Part shown: in pieces, positions 1 through 42,569 of the stretch | Layout: the number at the start of each line of letters is the position of its first letter | Position numbering within the stretch: the first letter of the stretch is position 1 | Virus record (IMG/VR): IMGVR_UViG_2870469529_000003 | Span: 1 to 42,569 of that record | Source: a virus | Lineage: Duplodnaviria > Heunggongvirae > Uroviricota > Caudoviricetes | Reading direction: 5' to 3' (one strand) | Length of the DNA stretch: 42,569 nucleotides | Notes under the pieces: generated by a model | What the model saw: only the letters and a program-made list of their open reading frames with translations | The model's database searches: none | What the model was told of the DNA's origin: nothing | Position numbers and translations under genes: made by a program

Positions 1-1158
1 ATGCTCACCGTTAAGCAGATTGAAGCAGCAAAGCCGAAAGAAAAACCATACCGCCTTCTCGATGGTAATGGACTGTACCTTTATGTCCCTGTATCCGGGA
101 AAAAGGTATGGCAGCTTCGCTACAAGATTGACGGCAAGGAGAAAATCCTGACCGTAGGAAAATATCCGCTAATGACTTTGCAGGAGGCAAGAGATAAAGC
201 ATGGACCGCGAGGAAAGACATCTCGGTTGGCATCGATCCGGTAAAAGCGAAAAAGGCTTCGTCTAACAACAATTCCTTTAGTGCGATTTACAAGGAATGG
301 TACGAGCACAAGAAGCAAGTCTGGTCAGTAGGCTATGCAACTGAACTTGCAAAAATGTTTGATGACGACATTTTACCTATCATCGGCGGCCTTGAGATTC
401 AGGATATTGAGCCGATGCAACTGCTGGAAGTAATCCGCAGATTTGAAGATCGCGGCGCAATGGAGCGAGCCAACAAAGCACGCAGAAGATGCGGCGAGGT
501 TTTCCGTTACGCTATTGTCACTGGTAGGGCTAAATATAACCCGGCACCTGACCTTGCTGACGCCATGAAGGGATACCGCAAGAAGAACTTCCCGTTTCTT
601 CCTGCAGACCAGATCCCGGCATTCAACAAAGCACTGGCAACATTTTCAGGAAGTATCGTATCGCTCATTGCGACCAAAGTTTTACGCTACACAGCCCTAA
701 GAACGAAAGAGCTTCGTTCCATGCTATGGAAGAACGTCGATTTTGAAAACAGGATTATCACCATCGACGCCAGTGTGATGAAGGGACGCAAAATTCATGT
801 GGTCCCGATGTCAGACCAGGTGGTTGAACTTCTCACTACGCTAAGCTCCATCACCAAACCAGTATCAGAGTTTGTTTTTGCCGGACGCAACGATAAGAAG
901 AAGCCAATCTGCGAGAACGCGGTGCTACTTGTGATCAAACAAATCGGCTATGAGGGTCTGGAAAGCGGTCACGGATTCAGGCATGAATTCAGCACGATTA
1001 TGAACGAGCACGAATGGCCTGCTGACGCTATTGAAGTGCAACTGGCACATGCCAATGGCGGATCTGTGCGCGGGATTTACAACCATGCTCAGTATCTCGA
1101 TAAGCGCAGAGAAATGATGCAGTGGTGGGCGGACTGGCTTGATGAAAAGGTGGAGTGA
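1..1158 (+). CDS. intS: Tyrosine integrase, P4/IntS family (385 aa)
   Basis: N-terminal MLTVKQIEAAKPKEKPYRLLDGNGLYLYV (DUF4102-type arm-binding domain) and C-terminal catalytic domain (HGFRHEF...AHANGGSVRGIY); matches my recollection of K-12 IntS. Confidence 0.9.
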   Translation: MLTVKQIEAAKPKEKPYRLLDGNGLYLYVPVSGKKVWQLRYKIDGKEKILTVGKYPLMTLQEARDKAWTARKDISVGIDPVKAKKASSNNNSFSAIYKEWYEHKKQVWSVGYATELAKMFDDDILPIIGGLEIQDIEPMQLLEVIRRFEDRGAMERANKARRRCGEVFRYAIVTGRAKYNPAPDLADAMKGYRKKNFPFLPADQIPAFNKALATFSGSIVSLIATKVLRYTALRTKELRSMLWKNVDFENRIITIDASVMKGRKIHVVPMSDQVVELLTTLSSITKPVSEFVFAGRNDKKKPICENAVLLVIKQIGYEGLESGHGFRHEFSTIMNEHEWPADAIEVQLAHANGGSVRGIYNHAQYLDKRREMMQWWADWLDEKVE

Positions 1159-1299
1159 TCCACCTTAACCACTATCGAAGAGCACAAAGCCTTGCAATCC
1201 AGTACAAAACTTTGTTTGTCTCATCAACTACCGCAAGTATCGATCGATTGAGACTTGGATGATAGACTTCATGCCTTTGATTATTAGCTGATAGAAGAA

Positions 1300-1662
1300 A
1301 TGTTAAAGCTATTTGCAAAGTACACCTCTATTGGTGTGCTGAACACCCTTATACACTGGGTGGTTTTTGGTGTTTGTATCTATGTCGCGCATACAAACCA
1401 AGCTCTTGCAAACTTCGCAGGTTTCGTTGTGGCTGTGAGCTTTAGCTTCTTCGCGAATGCAAAATTCACATTCAAGGCATCGACTACAACGATGCGCTAC
1501 ATGCTATATGTTGGGTTCATGGGGACACTGAGTGTTACTGTTGGATGGGCTGCTGATAGATGCGCACTTCCCCCGATGATAACTCTTGTCACCTTCTCCG
1601 CCATCAGCCTGGTGTGCGGTTTCGTCTATTCAAAGTTCATTGTCTTTAGGGATGCGAAATGA
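1300..1662 (+). CDS. gtrA: GtrA-family bactoprenol-linked glucose translocase (flippase), 120 aa
   Basis: Small 4-TM hydrophobic protein immediately upstream of a GT2 glycosyltransferase; resembles K-12 YfdG. Confidence 0.85.
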
Positions 1663-2588
1663 AGATATCTCTTGTAGTTCCTGTCTTCAATGAAGAAGAA
1701 GCGATACCAATTTTTTATAAAACGGTACGTGAATTCGAAGAATTGAAGTCATATGAAGTGGAAATTGTTTTCATAAATGACGGCAGCAAAGACGCTACAG
1801 AGTCAATAATTAATGCTCTGGCTGTTTCAGATCCTCTAGTTGTTCCGCTGTCATTTACACGAAACTTTGGTAAAGAACCAGCATTGTTTGCAGGGTTAGA
1901 CCATGCAACAGGTGATGCCGTTATTCCTATTGATGTTGACCTGCAAGACCCGATTGAGGTCATTCCTCATCTGATTGAAAAGTGGCTAGCAGGTGCTGAC
2001 ATGGTGCTTGCTAAACGATCTGACCGCTCAACGGATGGCAGACTGAAGCGAAAAACGGCTGAGTGGTTCTATAAGCTCCACAATAAAATAAGCAATCCGC
2101 AGATAGAGGAAAATGTTGGAGATTTCAGGCTGATGTCTCGCGAGGTAGTGGAGAATATTAAGATCCTGCCAGAACGCAATCTTTTCATGAAAGGTATTCT
2201 TAGTTGGGTTGGTGGGGATACAGATGTTGTTGAGTATGTCCGCGCTGAGCGTGTAGCTGGCAGCACGAAATTCAATGGGTGGAAATTATGGAATCTGGCG
2301 ATAGAAGGAATAACCAGTTTCTCAACCTTCCCCTTGCGAATCTGGACGTATATCGGCTTAGCGGTAGCTGGATGCGCATTTTTGTATGGTTCATGGATGA
2401 TATTCAACACATTGGCATTTGGTAACGCAGTTCGCGGATATCCTTCACTACTTGTTTCAATCCTGTTTCTTGGTGGGGTACAGCTTATCGGGATAGGTGT
2501 TCTCGGGGAGTACATTGGAAGAATATACATTGAATCTAAAGCAAGACCAAAATATTTATTGAAAGGAAATAATAAAAATGAGAGCTAA
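1659..2588 (+). CDS. gtrB: GtrB-family bactoprenol glucosyltransferase (GT2), 309 aa
   Basis: N-terminal GT2 fold (VVPVFNEEE...INDGSKD...DVDLQDP) plus two C-terminal TM helices; start overlaps gtrA stop by 4 nt. Confidence 0.9.
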
Positions 2589-4389
2589 AACTATATATTT
2601 ATTAATATTTGCTTTTGTTATATCAACATATTTAAGTGGACGATTTCCATATAACATAGTAACTAACTCTGACTCAATATACGCCTATTCATTATTTAAA
2701 TCTATATTAACCGGAAATTCAAGTATTTTTGATTGGTACCCATCACCATCACCTTATGTATTCCCTGATCTATTGTTGTACTTTTTTTCTTTCTTGATAG
2801 GTTTTGGCGATGTGTTTTACGTACCTCTGGTTTATATTGTGTTGCAAATGTCATTGTTTTATATAAGCATAATATACATGCTGCGTAACTTATTCAATGA
2901 TAAAAATCACAGTGAATTATCATTATTGATTCTTTTGTCTTCAATTTTTATGGCATATTATTATGAGACTTACTCTATAATGCTAACGCCATTATTTCAC
3001 TTCGGTGTTTTAATTGCGTGCTTTTTTTCAATTGGATTATTATATGGAAGGGAAAACAAATCGCCAACAAAATACTTTGCACTATATGTTTTATCGTTTA
3101 TAAGCTCTTATTCTGATAACATGTATGTGATCTGGTTTTCTTTACCATCAACTGGAATAGCGATTACTTTATTAATCTTAAAAAATGATAAAAAGTATTT
3201 ACTGCCATCTTTTCTTTGCCTTGCAGCATCTCTATTAGGTATGCTCTCAACAAGGTATTTATTTATTAACTCAAGCATGTATGGCTATTCATTTAACGAG
3301 TCTGTCATCACAAATAACTTAATTGATGCATTCAATATTTTTTCATATTCATGGTATGGTTGCTTATTGCTAATATCTTTATTTATAATTGCTATTTACT
3401 CAGCTAAGTGCACAATAGAAAAAAACTATGGTGTGAAGTTTATAATTTCACTTTATTACATATATTCTTTTTTATCTACTTTAATCATCTTATCATTCCA
3501 AGATTCACTACCGCAGGCCGATAGGTACTACTCAATATCATTCTTTATGATGTTTCCTATGATATTTTATGTGTTTTTGTCTTTTGTAAAGATAAAACAT
3601 ATAACTTACGTATGCGCATTTTTCATTATTTTGGTTTTTTTATCTCTTCCTCATGTTAGCTTTATAGGTGCTGATCAGCAATGTTTGATACAAAACATTA
3701 AGTCAACCAATATCCGCAATGGAGTTTCTGGTTATTGGGATTCGAAAAGGCTAATGGCATACGATGATACATTATCAATATCACAAGTTGACCAAAATAT
3801 GAATGCATACAGATGGATAACATCTGAGACGCAATATCACAATGACGCTTATTTTGCGATATTAAATAACAATGACAGCCAGTCTATTAGGTATGATGCA
3901 TTAATAAATTTAAACGGCAATCCTTCACATGTAGGGCAATGTGGTGATTATAAAGTTTTGTTTTATAATAAACCAATAATAATAAACTCACTAAAAAATG
4001 TAGGTGATACATCAATTTTTAGTGGCGCACTCCTTAACTACGCTAATTACAAAAAGGATGGTAATATAATCTATCCTGCGGATGATTTTTCTGGAGGTAA
4101 CTTTAGCTTTGGTCCATTTGCAAAAGCTTACGAAGGAGATTATGAATATGTAGTAACAATTAAAAACAATAAAATGGAAGATGTAAATGGTTATATTGAT
4201 GTGGCAAATAAAAGTGGGAAAAACATTATCGACATAAATAACTTCAACTCAAACAGTTCTGTTATAAAGGTTAGCGGGAAATTCTCAATAAATTCCGATG
4301 ATAACAACACCAACCTAGAGATAAGGACGTTTCTTAGACATAGATATGATATCAGCATTGATAATATATACATAAAAAAAACAAAATAA
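2578..4389 (+). CDS. Serotype-specific O-antigen glucosyltransferase (GtrC-type), 603 aa: polytopic membrane domain plus ~200-aa hydrophilic N/D/S-rich C-terminal domain
   Basis: Third gene of the gtr operon, overlaps gtrB by 11 nt; many predicted TM helices; visibly AT-rich compared with neighbours. Confidence 0.6.
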
Positions 4390-4394
4390 CATCA

Positions 4395-4447
4395 TTTCCA
4401 CCACACCCACACACATACATTATATTTGATGTGTGGGTGTGGTGGAA
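4395..4447. terminator. Bidirectional hairpin terminator between convergent gtrC and tailspike
   Basis: Near-perfect inverted repeat TTCCACCACACCCACACACAT / ATGTGTGGGTGTGGTGGAA around a ~12-nt loop, with A-run upstream and T-rich tract downstream. Confidence 0.6.
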
Positions 4448-4453
4448 TATTAT

Positions 4454-6382
4454 TTAACTTGTAAAAACATTAACTAGCGTTATCTTTCCGCCTGGACGTT
4501 TATATATATAGCTATATCTATCATTATCCGGGGAAATTATTGTCTGACTGCTGTATTCTATGGCTAACATCGGTGTATTAATAGTGTACTCATTGTCTGC
4601 ATAAATGGCATATGAATCACTTTGTTCTGCCTTAAATACACAAGCAGCACCGATAGTACATCTGGTACTTGGTGATAATGTTCTGATAGCTGCTTTGTTT
4701 TCAGTGCCAGAATCAGAGTTTGTACCCCAGTTATTAAACTCAACTGCATCTATGGTCAATGAGCATTCATCACCCAATACTATTGGATTATTATTTACGC
4801 CTCTAATACTGCCAGCAGAAAATGACATAGATGTAGAATTAGTTGCATTAAGGAAGTTATAGGTACGTCGACTGGGTGTGCTGTATTCTCCCATGCCAAG
4901 TGCATCAAAAGAAGACATAACAAAACCATTAACTTTATCAGCCCTTATAGCTGTCATGTTAGTATTCAATGCGGTTGATGCGTGAACAAAATGAGCGTTA
5001 GATATTTGCACAGATTCTACTTTACGTACTGAGTTTCCGTACAGTGCTAAAATCGGGATAGATACTCCTGAAGTATTAGTTGTCTCACCAATATAAATAT
5101 TACTAAGCGCGGTATTTATATGATTTGTTGAAGTATCTTGTGGCTCTAAAGCTATAGCTCCAATATCATATCCTCCATTGCAAAATATATTGCTAGCTCG
5201 ATTGCCACCGGCTGATAACCTTAATGGGCAGCTTCCTCCGTACACTTCCACAGTGTCTAGAACAGAGTCGCTGTACACACGTATGCCACCTCCCGTTGCA
5301 CGGATTGAGATATCTGATGCATCGGTAGCTTCGCAATAAATATCTCGAAATCTTGCAAGTCCTTGACCGTCATAGATAAACCATGTATTGAATCTCTTGC
5401 CAGTTAACTTCTCGTAATACCACCCAGCACCGCGAGTATGCAGTATGGCGTGATTGCACCTCCACTCCCCGTCGAACTGGATGTTTTTGAACTTAATGCT
5501 GTCCTGGCCATCATTAGACTCACCGGAACTAAAGATAAAGTTCTGATTATCATTTAGTGGTTTTATTACGGTAGTGCCAGTATATGCCTGATTAGCGCCC
5601 TGACCTAAAAATGTCAGGCCTTGGGTATGTCCGGGTATAGTGCAGGGTGACATTCTAAGCTCTCCTTTTGGGAGAATAATGTGTCGCACGCCAGCATCTA
5701 TAGCTCTCAGTATTGCTGGGGTTTGGTCAGCAATATGAACTCCACCACCATAGTTTTCAATGTGATCTGAAACAGGTTCTTTTTTCCAGTTGGTATCTAC
5801 TGTCGGTGTAGTGGGAACCATTGAACCTGGTGTGATTTCCCCCTTGTATGAGTAGTATTCATTATTAAATTTGAATGCCTGTAGCGCAGAGTGCAATGGT
5901 GAATTGCTACCAAAATATCCAGATGGAATAAATGGATGCAAATCATATTGCTGTAATTCAAATAGTTTTATTGCATTATCAAGCGTAGAATCTTCATATC
6001 CAACAAGTGAGGCCCCTTCAGGACCAGATAACTCTTTCCTTAGCTGATCAGGATCATACTTCAGCACATTAGGAAAATAGAACTGCTGTGCACCATACGC
6101 ATCATAAACAGCCATAGAATGGCCTTGCACGGTAACGAATTTGGCAATCTGTCCGTTATATACCGGATAACCAGCAGCGTTAATGATGATTGGTTGAGAA
6201 ACAGGAACGTGAGAGCCGTCTTCGTTCTCCACATAAACCTGAATCTGGTTTTCTGGATTTACCGGATCAGTGTCAATTTTACCGATATAAATTTTACCAT
6301 TGGCTACGGCTTTAAAAGAACGCGCCATAGTGAAGAGTTGCGATGGCATTGATACGATCACATTGGCTGTAATGTCTGTCAT
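4454..6382 (-). CDS. Tailspike protein (P22 gp9-like N-terminal head-binding domain, divergent receptor-binding domain)
   Basis: N-terminus [11 protein letters not shown]...[14 protein letters not shown]...LKYDPDQ matches the P22 tailspike head-binding domain; the remainder is a different beta-helix-type domain. Confidence 0.85.
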
Positions 6383-6439
6383 TTAATTTGCTCCAGATAC
6401 AAGGAATCACCGCAGCATGGCTACGGCAATGCGTCATTG

Positions 6440-6454
6440 AGACCACAGTGGTCT
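6440..6454. promoter_or_regulatory. Candidate Mnt operator, perfect 7-1-7 palindrome AGACCACAGTGGTCT
   Basis: Perfect dyad in the 135-bp gap between tailspike start and mnt start; same architecture as the symmetric P22 Mnt operator. Confidence 0.5.
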
Positions 6455-6517
6455 TATTGTGGATATAACCAGTAGATCATATGATGCCGATCCACTTACA
6501 AAAGTGAGGCATCAAGA

Positions 6518-6769
6518 ATGGGAAGAGATGACCCGCAATTTAATCTGCGGCTACCTTACGAATTAAAGGAAAAACTAAAACAGCGAGCCAAATCCAATGG
6601 CCGCTCTCTTAATTCAGAATTAGTTCAGATAGTGACTGATGCTGTATCAAAGCCATCCAAAATTTCAGGCTATCGAGACGATGCGGAACGCATCGCTGAT
6701 GAGCAGTCTGAACTTGTTAAGAAGATGGTGTTTGATACGCTGAAGGATTTGTACAAAAAACCCACCTGA
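6518..6769 (+). CDS. mnt: Mnt-like ribbon-helix-helix repressor (83 aa)
   Basis: MGRDDPQFNLRLPYELKEKLKQRAKSNGRSLNSELVQIV... is an Arc/Mnt-type RHH; same length and C-terminal tail (DAERIADEQSELVKKMVFDTLKDLYKK) as I recall for P22 Mnt. Confidence 0.8.
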   Translation: MGRDDPQFNLRLPYELKEKLKQRAKSNGRSLNSELVQIVTDAVSKPSKISGYRDDAERIADEQSELVKKMVFDTLKDLYKKPT

Positions 6770-6780
6770 CGGTGGGTTTC
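6750..6780. terminator. Bidirectional terminator hairpin between convergent mnt and the 322-aa gene
   Basis: AAAAAACCCACC-TGAC-GGTGGGTTTCAT: stem flanked by an A-run on one side and T-run on the other. Confidence 0.55.
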
Positions 6781-6784
6781 ATAA

Positions 6785-7753
6785 TTAGATTTCTGGTTTC
6801 ATTCTTCCGAAAACCTTTTCTATTCCTTTTTCGTATTCTTCTCTTGTCTCACTCATCGCTGCGACACCAAGAAGCTTACCGATATGCTGACGCAAAGCCT
6901 TGACACCAATTTCAGAAAGGAACAGATGCAACTTATCAGATTGTTTTCCGTTCTCGTCTCGGCTGGCTCTAATTTGTTCAAGGATTTTACCTTTACTCTT
7001 TGCTAGCGGGGTGTATATCTGCATGTTGGTTAGCTGCCCAAAACGAATAGGCCGTCCTTTCTCTGGCCTATTCAGGCCGTACAGTCGATACCACTCCTCG
7101 TATAGCTCATCTGGAAATTCCTTTTCATATTGACGAGCCTCTTCACGAACAAACGCTTTGAACTCGTCAATGACAGCCTGAACTTCTGGACGATAACCAG
7201 CAAGCGCATACGCAACCCCCTTAATTCCCGCCTTAGCGGAGGCATTAATAAGTCTCTGTGCTGCGGCGGCTGCCTTTAACCGTGATTGTGGTAGATCGTC
7301 ATTATCTTTGGCTTCTATTAGTGCCCTACCAATATCAACAATTGCTGTAATGTCATAACCTAACGCTTGATGAACGGTTTTAGACTTCGAAGTAAGTTGA
7401 AATTTATAGGGATTTTCCATTTTTCGCTGCAATTCTAGATCTCGGTATTTGCTCATATACTGAGCGCCAAGCAGTTGATCTAAATCCCTGGCATGTTCAC
7501 CAATCCCTAGCAACTGAGATAATCCAGTTTTCGTAACAACGACAGTTTTCGACTCGTCATCCAGTACATAACATTCAGCGTCAATGCCAAAATCATCTAA
7601 AAAGTTACCACGATGAGTTGCCCTGAGAATCTTACTTTTCCATCTTGCAGCAGCTGCTTTCTTTGCTATTTCAGAACGCTGCTCTTTAGTCAGCGACTTT
7701 GCGCGAGCGATCCCGCCCTTAGCTTTCCCTTCGCCACTTTTCTTTTCAGTCAT
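6785..7753 (-). CDS. Hypothetical protein (322 aa from MTEKKSG...), basic N-terminal segment, function unknown; occupies the immI/sieA cargo slot
   Basis: Long ORF; plausible start at 7753 preceded by AAAGG; N-terminus GGIARAKSLTKEQRSEIAKKAAAARW looks like a DNA-binding motif; own promoter upstream. Confidence 0.7.
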   Translation of the reverse strand: MTEKKSGEGKAKGGIARAKSLTKEQRSEIAKKAAAARWKSKILRATHRGNFLDDFGIDAECYVLDDESKTVVVTKTGLSQLLGIGEHARDLDQLLGAQYMSKYRDLELQRKMENPYKFQLTSKSKTVHQALGYDITAIVDIGRALIEAKDNDDLPQSRLKAAAAAQRLINASAKAGIKGVAYALAGYRPEVQAVIDEFKAFVREEARQYEKEFPDELYEEWYRLYGLNRPEKGRPIRFGQLTNMQIYTPLAKSKGKILEQIRASRDENGKQSDKLHLFLSEIGVKALRQHIGKLLGVAAMSETREEYEKGIEKVFGRMKPEI

Positions 7754-7754
7754 A

Positions 7755-7844
7755 ATGCAAGCACCTTTGTTGTGATGTATGCTTGCATTATATGCACTGT
7801 ACACACATACAAGCAAGCATAAAACTAAAACAAAATGCTTGCAT
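7755..7844 (-). promoter_or_regulatory. Promoter (-35 TTGCTT, 18-nt spacer, -10 TATAAT) bracketed by two inverted-repeat pairs of the 9-10-bp motif ATGCAAGCA / ATGCTTGCAT
   Basis: Motif copies at ~7755-7763, 7779-7788, 7812-7820 and 7835-7844 in alternating orientation; perfect TATAAT on the minus strand at ~7787-7792. Confidence 0.5.
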
Positions 7845-7909
7845 TACAACCGCGCTACTCCAACTACACATTATCATCTGGTATCCTGCTCAAAACTAAG
7901 GAGGTTGGT

Positions 7910-8098
7910 GTGAAGAAAAAATTTGTAAACGTTGCAAAGTGCGCAATTTTTATATTTTTTATGACCTTTTACGGATTTAGTGCCGGAGAAGGTTTCGATC
8001 GTGATGCCAATGCATTCAGTTTCTTTTGTCTGTCTATAGTGGTCATAATTGTATGGGTGGAGTTAAAGCAAACATTGTTTCATGTGCTAGGGAAATAA
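7910..8098 (+). CDS. Small hydrophobic (probably membrane) protein, 62 aa from a GTG start
   Basis: AGGAGG 5 nt upstream of GTG at 7910; sequence VKKKFVNVAKCAIFIFFMTFYGF...SFFCLSIVVIIVWVEL has two hydrophobic segments; transcribed divergently from the late operon. Confidence 0.4.
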   Translation: MKKKFVNVAKCAIFIFFMTFYGFSAGEGFDRDANAFSFFCLSIVVIIVWVELKQTLFHVLGK

Positions 8099-8115
8099 CC
8101 ATCCATGGCTTTCCG

Positions 8116-10347
8116 TTACTTCTGGTTATCATCACTGTTCATCCAGTACATGATGCCTAGCCTTGATATGGTTTTCTTATCTGATTCTGGAAGTGAGTTG
8201 TAAAACGAGCGCCAAGCAGAAGAGCGTCTTACAGTTGTATCAACGATGCTTTCTGGTGCTTGTTTTACTGCCAGCCTTGCTGCTTTCTGGAATTCTGGTG
8301 AGCTAATTAGCTTTTCTGCAGATTCAATTGATTCAGCGCCGCCCATCGCCCTGATTTTGCTGGCGACTTTTGCCCCAATTTCTGACCCAGCAACAGCACC
8401 TACTGCACTGAACGGTCCTGACACAGTTGAACCAACCGCAGTGCCAATGCGTTGGGCATGGTTAGCAACAAATTCATTTGCCGCAGTGACGCGATTAAAC
8501 CGTTTGACGAACTCGTTTAGTCTTCCTGTAGTTATCTCGTAAGATTTTGCGTCTTTGATAGCCTTTGCGACCTTATATACATCGTTCAGACCTGACATAG
8601 TCTCTTTTGGTAAATGTCGGGCAAGATTGCGCATCTGCCCGTTTGCTAACATGTTTTGATACCAGTCAGCAAACCCTGCAGGATTAAAATCAGCGCCACG
8701 TTTTCCGTTCGAAAGCATATCCCGAAGACCTGTTCCCAGTAGCTCGGTTCTTAGCTTCCTGGACGGCGTGTTTTGCATCAATTCACGAAATCCTTTGGCA
8801 TCGCCTTTCGACATTGCCTGTAGTGCTGTAGTTGCTTTGCGAGAAACATCACCGTTCAGCGTTCTGCCAGTTAGATTAATCATTTGCTCTTCCATGCTTT
8901 TTCGCATCTGAACAAGCCTCTGAGCAACTTCAAAATCACGTAATGCATTTGTCTCTGACAGCGCCGCCTTTTGATCATCGGCGAGCGAACCGTAAAGCCT
9001 CGATAAAGCAGCGCGATCAGCATCTTTATATGGTCCAGAATTCTTATGAAGTGCATCACCAACAAGTCGTCGTTGCTTATTGAGATTTGCATAAGTTAAT
9101 GCGCCGTTCTTGCCTGGATTAACTGCCCGAAAGACTCTCTTTTCAATAGGGTCAAGGTTTTTCATCCCGCCAAGATCTTCTGCCACCTGTTTGAGCATTG
9201 ACCTTGTTGATGGCGCATCAATTTTTGCACCTGCAGGCATCGCCTTTTCAACATTGCGATAAAGCTGGTCGCTTCGTTTCATCAGCGCAGACATTCTTCC
9301 ATTGACCGTATCAATAAACTTGTCGCTCATACCAAGAGCATCTTTTGCACCGGAAACGCGATCAATTATCTCCCCCGCACCCTGTGCTAGCTGCCTGATT
9401 GCTTCATTTTCCTGCACCTGTAGAGCAGAACCCGCACGGGACTTGATTGCTTGCTCAACTGCCTTGTATTGCTCGTTCCCGGAAAAGTGTGAAGGGAGTA
9501 ATGAATCAACATTAAGCCTTTCAGCAGACTCCAGAACTTCAGCCTGAGGATTGATATCTAGTTCATCAAGCGATGAAGCGAGATTTGGCCTTTTTTGTGC
9601 TGCTACTGTGCGAACGACTTCCTCTGGGTTCCTCGTCGCAGGAGTCATTGGTACACCTTGTGCTGCTCTTGCCTCTGCGGCATGAACCGCAGGATTTGTT
9701 GCCTCTGCGGCATCACCGGAGAATGGTGATGTTTCTGTTGGCGCAGTGGTCGCTCTCTGTGCAGATGTTTTATTGCCACTAATTATATTTGATGCACCAC
9801 GAACACCACGGGTAACGCCATTTATCAGGCCATGCGTAGCAATGTTAAGTCCGGCATTAATAGCGGCATTTTCGGCAAAATCACCCCGTTGATTCGCCGC
9901 GTCAGCGAGAGAACCAATGACCATGTTTCCAGCTACACCTGCTCCAGGAACAAGATAACCGCCTATTGACTCTCCAGCTTGCGCATAAGGGTCTGTCGGT
10001 CGATAGACAGGGCGATAAACATCATCCAAAACCTTGGGGCCACCAAGCCCCTGGCTGATTGCATTAATCAGACTTGCGCCACCCTGTAATACGTCAAATG
10101 GTATGTTTACCAGACCACGACCAGCCTGTTCTGCAATTTGCCCTGCACTTTGACCACCAGTGAGCCAATCGCCAGCTTGTTGCATCAATGATGGTTCTTC
10201 CCGTGTTGGTGCATTATTGGCCTGATTAACTGTTTGTTGCTGAACAGCCTGACCAGCAAAATACTCATCAATGGCGGTGCCAATATCTTCCGTGCTCGTA
10301 CCATCAGGGAAGGTAAATGTCTTACCGTTTGCAGTTACTTTCATCAT
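8116..10347 (-). CDS. Ejection (internal virion) protein, P22 gp16-like, 743 aa
   Basis: Position in the P22 gene order (20, 16, cargo, 9) and Ala/Gly/Gln-rich composition typical of E-proteins. Confidence 0.65.
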
Positions 10348-11747
10348 TCCACCGTAAATTGAATGCCTGATTTTGACGTGTAGCTACCTCCTGCTGATTG
10401 CTGAGTAGCTGGCTGTTGCCTTGATGATTTCTTCCCGCCATTACCGACATTAACGTTATATTGCTGGTTGTAATTGTCGGTATATTGCTGAATGTCGCGC
10501 ATTGATTGTTGCAGTGCTTCAGGGCTTGAGAAATCAACCTGTGGCATACCTTGAAAATACATCTTTGCTTCTGCAACGGTGTTGATACCGGATGCCCCCA
10601 TGTCTCTGGCTGCTGCAATGCCCTGATTCTGCATCTTTCCTTGGATTCGCTGTGCAGCGTTGTATAGTTTCCTCTGATCACCACCAGATGCACGGCTACG
10701 AATATCTGCACCAAGAGCAGGAGAACCTGAAGAGCCTGTAATGCCAGTCATGAAGCCAAGATCGTCAATTGATGCACCAGAAATTGCATCAAGATCTTTC
10801 TTCATTGCGTAATTCTGCGCGCTTGCTGCCGATGTAGCCGGAGCGGCAATAGAGCCAGCAGGAACGCGAACCATATTCCCCTCGTTGTCGATACCTTCGT
10901 AGAACGCATTAGCCCCAGCGCCGTGAAGCTTCCCGCCTACCGTTACAGTTCTGCCATCTGATAACTGAACTGTACGCTCATCATTCCCAGCGATTCCTCT
11001 TGTTGACGCTCGCTGCATTGCCAAATCCTGACCTCGTCGCGCAGTAGAAGCAGATAAGTCCTGACCGCGCATCGTGATGTTCTGACCTCGTGCTGTTAGT
11101 GCCTCTCCTGCCTGATTGCTGCGGATTGTCTCTGCCAGTCTGCCTCGGTCAATCTCACGACCAGCCATCTTGTCCTGAACATTGAAGTAGTCAATCGGAC
11201 CGAGAGCAGCCATCCCAAGGTGATCAACAAACTCACCAAATCCTGAAGGATTCTGCTGATACATCTGAGCAACGCTGTTAGGGTCAACACCGACGCGAGT
11301 CAGTTCCTTGGCGTTGTTTTGCAGCCATGATTGCATTGCTTCTGGAGACGATGACGCAAGGCGTGCGCCAGCCGCTAAGGTGCCGATAGAATTACGCTGG
11401 TCTTCATCAATGAATCCCATGCCTTTACGAACGGATTCAATCTGGTCTGGATATTGAGTAGCCAACTGACGCAAAGCACCGCGATCACCAGACGCATAAG
11501 CATTAGCGTACGCCTGCTGAAATTCTTTCTGCCGCTGAGCCTGCTTTTCCTGCTGAAACACCCCTGCAATACCTGAAAGGCCTTGCAAAGCAGTCAGTCC
11601 AACATTGTTAGCGCCTGAACGCTCAATATCATTGTTCTGCCTGATAAGCTGAAGCGTATTGCCGATGTCATTTACGCTCGGAGCGTTTGAGTTGACGCCG
11701 CCTATACCAGCCAACAATCCGCCGTTTGTTCCTTGCCAAGTAGCCAT
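10344..11747 (-). CDS. Ejection protein, P22 gp20-like, 467 aa
   Basis: Position and size match P22 gp20 (about 471 aa). Confidence 0.65.
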
Positions 11748-11756
11748 GATTACCCC

Positions 11757-12449
11757 TTAAAACAACGAGCCAAGCAATCCGATACCAGCACCAATGCCAG
11801 CGCCCCAAGGTGTTGATGTTCCCAAAAGGCTGGCAAGACCTGCACCGGCAATCGCACCAGACGTGCCACCGCTAATTGCAGTCTGAAGACTTGATGGTTT
11901 ATTGGCATTAGCAGCGGCAAGTGCTGCGCTTTGCTGTGCAATGCTGCTCATGTTGTTGGCGTATGTCTGCCCGGCGTTCGCCTGACCTTGCAGCGCACCA
12001 AGGCCAATGTTTGCCAGATTGTTGTAGTTGCTCATCTGGTTTGATAACCACGACTGACCGAGAGTCGGAGCAATCGTAGCCAGTTGATTGCTTGTGGCTG
12101 TCGAACCAAGTCCCCCCGTCGCCTCCGCAGCAGCAAGATTCTGGTAGCGAGCCTGACCTGCCAAGTCTTTATACTGCTGAGAGTTGTAATACTGATTAAG
12201 TGCCTGCCCCTGTCCTTCTAAACTGGAAAGGTTCTGAAGCTGGTTAACATACTGCTCCGCAAGCGGCGTGAACGGAGCAAGGTTTTTCATGATCGTCTGC
12301 CACTGTTGATTTTGCAGGTCTGCGGCATACTTCTGAGCTTCTGCGGCATACTTTGCACTTTTATCAGAACTGCCACCTTTTCCGCCTTTTTCAGGGCAAT
12401 AAGGTTCCTCGCCGCGCAGTTTTCTGCCCAGCTTAAATGCATATAACAT
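11757..12449 (-). CDS. Ejection protein, P22 gp7-like, 230 aa
   Basis: Position and size match P22 gp7 (229 aa). Confidence 0.6.
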   Translation of the reverse strand: MLYAFKLGRKLRGEEPYCPEKGGKGGSSDKSAKYAAEAQKYAADLQNQQWQTIMKNLAPFTPLAEQYVNQLQNLSSLEGQGQALNQYYNSQQYKDLAGQARYQNLAAAEATGGLGSTATSNQLATIAPTLGQSWLSNQMSNYNNLANIGLGALQGQANAGQTYANNMSSIAQQSAALAAANANKPSSLQTAISGGTSGAIAGAGLASLLGTSTPWGAGIGAGIGLLGSLF

Positions 12450-12451
12450 GG

Positions 12452-12907
12452 CTATCTCCCGTGATTCAGGAAGTCGATTAGTTCTTCGCGTGTGGTGCTG
12501 TAAAACGTCACGTCATCCACGCCTTTGAAGTATTTCTTGATGGTTCCTACACGCTTAAGGCCAATCATTGCGCAGTACATCTGACCGTGGCGGAATTTGC
12601 GCGCAGCGAACGATGTGACGCACTGAACGGTGGTGTTAGTCAGAATGTATCGCCAGAACGCCAGCCCGATTTCCTTGCTGAAGCCGCGAATCTCTGGCAG
12701 GTACATGGCGTGGCAATCGAATGTCAGCGGCTGAATCTCCTGATAGTAAACAATGCCGCCGAACTGCCCGTGCACGTTCACCTCAAAGTAACGGCATTCA
12801 GGTTTGTAGTCGTATCCATCACCGTTGTTGCTACCAGCGATAATGTCAGGGTGATTTCCGACTGCTTCGATCAGGTCGATGTTTCGCGTTGGTTTGAATG
12901 TAATCAT
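12452..12907 (-). CDS. P22 gp14-like protein (E-protein assembly/ejection), 151 aa
   Basis: Synteny between the gp26-like and gp7-like genes. Confidence 0.5.
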   Translation of the reverse strand: MITFKPTRNIDLIEAVGNHPDIIAGSNNGDGYDYKPECRYFEVNVHGQFGGIVYYQEIQPLTFDCHAMYLPEIRGFSKEIGLAFWRYILTNTTVQCVTSFAARKFRHGQMYCAMIGLKRVGTIKKYFKGVDDVTFYSTTREELIDFLNHGR

Positions 12908-13608
12908 CAGTCAATCAGCCCATGTAATCTAAGTGCCGTTTCAAGCGCCAGAATACGCTGCCGCGCCTGCTGCAAACCTGTAGCGAGAGCTGCGACTTCG
13001 GATTGTGTGTACGTAGTGCCGACAGTGTATGACTGGTTAGCGTTGAATGAGCCAAGAAGTGGCGTACCTGTGGCTGCAGTCCATCCGGTATTTCTTGCTC
13101 CAACAACCTGAATTCCATCAACTGAATATGATGTTTTTACATCCAGCGGTGACTCAAGAGACTGCAATTCGGTTACGGTTTTCGATACGTAATCACTCTT
13201 AATGCCAGAGACATCGTTTTCTACGTCATCCAGTCTTTGGTCAACAGTGACCAGATGCGCCTGAATATCGATAACCTCATCCAGCAAGTAATCAACATCG
13301 CTACGCAGTACGACTATCTTCCCTTCGGCAGTTGTTAACCTGACCTCAAGGAGATTTATCGCTTTTGTGTTTGCGGAGATTCTTGCATCGTGGTCAGCCA
13401 GTTCGACATCCTGTTCATCGTTTTTCACCTGAGCATCGTAAGCGCCCTGACCAGCCTGATTTGCCTTCCCGGCAATTGCGCCGACATCAGCCCCCTGATT
13501 AATGACATACAGCAGGTAAGACTGGCTGAATATATTGCGTGGAAGGATTGATGTATCGAGTCGTGTAGCCTGAATTGTTACCGGCTCATTGAGATTCGAA
13601 TCAGCCAT
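12907..13608 (-). CDS. Tail needle protein, P22 gp26-like, 233 aa
   Basis: N-terminus [77 protein letters not shown] and C-terminal ...LRLHGLID closely match my recollection of P22 gp26. Confidence 0.85.
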
Positions 13609-15026
13609 TACTCAATCCTTATCTGGCAACCAGACAGAGTGACAGGTGACTTCGTGATAACGCGCAATTTGAAGCCGACATTTTTCCTGATGCGCCCTAC
13701 TCGCTTCCACAAAACGCGTTTGTCGTAAACGAACGGTTCATTCTGCTCAATCATCTGCTCACGTCCGTAATTGATGCCGTCAGTGGTTGCAGAGAGAAAA
13801 AGGCGGTCAGCATACTGCGCAACTCCAGTTGAAGATTCAACTTCAAGGTCGAAAACTCTGGCGTTATCTGCTTTGAACAACGGAGTAAACAGCAGGTGTT
13901 CCTGTTGCTTGTCGTACTGGCTGCTGATATCGAACTGCAATTTCCCGGTCACCGATTCCAGCTTATCGCCGCACGTTATCTGATTGCCTTCGTAAATGAA
14001 GTCGATAGCGCGGTACACATCGTCATACAGGCCTGTTTTCAGCACACACCATTGCGGACCATTGGCGCTTGAAGATGCGTCGTACACGAGGACGTGACGC
14101 GGCAGGTGAATAATCAGCAACTCATGAGCATCAAATCGCAACGATTCCATCAAGCCATCAGCCAGTTCATCAGCAGTGTAGGAGCGGAGGATTTTCTCAA
14201 TGCTCGCGCTGGCGATTGGTGACACCTGACCGGAGCCGATGATGTATACAGACGGCGCACCTGTTGCCGGATTGCTGATGAACGCATAGGAATCAGCAAA
14301 CGGCGTTTTGCAGTAAGTTCCGGCGATGCCTTTTTGCACCATCAGCGATGGCTGTGCGACATACAAAGCGGCACCAACGGTGGTTGCACCAGTCAGGGAG
14401 AAATATTCAATAGTCGATGAACCAAAGCAGACGATGAAGTCTCGCCATGTCCCGATACCGATGATGCCGTCCGGCTGAGACTCGGCACGATATTGTGCGC
14501 TGTAACGGTCAGGATGCGATTCGTCTTCAAGGTCAGTGATAAACCATGAATCAGTGCCGTCTTTTGACCACGCATAACGCCCACGTAAACGCGTAATGTC
14601 GCGAACCGAACCTAACTCATACTGAGTGAATCCGCTGTCTGTAGGCCAGTTTGAGACTGTTTTAACCGTGCCATCATAGCGATACTCGACCAGTTGACCA
14701 TTAACGCCTACCGCCTGAGATGTTCGACCATGCGCCATTGATACGCGACCACTTCCGGCAACATCACCGACCTCGCTTTCGCCCTTATACAACTTGCCAC
14801 CGCAAACGCGATAAACAGCATTCTGCGCCATGTTGTACTCGACACCGCGCGATACACCATTAACATCAGAACGTTTGGCAATGCCCGGGAATGAGCGAAG
14901 ATATCCGCTGCTGTTGAGTATTTCTTTGGGTGTAGCCAGCATATTCACTGGCAGATAGTCGATGTAGTCGGCGTTTCGGAAATCTTTGCCGACACCTTTC
15001 ATAAGCGGAAGTTGCTGAATCGGCAT
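13608..15026 (-). CDS. Tail accessory / portal-plug protein, P22 gp10-like, 472 aa
   Basis: Same length as P22 gp10 (472 aa) and syntenic position. Confidence 0.75.
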
Positions 15027-15527
15027 TTATTCGCCCCCGTTATCGCAAGGTTCCTTCCGGTGGAAGTAATTCCAACCATTCCACTTCGCCAACTGGTTAC
15101 CGCTACCAACAGGCATACGGTTTGGATAACCGGACTTACATTTAGCGGCTTTTGCTCTGTCCATTGCAGACAGTTTGACGAGTCGCTCTTTCCCGTATCT
15201 GGCAGTGGTTATAAGTTTTGCTGGCGCTTCCAGCGCATAGTCTGGAGCAATGCGGCAGGCAAGGTTGAAAATGACGGCATTTATAGCGTTATTTGATAAT
15301 CCGTGCTCATCTCCCTGATCTGGAGCGACATCTGCATCAGCAAAAATGTAGCCAACGTTGATACCAGGTGACACATCACCGCCAAGCCATTCAGCCATCA
15401 TCATTTCAAGGTCGTTGACGCCGTCTTCCATAGACTGCGGTTCGACATCGGTTAACGTGGCATTTGATGCCACACCGAGCTTACGTAATGCCGCAAGAAC
15501 TAAATCACCCTTCGTTGTCAGGTTCAT
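15027..15527 (-). CDS. Tail accessory protein, P22 gp4-like, 166 aa (start at internal Met of the longer ORF)
   Basis: [35 protein letters not shown]... matches the P22 gp4 N-terminus and length; the upstream in-frame extension is just the hexanucleotide repeat. Confidence 0.8.
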
Positions 15528-15747
15528 CTGCTGCCGCCTTAGGTTTTCGACCAGGCTTTTTACGCTGTTTTTCTTCTGGCTCTGGCTCTGGCTCTGGCTC
15601 TGCAACATCCTTCAGAAGATCATCAGGATGTGCAAACCAGCCAGCATCCAGATATTCCTGAAGCTCTTCGGCTTTCACGATTTCAAAGTCGTATCCAACG
15701 CCTTTCCACTTCTTCATGTCTCCATGACGAAAGATCATGTGTGTCAT
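15505..15747 (-). CDS. Small protein with acidic (EP)n repeat and Lys/Pro-rich C-terminus, about 80 aa
   Basis: GGAGA 5 nt upstream of ATG at 15747; sits between the coat and gp4 genes; the EPEPEPEPE tract is encoded by the hexanucleotide repeat. Confidence 0.45.
15565..15600. repeat. Tandem hexanucleotide repeat (CTGGCT)n, about 5 units
   Basis: ctggctctggctctggctctggctctg read directly from the sequence. Confidence 0.8.
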
Positions 15748-15791
15748 GCTTGTCTCCAGATAAAAAAGGGAGCCGAAGCTCCCTCTGGTTA

Positions 15792-17087
15792 TCACGCGGT
15801 CTGGTTAGGCAGACCAACACCAATTGCCTCTGGTCGTACAGCACATGCTGAATACCACACAGCAATACGGCACTTGCCAGACAGAGTGTTGATATCCCCC
15901 TGCGTTGCGAAGATGCCGTTAACACCAATACCTGGAATGCTGAAGGAAGAAGTTTTCATGCCAGCAAACAGTTCATGGGTTACCGGAATCGGCTGAGACA
16001 GCAGGCGGATTGAGTCATCAGCCCAGAACACGTTAGCGGTGGTTGTTGCCACGTTCAGAACGTTTACCGGAGTGGTATCAGCAAGAGAGGTGTTTACGTT
16101 AGCGTAAGCCTTCTCTTCTTTTGTCAGTGACTCGTCATCCAGCGCAATCGGCTTCGGCGTGATTTCGATGTGAGTACCATCGATCACACGGGTGATTGAG
16201 AAAGTCGCATCATCAGTCAGCACGTTCTTCGCCATCTGAGACAGGAATTTCACACCAGTGAAACTGATTTTGTCGCCGCGCTTAAATCCGGTGGTGGAGG
16301 ATACGGTCACCGTTGCAACACGGTTGTCGACGTTCTCTTTGTTACCATCGGTATCAAGGGTGTATGCCTGCGGCTTAAACTTCTGCGCACCAGAAACAGT
16401 TACACCAGTAGCGGCTGACTTGGTAACTGCCGGAAGTTTCGGTGAGCGAAGAATTTCATCAAAGCCAGCAATCTGACGCTGAATAGTACCGTTGCGATAC
16501 GTGTCTTCAGGAACGCGCCCGAAGATGTCACCATCTACCAGGTTGCGGCCTGCTTTGCGGTAATCGTCAGGGTTCAGGAAGTAACTGATGCCCATATCGC
16601 GGTTTAGCTCACGGGAGAACATCAGGCGCTCTGCATCAGACACAAAATCCCAGCCAGACAGGCCAGTAGATGGACCAATTGCTCGGGTATCGTGAACAAC
16701 AAGTGAGCCCATTTCAGTTGCCTGTTTGGCAATTGCTGACTCAATGTTATTCGCCAGTTTTTTAGCTGATGCCTGGATGCGGCGACGGTAAGAACGCTCA
16801 TCACGCAGGTCATCTGCACGAAGCTCGAAGAAATCGTTATCCGGATCGCCCATGTTGCATTTCACGGACAGTTCCAGAATACCGGTAGCGTTGCCAGTTA
16901 AATCCCAGCCAGTCTGAGTTGGCGCTTCCTGCTCAACAGGCATCCACACGGTGTTGCTTGAACGTTGCATGGATTCTGCCGGAGGGGTGTATTTTGTCAC
17001 TTTAGACGCCATTGGCGTCAGGTTCTGGATGGTTTCGATGATTTCATCCAGAGCATACGTGACCAGTTGACCTTCATTTAATGCCAT
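15792..17087 (-). CDS. Major coat protein, P22 gp5-like, 431 aa
   Basis: [27 protein letters not shown]...RADDLRDE...SRELNRDMG... closely matches P22 coat along its length. Confidence 0.9.
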
Positions 17088-17998
17088 TATCGAATTCCTT
17101 TATTCAGTTGCGCCTTGAGCTTGCGGTATGTCTCTACATCCCCTTTGTTTGCTGCCGCTTCCATCTGCTTTTCAATCGCAGAAATATTTGCAGCAACAGC
17201 GTGTCCCTGAATGGGTTCATCAGGTAACGGGGCTTCTGAAACTGGCTTGGCTCGAGGCTTGAGAGTTAAACGTTCTGACAGTCGAGTGAGTTCAATCAGC
17301 GCGGATTGCCCGTCCATCGCCAGCAACTGGCGTGTTTTCTCAGGATTAGCACCAAGGTGATACATGAGAGCGGCGGATTTCTCCGGGAAGAGGCGCATGA
17401 TGTCGGCACCGACTGCTGGCGGCACCAGTTGCATGAATGCATCCTCTTTCTCCTGATAGTCAGGGATATTGAGCTTTTCCGCTGCGTCGTAGTGCTTACG
17501 GGCTGCCTCGACGTATTGCGCTGATTGCTGGGTGAACTCCTGAGTTTTGCGACCCTGCTCGGCGACAGCCTGGCTTCGTGCGTCCATAGCCTTGATCTGC
17601 CATTCACTGTTTGCCTGCTGGAAGGCAGCCAGTGCGCGGCTCTGGTCATAGTCGTACTTAGCCAGTGCATCTTCGGAAAGATAATCGTTAGGGTCTGGTT
17701 GTTTTGGTAACTCAGGGTTCACCCGCAGGTGCTCCGGCAACTCTCCACGCTTAACCGCTTCCATCTGCTGCTCAAGCTCACGCTGGCGTTTGCGTTCAAT
17801 GCGGCGACGGGCAAATTCAGCATTAGTTGCCGGGTCTTGTTTTGGTTTCTCATCGTCTTTCAGGACAATCTCGAAGCCTTCTTCCTGACCTGCGTTGTCG
17901 TTGGCATTATCGACAACTAAGCCATCAGCAGATGCCGCTGCATGATTGCCGGGCAGGGTTAATTCTTCAGAAGCCTGAATGTCGGTGGTTTGGTCCAT
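17087..17998 (-). CDS. Scaffolding protein, P22 gp8-like, 303 aa
   Basis: Position between portal and coat; acidic, helix-rich composition. Confidence 0.75.
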
Positions 17999-18011
17999 GG
18001 TTAACTCTCTC

Positions 18012-20177
18012 TTATTGAGGTGTCTCGGCTACTCCGCCGGAGGGGATTTGAACTTGACGCATAAGATTCGCGAAATCCATGCGTTGTGAATGAGTCTGGT
18101 CTGCATCTTTAAGAAGCAGCTCAGCGTTAGCACGAGCATCTTTGCTGCGCTGTTGCTGGAATTGACCTACGAGCTTGAGGTACTCACGCAGTTCTGCCTG
18201 CTTGTCTAGGTCCATATTGTTGAAGATTTCCGCAATCTTCGCGGCGTTGAGTTGGTTTTGGGCTTCAACCTTGGCGGCTTCAACCTGAATCTGCGCCTGT
18301 TGGTTCTCTGCCTTGAGCAATTCAGCCTGACCTTGCAGAAGGATACCCTGCGCCTGAATTTGCTCTGCTGATGGCTGCTGCGGCTGCTGTTGAGCCTGCT
18401 GTACCATCTCCATCTCTTCAGGTGTTTCTGGTTTCTTCAGCCCCATCATCACCAGTTGCTTGTTCGCGTACTCTCGCATCATCTCGACGCCTTTACCATC
18501 AAGCAGCGTGAAGTATTGCAGCATCAGCATCTGGAACTCTGGAGTACCTTGCGGAACCTTGGTGAGTAACTCCTGAATCTCTGCGCGGTTCTGTTCCTTC
18601 ATACTCTGGAAGGATGGTCCAACGTCTGTATAGCACTCATAGCGACCGCGAATGTCGTTGAGTGTGACCACATTGCCGGACTGGTAATCGACAACTTGCG
18701 CATAGAGTTGAACGTCTTTCTCGCTTCCATCTTCAAGTGTCAGCGTTACATGACGAGGAACGTCATAAATATCGTTGACCATTGAGGCATAAATCTCGCC
18801 ATCACGTCGCATTGCGGTAGCCAGGTTATCCTGAAACACGTATGTCTCAAGGTCTGCCCGCATGTTCAGTTGATTGACGGTATCGAAAGCGACCTGAGAG
18901 CTTGCTGCCTGCGCATCCACACCAAGACTAGCCACCTCTTTCACTGCGTTGGTGGCAGCCTCAAGCATGTAAGCGTTGGCTTGCGGCACTTCAGGGTTTT
19001 CCATGTAGGAGATTGGACCAATCGGCAGGTCGTTGCCGTTTTCATCGGTCTTGTTCTGCAAATAGTACGGATAGTCATCATTTCCACCGTACATGTATTC
19101 ATAGCCTTCGATTTGCTCAGGGAAGAAGGTCGGTTTCTTCTTCGGTGAACGAGCAACAATATCGGCGTTGAATGACATGATCATGTTACGAAGGCGTTGA
19201 CCGTCTTTCGTCAGCCTTACCACTCCTTCGTAGCACTCCTTGTCACCAGCGAATGACCATTCGCCATACACTGGAACGATTGGAATATGCTCTCCGGCTA
19301 TCTTCTCGCGGTCTTTCAGTATCTGCGTGCAGGTGATGATCGACTTATACACACGCCGACGCTTCACCTTGCGCTCTGCTACCTTAATGAATCCACGATT
19401 AGCCAGGTCGTCGATGACGTCTTTAATATCCTGCTGGTAATAGCTGACCGGCTCACCTGTCAGCGGGTCGCGGTAGATGAAGACCTTCTCTTTCTTCTCT
19501 TCGACCTCGTAATACTCAGCGACGTAGACGACATCATTCGATACCCACGGAAACAGCCATGTATCGTTCGGATTCTGGAAAGATGGCAAGGTATCCGGAT
19601 CAATACCGTAATCCTCTGCGAACTCTTTCCAGCCATTGCGTGACAAAGCGTTAATCACCGTGCAGTGCTTAGCGTCGCTCTTATCCATCTGCTTGCTGTT
19701 GGCGTCCCATATGACGTGTGAGCAGGCTTCATGGATTGGAAGGCGTCGGATTACCTGATTGTTGCTTGTTGGATCGTTGTCTTCGTACTGCGTGACCAGA
19801 CGCCATGCACCAACGCCGGACTCTATCTGCTCACGAACGCCAACGTTAACGGCAATTTTTGCCGTGTTATGGCGCATATCAGTACGATACATCCCCATCA
19901 GCACATCGGCAGCATCAGGATTAGCGCCGTCTTTTGGTCTGAAGAGAACATCGATAGGGTTCCGGCGCATCTCTGCGACCAGCTTCCTGACCACCGGGCG
20001 AACAACATCGAATTGTCCGCGATATTGCAGGGTGGTGTAGTTTGATAGCCAGTCATCCCATTGCGACACTCGGCTAAAATACAGGTCATTTGTCGCCTCG
20101 GTTCTGGCTTCATCGCTCGCCATCCAGTCTGCGTCAAACTTACACAGAATGGAATTGAGTCTGTTTTCGTCGGCCAT
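18012..20177 (-). CDS. Portal protein, P22 gp1-like, 721 aa
   Basis: Size and position; long C-terminal Gln/Ala-rich coiled-coil barrel typical of P22 portal. Confidence 0.85.
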
Positions 20178-21677
20178 TTAAGTTCTCCGTGCGATGGGCC
20201 TGATTGGGGCTGGTATCTTTTTCTCTTTTGGTTTTTTGATGTCGCGCATCATTTTTGCGAAGCGGCGCATCATGTATGCATAGCGAACGGCGGATAGCAC
20301 GTCGTCGTTAAGCTTGACGATTTTCCCGTTTTCATCACGGTGATAGAGGCGGAACTCCTCAAAGAATGGCTCACAGGTGTTGAATACTTTGAAGCGACCG
20401 TCGAGCATCATGTCTCGCAATTCAGTGATGCCAGGCTCAACAGCGTTACCGCCATCAGGCCATGTCGCATGCTCCTGCAACATCATAAAACCAGCATCTG
20501 CATACTGCCCTTTGAGCTGCTCACCGCCGCCCTTCTCATGCTGGTTTCCGTCATGAGGCCATGCGGTTGGCACTTTATGCGCCCATGATTTAACGGCTCC
20601 CCACGCCTGAACGGCTGTTTTTTCTTTCGCCTTCCACACGCGTGAAACGTAGATTGTGTCTGCGTCCTTATCCCACCAAAGCTGAACCTGCGCCTGTGGG
20701 TGATCCCATCCGAAATCCATCCCGCCAATTACGTAGAAGTGATCAGGACACTCGAACGGCTGGCACTTAATCGTCTCTTCCGGTATCTGGAAGATTCGAC
20801 CGCTACCCATCGTAGGAATACCGCGAGCACGCGCCTCTCTCTCATGCTCAGGATAGGATGCGATGATTTGCTCTTTCTGCTCGTCGGTGTAGTGCTCTGC
20901 GTCATAGATGGTCATGTTGACCACTTTCTGCGACTTGCTGGGATTCTTCAGGAACTTGGTAACAACGTCAGACATCCCCATCAGCGGGGTAAACGTCAGA
21001 ATTGAGAATTGCCCGTATTTGTTGGTACGGGTAAGACCTTCGCCATAAATACTATATGGTGGTTCTTCGTCAAACCACACGCCGTGGATTGTGTCACCCT
21101 GCCAGCGAGCACGGCCTTGCGAGTATGGTTTGAAGTAGCAGATTGAAATGCCATCTTCAACGCCATCAGCCGTGTGATGCTTAACCAGAAGATGATCAAC
21201 AAGGTTCGGAAAGAAAGGAGACTTCTTCCAGCTAATGATGTCCTCTTTCGGTATTGAACCGTAGCCCGGCTCATCATTCTCTTCAATACGACCGCACAGG
21301 ATGCGTTGAGTCGTTTTGGTTACCGTCTCGTTTGTCTCTCCACCAATCCAGAAGACAACAGGCTCATAGAAACGCTTACCTTTCCACTCACCGCCATATT
21401 TACCATCAGCAGGATAGCCTTTTGTGCCCGGATAACGCCCTGTAAGGTGAAACGCGACTTCGGCAGCACCGGTAAATGACTTACCAAGCTGGTTACCAGC
21501 CATAAAACAGCGCTCTGGATAGTCATGCCCGGCGTCGATGAACTCACGCTGTTTGCTGTATGGCGTAAATTCATATAGCAGGTGTGTGTTACGGTAGTTC
21601 TCTTCTTCTTCGAGTAGCTCGAGCAATTCGATTTGCTCTTCGTCGCTCAGGTTATCAAGAATCGCGTCCAGTTCCAC
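20178..21677 (-). CDS. Terminase large subunit, P22 gp2-like (headful packaging), 499 aa
   Basis: Walker-type motif region ([10 protein letters not shown]) and C-terminal nuclease domain; syntenic with portal. Confidence 0.85.
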
Positions 21678-22149
21678 GGTTGAATAGCTCCTTGATACGA
21701 GAGCGCCGCTTATCGCGATCTCCCTTATCAGGTGTCACGTCTTCAACTTGCGACTGCTCTTTGAGGCCCAAATCACGGGCGATGATGTTAGCGTTGAGAA
21801 GGTCAGCGGCTGCGCCAGAGAATTTCTGGTCGTAGATGATGTCTTCCGCTCGTGATGTGACGTCAGAAAAACCTTCCATTGACCGGAAGGTTCCCCATGT
21901 TTGCCTGGTGATATCAAGGAAGGTACACAATCCTGAAATAGTCATGGCTCGCATCTTAGGGACATTAGCCTTAATTATTTTTCCCTGATATGAAAATACC
22001 TTACCCTCCCATAGCGGGTTATCATCAGCCCACTCGAAGTATTCACAACAAGCAGCCCACAGCGCCTCAGGCGATTCGAATTTAGGGTTTCGCCCATGAC
22101 TACTGCGGGCCTCCCAGAATCGGTTGCCCTTTGGTGCTGCCATATTCAT
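21655..22149 (-). CDS. Terminase small subunit, P22 gp3-like (true start may be 2 codons in, at MAAPKGN)
   Basis: ...[37 protein letters not shown]... closely matches my recollection of P22 gp3; the pac site probably lies inside this gene. Confidence 0.85.
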
Positions 22150-22178
22150 CTCACTTAATCGTTATTTCAGGTTGAGCA

Positions 22179-22421
22179 TCATGCTCCGGTAGTGAACAGG
22201 TCTAACGCTTCCTTCGATTTACGCACCGCTTCGAATGTGCGGATCGTGATATCCGAATTAGCGCCGCCTGACTGGAAGTGAATTTTGAATAGCTCAAGCT
22301 TCAGTTCGTCAGTGCCAATGAACTGAAATGCTTCCTCTGCGGCTGCGTTCTGGTTCATGACCAGTTTGTAAATCTCTAACTGGAATTTCTGTTCTTCAGT
22401 CATGGGAATAATCTCTGCCAT
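22179..22421 (-). CDS. Hypothetical protein, 80 aa
   Basis: ORF immediately upstream of the small terminase gene, same strand; no recognisable motif. Confidence 0.45.
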   Translation of the reverse strand: MAEIIPMTEEQKFQLEIYKLVMNQNAAAEEAFQFIGTDELKLELFKIHFQSGGANSDITIRTFEAVRKSKEALDLFTTGA

Positions 22422-22568
22422 TGTTGGCTCCGTTTATCCGTTAAAAGGGATATCAGTTAAGTTATCCCGTGCAGGGTATAAGCCATTATCAAAGCCACTC
22501 TGTAGGGAATGGCTTTTGTGATGGCAATAAAAAAGGCCGCCTGAGCGACCTTTCATTTTTCATCCGTT

Positions 22569-22787
22569 TTAATCATCTGGGTAATTAAGCGGCATCCAGT
22601 GTGTAACCTTGCTTGCTCCTGAATCGATGAATGCCTTGGTTCTCTGCCAGTAAGAGCCCATACATGATAGTTTGAACACGTCACCAGTATCAGTAAGAGC
22701 TATAACCTCTTTAGACCACATCCCTTCTTTGCTTTCTGGTAGCCGGTGTTCAACATTGATCCATTGGTTTCCGTTATCATCCATCAC
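22569..22787 (-). CDS. Small protein with a DUF551-like C-terminal motif (VTHWMPL), 72 aa
   Basis: C-terminus ...SKVTHWMPLNYPDD shares its motif with the C-terminus of the ORF at 39476-40156. Confidence 0.5.
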   Translation of the reverse strand: MMDDNGNQWINVEHRLPESKEGMWSKEVIALTDTGDVFKLSCMGSYWQRTKAFIDSGASKVTHWMPLNYPDD

Positions 22788-23223
22788 AACCTCGTCTAGT
22801 TGTTCGTCATAGATTCAGTGGCTGGCGGTGACGATTCCGCTTTTCGGGAGCTACCCTAGCCACTGTTTTATTCTATCCGATGTCTTTCCATCAGTCCGCC
22901 ACCACAAAGAATCTTTTTTGCCATAAGGCAGGAGGTTCATCTTTCAGTGGCTGCCAGTGTTATTTCCCCACTTACTGGCTTGGGTTGTTTCGCTGTACTG
23001 CCGTAACTGGTTGCCCAGAATAAATTCCGGTTTCATTATCAAGCCCACCCGTAGATAGGCTTTGTAATGAACTGGCTCTTATCTCAACGCAGCCCCTTAC
23101 CGCGCGCCAGATGCTCAACTTCAAGCATCAGCAATGAGATGTTTAATCTGGATTCACTCCAGAAGTGATCACCACCCTGTCTACAGAGCTAGATGTGAAG
23201 GATGATGAGTAAAATTATCGCTA

Positions 23224-23691
23224 TCATCGAAGGCATTGCGTCCTGATGTATTCCTGAAGCGTTCTCAGTGCTGTTTGGTCGCGGATAATTCCGTCCCGGA
23301 CACCGAGAACGTTTCGTCCAGCAACTGGAGAGAGTTCGACGGTGGCATCATTGCCCATGCCGGAGGCGCCGGAGGTTTCGGCTGAGGATGGCACAGGGCA
23401 TTTTCCTTTGACGAGCACCCTGCCACCATTATCAAGCTTGCGACGAAGAGCATCATTTTCAGCTTTCGCATCAGCTAACTCCTTCGTGTATTTAGCATCG
23501 AGTACATCAGCAGCACGCTGGCGTTGCTGCATGTCAGTAATGGTGGCGGTCGCCTGCTTCAGCTCACTGACTTTTTTATCTCGCTGCTCTTTGTAGGCGA
23601 TGGCGTTATCACGGTAATGATTGACCGCCCATGACAGGCAGACGATGATGCAGATAACCAGAGCGGAGATAATCGCGGTTACTCTGCTCAT
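23224..23691 (-). CDS. Rz-type i-spanin (inner-membrane spanin subunit)
   Basis: N-terminal TM helix, coiled-coil body; directly downstream of the endolysin; contains the embedded Rz1 frame. Confidence 0.8.
23265..23471 (-). CDS. Rz1-type o-spanin lipoprotein, embedded in Rz in another frame
   Basis: Lipobox (LIMVAGC) followed by a Pro-rich segment ([11 protein letters not shown]), entirely inside Rz. Confidence 0.7.
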
Positions 23692-24164
23692 ACCTCAATC
23701 TCTCTGACCGTTCCGCCAGCTTCTTTGAATTTTGCAATCAGGCTATCAGCCTTATGCTCGAACTGACCATAACCAGCCCCCGGCAGTGAAGCCCAGATAT
23801 TGCTGCAACGGTCGATAGCCTGACGGATATCACCGCGATCAATCATCGGTAAAGCGCCACGCTCTTTAATCTGCTGCAATGCCACAGCGTCCTGGCTTTT
23901 GGGAGAGAAGTCTTTCAGGCCAAGCTGCTTACGATAGGCATCCCACCAACGGGAAAGAAGCTGGTAACGTCCGGCTGCTGTTGATTTGAGTTTGGGGTTT
24001 AGCGTGACAAGTTTGCGAGGGTGATCGGAGTAATCAGTAAATAGCTCTCCGCCAACAATGACGTCATAACCATGATTTCTGGTTTTCTGACGTCCGTTAT
24101 CTGTCCCCTCTGACCACGCCAGCATATCGAGGAACGCCTTACGTTGATTATTGATTTCCACCAT
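23688..24164 (-). CDS. Endolysin, lambda R-type lytic transglycosylase, 158 aa
   Basis: [51 protein letters not shown]... appears near-identical to lambda R. Confidence 0.9.
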
Positions 24165-24471
24165 CTTCTACTCCGGCTTTTTTAGCAGCGAAGCGTTTGA
24201 TAAGCGAACCAATCGAGTCAGTACCGATGTAGCCGATAAACACGCTCGTTATATAAGCGAGATTGCTACTTAGTCCGGCGAAGTCGAGAAGGTCACGAAT
24301 GAACCAGGCGATAATGGCGCACATCGTTGCGTCGATTACTGTTTTTGTAAACGCACCGCCATTATATCTGCCGCGAAGGTACGCCATTGCAAACGCAAGG
24401 ATTGCCCCGATGCCTTGTTCCTTTGCCGCGAGAATGGCGGCTAACAGGTCATGTTTTTCTGGCATCTTCAT
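24148..24471 (-). CDS. Holin, lambda S-type class I, 107 aa, with dual-start MKMPEK motif
   Basis: [41 protein letters not shown]... appears near-identical to lambda S. Confidence 0.9.
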
Positions 24472-24761
24472 GTCTTACCCCCAATAAGGGGATTTGCTCT
24501 ATTTAATTAGGAATAAGGTCGATTACTGATAGAACAAATCCAGGCTACTGTGTTTAGTAATCAGATTTGTTCGTGACCGATATGCACGGGCAAAACGGCA
24601 GGAGGTTGTTAGCGCAGCCTCTTGCCACCCGCTTTCACGAAGCCAGCCATTGCGCTGGTTTTCTTTTATGCAAAGCACACCGCACCGTAGCCACAGCGGA
24701 TAAGGTGATTATTTTGGTCTGTCTGGTATTTGGTTTGATGCGCTTTCAGAAAGGTCGTGCT

Positions 24762-24790
24762 TAAAACGCAAAAAGCCCCGAGCTATTAAC
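24762..24790 (-). terminator. Rho-independent terminator of the short pR' leader transcript (tR' equivalent)
   Basis: Minus strand reads AAAGCCCTGAGTTAATAGCTCGGGGCTTTTTGCG: GC stem plus T-tract, roughly 60-70 nt downstream of pR'. Confidence 0.7.
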
Positions 24791-24833
24791 TCAGGGCTTT
24801 ATTTAACGAGTGCATTTATCCATCGTTGAGTCA

Positions 24834-24862
24834 AATTTACCCAACTTTATTCAAAAAGTCAA
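24834..24862 (-). promoter_or_regulatory. Late promoter pR' (with qut region just downstream)
   Basis: Minus strand TTGACT-17 nt-TAAATT immediately downstream of Q, matching the lambda pR' hexamers. Confidence 0.75.
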
Positions 24863-24904
24863 TATTATGCCGTTAATATGTTGCCATCCGTGGCAATCAT
24901 GCTG

Positions 24905-25528
24905 CTAACGTGTGACCGCGTTCAAAATGTTGTCTGCGATTGACTCTTCCTTGTGGCATTGCACCACCAGAGCGTCATACAGCGGCTTAACAGTGCGTGA
25001 CCAGGTGGGTTGAGTAAGGTTTGGGATTAGCATCGTTACAGCGCGATATGCGGCGCTTGCTGGCATTCTTGAATAGCCGACACCTTTGCATCTTCCGCAT
25101 TCTTTCTCAACAACTCTCCCCCACAGCTCTGTTTTTGCTATATCAACCGCACGACCTGTACCGTGGCAATCTCTGCATCTTGCGCCCGGCGTCGCGGCAC
25201 TACGGCAATAATCCGCATAAGCGAATGTTGCGAGCACTTGCAGTACCTTTGCCTTAGTATTTCCTTCGAGCTTTGCCACACCACGGTATTTCCCCGATAC
25301 CTTGTGTGCAAATTGCATCAGATAGTTGATAGCCTTTTGTTTGTCGTTCTGGCTGAGTTCATGCTTACCGCAGAATGCAGCCATTCCGAATCCGGCTTGT
25401 GATTGTGCCATCCCCATAGCAGCCATCACATCAGTACCGGAAAGAGAGTCAGAAGCCGTAGCCCGTGGTGAGTCGCTCATCATCGGGCTTTTTGGCGAAT
25501 GAAATTTAGCTACGCTTTCGAGTCTCAT
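24905..25528 (-). CDS. Late antiterminator Q, lambda-type, 207 aa
   Basis: Sequence appears near-identical to lambda Q, including the Zn-finger CRDCHGTG...CGRCKG. Confidence 0.9.
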   Translation of the reverse strand: MRLESVAKFHSPKSPMMSDSPRATASDSLSGTDVMAAMGMAQSQAGFGMAAFCGKHELSQNDKQKAINYLMQFAHKVSGKYRGVAKLEGNTKAKVLQVLATFAYADYCRSAATPGARCRDCHGTGRAVDIAKTELWGRVVEKECGRCKGVGYSRMPASAAYRAVTMLIPNLTQPTWSRTVKPLYDALVVQCHKEESIADNILNAVTR

Positions 25529-25713
25529 GGCCTTCCCCTCTTGCCCTGCTTGACCATCAGGACGCCGTTAACTATTACGTGACGCTCGCCTTTGCTGTCT
25601 CGGTTGTACTTGAGCACTGTTCCTCTTGCGCAGGAAAGCATCCTTGCCACTTCGGTCTGATTGCCTCGTGTCTGGATAAGAAGCTCTGGTATCGTTTGAA
25701 TTGTGGCGTTCAT
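25525..25713 (-). CDS. NinH-like protein, 62 aa
   Basis: Small basic protein directly upstream of Q, as in the lambda nin region. Confidence 0.6.
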   Translation of the reverse strand: MNATIQTIPELLIQTRGNQTEVARMLSCARGTVLKYNRDSKGERHVIVNGVLMVKQGKRGRP

Positions 25714-26072
25714 GCGTTCTCCAGTTCGGTGATTTTTATTCCAAGCCTTCCGCCTGGTACTTTCACGCCACGAATTACGCGAATGTCATCGAATTGCTCG
25801 TCGTCTTCCGCAAATCCGGCGTGGATAAGGGAGTCGAGTAAACCTTTCAGGATGTTGTCGAGGTCGCGGCGGCGGGAGTCTGGAACGTCTGCGATGACTT
25901 TGATGCGGAGTCGTGATTTGGTGAAAATGTCTAACTTAAGTTGGCGGATGATTTGCTGAACGTCTTTTCGGTATTTCTGGCCTTTATCGCTGATGTAGTA
26001 TTGGCTTCCCCGTCTTCGCCAGTAGGTGTTCACCGACGGCGGGTATGGAAGCACAAACTGATATTCGTTCAT
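25710..26072 (-). CDS. RusA-family Holliday-junction resolvase, 120 aa
   Basis: Motifs ...YPPSVNTYWRRRG... and ...DSRRRDLDNILKGLLDSL... match RusA catalytic residues. Confidence 0.8.
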   Translation of the reverse strand: MNEYQFVLPYPPSVNTYWRRRGSQYYISDKGQKYRKDVQQIIRQLKLDIFTKSRLRIKVIADVPDSRRRDLDNILKGLLDSLIHAGFAEDDEQFDDIRVIRGVKVPGGRLGIKITELENA

Positions 26073-26359
26073 GGCTTAATCTTCCCCTCCTTCAGCAGTA
26101 TCGCCTGCGTCCTGATCACGCCTTCCAGGTGGTAAAGTCTGGCGTCTTTGTTGTCGAGGTTATGGGTGCGTCGGTCGATTTCATCGTGACACGCGCTACA
26201 AGCCCATGCGCCGATCAGGTCGTCAGGCTTCATTCCCGTTCCGCAAATTCCAGCCATCCGGTAATGTGCCAGAACTGTAGTTTCAGGATTACCATTGCAT
26301 ACGCCGTAAATACGTACCTGGCATTCTCTGCCGCGCGCTTCTTTGCGTAGGTTAGCCAT
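26069..26359 (-). CDS. Cys-rich nin-region protein (DUF1364-like), 96 aa
   Basis: Multiple CxxC-like pairs (CQVRIYGVC, CSAC); typical lambdoid nin-region gene. Confidence 0.55.
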   Translation of the reverse strand: MANLRKEARGRECQVRIYGVCNGNPETTVLAHYRMAGICGTGMKPDDLIGAWACSACHDEIDRRTHNLDNKDARLYHLEGVIRTQAILLKEGKIKP

Positions 26360-27081
26360 TAAGCAGCCTCCCCTGTTACTTTCAGCATTCCGTTATCGAG
26401 CAGCTTTCTGGTCAGCCACTGTTGACCACGCCCGGTGATTTTTGTGGTGAACGATATCTGTATTCCGTGATTTGTGTTGACCGTTGTTTCTTTCACTGTG
26501 AAATAGCCGCGATCCATATATTCCTGCATTGGCACATTGCGCCGGGAACCTGAAGCAATAAGGATTTTGTGATCGCGCATCCACGCAAACAGTTTGTTTG
26601 GACCAATCCCAACAACCTTTGCAAAGTTTCCAATCAAAATTCCGCTGGCCTCGCCAACACGATCGGCAAACTCAACTTTAGGTGCGGCAATTGCGAGCTG
26701 GTTTTCCAGTTGCATTTTCTGCTCAGCAAGGTCAGCAGCAAGGCGCAACGCTTCTGGTAGCGTTTTGGGGATATTAACCGCAGCTTCTTCAAGCTCTCGC
26801 CAACGGTCAACAAGACGAGCGGTGAATTCCGGCGACAACTGAGCGACGACAATGATGCTGTCTCGCTTACCTTGTTCGCCCTCAAAAACGTAAGCCTCTA
26901 CGCCACGAAGTAATCCTAAGTTATTGATTTTTTCGAAAACCACCATTGGGGGATTTCGGATCACACCTCGAGCCGCCAGTCGTTCAATAGATTGTTTCAC
27001 CTTGTCATGACGACTTCCCACCAACTCAGCAATTTCAATGCTTGTCATTTTGATGGCATTGCCATTTATTAACTCATTCAT
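26359..27081 (-). CDS. Rha-family regulatory protein with C-terminal KilAC domain (antirepressor-like), 240 aa
   Basis: N-terminal Rha-like region (MTSIEIAELVGSRHDKV...) and C-terminal KilAC-like region (FAKVVGIGPNKLFAWMRDHK...). Confidence 0.65.
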   Translation of the reverse strand: MNELINGNAIKMTSIEIAELVGSRHDKVKQSIERLAARGVIRNPPMVVFEKINNLGLLRGVEAYVFEGEQGKRDSIIVVAQLSPEFTARLVDRWRELEEAAVNIPKTLPEALRLAADLAEQKMQLENQLAIAAPKVEFADRVGEASGILIGNFAKVVGIGPNKLFAWMRDHKILIASGSRRNVPMQEYMDRGYFTVKETTVNTNHGIQISFTTKITGRGQQWLTRKLLDNGMLKVTGEAA

Positions 27082-27250
27082 CGTCTTCTTCCTCGTACAT
27101 TGAGCTATTCGGATCGCTCATCAGTTCTGCACAGCAGTGCTCACACACGTGAACTTCCAGCACATGCAGCTTCTGACCGCAGTTAGCGCACGTTAAAGCT
27201 CGCTCGACGCTTTCTTTCTGGTATTGAAGGGATTGGGATGGGCTAAGCAT
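27074..27250 (-). CDS. Small Zn-ribbon protein (CxxC...CxxC), 58 aa
   Basis: Not in the ORF track (under 60 aa); ATG overlaps the stop of the upstream gene and its TGA overlaps the Rha start, a coupled arrangement. Confidence 0.4.
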   Translation of the reverse strand: MLSPSQSLQYQKESVERALTCANCGQKLHVLEVHVCEHCCAELMSDPNSSMYEEEDDE

Positions 27251-27641
27251 TATTGGCGTCCTGCATCATGAGAAAGACAATCATGGCGGCGCGTAGTGGA
27301 TTAGACTGATGCTGAATTCCGAACTTTTGACAAGATGAAATCGCATCACACCACTCGTGATATTCGCCTTCATATCTCGTATCGGTACTATCAAACATTA
27401 TGCTGATTTTGTTTTCAGTGATAATTGGCCATGCGTCTTCAGGATTATTGCAGTAGTCGTACCATCGATAATTACCATTTGATTCATTGCCGACAGACCG
27501 TCCATCTGCGTTGTGCGGATAACCTAATGGTTTTGCCCCAACTATCGCTTTAAATACTCGCTTGTTAATTTCAAAATCACTTAACTGTGAATAATCCATT
27601 GTCATTTCCTCGCACGATGTCTTAGCCACCGGATATCCCAC
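27243..27641 (-). CDS. Conserved nin-region protein of unknown function, 132 aa
   Basis: ORF in operon context; Trp/Tyr-rich; no motif I can assign. Confidence 0.5.
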
Positions 27642-27744
27642 AGGTGAGCCGTGTAGTTGAAGGTTTTTACGTCAGATTCTTTTGGGATTGACTTGCGTTT
27701 ATTTCTGAAGCGTTTCGTTGGAAGGTATTTGAAGTTTTCGCAGA

Positions 27745-27936
27745 TTATGTCGGTGATGCTTCGTCGCTGTCTCGCCACACGTCCTCCTTTTCCTGCGGTA
27801 GTGGTAACACCCCTGTTGGTGTTCTTTCACACCGGAGACACCATCGATTCCAGTAAGGCTGTCCTGGTCGAAAGCGATCGTCTTCCTTTCGCTCTCCACA
27901 TCGATAACAGTGCTTCATGCGATCACCATTTTGCAT
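27745..27936 (-). CDS. Small Zn-ribbon protein (CYRC...CLRC), 63 aa
   Basis: Two CxxC pairs; start overlaps the end of the methyltransferase gene by about 22 nt. Confidence 0.35.
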
Positions 27937-28505
27937 GGTTTAATCGCCATGCCGGGAGCCAGTTCAAAATCGGAGTCGCACTGATTGCCCCACATATCCC
28001 ACCCGGTCACTTTGTCGCGGCTAAATAACTCACAGCGCGGCACGTCGCCAAGCAACTTAGCTAACATGTCTCTTACGATCGGTGGTTTTGCACTGTGCTC
28101 CATTCTCGGTGCGGTAAAGTGCTGGCATATGGAAGCGTCCATTCTCTCAGGCAGCCGCCCTCGAACAGCAAACAAGCAATCCTCGCTATTTGCCCTGGTC
28201 ATATGCCCCATTCCGATCGCACTGTTTCCTTTGTGCTTATTGGTTTTATGCCAGGTAAAGCCTTTCATAGTCATCAACCTGAATCCCCACGCCTCAACTA
28301 CCTTTAGCGCTTCGGCTGGCTGTGTCGGCACCCACCACATCGCTAACAAGCAAGATTCTGGATCCGCTAAATCCCATACTGGCAGTCGGCAAATGTCCTG
28401 AACATTCATAACATCGTATTTATGTCCAGCACCGCGATTGCCATCGTTGGCTTTGTCGCGATATTGCCAAGGCGGATCTGCGTAAATAAGTCGGTATTTG
28501 TTCAT
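27915..28505 (-). CDS. Orphan DNA N6-adenine methyltransferase, MT-A70 family, 196 aa
   Basis: Catalytic DPPW motif near the N-terminus (YADPPWQY); no adjacent restriction endonuclease. Confidence 0.8.
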
Positions 28506-28945
28506 TCAGTTTTATCTCCCCATCTCGCTTTCCACTCCAGAGCCAGTCGCGCTTCGTCTGACCACTTAACGCCATGTTCTGTACCGAATGCCTGTATAAG
28601 CTCTAATAGCTCCGCAAATTCGCTTACACGCATCCTGCTGGTTGACTGTCCTATTACCACAAAGCCATTCCCGGCAAGGTTAGGAACAACGTCCTGCTGC
28701 TTTAATGCTGCGGTAAACACACACTTCCAGCTTTCTGCATCCAGCCAGCGCCCATGCCATTCAACCTGACGAGAGACGTCACCAAGGCAAGCCCAAAGCT
28801 TTCGATTCTGGTCTAAGCTGCGGTTGCGTTCCTGAATGGTTACTACGATTGGTTTGGTTGGGTCTGGAAGAATTTGCTGTACCGCGTGAATAGCGTTCTG
28901 CTGATGGATGGGGCTTCTTAGTTCAAACGTTAGTTTCCTCACCAT
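28502..28945 (-). CDS. ninB: NinB/Orf-family recombination mediator, 147 aa
   Basis: Resembles lambda NinB; syntenic downstream of the replication genes. Confidence 0.7.
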   Translation of the reverse strand: MVRKLTFELRSPIHQQNAIHAVQQILPDPTKPIVVTIQERNRSLDQNRKLWACLGDVSRQVEWHGRWLDAESWKCVFTAALKQQDVVPNLAGNGFVVIGQSTSRMRVSEFAELLELIQAFGTEHGVKWSDEARLALEWKARWGDKTE

Positions 28946-29087
28946 TTACGCTCCTGTAATCGTCAAGTGCAGCTGCAATAGTCCCTATCGGGTCATGGTC
29001 TTGTCCGATAATCTCATTTACGTTTTCATCTTCTTCCACACCGAAAAAGAATCGCAGGGCTAACATGATTTCTTCGTATGCGCTCAT
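28923..29087 (-). CDS. Small acidic protein, 54 aa
   Basis: Not in the ORF track; GGAG RBS; stop overlaps the ninB start. Confidence 0.3.
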   Translation of the reverse strand: MSAYEEIMLALRFFFGVEEDENVNEIIGQDHDPIGTIAAALDDYRSVNGEETNV

Positions 29088-29089
29088 AC

Positions 29090-29353
29090 TCACTCCTTCA
29101 CTTTGATTCCAGCGGCGCGGATGGCGTCAGCGCAATAATCGATAGCGCAGTTGTGTCCTTTGTCGAAATCATCCTCAGCCATCACTTTGTCATCGAGTTT
29201 TATCTCGATAGCTGCGCGAGACTTAACCCATGACTGCCAGGCAATCATCTTGATGGCCTGAACGTGAAGTTCTTCGCTGTTGTTAATAGACTCGAACTCT
29301 TCACCAAACCACTCCAAAAACTGCTTTCTTGATTCGTCCATATCACTCTCCAT
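29090..29353 (-). CDS. Hypothetical protein, 87 aa
   Basis: ORF in nin-region operon context. Confidence 0.45.
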   Translation of the reverse strand: MESDMDESRKQFLEWFGEEFESINNSEELHVQAIKMIAWQSWVKSRAAIEIKLDDKVMAEDDFDKGHNCAIDYCADAIRAAGIKVKE

Positions 29354-29368
29354 CGATGATTTTTTGGG

Positions 29369-29551
29369 TTACCAATAATATTTGATAGTCGCCATAATTA
29401 TCGGTAGCAACGCGCAGACGACTGAAAACCGTAAAACAAAACCTACCCCCAATATGCGATATGCATTATTCCAGAGAACAAAACTCATCATCAGAAGGAA
29501 TCCATGAAAAATCGCGACAAGAAATAAACTACAAATAAACGCATTTACCAT
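29369..29551 (-). CDS. Small hydrophobic protein, 60 aa
   Basis: Two predicted TM segments; operon context. Confidence 0.35.
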   Translation of the reverse strand: MVNAFICSLFLVAIFHGFLLMMSFVLWNNAYRILGVGFVLRFSVVCALLPIIMATIKYYW

Positions 29552-29637
29552 CGGTACTTACCCCTCGCTCTTAATCCAATAAAAAAGGGCTACTGTGTAA
29601 ATAGCCCCTGTTATTAGCTCAGTGATGTAGATGGTCA

Positions 29638-31089
29638 TCAGAATCCTCCTTTCTTCTTGGACTGCGGTTCCTCGCGTTCACGGCGGCGCATTTCAGCAGA
29701 CTGTTGGTCTGTGTCATAAATAGCGCCATTTGCCTGAATGCAATACACCGTGCCGGTATTGCCATGACGATTGAGACGAAGGATTAGTTCGGTTTCACCA
29801 GGTGGAACATTGTCATCAAAAGCACCTTCACGATGGATCCCCACCCAATAATCGCAATCCTGTTCAATCTGCCCTGTATCTCGTGAGTCACTTGGTAATG
29901 GGCGTTTATTGGTTCGGCTTTCCAGTGCGCGGTTAAGCTGCGTCAGAAGCACAACAACGCAATCAAGCTCTTTGGCAAGGTTCTTCAGTCCTTTGGTGAT
30001 CATGCCGTAAGCAAGGTCGTTGCGATCGGCCTTTTCAGCGGTCATTAGTGTCAGGTAATCGACCAGAATCATGCCAACACATCCTTTTTCTCGCTTGATT
30101 CGACGGCTTTCGCTGACGATTTGAGCCAGAGATAATCCCGGCGTGTCGTCGATGTAAAGCAGGTCGATTTCACTCAAGCGATTGGCTGTTTCGATCGCCC
30201 TGTTGAAGTCACCATCGTAATCACCCTGATAGCCGTCATCAGCGTCATTTGTCGCCGGAAGGTAAAAAATATTCGGGTTAACACCTGACTTCTGTCCTAC
30301 CAGTTTTTCCAGTATCTGATCACCTGGCATTTCAAGGCTGAACATCAGAGCAGGCTTTTTCTCATGCACTGCGCAGTTGATTGCCATCTGGCTGTATAGC
30401 GTCGTTTTCCCCATCTTAGGGCGAGCGCCAATGACAAACAAAGAGCCTTTCACCAGACCTTTCGGTGACAGCATCCTGTCCAGCGATGGGATCCCTGTGC
30501 TCATTCCTCGTTGTTCACCTGACGGGTCAAAACGCTTCTCAAGGTCGCTAACCCAGTCTTCCATGACATCACCAAATGAGCGAAGTCCGCGACGCGATCC
30601 GGTTTTTGCATGGTCTGTCAGTTGCGTGAAAATCGCCTGAATAGCTTCGTACTTCTGCGTTGCAGTCATTCCGTTGCGGGAATAGAGCAATTCCGTCGCT
30701 TCAGTCATGCGGTTGATGGCGTAGCGTTCCATTGCGGTTTCACGAACCTGCATTGCATAGGCAACGATGTTTGCGGCGCTTGGCGTGTTCTTTGCGATCT
30801 CAGCGATATAAGCAAAACCGCCAACAGACGCCGTTAATGATTTGCGATCCAGTTCATCGAAAAGCGTCAGCCCATCTACTGGCTTTTGCTCCCGGTGCAT
30901 TCTGGTTATTTCATCGAAAATGATTTTGTGTGGTCGGCTGTAAAATGAATCAGGCTTCAGCATCGCCAGAACTTTCCGGACGCGCTCACTGCTGTCATCA
31001 TCCAGAAGCAATCCACCAATAACCGCCTGCTCTGCCTCGATGCTATGGGGCGGCGCATAAAAATTATCGGTCATCGTGTTCACCCTCAC
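29638..31089 (-). CDS. Replicative DNA helicase, DnaB family (P22 gene 12-like), 483 aa
   Basis: N-terminal DnaB domain (PHSIEAEQAVIGGLLLD) and Walker A (GARPKMGKT). Confidence 0.9.
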   Translation of the reverse strand: MRVNTMTDNFYAPPHSIEAEQAVIGGLLLDDDSSERVRKVLAMLKPDSFYSRPHKIIFDEITRMHREQKPVDGLTLFDELDRKSLTASVGGFAYIAEIAKNTPSAANIVAYAMQVRETAMERYAINRMTEATELLYSRNGMTATQKYEAIQAIFTQLTDHAKTGSRRGLRSFGDVMEDWVSDLEKRFDPSGEQRGMSTGIPSLDRMLSPKGLVKGSLFVIGARPKMGKTTLYSQMAINCAVHEKKPALMFSLEMPGDQILEKLVGQKSGVNPNIFYLPATNDADDGYQGDYDGDFNRAIETANRLSEIDLLYIDDTPGLSLAQIVSESRRIKREKGCVGMILVDYLTLMTAEKADRNDLAYGMITKGLKNLAKELDCVVVLLTQLNRALESRTNKRPLPSDSRDTGQIEQDCDYWVGIHREGAFDDNVPPGETELILRLNRHGNTGTVYCIQANGAIYDTDQQSAEMRRREREEPQSKKKGGF

Positions 31090-31954
31090 GAACTTTCAGG
31101 TAGGTATTGTCGTTAAGCAGGAAATCAAATCCCTTTTTGTGCCAGACGGTTCCGCGTTGATGGTTTGGGCGTTCTTCGAACATCCATCGGCAATTTTCGC
31201 CTACGTAGCTCAAATAATTTCTCCAGTCCTGCATCGTGAACCCATGCCCGTCAAGCTGGCGGGTTATCACTCCGGCTTTGCGCCAGAACGTTCGGATCTG
31301 GTTTTTACGCTTGTCATTCAGTGCGCGGATTCTTGGCGCTTCAGGAAGGATTTCGTGGTAAGCATCGACAACATCCTGACAGCTAACGGAAGGTTTTTTC
31401 TTGTCAGACTTTTTGTCTGCTGTGGCACTCTCTAATACGTCAGTATTAGAGATATTATTTATATTATTGTTTATGGACAACCGTTGGACAACCGTTGGAC
31501 AATCTCCGCTGAGAGCCGCGCCATTACTGGTGTTTGCGTTGGACAACCGTTGGACAACCGTTGGACAATTTTTTGCCTGAAAATCGTCATATTTAACGAT
31601 TGTAAACAGGCTAAATTTCTTCCCCATCGAGCAAATATTAAGCATCCCTTTCGACTCAAAAGTCCGTAATAAGCTCCGAACTTTGTTGTCGGGGATGAAT
31701 GTTTCTCTGACCAGCGACGGGCGTCCAGTTATCATCTGACCGCGATCAACAGTTATCGGACCGATATCCGTATTGACGACAGTAGATTCGTGATTAGCCT
31801 TGAGGATTAAGTGAAGCCAAAGATGTACTGCCTGAGAGTCCTTATAGAGACTGCTGTCCATAAACTGGCGGTGTATAGAGACATACCCCATACTGGATGC
31901 CTCCTGATGTTGTACAGGGTTATGCCTGTAATCAGCTAACTTAACGACGCCCAT
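31064..31954 (-). CDS. Replication initiator (lambda O / P22 gene 18 analogue) containing the origin iterons
   Basis: AGGAG RBS before ATG at 31954; the iterons encode a repeated CPTVVQRLS peptide in the linker. Confidence 0.75.
   Translation of the reverse strand: MGVVKLADYRHNPVQHQEASSMGYVSIHRQFMDSSLYKDSQAVHLWLHLILKANHESTVVNTDIGPITVDRGQMITGRPSLVRETFIPDNKVRSLLRTFESKGMLNICSMGKKFSLFTIVKYDDFQAKNCPTVVQRLSNANTSNGAALSGDCPTVVQRLSINNNINNISNTDVLESATADKKSDKKKPSVSCQDVVDAYHEILPEAPRIRALNDKRKNQIRTFWRKAGVITRQLDGHGFTMQDWRNYLSYVGENCRWMFEERPNHQRGTVWHKKGFDFLLNDNTYLKVREGEHDDR
31478..31570. repeat. Origin of replication: two clusters of 11-bp iteron CCGTTGGACAA followed by an AT-rich tract
   Basis: GGACAACCGTTGGACAACCGTTGGACAA ... 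TTGGACAACCGTTGGACAACCGTTGGACAATTTTTTGCC inside the initiator gene. Confidence 0.8.
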
Positions 31955-32136
31955 GTTTCACTCCTGCTTTGGCTAGTCTGTAAACACCAACAAGGCGCTC
32001 TGCGAACGCCCTGTTATTTGCTGCGGCTACCACTAATCCCTCAGGTGAATCAGGGTGTCGAATCTCTTCTTTTTCCTGGTATTTCTTACGACGTTTTGTC
32101 ATAATTACTCCTGTGGATTGATCCAGTCTTTCTACA

Positions 32137-32418
32137 TCAGGCCTCGAAGAATTCGCCGTTCTTCGGGGCTTTTTCTTTTGTCAGGTAATTGGCAAGCCGC
32201 TTAGTCAGCTCAGCCATTTCATCGTCTTCGATTCCGTATTCCAGAACAGCCAGCATCATGCTTACCTGCGAGAAGAAACCATTCTTCCATCGGCTTACCT
32301 GATATTCAGGAACCCCCATTGCTCGAGCGAATGTCTTCTGCCCCATCAGTGCCAGTTTGTTCAGCAAGGCTGACTCGATGCGAGCCGCTTTCTTGCTTTT
32401 AGTTGCAATAGTACCCAT
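32137..32418 (-). CDS. cII: CII-type transcriptional activator, 93 aa
   Basis: ...ARIESALLNKLALMGQKTFARAMGVPEYQVSRWKNGF...MLAVLEYGIEDDEM... resembles lambda CII. Confidence 0.85.
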   Translation of the reverse strand: MGTIATKSKKAARIESALLNKLALMGQKTFARAMGVPEYQVSRWKNGFFSQVSMMLAVLEYGIEDDEMAELTKRLANYLTKEKAPKNGEFFEA

Positions 32419-32494
32419 AGATAATTTCCTTAATGATTAGATAGAGTTGGCTTCGCAAAGAAACGCAAAACCATAGAGATTTGTTTCTGGTAAT

Positions 32495-32509
32495 GCCCTT
32501 TTTCAGGGC
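32495..32509 (-). promoter_or_regulatory. nutR boxB (minus strand GCCCTGAAAAAGGGC)
   Basis: Exact lambda nutR boxB hairpin sequence between cro and cII. Confidence 0.75.
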
Positions 32510-32534
32510 TGGGATGTGTAAGAGCGGGAATGTC

Positions 32535-32750
32535 TTAAGCGGCTTTGTGTTCCGGCGGGAACACGTCATCAAGACTGACTTTTGCGCCTAACTTGTTTAG
32601 GCACTCAACAAGAGCACGGCATGTTTTAAGGTCTGGGAAGCGACGACCAGATTCCCAATGTCCGATAGCTCCCTGTGTGCATCCAACTGCCTTAGCAAGT
32701 GTTGTTTGAGAGATATTCAGTGACTCTCGATATTTTCGTAGGTTGCTCAT
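32535..32750 (-). CDS. cro: Cro-type repressor (HTH), 71 aa from MSNLRKYRESL...
   Basis: GGAGGG RBS; HTH ISQTTLAKAVGCTQGAIGHWESGRRFP; the longer track ORF 32535-32921 is an upstream extension. Start placed by frame arithmetic. Confidence 0.75.
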   Translation of the reverse strand: MSNLRKYRESLNISQTTLAKAVGCTQGAIGHWESGRRFPDLKTCRALVECLNKLGAKVSLDDVFPPEHKAA

Positions 32751-32777
32751 ATGCCCTCCATAGTAACCATGAAACAA

Positions 32778-32806
32778 TAATACGATATGTACTTTTAGAA
32801 TGCAAA
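32778..32806 (-). promoter_or_regulatory. pR-like promoter (-35 TTGCAT, 17-nt spacer, -10 TATTAT) within the OR region
   Basis: Hexamers read on the minus strand; AGTAC-containing operator-like half-sites overlap. Confidence 0.55.
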
Positions 32807-32867
32807 CAAAAAATACATCTTGTGCATGGATGGTTTTAGTACAGAGCGTAATAATAAGGGTATGAAA

Positions 32868-33521
32868 ATGAAATGGTATGAACTGGCTAGATCCAGAATG
32901 AAAGAGCTCGGCATAACTCAAGAGAAGTTAGCTGAAGAGCTTGGTATGACGCAGGGTGGAATTGGTCACTGGTTGCGCGGATCTCGTCATCCATCTCTTG
33001 ACGAGATTGGTGTGGTGTTTAAATACCTTGGTATTGATAACGTCTCATTCAACCACGACGGTACATTTTCACCTGTTGGCGAATACTCATCTGCCCCCGT
33101 TAAAAAACAATATGAGTACCCTGTTTTTTCTCATGTTCAGGCCGGGATGTTCTCGCCTGAGCTTAGAACCTTTACCAAAGGTGATGCGGAGAGATGGGTC
33201 AGCACAACCAAAAAAGCCAGTGATTGTGCGTTCTGGCTTGAAGTTGAAGGTAATTCCATGACCGCGCCAACAGGATCCAAGCCAAGCTTTCCTGACGGGA
33301 TGTTAATTCTCGTTGACCCTGAGCAGGCTGTTGAGCCAGGTGATTTCTGCATAGCCAGACTTGGTGGTGACGAGTTTACCTTCAAGAAACTGATCAGGGA
33401 TAGCGGTCAGGTGTTCCTACAGCCACTAAACCCGCAATATCCAATGATTCCATGCAATGATAGCTGTTCCGTAGTAGGGAAAGTTATCGCCAGCCAGTGG
33501 CCTGAAGAGACATTTAGTTAA
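32868..33521 (+). CDS. cI: CI-type prophage repressor: lambda-like C-terminal domain, distinct N-terminal HTH (start uncertain; alternatives 32826 and 32862)
   Basis: C-terminal ~110 aa ([17 protein letters not shown]...[10 protein letters not shown]...[13 protein letters not shown]) appears near-identical to lambda CI; N-terminal HTH resembles the cro HTH in this window. Confidence 0.8.
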
Positions 33522-33553
33522 CAGCCTCACAACTCTAAAACACACAACAATAA

Positions 33554-33585
33554 CCCGACCTTAGCGTCGGGTTTTCTTTTTCCAA
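33554..33585 (+). terminator. Rho-independent terminator downstream of cI
   Basis: CCCGACCTTAGCGTCGGG stem followed by TTTTCTTTTT. Confidence 0.7.
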
Positions 33586-33646
33586 AACATAAACCCATTA
33601 AATACAAAGCGTTATAAAAAACCAATCATATTTAGAACATTTTGTA

Positions 33647-33675
33647 TTGACTCGATAAAGTACAAATCGTACTAT
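33647..33675 (+). promoter_or_regulatory. pL-like promoter (-35 TTGACT, 17-nt spacer, -10 TACTAT) with overlapping operator palindrome AGTACAAATCGTACT
   Basis: Perfect 5-5-5 inverted repeat at ~33659-33673 overlapping the spacer and -10. Confidence 0.6.
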
Positions 33676-33713
33676 TTAGCCATCAGCAGGACGCACTAAC
33701 CACCATGAAGGTG

Positions 33714-33745
33714 ATGCTCTTAAAAATTAAGCCCTGAAGAAGGGC
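33714..33745 (+). promoter_or_regulatory. nutL (boxA-like TGCTCTTAA plus boxB GCCCTGAAGAAGGGC)
   Basis: boxB is identical to lambda nutL boxB; sits between pL and N. Confidence 0.75.
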
Positions 33746-33943
33746 GGCTTTCAAAGCAGAAGGCTTTGGGATTGGATGAATGAGCAGGCTGATGCTCGAC
33801 CAATGTATAAACAGCGCTCATGGCAAGCAGTAACCAATCTGCGCCTCAAGACAGCGTCACTGGTAGTGCGGGCGCTCTAACCAGTAAGCCGGGGTTCAGC
33901 GCCGGCCATCCAATCACCAAAGCTAACTGACAGGAGAATCCAG

Positions 33944-34276
33944 ATGGATGCACAAACACGCCGCCGCGAACGTCGCGCAGAGAAACAGGCTCAATGGAAA
34001 GCAGCAAATCCCCTGTTGGTTGGGGTAAGCGCAAAACCAGTTAACCGCCCTATTCTCTCGCTGAATCGCAAACCGAAATCACGAGTAGAAAGCGCACTGA
34101 ATCCGATAGACCTTACGGTGCTGGCTGAATACCACGAACAGATTGAAAGCAACCTGCAACGTATTGAGCGCAAGAATCAGCGCACATGGTACAGCAAGCC
34201 ACGCAGTGAAATGGGTGTGACCTGTTCAGGCCGCCAGAAGCAACGCGGAAAATCAATTCCAGCCTATTACGATTGA
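33944..34276 (+). CDS. N: Antiterminator N, lambda-type, 110 aa
   Basis: MDAQTRRRERRAEKQAQWKAANPLLVGVSAKPVNRPILSLNRKPKSRVESALNPIDLTVLAEYH... appears near-identical to lambda N including the Arg-rich motif. Confidence 0.9.
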   Translation: MDAQTRRRERRAEKQAQWKAANPLLVGVSAKPVNRPILSLNRKPKSRVESALNPIDLTVLAEYHEQIESNLQRIERKNQRTWYSKPRSEMGVTCSGRQKQRGKSIPAYYD

Positions 34277-34545
34277 GGTGGTCATGCTCAAGAAAATCAA
34301 ACGCCGACTTTACAAAGAAGGTAGATATTCATGCCAATTGCCAAAATGCGACACAACAAAATGGAGTGTCGATGATTGGTGTAACTGGATAGATAGATAC
34401 GGAACTTGGTGGGATAAATAACAGGTAACTTAAGCGTATTTACTTTCGCGGCAAACCACATATTTGAGGTGAGATATGGAAGAAGAATTTGAAGAGTTCG
34501 AAGAGCATCCTCAGGATGTGATGGAACAATACCAGGACTATCCGT

Positions 34546-34746
34546 ATGACTACGACTATTGATACAAATCAATGGTGTGGACAATTCAAGCGATGCAATG
34601 GATGCAAGCTGCAATCGGAATGCATGGTTAAGCCTGAAGAAATGTTTCCTGTAATGGAAGATGGGAAATATGTCGATAAATGGGCAATACGAACGACGGC
34701 AATGATTGCCAGAGAACTTGGTAAACAGAATAACAAGGCTGCCTGA
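34546..34746 (+). CDS. ral: Ral-type restriction-alleviation protein, 66 aa
   Basis: MTTTIDTNQWCGQFKRCNGCKLQSECMVKPEEMFPVMEDGKYVDKWAIRTTAMIARELGKQNNKAA matches my recollection of lambda Ral. Confidence 0.75.
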   Translation: MTTTIDTNQWCGQFKRCNGCKLQSECMVKPEEMFPVMEDGKYVDKWAIRTTAMIARELGKQNNKAA

Positions 34747-34779
34747 TGGTGGCCTTTATTTTTGGCGTAAACAACAGAG

Positions 34780-35079
34780 GTGAATATGAATTATACACCC
34801 GGCCCATGGAAATGGTGGACAAGTAACAGCTTTCTGCGATTAAGCAGTCAAGCAACAGGTAAAGATGGTGGTGTCATCGACTCTTATGTCATGAAGGATG
34901 GTCACTCATCACTAATCGTTAGCAAAGAAGATATGAATCTGATAGCGGCAGCACCAGACCTTTTAAATGCCCTGCAAGCGATGCTAAACAAGGCATACAA
35001 GCAAAACTGGAATGACCATTATCCTGATGAAGTATCGAAAGCACAGTCAGCAATCAGCAAAGCTCTTGGGGAAGAATGA
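34780..35079 (+). CDS. Hypothetical early-left protein, 99 aa
   Basis: ORF in pL operon context; no recognisable motif. Confidence 0.5.
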   Translation: MNMNYTPGPWKWWTSNSFLRLSSQATGKDGGVIDSYVMKDGHSSLIVSKEDMNLIAAAPDLLNALQAMLNKAYKQNWNDHYPDEVSKAQSAISKALGEE

Positions 35080-35237
35080 TGAATAAGAAATACATCGTTG
35101 AAGTTATAGAGCGAGAAACGAAAGAAGTAATTAAACATTTCGAATTTGATAATTATAGAAAAGCTGACCGCGTAGAAGAGGGATTGTTGCGACAAAGTAA
35201 TCTCGAAAAATTTGATGTTGTCATGCGATGCGAATAA
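35076..35237 (+). CDS. Hypothetical small protein, 53 aa
   Basis: Not in the ORF track; start overlaps the upstream stop (ATGA); charged, helix-like. Confidence 0.3.
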   Translation: MMNKKYIVEVIERETKEVIKHFEFDNYRKADRVEEGLLRQSNLEKFDVVMRCE

Positions 35238-35420
35238 GCACCTATAGCAGATTTGCGAGTCTGCTATGTGGGCAATGTCGCTCGTAACTAAACAGGAGCC
35301 GACTTGTTCTGATTATTGGAAATCTTCTTTGCCCTCCAGTGTGAGGGCCTTTTTATATGCATACCAATAATGCTTCACGAGAGGCATTTTAGTTATGCAA
35401 TCAAATATAAGGAGTTACCC

Positions 35421-35555
35421 ATGATGCACTTTCAGCTCGCGGGTAGCGGCGTCATGTCCGCTTTCTACCCGCACGAATCTGAATTATCACGCCGAGTTAA
35501 ACAATTAATCAGAGCAGCAAAGAAACAACTGGAGGCGTTATGCGCAATGAAATAG
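35421..35555 (+). CDS. CIII-like protein (putative FtsH inhibitor), 44 aa
   Basis: AGGAG RBS; MMHFQLAGSGVMSAFYPHESELSRRVKQLIRAAKKQL resembles the lambda CIII core. Confidence 0.5.
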   Translation: MMHFQLAGSGVMSAFYPHESELSRRVKQLIRAAKKQLEALCAMK

Positions 35556-35692
35556 CCATCAATCACCAGATGCTTCGTGCTGCACAGAACAAAGCAGTAA
35601 TAGCCAGGTTTATTGGTGATTCAAAAATGTGGCTTGAAGCAAATAAAGCGATGAAATCAGCTATCAACCTTCCGTGGTATCGCAGGAAATGA
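35540..35692 (+). CDS. Kil-like protein (putative FtsZ inhibitor), 50 aa
   Basis: GGAGG RBS; ...KAVIARFIGDSKMWLEANKAMKSAI resembles lambda Kil; follows the cIII-like gene as in lambda. Confidence 0.45.
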   Translation: MRNEIAINHQMLRAAQNKAVIARFIGDSKMWLEANKAMKSAINLPWYRRK

Positions 35693-35946
35693 GTTTTACA
35701 GATAACTGGTCAGACGGAGAATTCATTCGTCAGATGAAAGAATTAATCGGTAACGAAGGAGATATTCATGTCACTTGCAACCACAGTGAAGGAGAGCAAG
35801 TTACAGAGACGCATGTACACGCAGAAAGCTCTCTGGTATCGCCATAATGGTGACCGCGAAGGAATGCGGGTATGCCTTAATTTGTCCCGAGTCGAAGTAT
35901 TAAATCAGCGTTATTTCCTTGGGCCGTGTCCATTCTGAGGTGAATT

Positions 35947-36654
35947 ATGGATTTGAATAAATTCGATGAGCCATTCAGCCCTGAAGATATCGAATGGCGA
36001 ATACAGCAAAGCGGTAAAACACGCGATGGAAAAGTGTGGGCTATGGTGCTGGCTTATGTCACGAACCGGGCAATCATGAAACGCCTGGACGATGTTTGCG
36101 GCAAAGCAGGATGGCGCAATGAATACCGCGATATTCCCAACAACGGCGGAGTTGAATGCGGCATATCAATCAAGATTGATTCCGAATGGGTAACCAAATG
36201 GGATGCTGCTGAAAACACGCAGGTAGAAGCCGTCAAAGGTGGTCGTTCAGGTGCAATGAAGCGTGCTGCCGTTCAGTGGGGAATCGGTCGGTATCTGTAT
36301 AACCTTGAGGAAGGTTTCGCACAAACATCTCTCGATAAAAAGCATGGGTGGCACAGGGCAAAACTGAAGGATGGAACAGGATTTTACTGGCTCCCTCCAT
36401 CGCTGCCGGGATGGGCAATCCCAGCATCAGATAACAAACCATCACCAGAAAATACCAACCAGAAATCTCCATCGGTTGACTGCGAACAAATCCTGAAAGA
36501 CTTCAGCGATTATGCATCAACAGAAACTGACAAGAAAAAACTCATCGAGCGTTATCAGCGTGACTGGCAATTAATGGCTGGCAACGAGGAGGCGCAGGCT
36601 AAATGCGTTCAGGTAATGAACATCAGAGTTAACGAACTAAAACAGGCGGCATAA
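35947..36654 (+). CDS. Single-strand annealing protein: Rad52-like N-terminal domain with P22 Erf-like C-terminal tail, 235 aa
   Basis: N-terminal ...KGGRSGAMKRAAVQWGIGRYLYN (Rad52-type); C-terminal ...YASTETDKKKLIERYQRDWQLMAGNEEAQAKCVQVMNIRVNELKQAA matches my recollection of the P22 Erf C-terminus. Confidence 0.7.
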   Translation: MDLNKFDEPFSPEDIEWRIQQSGKTRDGKVWAMVLAYVTNRAIMKRLDDVCGKAGWRNEYRDIPNNGGVECGISIKIDSEWVTKWDAAENTQVEAVKGGRSGAMKRAAVQWGIGRYLYNLEEGFAQTSLDKKHGWHRAKLKDGTGFYWLPPSLPGWAIPASDNKPSPENTNQKSPSVDCEQILKDFSDYASTETDKKKLIERYQRDWQLMAGNEEAQAKCVQVMNIRVNELKQAA

Positions 36655-37122
36655 ATGTCTCACTTGGACGGAATTATTAAAAGATTCGAGTCCAGCTACA
36701 AAGTTAATGAAACAACAGGTTGCTGGGAGTCTACCTATTCAAAAAACAAAGGAGGATACACAAAATTTGTAGCCTTTGGCGTAACAATGCTTTCTCATCG
36801 GGTTGCTTTTGAGCTTTATCACTCCCCCATTCCATCTGGGAAGATGGTTTGCCACAAATGCGATAACCCATGCTGCGTTAATCCTGAACATCTCTTTTTA
36901 GGTAGCGCGCAAGAAAACATGGACGACAAGATAGCAAAAGGAAGGCATCGTGGAGCCAAGAAAGGTCATGCTCATCATGGTGCAAAATTAACAGAGTGGC
37001 AGGTTATAGAAATTAGGAAAAGACTCTCTGAAAAAGAGAGTCAGTACAAGATAGCAAAAGACATGGGTGTATCTCAATCAATTATAAGCAACATAAAAAC
37101 TGGCAAGAGGTGGAGCAAATGA
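36655..37122 (+). CDS. HNH endonuclease, 155 aa
   Basis: HNH core ([25 protein letters not shown]) plus a C-terminal basic helix-turn-helix-like segment. Confidence 0.8.
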
Positions 37123-37625
37123 GTTCTCGCGGGATAAATAAGGTGATTATCCTTGGTCGGGTAGGACAAGACCCGGAAGTTCGATACTCACCATCAGGAA
37201 CAGCGTTCGCTAACCTGACAATAGCCACGTCAGAACAATGGCGAGATAAAAATACTGGCGAGCAAAAGGAATTGACTGAATGGCATCGTGTTGCTGTATC
37301 CGGGAAACTGGCTGAGGTCGTGGGGCAGTATGTGAAAAAAGGTGATCAGATTTATTTCGAGGGAATGCTGAGAACCAGAAAGTGGAAAGACCAGTCAGGG
37401 CAAGACCGTTACACAACCGAGGTTCATGTCGGAATTAATGGCGTGATGCAAATGCTTGGCGGCATTGGCGACAGCAAACAACAAGCAGCCAGCAGGCAAT
37501 CACAGAAGCCACAGCAGCAATCATCACCAGCACAACACAACGAACCTCCGATGGATTTTGACGACGATATACCCTTTGCACCAGTAACTCTCCCCTTCCC
37601 TCGTCACGCTATTCACGCAATTTAA
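37119..37625 (+). CDS. ssb: Single-stranded DNA-binding protein (start placed at MSSRGINK...)
   Basis: [23 protein letters not shown]...EWHRVAV...; Gln-rich linker; acidic C-terminal tip MDFDDDIPF. Confidence 0.9.
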
Positions 37626-37638
37626 TCAGGAGAAAATC

Positions 37639-37932
37639 ATGCCAGCGCCTCTGTATGGTGCGGATGACGCGCGCCGCTGTTCCGGCAATTCCGTATCGGA
37701 GGTGCTGGATAAATTCAGAAAAAACTACGATCGGATAATGTCGCTACCGCAGGAAACGAAAGAGGAAAAGGAATTTCGCCACTGTATATGGCTTGCAGAG
37801 AAAGAAGAACGAGAGCGAATTTACCAGACATCAATCCGACCATTCCGCAAAGCCACATATACCCACTTCCCTGAAATTGACCCGCGCCTGCGTAATTACC
37901 GCTCACGCTATGGCGCTATCAGTAATGACTGA
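37639..37932 (+). CDS. Hypothetical protein, 97 aa
   Basis: ORF in early-left operon context. Confidence 0.45.
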   Translation: MPAPLYGADDARRCSGNSVSEVLDKFRKNYDRIMSLPQETKEEKEFRHCIWLAEKEERERIYQTSIRPFRKATYTHFPEIDPRLRNYRSRYGAISND

Positions 37933-37942
37933 GGAATTAACA

Positions 37943-38233
37943 ATGAAAACAATGAAGCTAAACATCGACCTCGGAAAATACGTTATTACCGGAACCAAAC
38001 ACGATCTGATTCTTAGCGAAAGAGGAATTATCAAAGAAGGTGAGAATGCAGGGAAAGAAACACTAAGCCGTATCGGTTATTACAGCAAGTTTGAGCATCT
38101 GGTCAAAGAGTTATGCAACCGTGAAATCCTGTTATCTCAGGCGCAGACGCTACAGGATATTCAGCAGCATATCGAGACTTTAGGTGTATCACTTAGCATG
38201 GCTGTTGACCAGTTCGTGGAGAGTAAGTCATGA
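37943..38233 (+). CDS. Hypothetical protein, 96 aa
   Basis: GAGGA RBS before ATG at 37943. Confidence 0.5.
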
Positions 38234-38390
38234 GAGGACTTGCATACAATCCCGGCATTCTTCCGGCAGAAATGATTATTCGCCAACGCGTAAAGCCAAT
38301 GCCATCGAGAGATGAATTGCTTAAGAGAAAGAGTTTCGGTTCTGTTAATGACAACAAATATCTGAATGCGATGTGGCGGAGTGGGAAGAA

Positions 38391-38840
38391 ATGAAACAAA
38401 TGTCACTAATTGAGATGGATGGATTTCTGAAAGGTAAATGCATCCCACGAGATTTAAAGGTTAACGAAACAAACGCTGAATACCTTGTCCGTAAGTTCGG
38501 TGAACTTGAATCAAAACTGGAAACGGCGTTGCGGGAGTGTCGTTCTGCTGGAATCACGATTGATAACCTTGAGGCTAAATGCGCGAAGATGGCTGCTGAA
38601 AATACCTCACTTAAGCAATCTGAGAAGGAATTTAATGACTTTTGTCGTGAGGAGTTTAGCGAATGGGAAGATGATGTTACTGAAACCCCAGCCACCGACG
38701 CATTCCTGGCTGAAGTACGGGCGCAGGGAGTGGAGATGGCTATGGAGCATATGCAGTCGAGCGGTTCGTTAACATTTGGAGATTGCTACATATCACTTAA
38801 CGAGTTCGCCGCCCAGCTTCGTAAAGGAGGCAACCAGTGA
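38391..38840 (+). CDS. Hypothetical protein, 149 aa
   Basis: ORF in operon context; stop overlaps the next start (GTGA). Confidence 0.5.
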
Positions 38841-39280
38841 GCGAAATTAATTATCAGGCACTGCGTGAAGCGGCAGAAAAAGCAACGTGTGGTGTGTGGT
38901 CGCTCGAATATGGAGAGGAGAGATTTGATGCTGGTGATGCGCTAATTCATCGTGAAGTTGTTGGATATCTTCCCATTTGCAGAATTGAAGGAGCGCATCC
39001 TGAAAGCGGTTTCGATGAAGGTTTCCAAATGGAACAGCAGGCCAATGCTGAATTCATCGCCGCAGCCAATCCGGCTACCGTGCTAACACTGCTGAACGAG
39101 CTGGAAACAGCAAAAAAGCGCATAGCAGAACTGGAGGAGCGGGAAATACTGCTCCCGGAACGTAGCAGCATGCTTCATCGAACAGATTTTCACGATGATT
39201 ACCAAACGGTAATGGCATACAAAGTTTCTGAAGTCATCGATGCAATCCGCGCTACTGGCATTCGCATCAAAGGAGAGTGA
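38837..39280 (+). CDS. Ead/Ea22-like early protein, 147 aa
   Basis: ...ANAEFIAAANPATVLTLLNELE...AELEERE... is the typical Ead/Ea22 family motif. Confidence 0.65.
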   Translation: MSEINYQALREAAEKATCGVWSLEYGEERFDAGDALIHREVVGYLPICRIEGAHPESGFDEGFQMEQQANAEFIAAANPATVLTLLNELETAKKRIAELEEREILLPERSSMLHRTDFHDDYQTVMAYKVSEVIDAIRATGIRIKGE

Positions 39281-39475
39281 GATGAACGGACAGATATCAA
39301 TTGTTCGACCAGGAGCATGTGACGATCGCGAAATACGAATGATTATTCGTCTGGCGATGGTGAAAACAATAACAGCTCTCATTACTCCAGAAAATCTCGC
39401 ATTAGCTTTAACCGGAAAGTCAGACCTGCCAGTGGAGCTAAAGCTGCGAAATGTTGAGATTAAGGTGAAATAGCT

Positions 39476-40156
39476 ATGACCACTATTACCAAAGAACGTA
39501 TCGAATTGTTCATTAAAAATCCGCTTGATAACGGACTTACTCGTGGCGAACAAATGGAACTGGCACGAATTGCACTGGCCTCGCTTGAGGCAGAGCTAGT
39601 TGGTGCATTCCACATTGCTGAACAGCAAGTTGACGGCACAAGTGACTATCTCAAGGATGGAGAATGGCCTATTGATAATGGGATTATTGAAGTCTACGCC
39701 GCCCCGCCAGCGCCGGTAGTGCCTGATGAAATGACAGAACACGGCGCAAGACGGGCAACAGGTTTTAACCGTTATATCGTAGCAGGGTACGTAGAAGGCT
39801 GGAACGCCTGCCGTGCAGCCATGCTTCAGAGTCAATCCGAACAACCACAAAACGCCCAACAAAATATTCCTGAAAATATTCCTGGTGGCAACTCTCCGGT
39901 AATTCCGGAGGGTTGGATAAACTGTAGTGAGCGAATGCCTGTAATTGGCGAGCTAAATTGGAGAACTAGTTTTCCTTTGCTGGTTACGTGTGAGATCGGC
40001 GTTATACCTGCTTATTACGGCTTTGTGAGCGTTAATGGTGATAGGCATTATGGCTTTATGGAGAGTCTTAAATACGGAGACGATAGCGGCGGCCATCCTC
40101 AAACTAATGAATATGGTCTGATTAGCAATGTAACCCACTGGATGCCGCTGCCATAA
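39476..40156 (+). CDS. Hypothetical protein with DUF551-like C-terminal motif (VTHWMPLP), 226 aa
   Basis: C-terminal motif shared with the ORF at 22569-22787. Confidence 0.55.
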   Translation: MTTITKERIELFIKNPLDNGLTRGEQMELARIALASLEAELVGAFHIAEQQVDGTSDYLKDGEWPIDNGIIEVYAAPPAPVVPDEMTEHGARRATGFNRYIVAGYVEGWNACRAAMLQSQSEQPQNAQQNIPENIPGGNSPVIPEGWINCSERMPVIGELNWRTSFPLLVTCEIGVIPAYYGFVSVNGDRHYGFMESLKYGDDSGGHPQTNEYGLISNVTHWMPLP

Positions 40157-40517
40157 CCGCCGAGCAGGATGGTGAATAATGCCGCCAGTTAAAGTTGTGA
40201 TTATCACTTTGGTGATGATAGTGATTGCGAGAATCATGTCTGGTGAAGTTTGGTGGATATGGTAATGGCTAAGGCAGCAGCAGAGCGCAACTAACAATCC
40301 TAGCACTCGCGGGGATTTCTTTTATCTGAACTCGCTACGGCGAGTTTTGTTTTATGGAGATGATAAATGCACTTCCGAGTCACAGGTGAATGGAATGGAG
40401 AGCCATTCAACAGAGTTATCGAAGCAGAGAACATCAACGACTGCTATGACCACTGGATGATATGGGCGCAGATAGCACATGCAGACGTAACCAATATTCG
40501 AATTGAAGAACTGAAAG

Positions 40518-40545
40518 AACACCAAGCCGCCTGATGGCGGTTTTT
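40518..40545 (+). terminator. Rho-independent terminator upstream of the excisionase gene
   Basis: CCGCC-TGAT-GGCGG followed by TTTTTTATT. Confidence 0.6.
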
Positions 40546-40591
40546 TATTACCTGATTTGCAGGTTCGATTCCCTATTCGGAGATAGCACTC

Positions 40592-40792
40592 ATGCAACAC
40601 GAACTACAGCCTGATTCCCTGGTTGATTTGAAATTCATCATGGCCGATACTGGCTTCGGTAAAACCTTCATCTATGACCGGATTAAGTCCGGAGACCTGC
40701 CTAAAGCCAAAGTTATCCACGGGCGAGCAAGATGGTTATATCGTGACCATTGTGAATTCAAAAATAAGCTCTTAAGCCGCGCCAATGGGTAA
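40592..40792 (+). CDS. torI: Excisionase / recombination directionality factor, TorI (AlpA/Xis) family, 66 aa
   Basis: MQHELQPDSLVDLKFIMADTGFGKTFIYDRIKSGDLPKAKVIHGRARWLYRDHCEFKNKLLSRANG matches my recollection of K-12 TorI; winged-helix excisionase fold. Confidence 0.85.
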   Translation: MQHELQPDSLVDLKFIMADTGFGKTFIYDRIKSGDLPKAKVIHGRARWLYRDHCEFKNKLLSRANG

Positions 40793-40865
40793 AATAGCGG
40801 GTAAAATATTTCTCACATCCAAAAAACACCATTCCAATCAACCCCCTGCCGCGTCAAGTAGATGT

Positions 40866-40880
40866 CTGCAGGGGACACCA
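40866..40880 (+). other. attR core: 15-bp match to the 3' end of tRNA-Arg (argW type)
   Basis: CTGCAGGGGACACCA matches the acceptor-stem/CCA end of tRNA-Arg(CCU) as I recall it; about 75 bp downstream of torI. Confidence 0.6.
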
Positions 40881-41321
40881 GATACCCTTCAAACGAAATC
40901 TACCTTCACCCCGTAAAAGATGGGTTTGGCAGCACACTTGCCTTATATCTACTCATTTTTACTGCAACAGGTTGAAATCTCAGCACTGTCAGAAAGCGCT
41001 GATGACTAAACAGCCCTGGGCCGGGCGATGTAACCATCACACAGAATCCTGATAGCGAAATATGGCGTGACTCGATACTTCACTCCGCAATGCATTCCTT
41101 GATGAATTCGCAGGACCGTGATACACGGGACAGGTCACTGAATGACGACAATGTCCTGGAAATCAGCGAACCGCGCATCTGAAGTACATTTGAGCGACTG
41201 TACCAGAACATGAATGAGGCGTTTGGATTAGGCGATTATTAGCAGGGCTAAGCATTTTACTATTATTATTTTCCGGTTGAGGGATATAGAGCTATCGACA
41301 ACAACCGGAAAAAGTTTACGT

Positions 41322-42569
41322 CTATATTGCTGAAGGTACAGGCGTTTCCATAACTATTTGCTCGCGTTTTTTACTCAAGAAGAAAATGCCAAATAGCAAC
41401 ATCAGGCAGACAATACCCGAAATTGCGAAGAAAACTGTCTGGTAGCCTGCGTGGTCAAAGAGTATCCCAGTCGGCGTTGAAAGCAGCACAATCCCAAGCG
41501 AACTGGCAATTTGAAAACCAATCAGAAAGATCGTCGACGACAGGCGCTTATCAAAGTTTGCCACGCTGTATTTGAAGACGGATATGACACAAAGTGGAAC
41601 CTCAATGGCATGTAACAACTTCACTAATGAAATAATCCAGGGGTTAACGAACAGCGCGCAGGAAAGGATACGCAACGCCATAATCACAACTCCGATAAGT
41701 AATGCATTTTTTGGCCCTACCCGATTCACAAAGAAAGGAATAATCGCCATGCACAGCGCTTCGAGTACCACCTGGAATGAGTTGAGATAACCATACAGGC
41801 GCGTTCCTACATCGTGTGATTCGAATAAACCTGCATAAAAGACAGGAAAAAGTTGTTGATCAAAAATGTTATAGAAAGACCACGTCCCCACAATAAATAT
41901 GACGAAAACCCAGAAGTTTCGATCCTTGAAAACTGCGATAAAATCCTCTTTTTTTACCCCTCCCGCATCTGCCGCTACGCACTGGTGATCCTTATCTTTA
42001 AAACGCATGTTGATCATCATAAATACAGCGCCAAATAGCGAGACCAACCAGAAGTTGATATGGGGACTGATACTAAAAAATATGCCGGCAAAGAACGCGC
42101 CAATAGCATAGCCAAAAGATCCCCAGGCGCGCGCTGTTCCATATTCGAAATGAAAATTTCGCGCCATTTTTTCGGTGAAGCTATCAAGCAAACCGCATCC
42201 CGCCAGATACCCCAGGCCAAAAAATAGCGCCCCCAGAATTAGACCTACAGAAAAATTGCTTTGCAGTAACGGTTCATAAACGTAAATCATAAACGGTCCG
42301 GTCAAGACCAGGATGAAACTCATACACCAGATGAGCGGTTTCTTCAGACCGAGTTTATCCTGAACGATGCCGTAGAACATCATAAATAGAATGCTGGTAA
42401 ACTGGTTGACCGAATAAAGTGTACCTAATTCCGTCCCTGTCAACCCTAGATGTCCTTTCAGCCAAATAGCGTATAACGACCACCACAGCGACCAGGAAAT
42501 AAAAAAGAGAAATGAGTAACTGGATGCAAAACGATAGTACGCATTTCTGAATGGAATATTCAGTGCCAT
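41322..42569 (-). CDS. cscB: Sucrose:H+ symporter, LacY/oligosaccharide-H+ symporter family (MFS), 415 aa; host gene
   Basis: 12-TM MFS protein with clear LacY-like pattern; matches my recollection of CscB. Confidence 0.8.
   Translation of the reverse strand: MALNIPFRNAYYRFASSYSFLFFISWSLWWSLYAIWLKGHLGLTGTELGTLYSVNQFTSILFMMFYGIVQDKLGLKKPLIWCMSFILVLTGPFMIYVYEPLLQSNFSVGLILGALFFGLGYLAGCGLLDSFTEKMARNFHFEYGTARAWGSFGYAIGAFFAGIFFSISPHINFWLVSLFGAVFMMINMRFKDKDHQCVAADAGGVKKEDFIAVFKDRNFWVFVIFIVGTWSFYNIFDQQLFPVFYAGLFESHDVGTRLYGYLNSFQVVLEALCMAIIPFFVNRVGPKNALLIGVVIMALRILSCALFVNPWIISLVKLLHAIEVPLCVISVFKYSVANFDKRLSSTIFLIGFQIASSLGIVLLSTPTGILFDHAGYQTVFFAISGIVCLMLLFGIFFLSKKREQIVMETPVPSAI

Follow-up and report, generated by a model that had tools for sequence, protein, structure and literature searches.

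The window, by which we mean the whole 42,569-nt stretch of phage DNA analysed here, carries an immunity region that we read, with a probability of about 0.9, as a bistable switch of lambda architecture, belonging to the VT2-Sakai (Sp5)/Stx2 phage II/Nil2 immunity type and carried by a P22-like temperate coliphage. This immunity type is already known and is ordinary, not new. The region has the composition of a lambdoid switch, with a tripartite OR on pR/pRM, an OL on the pL promoter that drives N together with nut sites, and CII with its pRE boxes. The two divergent regulatory genes, including the two parts of cI, are as follows.

32868-33521, + strand: cI, encoding a 217-aa HTH_3 plus Peptidase_S24 repressor
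32868-33110, + strand: 5' part of cI, of VT2-Sakai type, encoding the DNA-binding head (HTH_3) and linker, aa 1-81
33111-33521, + strand: 3' part of cI, of lambda type, encoding the cleavage-site region and the S24 oligomerisation/autocleavage domain
32535-32750, - strand: cro, encoding a 71-aa all-helical HTH_3 (XRE-type) Cro with the recognition helix TQGAIGHW

The cI reading frame stops at 33521 and has two in-frame ATGs, at 32862 and 32868; a start at the former would add Met-Lys to the N terminus of CI. Both domains of the protein score above the curated Pfam cut-offs, HTH_3 at aa 11-58 (E = 8e-11) and Peptidase_S24 at aa 87-209 (E = 9e-29). Residues 82-217 are identical to lambda CI at 133 of 136 positions (98%), in agreement with the near-identity noticed in the preliminary description, and the 3' part matches the lambda repressor entries 3bdn and 8gmu in the PDB. 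Alignment to lambda CI shows that VQAGMF (Ala92-Gly93), GNSMT (Ser130), and TFKKL (Lys173) are retained, the counterparts of which in lambda CI we take to be A111-G112, S149, and K192; by its domain order, Ala-Gly site, and Ser/Lys dyad, CI is a LexA/CI-type S24 repressor. Nucleotide homology to lambda cI sets in abruptly at 33111 and extends to 33515 at 93.8%, and the 5' part (32868-33110) has no nucleotide homology to lambda. This sharp break bears out the domain-swap architecture proposed earlier: compared with lambda, cI is a recombinational mosaic whose breakpoint falls at codon 82, about ten residues ahead of the Ala-Gly cleavage site, and the mosaic is old, widespread, and not peculiar to this phage. 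The head (the first 81 aa) has 21% identity to lambda CI; nevertheless, the earlier statement that it is unrelated to lambda was too strong, because both heads are HTH_3 domains and a PDB search with this head alone still reaches the lambda repressor N-terminal domain (1lli, E = 7e-4).

Cro is likewise assigned to HTH_3 (Pfam, E = 1.4e-12), and its closest solved structure is 28tn_A (E = 2.4e-16). The motif TQG.IGHW..G.R.P, which had been described as common to CI and Cro, is indeed present in both, in Cro within the stretch CTQGAIGHWESGRRFP. Cro and the CI head can be aligned over 62 aa with 35% identity (E = 6e-13), which supports the reading of Cro as a paralogue-like match of that head.

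The cro (- strand) and cI (+ strand) genes diverge from a gap of 111 to 117 bp that carries three dyads, and altogether six dyads with the consensus ARTAC-N5-GTAYT lie over pR/pRM and pL. The sites and promoters are listed below.

32777-32806, - strand: pR, towards cro, TTTGCA-18-TATTAT or TTGCAT-17-TATTAT (promoter scan)
32778-32794: putative OR1, 17-mer TAATACGATATGTACTT, core 32779-32793, over the pR spacer and -10
32811-32827: putative OR2, 17-mer AAATACATCTTGTGCAT, the weakest match, directly upstream of the pR -35
32837-32853: putative OR3, 17-mer TAGTACAGAGCGTAATA, overlapping the inferred pRM -10
32849-32864, + strand: inferred pRM -10, TAATAA (32849-32854), and transcript start
33600-33616: putative OL3, AAATACAAAGCGTTATA, core 33601-33615
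33633-33649: putative OL2, TAGAACATTTTGTATTG, core 33634-33648, adjoining the pL -35
33658-33674: putative OL1, AAGTACAAATCGTACTA, a perfect 15-bp dyad over the pL spacer and -10
33647-33675, + strand: pL, towards N, TTGACT-17-TACTAT (promoter scan)

The perfect OL dyad reported over pL is found as described, with its core AGTACAAATCGTACT at 33659-33673 inside the promoter, and so are the imperfect AGTAC half-sites over pR/pRM, which form the dyads at 32779-32793, 32812-32826, and 32838-32852 in the cro-cI gap. Measured against AGTAC-N5-GTACT, OL1 has no mismatch, OR1 and OR3 have one each, OL2 has two, and OR2 has three. When the bare pattern was allowed up to three mismatches, it showed no enrichment across the window (110 found, 99 expected), and for this reason we scored the window with a weight matrix derived from the six VT2-Sakai operators, which were published independently of it; the signal lies in near-perfect, clustered sites. 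Among about 42,500 scored positions, OL1, OR1, OL2, OR3, and OL3 take ranks 1 to 5 in that order and OR2 takes rank 7, and the five best scores are 15.4 to 21.3 bits, compared with a mean best score of 13.2 across 200 shuffles. With at most one mismatch to AGTAC-N5-GTACT, there are four sites in the 42.5-kb window, three of them within the two operator intergenic stretches. Another perfect dyad, at 4655-4669, came into question as a possible distal operator but was judged a probable chance match, because the tailspike coding sequence contains it and its 17-bp matrix score is lower.

Comparison of the window with the Stx1-converting phage AP005153 shows that the half-sites are kept, whereas the centre bases and the spacers between operators vary; OR3 is invariant in the OR alignment, and OL3 is conserved relative to AP005153. 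The reading of the AGTAC-type dyads as predicted operators is supported by this conservation in related phages while the spacers drift, and by their placement on pL and pR. Centre to centre, the sites are 33/26 bp apart at OR and 25/33 bp apart at OL. The position of pR coincides with the "putative major rightward promoter" annotated in AP005153, and the counterpart of OR2 is a putative operator in that record. The placement of pRM is based on the sequence and on lambda geometry, and it coincides with that of a "putative maintenance promoter" in AP005153. The consensus promoter scan returned no match for pRM, as expected for a weak, activator-dependent promoter. OR2 is located at about -43 from the inferred pRM start, which would coincide with or adjoin the first cI ATG (32862) and, as in lambda, would give a leaderless cI mRNA.

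The following elements flank the switch.

33552-33573, + strand: intrinsic terminator after cI (terminator scan)
33731-33745, + strand: nutL boxB, GCCCTGAAGAAGGGC (pattern match, in a block matching annotated lambda NutL)
33944-34276, + strand: N antiterminator gene, lambda type (Pfam N36, E = 1.6e-26)
32495-32526, - strand: nutR, with boxA CGCTCTTA at 32519-32526 and boxB GCCCTGAAAAAGGGC at 32495-32509 (pattern matches)
32137-32418, - strand: cII activator gene (Pfam Phage_CII, E = 7.6e-30)

The stretch around the terminator (33544-33579) is 89% identical to lambda 35799-35834, which is located directly downstream of rexB in lambda; rexA and rexB are absent from the immunity region of the window. 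Homology to lambda resumes at 33681, the pL transcript start (95.6% in the block 33681-33770), and the lambda N region is matched with 99% nucleotide identity over 33915-34200. As in lambda, nutR is placed between cro and cII, and the pRE CII boxes TTGC-N6-TTGC (TTGCTTTTAGTTGC, 32393-32406 on the + strand) lie within the 5' end of cII. An Rfam scan of 31500-35000 at gathering thresholds gave no family match.

The assignment to a known type is carried by the comparison with the VT2-Sakai group. Relative to the AP005153 proteins, identity is 97% for CI and 99% for Cro, with 78 of 81 residues shared in the CI head (96%) and 70 of 71 in Cro, and no difference falls within the recognition helix. 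There are 122 matching phage records, including Nil2, Stx2 II, 2851, 1717, YYZ-2008, and PA phages. For VT2-Sakai, six predicted operators, three at OR and three at OL, have been published (PMC10742460); AP005153 carries annotated putative operators, three each at OR and OL, that are identical to them and stand at positions homologous to those of the window sites. Each of the six window sites agrees with its VT2-Sakai counterpart at 15 (OR1, OR2, and OL2) or 16 (OR3, OL1, and OL3) of the 17 bases, and the changes are confined to centre or flank positions or to swaps that ARTAC-N5-GTAYT permits. The mosaic repressor is also known: Smith et al. 2012 (PMC3430580) described that lambda CI and "CI2c" share the C terminus and differ in the N terminus, Fattah et al. 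2000 are credited in PMC10742460 with the combination of a lambda C terminus and a different N terminus, and PMC8951638 is further prior literature on this CI mosaic and immunity type. The group is labelled "CI2c/Cro4" in Smith 2012 and its CI "Clade I" in Fagerlund 2022, and the PA-type prophage PST1-1 (e.g., PA4) was equated with the Sakai Stx2a prophage by Yin 2015. Of 5,426 complete E. coli genomes, 775 (about 14%) contain the segment from cro through OR to the cI head, and an immunity region more than 99% identical to the one described here is found in the P22-like phage isolates Dewey, Louie, 720R6, and 683R2; PMC12243541 describes Huey, Dewey, and Louie as viruses that infect E. coli K-12.

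The window shares with the VT2-Sakai/AP005153 group the six operators in the same order, divergent cI and cro with pR, pRM, and pL, and the lambda-type C-terminal domain, at a nucleotide divergence of about 6 to 7%. Unlike in that group, the region is carried here by a P22-like (Lederbergvirus-type) podophage that lacks stx. The OR spacing is 33/26 here and 32/26 in AP005153, and the OL spacing is 25/33 in both. The flanks differ: lambda-type N and nutL are found here and an HK97-type N in AP005153, cII is different, and OL directly follows the cI terminator, whereas AP005153 has about 1.3 kb of extra ORFs between cI and OL.

The preliminary description had taken the domain swap for a previously undescribed immunity type with new operator specificity. 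The 21% identity of the head to lambda CI and operators unlike those of lambda are in line with this, and in the accessible literature we found no direct biochemical work with this CI or Cro and their own operators (Fattah 2000 and Sato 2003 are known to us at second hand). However, the CI, Cro, and operators found here hardly differ from those of VT2-Sakai, Stx2 II, AP005153, and Nil2, the lambda mosaic is in print, and the spread of the segment through 775 complete E. coli genomes also speaks against novelty, making an undescribed type very improbable; in identity and in predicted operators, the head is that of a type already described. What stands of the proposed specificity is its difference from lambda, since no lambda-type operator is found in OR or OL at up to three mismatches (five weak matches elsewhere in the window are consistent with chance), but the same operators had already been described for VT2-Sakai. 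We give equally little credence to the view that the switch is a decayed remnant of a cryptic prophage with non-functional cI and cro. The VT2-Sakai copy of this cI does have a premature stop (Smith et al. 2012, PMC3430580), but in the window the reading frames of cI, cro, cII, and N are intact and encode complete domains, the promoters, putative operators, nut sites, and terminator are all present, a full P22-like structural and replication gene set accompanies them, and the region is more than 99% identical to those of Dewey and Louie, which are reported to infect E. coli K-12 (PMC12243541).

It is unlikely, though less so, that the specificity is not independent and that the phage is cross-immune with lambda, through repression by lambda CI or through mixed repressor oligomers. 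Cross-immunity between VT2-Sakai and lambda is attributed by PMC10742460 to Fattah et al. 2000, and the same paper contains the only EMSA on VT2-Sakai operators that we found, in which lambda CI shifted these operators with apparent Kd values of 3.7 to 6.4 uM, similar to the 3.07 uM obtained there for lambda OR3. The 98% identity of the C-terminal domains would, in addition, make mixed dimers or tetramers plausible. Nevertheless, lambda OL1 and OR1 were bound at 0.21 to 0.35 uM, 10 to 25 times tighter than any VT2-Sakai site (PMC10742460), and the micromolar values were obtained on single isolated sites; we have doubts, which that paper does not voice, that they reflect specific recognition. 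OR and OL hold no lambda-type operator within three mismatches, the CI heads are 21% identical, and the claim of Fattah et al. comes to us through a citing paper.

For the VT2-Sakai-type switch that we favour, a working scheme can be drawn from the sequence and from lambda, from which we infer binding, activation, cooperativity, and cleavage. CI dimers would bind the ARTAC-N5-GTAYT dyads through the HTH head; at OR1, CI would mask the pR spacer and -10 and silence cro, and at OL1 it would do the same to pL and silence N. At OR2, which as in lambda precedes the inferred pRM start by about 43 bp, CI could activate cI, and OR3 over the pRM -10 would provide negative autoregulation. Cro, with its CI-type recognition helix, is expected to read all six of these sites too, but to the opposite effect. 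Dimerisation and dimer-dimer cooperativity would depend on the lambda-type C-terminal part, and its 98% identity to that of lambda points to RecA-stimulated self-cleavage at Ala92-Gly93 by Ser130/Lys173 and hence to lambda-like SOS induction. CII at pRE, N at nutL and nutR, and the terminator after cI would complete the circuit. Lambda-style pairwise cooperativity between OR1 and OR2 with the same C-terminal domain is an assumption, because the spacings of 33/26 and 25/33 differ from the 24/23 (OR) and 24/20 (OL) of lambda, centre to centre. The OR1-OR2 and OL2-OL3 distances of 33 bp, a pattern of the whole VT2-Sakai and phage L family, exceed those of lambda (24 and 20 bp) by about one helical turn. 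We tentatively suggest, while thinking it rather doubtful, that this spacing alters the cooperative pairings and the pRM logic relative to lambda and that mixed CI oligomers form in polylysogens; if so, mixed oligomers with lambda-type repressors could lead to partial cross-immunity or negative dominance, and the cross-immunity of VT2-Sakai and lambda credited to Fattah et al. might have this basis.

Compared with lambda, the overall circuit architecture is the same and 133 of 136 residues are shared from the CI cleavage-site region to the C terminus; homology or identity also extends to the terminator after the cI operon, the pL transcript start, nutL, N, and the nutR boxB. OR2 and OR3 are located at about -43 and -17 relative to the cI start, against -42 and -19 in lambda. 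In contrast, CI is without the N-terminal arm of lambda CI and has a shorter linker (217 versus 237 aa), the operators are ARTAC-N5-GTAYT and those of lambda are TATCACCGC-type, and Cro has 36% identity to lambda Cro, in a gapped multiple alignment with few aligned positions. The window has no nucleotide homology to lambda cro, and in its CI head, operators, and Cro the region falls outside imm-lambda.

CI heads about 50% identical to this one are found in Salmonella phages SPN9CC and ST64T. In ST64T (L type, c2-cro), the CI head (48% identical) has the recognition helix TQGAIGHW and Cro (70% identical) has TQGAIGHY, and ARTAC-N5-GTAYT dyads also occur, three at OR and, at OL, two exact and one weaker, with similar spacings; unlike the CI described here, its C-terminal domain, 47% identical, is not of lambda type. 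The present pair resembles those of 434 and P22 in that its Cro, all-helical and of HTH_3 type, is a homologue of the repressor head, and both proteins would read the same sites through a common recognition helix; structures of P22 C2 and 434 repressor give marginal sequence matches (E = 0.006 to 0.4). Their operators differ, however, and the C-terminal domain of the present CI is lambda's.

The immunity region described here represents one of the commonest lambdoid types in E. coli and carries little weight as a discovery, because the type is common and both mosaic and operators are already in the literature and in GenBank annotation. Judged by its sequence, a phage or prophage carrying this region is expected to show homoimmunity towards the Sakai-type Stx2a prophage (Sp5) as well as Stx2c and Stx1 phages of the same type, and this expected homoimmunity is relevant to superinfection and repressor cross-talk in Shiga toxin-producing strains. 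The region also provides a clean natural case of modular repressor evolution, in which head, Cro, and operators move as one set, and the induction/oligomerisation domain is common to lambda while the specificity set differs.

The window is the genome or prophage of a P22-like (Lederbergvirus-type) temperate coliphage, matching IME10, APC_JM3.2, Dewey, and Louie over its structural half and, in patches, 683R2, mEpX2, HK633, and Sf6 over its early half. Compared with the standard lambda map, the early region runs the other way round: cI and N are on the plus strand, and cro, cII, an O-like initiator gene, and a DnaB-type helicase gene are on the minus strand. The immunity region is a complete lambda-architecture switch with the following elements:

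32137-32418, minus: cII, flanking cro/cI
32393-32406: CII boxes TTGC-N6-TTGC, inside the cII start
Between cro and cII: nutR (boxA and boxB)
32535-32750, minus: cro, 71 aa, Pfam HTH_3
32779-93, 32812-26, 32838-52: dyads OR1, OR2, and OR3 between cro and cI
Spacer and -10 covered by dyad 32779-93: pR, TTTGCA-18-TATTAT
32868-33521, plus: cI, 217 aa, HTH_3 and Peptidase_S24
33552-33573: terminator directly after cI
33601-15 and 33634-48: further OL dyads (OL3, OL2), upstream of the perfect one
33647-33675: pL, TTGACT-17-TACTAT, rated a good promoter, reading into nutL and N
33659-33673: perfect dyad OL1, AGTACAAATCGTACT, over the spacer and -10 of pL
Downstream of pL: nutL boxB
33944-34276, plus: N, lambda-type, flanking cro/cI

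The repressor is sharply divided when compared with lambda CI (63% overall, 149/237 residues). Its 136 C-terminal residues are identical to lambda at 133 positions, as the preliminary description had anticipated, and carry Ala92-Gly93, Ser130, and Lys173. DNA homology to lambda starts abruptly at 33111 (codon 82, QY|EYPVF) and continues at 93.8% to the end of cI; since this breakpoint lies about ten codons ahead of the Ala-Gly cleavage site, the cleavage-site region and the catalytic/oligomerization domain are all lambda-type. The N-terminal part, taken as about 90 residues, had been called unrelated to lambda; identity over the first 81 residues is only 21%, but the word goes too far, because this head is an HTH_3 domain like that of lambda and recovers the lambda repressor N-terminal domain from the PDB (E = 7e-4). 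In pairwise alignment, its stretch QEKLAEEL pairs with lambda QESVADKM and retains the acidic positions. The positive-control residues of lambda CI are E34 and D38, and the stretch may represent an activation patch at these positions.

Identity of CI proteins to the window CI, head and linker (aa 1-81), then tail (aa 82-217)
AP005153 (Stx1 phage): 96%, 97%
Lambda: 21%, 98%
SPN9CC (Salmonella phage): 51%, 79%
ST64T (Salmonella phage; phage L-type c2/cro): 48%, 47%

Relatives of the head with about 50% identity occur in Salmonella, Klebsiella, Erwinia, Vibrio, and Pseudomonas phages. In ST64T, divergence is even across head and tail and the tail is not lambda-type, whereas SPN9CC joins a related head to a lambda-like tail, so only the comparison with lambda shows the discontinuity (21% versus 98%). 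Such a step is what recombination in the linker would leave, and either gene may be the recombinant.

Cro shares with CI the motif TQG.IGHW..G.R.P that had been noticed earlier, and the two proteins align at 35% identity (E = 6e-13), so that Cro is a paralogue of the repressor head in the manner of 434 and P22, unlike lambda Cro. The closest solved structure is PDB 28tn chain A, a "lambda repressor-like protein" of 82 aa, in a full-length alignment (E = 2.4e-16).

The operators proposed at both ends of cI were recovered: the perfect dyad lies over pL, and three imperfect AGTAC dyads occupy the cro-cI gap, the first over pR. Allowing at most one mismatch, the dyad occurs only four times in 42.5 kb, three times within the OR and OL gaps. 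As an independent test, a weight matrix was built from six published VT2-Sakai (Stx2 phage) operators and scanned over the window; the six sites took ranks 1 to 5 and 7, and the top five scored 15.4 to 21.3 bits, whereas over 200 shuffles the best score averaged 13.2. Alignment with AP005153, about 7% diverged, reveals that half-sites are kept while centre bases and inter-operator spacers drift. A second perfect AGTAC-N5-GTACT dyad, AGTACATCTGGTACT, is found at 4655-4669 in the C-terminal part of a tailspike-like gene (4454-6382, minus, 642 aa); about 0.04 perfect dyads would be expected by chance per 42.5 kb. It was set aside as a candidate distal operator and is probably a chance match, given its lower 17-bp matrix score (rank 6) and its position in coding sequence. 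Convergent with the tailspike-like gene is an ORF at 2578-4389 (plus) with a very hydrophobic 603-aa product, which looks like a lysogenic-conversion moron of the O-antigen modification type.

In the proposed circuit, pR and pL would be occluded by OR1 and OL1. Counted back from the first ATG of cI, the centres of OR2 and OR3 are at about 43 and 17 bp, compared with 42 and 19 bp from the pRM start (the cI AUG) in lambda, which argues for a weak, CI-activated pRM (-10 TAATAA at 32849-54) that would make a leaderless cI mRNA. There are two in-frame cI ATGs six bases apart (32862-32870), both kept in AP005153. The first, at 32862, is where the leaderless transcript would begin; the second, annotated as the start in ON470605 (720R6), is preceded at 7 nt by a Shine-Dalgarno-like AAGGG. 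The first could be used on pRM transcripts and the second on pRE transcripts.

Relative to lambda, the specificity DNA forms two blocks, cro-OR-cI head (32535-33110) and the OL operators with pL (about 33580-33680). Both are set in lambda-like sequence, namely the tail of cI, the terminator after it, the nutL-bearing pL transcript, and N. The terminator sequence (33544-33579) is 89% identical to lambda DNA immediately beyond rexB, and the window simply lacks both rexA and rexB. Where the window has this terminator (33522-33600), small unrelated ORFs take up about 1.3 kb in AP005153, and the cI-to-OL interval thus acts as a cargo-insertion site.

Elsewhere in the early region, a short block at 32093-32127 is 91 to 100% identical to lambda and AP005153 and coincides with the conserved oop promoter/5' region of PMC3349717, and a strong terminator-like hairpin (32139-32171, plus) lies over the 3' end of cII. 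The pair point to an antisense RNA of the oop kind; an Rfam scan gave no match. Within the O-like replication initiator gene (31064-31954, minus), two direct-repeat clusters of GGACAACCGTT units at 31471-31570, each "ggacaaccgttggacaaccgttggacaa", resemble the origin iterons of lambda O.

The proposal that this is a new immunity type is excluded. The region matches 122 phage records, with identity above 99% in vB_EcoP-720R6, 683R2, Dewey, and Louie, all P22-like; about 93 to 94% identity extends to Nil2, the Stx1-converting phage and Stx2 phage II of strain Morioka V526, 2851, 1717, YYZ-2008, and PA phages, of which the PA type (PST1-1, e.g., PA4) has been equated with the Sakai Stx2a prophage (Yin et al. 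2015). CI and Cro are 97% and 99% identical to those of AP005153, in which OR and OL each already have three putative operators annotated at homologous positions. These are exactly the six VT2-Sakai operators of Table S1 in Sedhom and Solomon 2023 (PMC10742460), which share 15 to 16 of 17 bases with the window sites. The repressor has been named CI2c and the Cro protein Cro4 by Smith et al. 2012 (PMC3430580), who already noted that CI2c has its C-terminus in common with lambda CI but differs from it at the N-terminus. Lambda-like Stx-phage CI proteins form "Clade I" of Fagerlund et al. 2022 (PMC8951638) with 61% overall identity to lambda CI, a value near the 63% found here that suggests the same class. 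The region thus coincides in identity and operators with a known type whose operators are, in the sources consulted, sequence predictions; the only binding data found for them are those of lambda CI. The cro-OR-head segment occurs in 775 of 5,426 complete E. coli genomes. At 100% identity, 32535-33110 is present in the chromosome of E. coli strain 2015C-4136CT1 (NZ_CP027550.1), and 4 of the 801 matching places in E. coli genomes are on plasmids.

Functional cross-immunity with lambda is improbable. PMC10742460 credits Fattah et al. 2000 with having found VT2-Sakai and lambda cross-immune, and with a comparison in which homology to lambda CI was high at the C-terminus and low at the N-terminus; the oligomerization domain is common to both repressors. 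Against a simply shared specificity, the operator sequences differ, no lambda-type sites with 3 or fewer mismatches were found in OR or OL, and lambda CI binds the VT2-Sakai operators 10- to 25-fold more weakly (apparent Kd 3.7 to 6.4 uM versus 0.21 to 0.35 uM for lambda OL1/OR1; PMC10742460). The reading as a decayed cryptic copy is contradicted: genes and sites are intact, and the region is nearly identical to that of phages (Dewey, Louie) described as infecting E. coli K-12 (PMC12243541). The earlier observation is confirmed, and the mechanism would be lambda-like, with a specificity that differs from lambda and is already catalogued.

The ARTAC-N5-GTAYT dyads recur at OR and OL of ST64T (L006 1105-1179, 1917-1986), which also has the recognition helices TQGAIGHW in CI and TQGAIGHY in Cro and a 70% identical Cro, and it is possible that Sakai-type and phage L/ST64T-type operator specificities overlap across genera. 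In the window, operator centres are 33/26 bp apart at OR (OR1-OR2/OR2-OR3) and 25/33 bp apart at OL (OL1-OL2/OL2-OL3); AP005153 has 32/26 and 25/33 bp, and ST64T has a similar long/short pattern. At each operator, one spacing exceeds that of lambda (24/23 at OR, 24/20 at OL) by roughly a helical turn, and this coexists with a cooperativity domain that is 98% lambda. The dimer pairs that cooperate may therefore differ from those of lambda, a detail of a known system.

Follow-up and report, generated by a model that had tools for sequence, protein, structure and literature searches.

What is encoded by the string of short genes that separates the antiterminator N from the recombination genes of this lambdoid phage, and does it hold new inhibitors of host defence? 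The window under study (the whole stretch of viral DNA that was analysed, 42,569 nucleotides) had been given a sequence-only reading, which placed ral, cIII and kil genes in this interval among five small open reading frames (ORFs) and proposed these as candidates for uncharacterised inhibitors, for example of RecBCD or of restriction systems. Pfam confirmed the first part of this account (PF11058, PF08134 and PF06301 for Ral, cIII and Kil, respectively). Likewise, the five small ORFs are open, and each matches a PHROG family, which is more than would be expected by chance. We consider it likely that 34284-35947 is the delayed-early, N-antiterminated pL part of a mosaic P22-like (Lederbergvirus-type) lambdoid prophage composed of exchangeable known cassettes. 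All ten of its genes belong to phage families on record, so the region is an ordinary one.

Organization of the early-left operon

The order of elements is cI, pL, nutL and N, followed by ORFs that all lie on the + strand (Table 1). According to the ORF listing, ten short + strand genes fill 34284-35947, the interval that begins just after N and ends where the recombination module starts. They are connected by overlaps of 4-17 nt or by short gaps, a Shine-Dalgarno sequence stands before each of them, and their translation would be coupled.

Table 1. Coordinates of genes and signals in and around the early-left operon, with the evidence for each
Feature	Position	Strand	Evidence
cI	32820-33521		pL-like promoter lies between cI and N
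pL-like promoter	33647..33675	+	TTGACT, 17-nt spacer, TACTAT; consensus scan, pattern match only
Putative nutL boxB hairpin, GCCCTGAAGAAGGGC	33731..33745	+	Sequence reading and hairpin scan
Antiterminator N, 110 aa	33944..34276	+	Pfam N36 PF11438, E 1.6e-26
45-aa DUF5484 protein (Sf6 gp36 / T4 gp55.4 family)	34284..34421	+	PF17583 E 9.6e-13; phrog_1871 E 1.6e-22
orf28, 28-aa acidic peptide	34476..34562	+	phrog_16060 E 7e-19; identity to lambda orf28
Ral, restriction alleviation, 66 aa	34546..34746	+	PF11058 E 1.7e-48
Terminator-like hairpin and T-run over the ral stop codon	34735..34756	+	Pattern scan only
97-aa P22 orf78-like protein	34786..35079	+	phrog_1273 E 5e-25; homologues carry PF27050
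53-aa protein	35076..35237	+	phrog_6949 E 3e-40
Conserved boundary sequence and tL2a-type terminator	35272..35354	+	Sf6/lambda identity, terminator scan
cIII, 44 aa, FtsH inhibitor family	35421..35555	+	PF08134 E 2e-30, 104.7 bits
Kil, 50 aa, cell-division inhibitor family	35540..35692	+	PF06301 E 1.7e-20, 72.6 bits; phrog_2055 E 1e-35
52-aa ORF (HK97 gp42.1 / Sf6 gp30)	35689..35847	+	phrog_2123 E 8e-41
56-aa HK97 gp42 / Sf6 gp29-like protein	35768..35938	+	phrog_1723 E 9e-36
Rad52/22-family single-strand annealing protein, start of Rec module	35947..36654	+	PF04098 E 6e-26; phrog_1097 E 5.6e-130
Abc2 anti-RecBCD protein, 97 aa	37639..37932	+	PF11043 E 5.6e-63, positions 1-97 of 97

Several signals accompany these genes. 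Upstream of N, a boxA-like GCTCTTAA was read in the sequence ahead of the putative boxB, GCCCTGAAGAAGGGC, which we take to be the same sequence as the boxB of lambda nutL. Between the 53-aa gene and cIII, the terminator scan returned a pattern match for the tL2a-type terminator, with a hairpin at 35331-35348 that is followed by a T-run. Upon loss of the repressor, RNA polymerase would initiate at pL, and loading of N at nutL would allow it to read through the terminator-like hairpins, both the one where ral ends and that of the tL2a region. An Rfam scan of 33400-36100 gave only a chance match to a miRNA (E 0.57). Antisense ORFs, including one of 105 aa at 34297-34614 in the position that sieB occupies in lambda and P22, had no PHROG or PADLOC match and were treated as spurious.

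Downstream of the terminator, cIII and kil follow one another with a 16-nt overlap; both products score above the Pfam gathering threshold, and kil has a pN/pS of 0.04 among the IMG/VR loci. In lambda, cIII blocks FtsH and Kil blocks assembly of the FtsZ ring, and the proteins encoded here would be expected to do the same.

Ral and the genes around it

Ral aligns with PF11058 over positions 1-66 of 66 (162.5 bits against a cut-off of 25) and is 98.5% identical to its lambda counterpart. The lambda protein alleviates type IA restriction, enhancing de novo methylation by HsdM (PMC12707154). From this near identity, we infer a role in restriction alleviation for the Ral encoded here, which would speed de novo methylation by type IA HsdM.

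Immediately upstream, and overlapping ral by 17 nt, lies orf28. Its product has a net charge of -12 and is 100% identical to lambda orf28 (NP_040623), a gene that is non-essential in lambda (PMC10695390). The IMG/VR loci show strong purifying selection on this peptide (pN/pS 0.07; codon position 3 accounts for 13 of the 20 variable sites), and 46 of the 48 Ral-bearing loci have orf28 in overlap with ral. The two genes would thus form a conserved bicistron, in which orf28 most likely acts together with Ral or delivers ribosomes to the weak start of ral. For lambda itself this is a modest lead, as the bicistron is under strong selection, tightly linked and unstudied.

The first gene after N encodes a protein of the DUF5484 family. 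Its match to PF17583 reaches 48 bits (gathering cut-off 27), its identity is 98% to Sf6 gp36 and 55% to PP01 gp55.4, and alignment with these two proteins shows that the motif PKxDTTKWSVxDW is conserved. The gene has GAGGTGG as its Shine-Dalgarno sequence and a pooled pN/pS of 0.27 in the IMG/VR loci. It had been described as Cys-rich; three of its 45 residues are Cys, and the T4 gp55.4 homologue that was aligned (the PP01 copy) conserves none of them, for which reason a Cys-rich or zinc-binding reading was discarded. A tblastn search with the 45-aa protein retrieved 1039 phage records, about 1028 of them at less than 60% identity; among the matches listed, almost all of those below 60% come from T4-like and related large virulent phages. 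The occurrence of one family in roughly 1000 such phages and in a few temperate lambdoids could point to a host-directed function that is independent of lifestyle. No mention of DUF5484 was found in the literature searched, and the sharing of this family by T-even-type and lambdoid phages provides a second modest lead.

Downstream of ral, the sequence-only reading had listed a 99-aa ORF with a start at 34780. The frame is indeed open. However, the GTG at 34780 lies inside the Shine-Dalgarno sequence, and the probable start is ATG 34786, in agreement with the PGAP protein WP_085668479 and with the database homologues. The resulting 97-aa protein has 408 protein homologues of 54-99% identity. 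In the family alignment (A3), the N-domain is invariant, the middle hypervariable and the KALGEE end conserved. It resembles the product of P22 orf78, which also stands directly after ral and belongs to phrog_1273, and the two share an AAAP(E/D)LLEAL motif and a KALGKE/KALGEE end. Their identity is only 34% over 64 aa, and the highly conserved N-terminal beta domain of the 97-aa protein (TPGPWxWWTSNSF...) differs from that of P22 orf78. The AlphaFold2 (AF2) model has a pLDDT of 76.8, and fold searches with it in PDB and BFVD gave nothing at E<=0.001; a sequence-profile search of the PDB with the family returned nothing. Kinship with the Ead/Ea22-like protein encoded at 38837-39280, which shares an 'IAAA' motif, was considered and rejected (hhalign probability 0.1%).

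The 97-aa gene is joined to the 53-aa gene, whose start codon overlaps the preceding stop codon (ATGA). The 53-aa family is narrow, with 12 clusters, and its pooled pN/pS in the IMG/VR loci is 0.06. From Met2 onward, the protein is identical to ATN92755.1 (APC_JM3.2), which is orf149 of the screen of Silas et al. The junction between these two genes is informative, for residues 67-99 of the 97-aa family travel with the downstream 53-aa gene, and a search with the 97-aa protein retrieved 63 loci among which the same cassettes are shuffled in mosaic fashion. This mosaic joint coincides with the hypervariable part of the family, which points to recombination instead of an arms race. Together, the DUF5484, orf78-like and 53-aa proteins would be products of non-essential accessory genes.

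An overlapping gene pair ahead of the annealase

Between kil and the annealase gene, the sequence-only reading had listed the 52-aa ORF, which starts within an ATGA overlap with the kil stop codon (35689-35692). A 56-aa gene that overlaps it by 80 nt was absent from that list. Variation among the IMG/VR loci separates the two frames. The 56-aa gene has a pN/pS of 0.10, with an excess of synonymous changes in both of its halves (p=3e-5 and 1.5e-7), and it is preceded by a strong AAGGAG Shine-Dalgarno sequence. The 52-aa ORF has an overall pN/pS of 1.88; its 3' 80 nt hold 1 synonymous and 15 non-synonymous variants, while the same 80 nt read in the 56-aa frame hold 11 and 5 (p=3e-5). Of the two, it is the 56-aa gene that has good support.

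In the light of these figures, the 52-aa ORF might be no gene but a frame kept open by chance, or by constraint on the 3' end of kil and on the ribosome binding site and 5' coding sequence of the 56-aa gene. Such a reading accounts well for the variants of the 3' half, where the overlapping frame is the constrained one, and for the overall ratio; moreover, the Shine-Dalgarno sequence is weak, and PGAP does not call the ORF in an E. coli genome that contains its DNA (H81). Even so, we regard it as unlikely in view of the N-terminal part. The first ~22 residues recur with other C-termini, at the head of distinct ORFs of 35 and 39 aa that have unrelated downstream genes. Despite a nucleotide identity of 63%, these ORFs retain the ATG, the overlap (ATGA) and the pattern of hydrophobic residues; the 39-aa variant keeps its ORF and the ATGA overlap at a pS of 0.70 and a pN of 0.30. 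A homologue of 61% identity is better conserved in its N-part (73%) than in its C-part (46%), 111 of 114 loci have an intact start codon, and there is profile similarity to P22 Arf. Site counts in the N-terminal half are marginal by themselves (6 synonymous against 13 non-synonymous, p=0.067). The copy in the window carries a private E10G change, SDGEF where all 114 loci have SDEEF.

The similarity to Arf covers only 19 N-terminal columns (hhalign probability 72%, E 3.4e-5) and is weaker by other routes (E 0.037 against phrog_2445, the Arf family; BLASTP E 1.5). A bridging Arf variant stands after the same Kil type in one locus (L134). P22 Arf (47 aa, phrog_2445) also starts at the kil stop codon upstream of the annealase, and it shares with the 52-aa ORF an N-terminal (W/F)SDEEFI helix and an acidic tail. 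In contrast, the conserved C-terminus of Arf (QINLAAER...W.EF.G.Y) is absent here, and the tail of the 52-aa ORF, unlike that of Arf, lies within the 5' region of another gene. The functional part of this ORF is probably the Arf-like N-terminal ~22 aa, with a 3' half that is unconstrained in frame, and the product would be a divergent Arf-type peptide with a conserved N-terminal amphipathic helix and a dispensable tail. Purifying selection at the level of the ORF, as opposed to the DNA, is evident from low pN/pS for the 45-, 28-, 53- and 56-aa ORFs, and for the 52-aa ORF conservation extends to these ~22 residues only.

Another possibility is that the two frames produce one 82-aa fusion by a programmed +1 ribosomal frameshift within the overlap. 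At least seven different database proteins of 81-82 aa join both frames (P0121, P0125, P0141, P0143, P0144, P0147 and P0151), one of them on 36 contigs. The junction point differs among them, however, as independent 1-nt deletions or assembly errors would predict and a defined slip site would not, and there is an ascertainment bias in that gene callers report only those frameshifts which create long ORFs. Since the 56-aa gene comes with an ATG and a strong Shine-Dalgarno sequence of its own, and the 35- and 39-aa forms of the upstream peptide have no fusion partner, we consider a programmed fusion highly improbable.

What, then, could the pair do? The AF2 model of the 56-aa protein is a helical hairpin of high confidence (pLDDT 91.9) that has no fold match in the PDB at E<=0.001. 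Descent from Kil, suggested by helical hairpins with a G-D turn in both, was not borne out (hhalign probability 4.6% local, 0.2% global), nor was the idea that the 56-aa protein is the missing C-terminal half of Arf (0.25%). Its position offers more. The 56-aa gene lies immediately upstream of the annealase gene, and in the slot analysis it always precedes an annealase of the Erf or Rad52 type and never RecT. In 23 loci it is the 56-aa gene that stands upstream of an Erf/Rad52-type annealase, and in 12 loci it is P22 Arf, whereas upstream of RecT a different 102-aa gene is found (11/11 loci). The 56-aa helical hairpin would accordingly occupy the slot of P22 Arf; Arf stimulates Erf-mediated recombination, and both Arf and Abc1 aid recombination in P22 (PMC12315714). 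Synteny, together with weak homology, favours a reading of the 52- and 56-aa products as putative helpers of the recombination module and not as anti-defence proteins; for the 56-aa protein, such a role is suggested by its position only. The PHROG label 'recombinase' on phrog_2123 and phrog_1723 is an unverified annotation, and nothing specific on HK97 gp42 was found in the literature searched.

Anti-defence functions

The case for a new RecBCD inhibitor had been built in part on the apparent lack of a Gam or Abc homologue. This was mistaken, as abc2 is present ~1.8 kb downstream, outside the coordinates that were considered. Its product is 92.8% identical to P22 Abc2 over the full length (P22 Abc2 is the anti-RecBCD protein of PDB 8B1T, an N-terminal fragment), and the annealase gene is separated from abc2 by genes for an HNH endonuclease and an SSB. 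Next to abc2, no homologue of abc1 was seen. Among the small ORFs of 34284-35938, none resembles Gam, Abc1 or Abc2 (best BLASTP E >=0.5, no Pfam match), and none matches a PADLOC defence-protein model or NCBIfam. RecBCD would thus be handled by the canonical Abc2.

The view of the region as a site of host takeover and anti-defence fared better. The stretch around ral is a recognised accessory and counter-defence hot spot: in the top 200 accessory regions, those labelled 'Ral' take places #2, #11 and #14 (Silas et al., bioRxiv 10.1101/2023.04.06.535777, Suppl. File 2). In the same work, orf184, from a ral-containing region, triggers gop-beta-cII. This gene is not encoded in 34284-35847 and was found in only one of the related loci (L128). 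The 200-gene screen included orf149 (the 53-aa ORF) and orf168 (a homologue of the 56-aa protein), neither of which is listed with a phenotype (bioRxiv 10.1101/2023.04.06.535777); the other four small ORFs were not found in that library.

Could at least one of the six small ORFs (45, 28, 97, 53, 52 or 56 aa) nevertheless be an uncharacterised inhibitor of restriction, RecBCD or an abortive-infection system? The setting speaks for it, with ral in a top-ranked accessory region and phenotypes for other genes of ral regions, such as orf184. So do the distribution of DUF5484 over virulent and temperate phages and the strong conservation of the acidic orf28 beside an anti-restriction gene. The hypervariable segment of the 97-aa family would fit as well, but it coincides with a mosaic joint. 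The confident hairpin of the 56-aa protein is another point in its favour, as designed minibinders are among its best fold neighbours, though none of these is significant; against this stands the covariation of the 52- and 56-aa genes with annealase type. With anti-RecBCD activity already supplied by Abc2 and the screened orf149 and orf168 outside the list of genes with phenotypes, we hold an inhibitor among the six to be rather doubtful. What survives of the original proposal is the accessory hot spot; its RecBCD branch does not, and the 52- and 56-aa ORFs beside kil go by synteny with the recombination module.

A role of the Ral-linked genes as host-directed factors is possible but unproven. 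The strongest candidates may be orf28, given its charge and its constant pairing with the ral gene, and the DUF5484 protein, given its occurrence in about 1000 T4-like and related large virulent phages. It is a tentative suggestion that one or more of the ral-adjoining peptides is a new host-directed inhibitor (for example, a partner or mimic that acts on type I restriction enzymes or on some other conserved target in the host) and that, separately, the 52-/56-aa pair is an undescribed accessory set for Erf/Rad52 annealases. As a discovery the region carries little weight, for its ORFs are known, the hot spot is recognised and two ORFs or their homologues have already been screened. The useful outcome lies in the corrections: Abc2 is present, the 97-aa gene probably starts at 34786, a 56-aa gene is added, and the 52-aa ORF is best taken as a short Arf-like peptide.

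Comparison with known phages

Only in the 60-aa track that served the sequence-only reading were the small ORFs unannotated. Public records already call them (lambda orf28, Sf6 gp36/gp30/gp29, APC_JM3.2 ATN92755, WP_085668479), and annotated copies of these genes occur in Sf6, Sf101, lambda, P22 and E. coli prophages. Judged by their sequences, the small ORFs are almost identical to genes already entered in the lambda, Sf6, HK97 and P22 records and in the PHROG and Pfam catalogues, and they are not novel.

The closest parallel is the early-left operon of Sf6 (genes 37-28), with a DNA identity of 97.9% over 67% of the query and the same order of N, gp36, ral, ..., tL2A, cIII, kil, gp30, gp29 and annealase. 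At the places homologous to the pL-like promoter and the boxB hairpin, Sf6 has an annotated pL/OL and a putative nutL, respectively. The boundary sequence is 97.6% identical to an Sf6 stretch that holds most of the annotated bsq4 and nearly all of tL2A, and its tL2a-type sequence is 96.6% identical to lambda 33923-34009. Differences from Sf6 are found after ral, where gp34 and gp33 stand in place of the 97- and 53-aa genes, and in orf28, which is not annotated there. Lambda has the orf28-ral unit (lambdap47/lambdap46) with the same overlap, but its flanks differ: an antisense sieB lies between N and orf28 where the DUF5484 gene follows N here, and ea10 follows ral where the orf78-like and 53-aa genes are found here. 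For the overlapping pair, the model is HK97 gp42.1/gp42, to whose families the 52- and 56-aa ORFs match over their full length and from which they show no substantive difference. The same pair is annotated in the DNA-homologous stretches of Sf6 and Sf101, and the Sf6 record itself notes the similarity of gp30 and gp29 to HK97 gp42.1 and gp42.

Layout of the early left region

The phage or prophage represented here is a mosaic P22-like (Lederbergvirus-type) lambdoid of E. coli, with a structural half ~96% identical to phages APC_JM3.2, IME10 and Dewey and with early-region pieces that are found again in thousands of E. coli genomes. A sequence-only reading had placed a group of small ORFs downstream of pL, in the stretch that separates N from the recombination module, and the plus-strand order of cI, a pL-like promoter, a boxB hairpin, N and then the small-ORF segment shows this placement to be correct. 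The Ral, cIII-like and Kil-like genes recognized there are all confirmed by Pfam. The 183-nt gap 5' of cIII contains a conserved boundary sequence and a tL2a-type terminator, both known from Sf6 and lambda. Across the ral stop codon lies a GC-rich hairpin of 9 bp with TATTTTTGG after it, terminator-like by pattern only, which N-modified polymerase presumably reads through.

Features of the early left region of the window
Feature	Position	Strand	Family or remark
cI	32820-33521	+
pL-like promoter	33647-33675	+
nutL-type boxB hairpin	33731-33745	+
N	33944-34276	+	Pfam N36
45-aa ORF	34284-34421	+	phrog_1871 / Pfam DUF5484
28-aa ORF (orf28)	34476-34562	+	phrog_16060
Ral	34546-34746	+	Pfam, E 1.7e-48
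Terminator-like hairpin	34735-34756
97/99-aa ORF	34780-35079	+	phrog_1273
53-aa ORF	35076-35237	+	phrog_6949
cIII	35421-35555	+	Pfam, E 2e-30
Kil	35540-35692	+	Pfam, E 1.7e-20
52-aa ORF	35689-35847	+	phrog_2123
56-aa ORF	35768-35938	+	phrog_1723; +1 frame relative to 52-aa ORF
HNH endonuclease	36655-37122		PF13392, HTH tail
Abc2	37639-37932	+	PF11043, E 5.6e-63
96-aa protein	37943-38233		DUF5405 / phrog_154; PHROGs label "replication initiation protein"
54-aa protein	38230-38394		phrog_1117; P22 orf56 homologue

Small ORFs of known families

The five additional ORFs are open as first described, and each is also a full-length match to an existing PHROG family; a sixth, of 56 aa, was missing from that list and overlaps the 52-aa ORF by 80 nt. 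The description of these genes as unannotated is valid only for the 60-aa ORF track, since annotated public records already call them: Sf6 gp36, gp30 and gp29 (with the record notes "similar to T4 55.4" and "similar to HK97 gp42.1 / gp42"), Sf101 gp36, lambda orf28, PGAP WP_085668479 and APC_JM3.2 ATN92755. In a comparison of ~150 related loci, drawn from IMG/VR and from reference phages, pooled pN/pS measured against the window came to 0.27, 0.07, 0.06 and 0.10 for the ORFs of 45, 28, 53 and 56 aa, respectively, next to 0.23 for Ral and 0.04 for Kil. A Shine-Dalgarno sequence precedes every ORF, and several starts overlap the upstream stop codon (ATGA).

Lambda orf28 and the 28-aa ORF are identical, and the encoded peptide has 12 acidic and no basic residues. 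The ORF is under strong purifying selection, and its 17-nt overlap with ral is present in 46 of 48 Ral-bearing loci; we propose that orf28-ral is a conserved bicistron. Lambda orf28 is non-essential by CRISPRi (PMC10695390), and we found no functional study of it in the literature.

The DUF5484 protein (45 aa), encoded directly 3' of N in both Sf6 and the window and at 1498-1629 of locus L151, is rare in lambdoids, ~11 phage records reaching at least 80% identity. T4-like and other related large virulent phages supply ~1000 records with homologues of 42-56% identity, annotated as gp55.4 in those of T4 type. Because its three Cys are not conserved in the gp55.4 homologue aligned (PP01 copy), the earlier label "Cys-rich" carries no meaning. 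The gp55.4 gene belongs to the T4 55.1-55.8 cluster, in which the product of gene 55.2 is a published topoisomerase I inhibitor; few temperate lambdoids share DUF5484.

At the DNA level the 97/99-aa ORF has few close relatives, but 408 protein homologues (54-99% identity) have an invariant N-terminal domain in common. GTG 34780, which would give 99 aa, sits within the Shine-Dalgarno sequence AGAGGTGA, and ATG 34786, giving 97 aa, is the start in PGAP and in the database homologues. In this relative of P22 orf78, the N-domain is beta-rich and highly conserved and the helical middle is hypervariable; an AAAP(E/D)LLEAL motif is present, and the KALGEE end is conserved. In other phages its C-terminal third accompanies the downstream 53-aa gene: residues 67-99 (91-100% identical) are joined to a different N-terminal part and always followed by the 53-aa gene (related loci L137-L145). 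The variability therefore reflects a mosaic joint within the gene and not clear-cut diversifying selection. The joint lies near the AAAP(E/D)LLEAL motif, and all homologues (P0001-P0120) carry the precomputed Pfam accession PF27050.1.

An overlapping pair, probably of the recombination module

The 52-aa frame has an overall pN/pS of 1.88. With each variant scored once, the overlap contains 1 synonymous against 15 non-synonymous changes in this frame, and the same changes read in the 56-aa frame are 11 synonymous against 5 non-synonymous (p=3e-5). The remainder of the 56-aa gene gives 22 against 11 (p=1.5e-7), and the 5' stretch that belongs to the 52-aa ORF alone gives 6 against 13 (p=0.067). 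The overlap thus evolves as the 56-aa gene. The first ~22 residues of the 52-aa ORF (MSFTDNWSDEEFIRQMKELI) reappear before unrelated downstream genes, where they open separate proteins of 35 aa (...MLNQHKEQEKDDDSDSE) and a divergent one of 39 aa (MSIADTWSEDAFVRLMQDML...). In the latter, at 63% nucleotide identity, the ATG, the ATGA overlap and the pattern of hydrophobic residues are all preserved (pS 0.70, pN 0.30). A homologue at 61% identity from a 1.84-billion-protein library is 73% identical in its N-part and 46% in its C-part. We conclude that a short peptide is probably encoded here, its conserved part being the N-terminal helix, whose functional role is presumed.

The window has a private E10G at 35716-35718, in the most conserved motif of the ORF (SDGEF); SDEEF or a close variant is found in 114/114 related loci. 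At least seven different 81-82-aa database proteins (P0121, P0125, P0141, P0143, P0144, P0147, P0151) fuse the two frames at differing junctions within 35768-35847, each fitting a 1-nt deletion. Most likely these represent frameshift alleles or errors of assembly, even though fusions are called repeatedly, one of them on 36 contigs.

In P22, arf starts at the kil stop codon, ahead of erf, and the Arf N-terminus FSDEEFIALI matches the 52-aa family consensus WSDEEFIRQM. Profile-profile comparison of the two families gave a probability of 72% (E 3.4e-5, 19 columns), the 52-aa ORF matched the Arf PHROG at E 0.037, and a bridging Arf variant (QWDEKAFTEIMLDMI...) follows a window-type Kil in the related locus L134. 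These likenesses are suggestive of kinship, not proof, and we propose that proteins of the gp42.1 family begin in an Arf-like manner. Immediately 5' of the annealase, in loci not picked through the 56-aa gene, the slot ahead of Erf- or Rad52-type annealases holds the 56-aa gene in 23 loci and P22 Arf in 12. Ahead of RecT the slot is filled by a different gene, of 102 aa, in 11/11 loci and never, among these loci, by the 56-aa gene, which we propose is an Arf-slot gene specific to Erf/Rad52-type annealases. From synteny, we infer that both genes are functional members of the recombination module. The 56-aa protein is confidently predicted as a two-helix hairpin (pLDDT 91.9); a fold search returned no informative neighbour, and comparisons with Kil and with Arf showed no relation.

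RecBCD and counter-defence

The absence of an evident Gam or Abc homologue had been taken to leave room for RecBCD inhibitors among the small ORFs. That premise was mistaken: a full-length Abc2, 93% identical to that of P22, is encoded downstream of the Rad52-type annealase, HNH endonuclease and SSB, with no abc1 homologue seen beside it in the window, and no small ORF shows similarity to Gam, Abc1 or Abc2. The HNH gene, which abuts the annealase stop and overlaps the start of SSB, has the look of a homing-type nuclease, free-standing and inserted into the Rec module; Sf6 is without it at this position. The 96-aa and 54-aa genes downstream of abc2 are further small pL genes.

On a general level, the idea of a counter-defence neighbourhood of accessory genes is sound and has been published before: Silas et al. 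(bioRxiv 10.1101/2023.04.06.535777) place "Ral" accessory regions at #2, #11 and #14 in their top 200. The 200-gene library of that study includes the 53-aa ORF as orf149 (identical from the second Met) and, as orf168, a homologue of the 56-aa gene (82% identity for a closely similar database protein, P0127); the other four small ORFs were not found in it. Neither orf149 nor orf168 is among the genes listed with a phenotype in that study, nor in the Nat Commun paper of 2025. Given the limited host set and mostly virulent phages of the screen, this negative is weak evidence, yet evidence. The original observation is partly confirmed and its interpretation partly supported. That one Ral-proximal peptide, orf28 or DUF5484, is a real host-directed inhibitor seems rather unlikely.

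Comparison with known lambdoid phages

The exact combination across 34200-36000 is absent from all records of three collections, the best single place reaching 82% coverage. The novelty of the segment is this particular gene combination only, as is normal among lambdoid mosaics, and our three proposals (gp42.1, the Arf slot and the bicistron) are modest refinements that add no new kind of system. All elements have near-identical or clearly homologous counterparts: orf28-ral and tL2 in lambda, gp36, gp30 and gp29 in Sf6, orf78, arf and abc2 in P22, and gp42 and gp42.1 in HK97.
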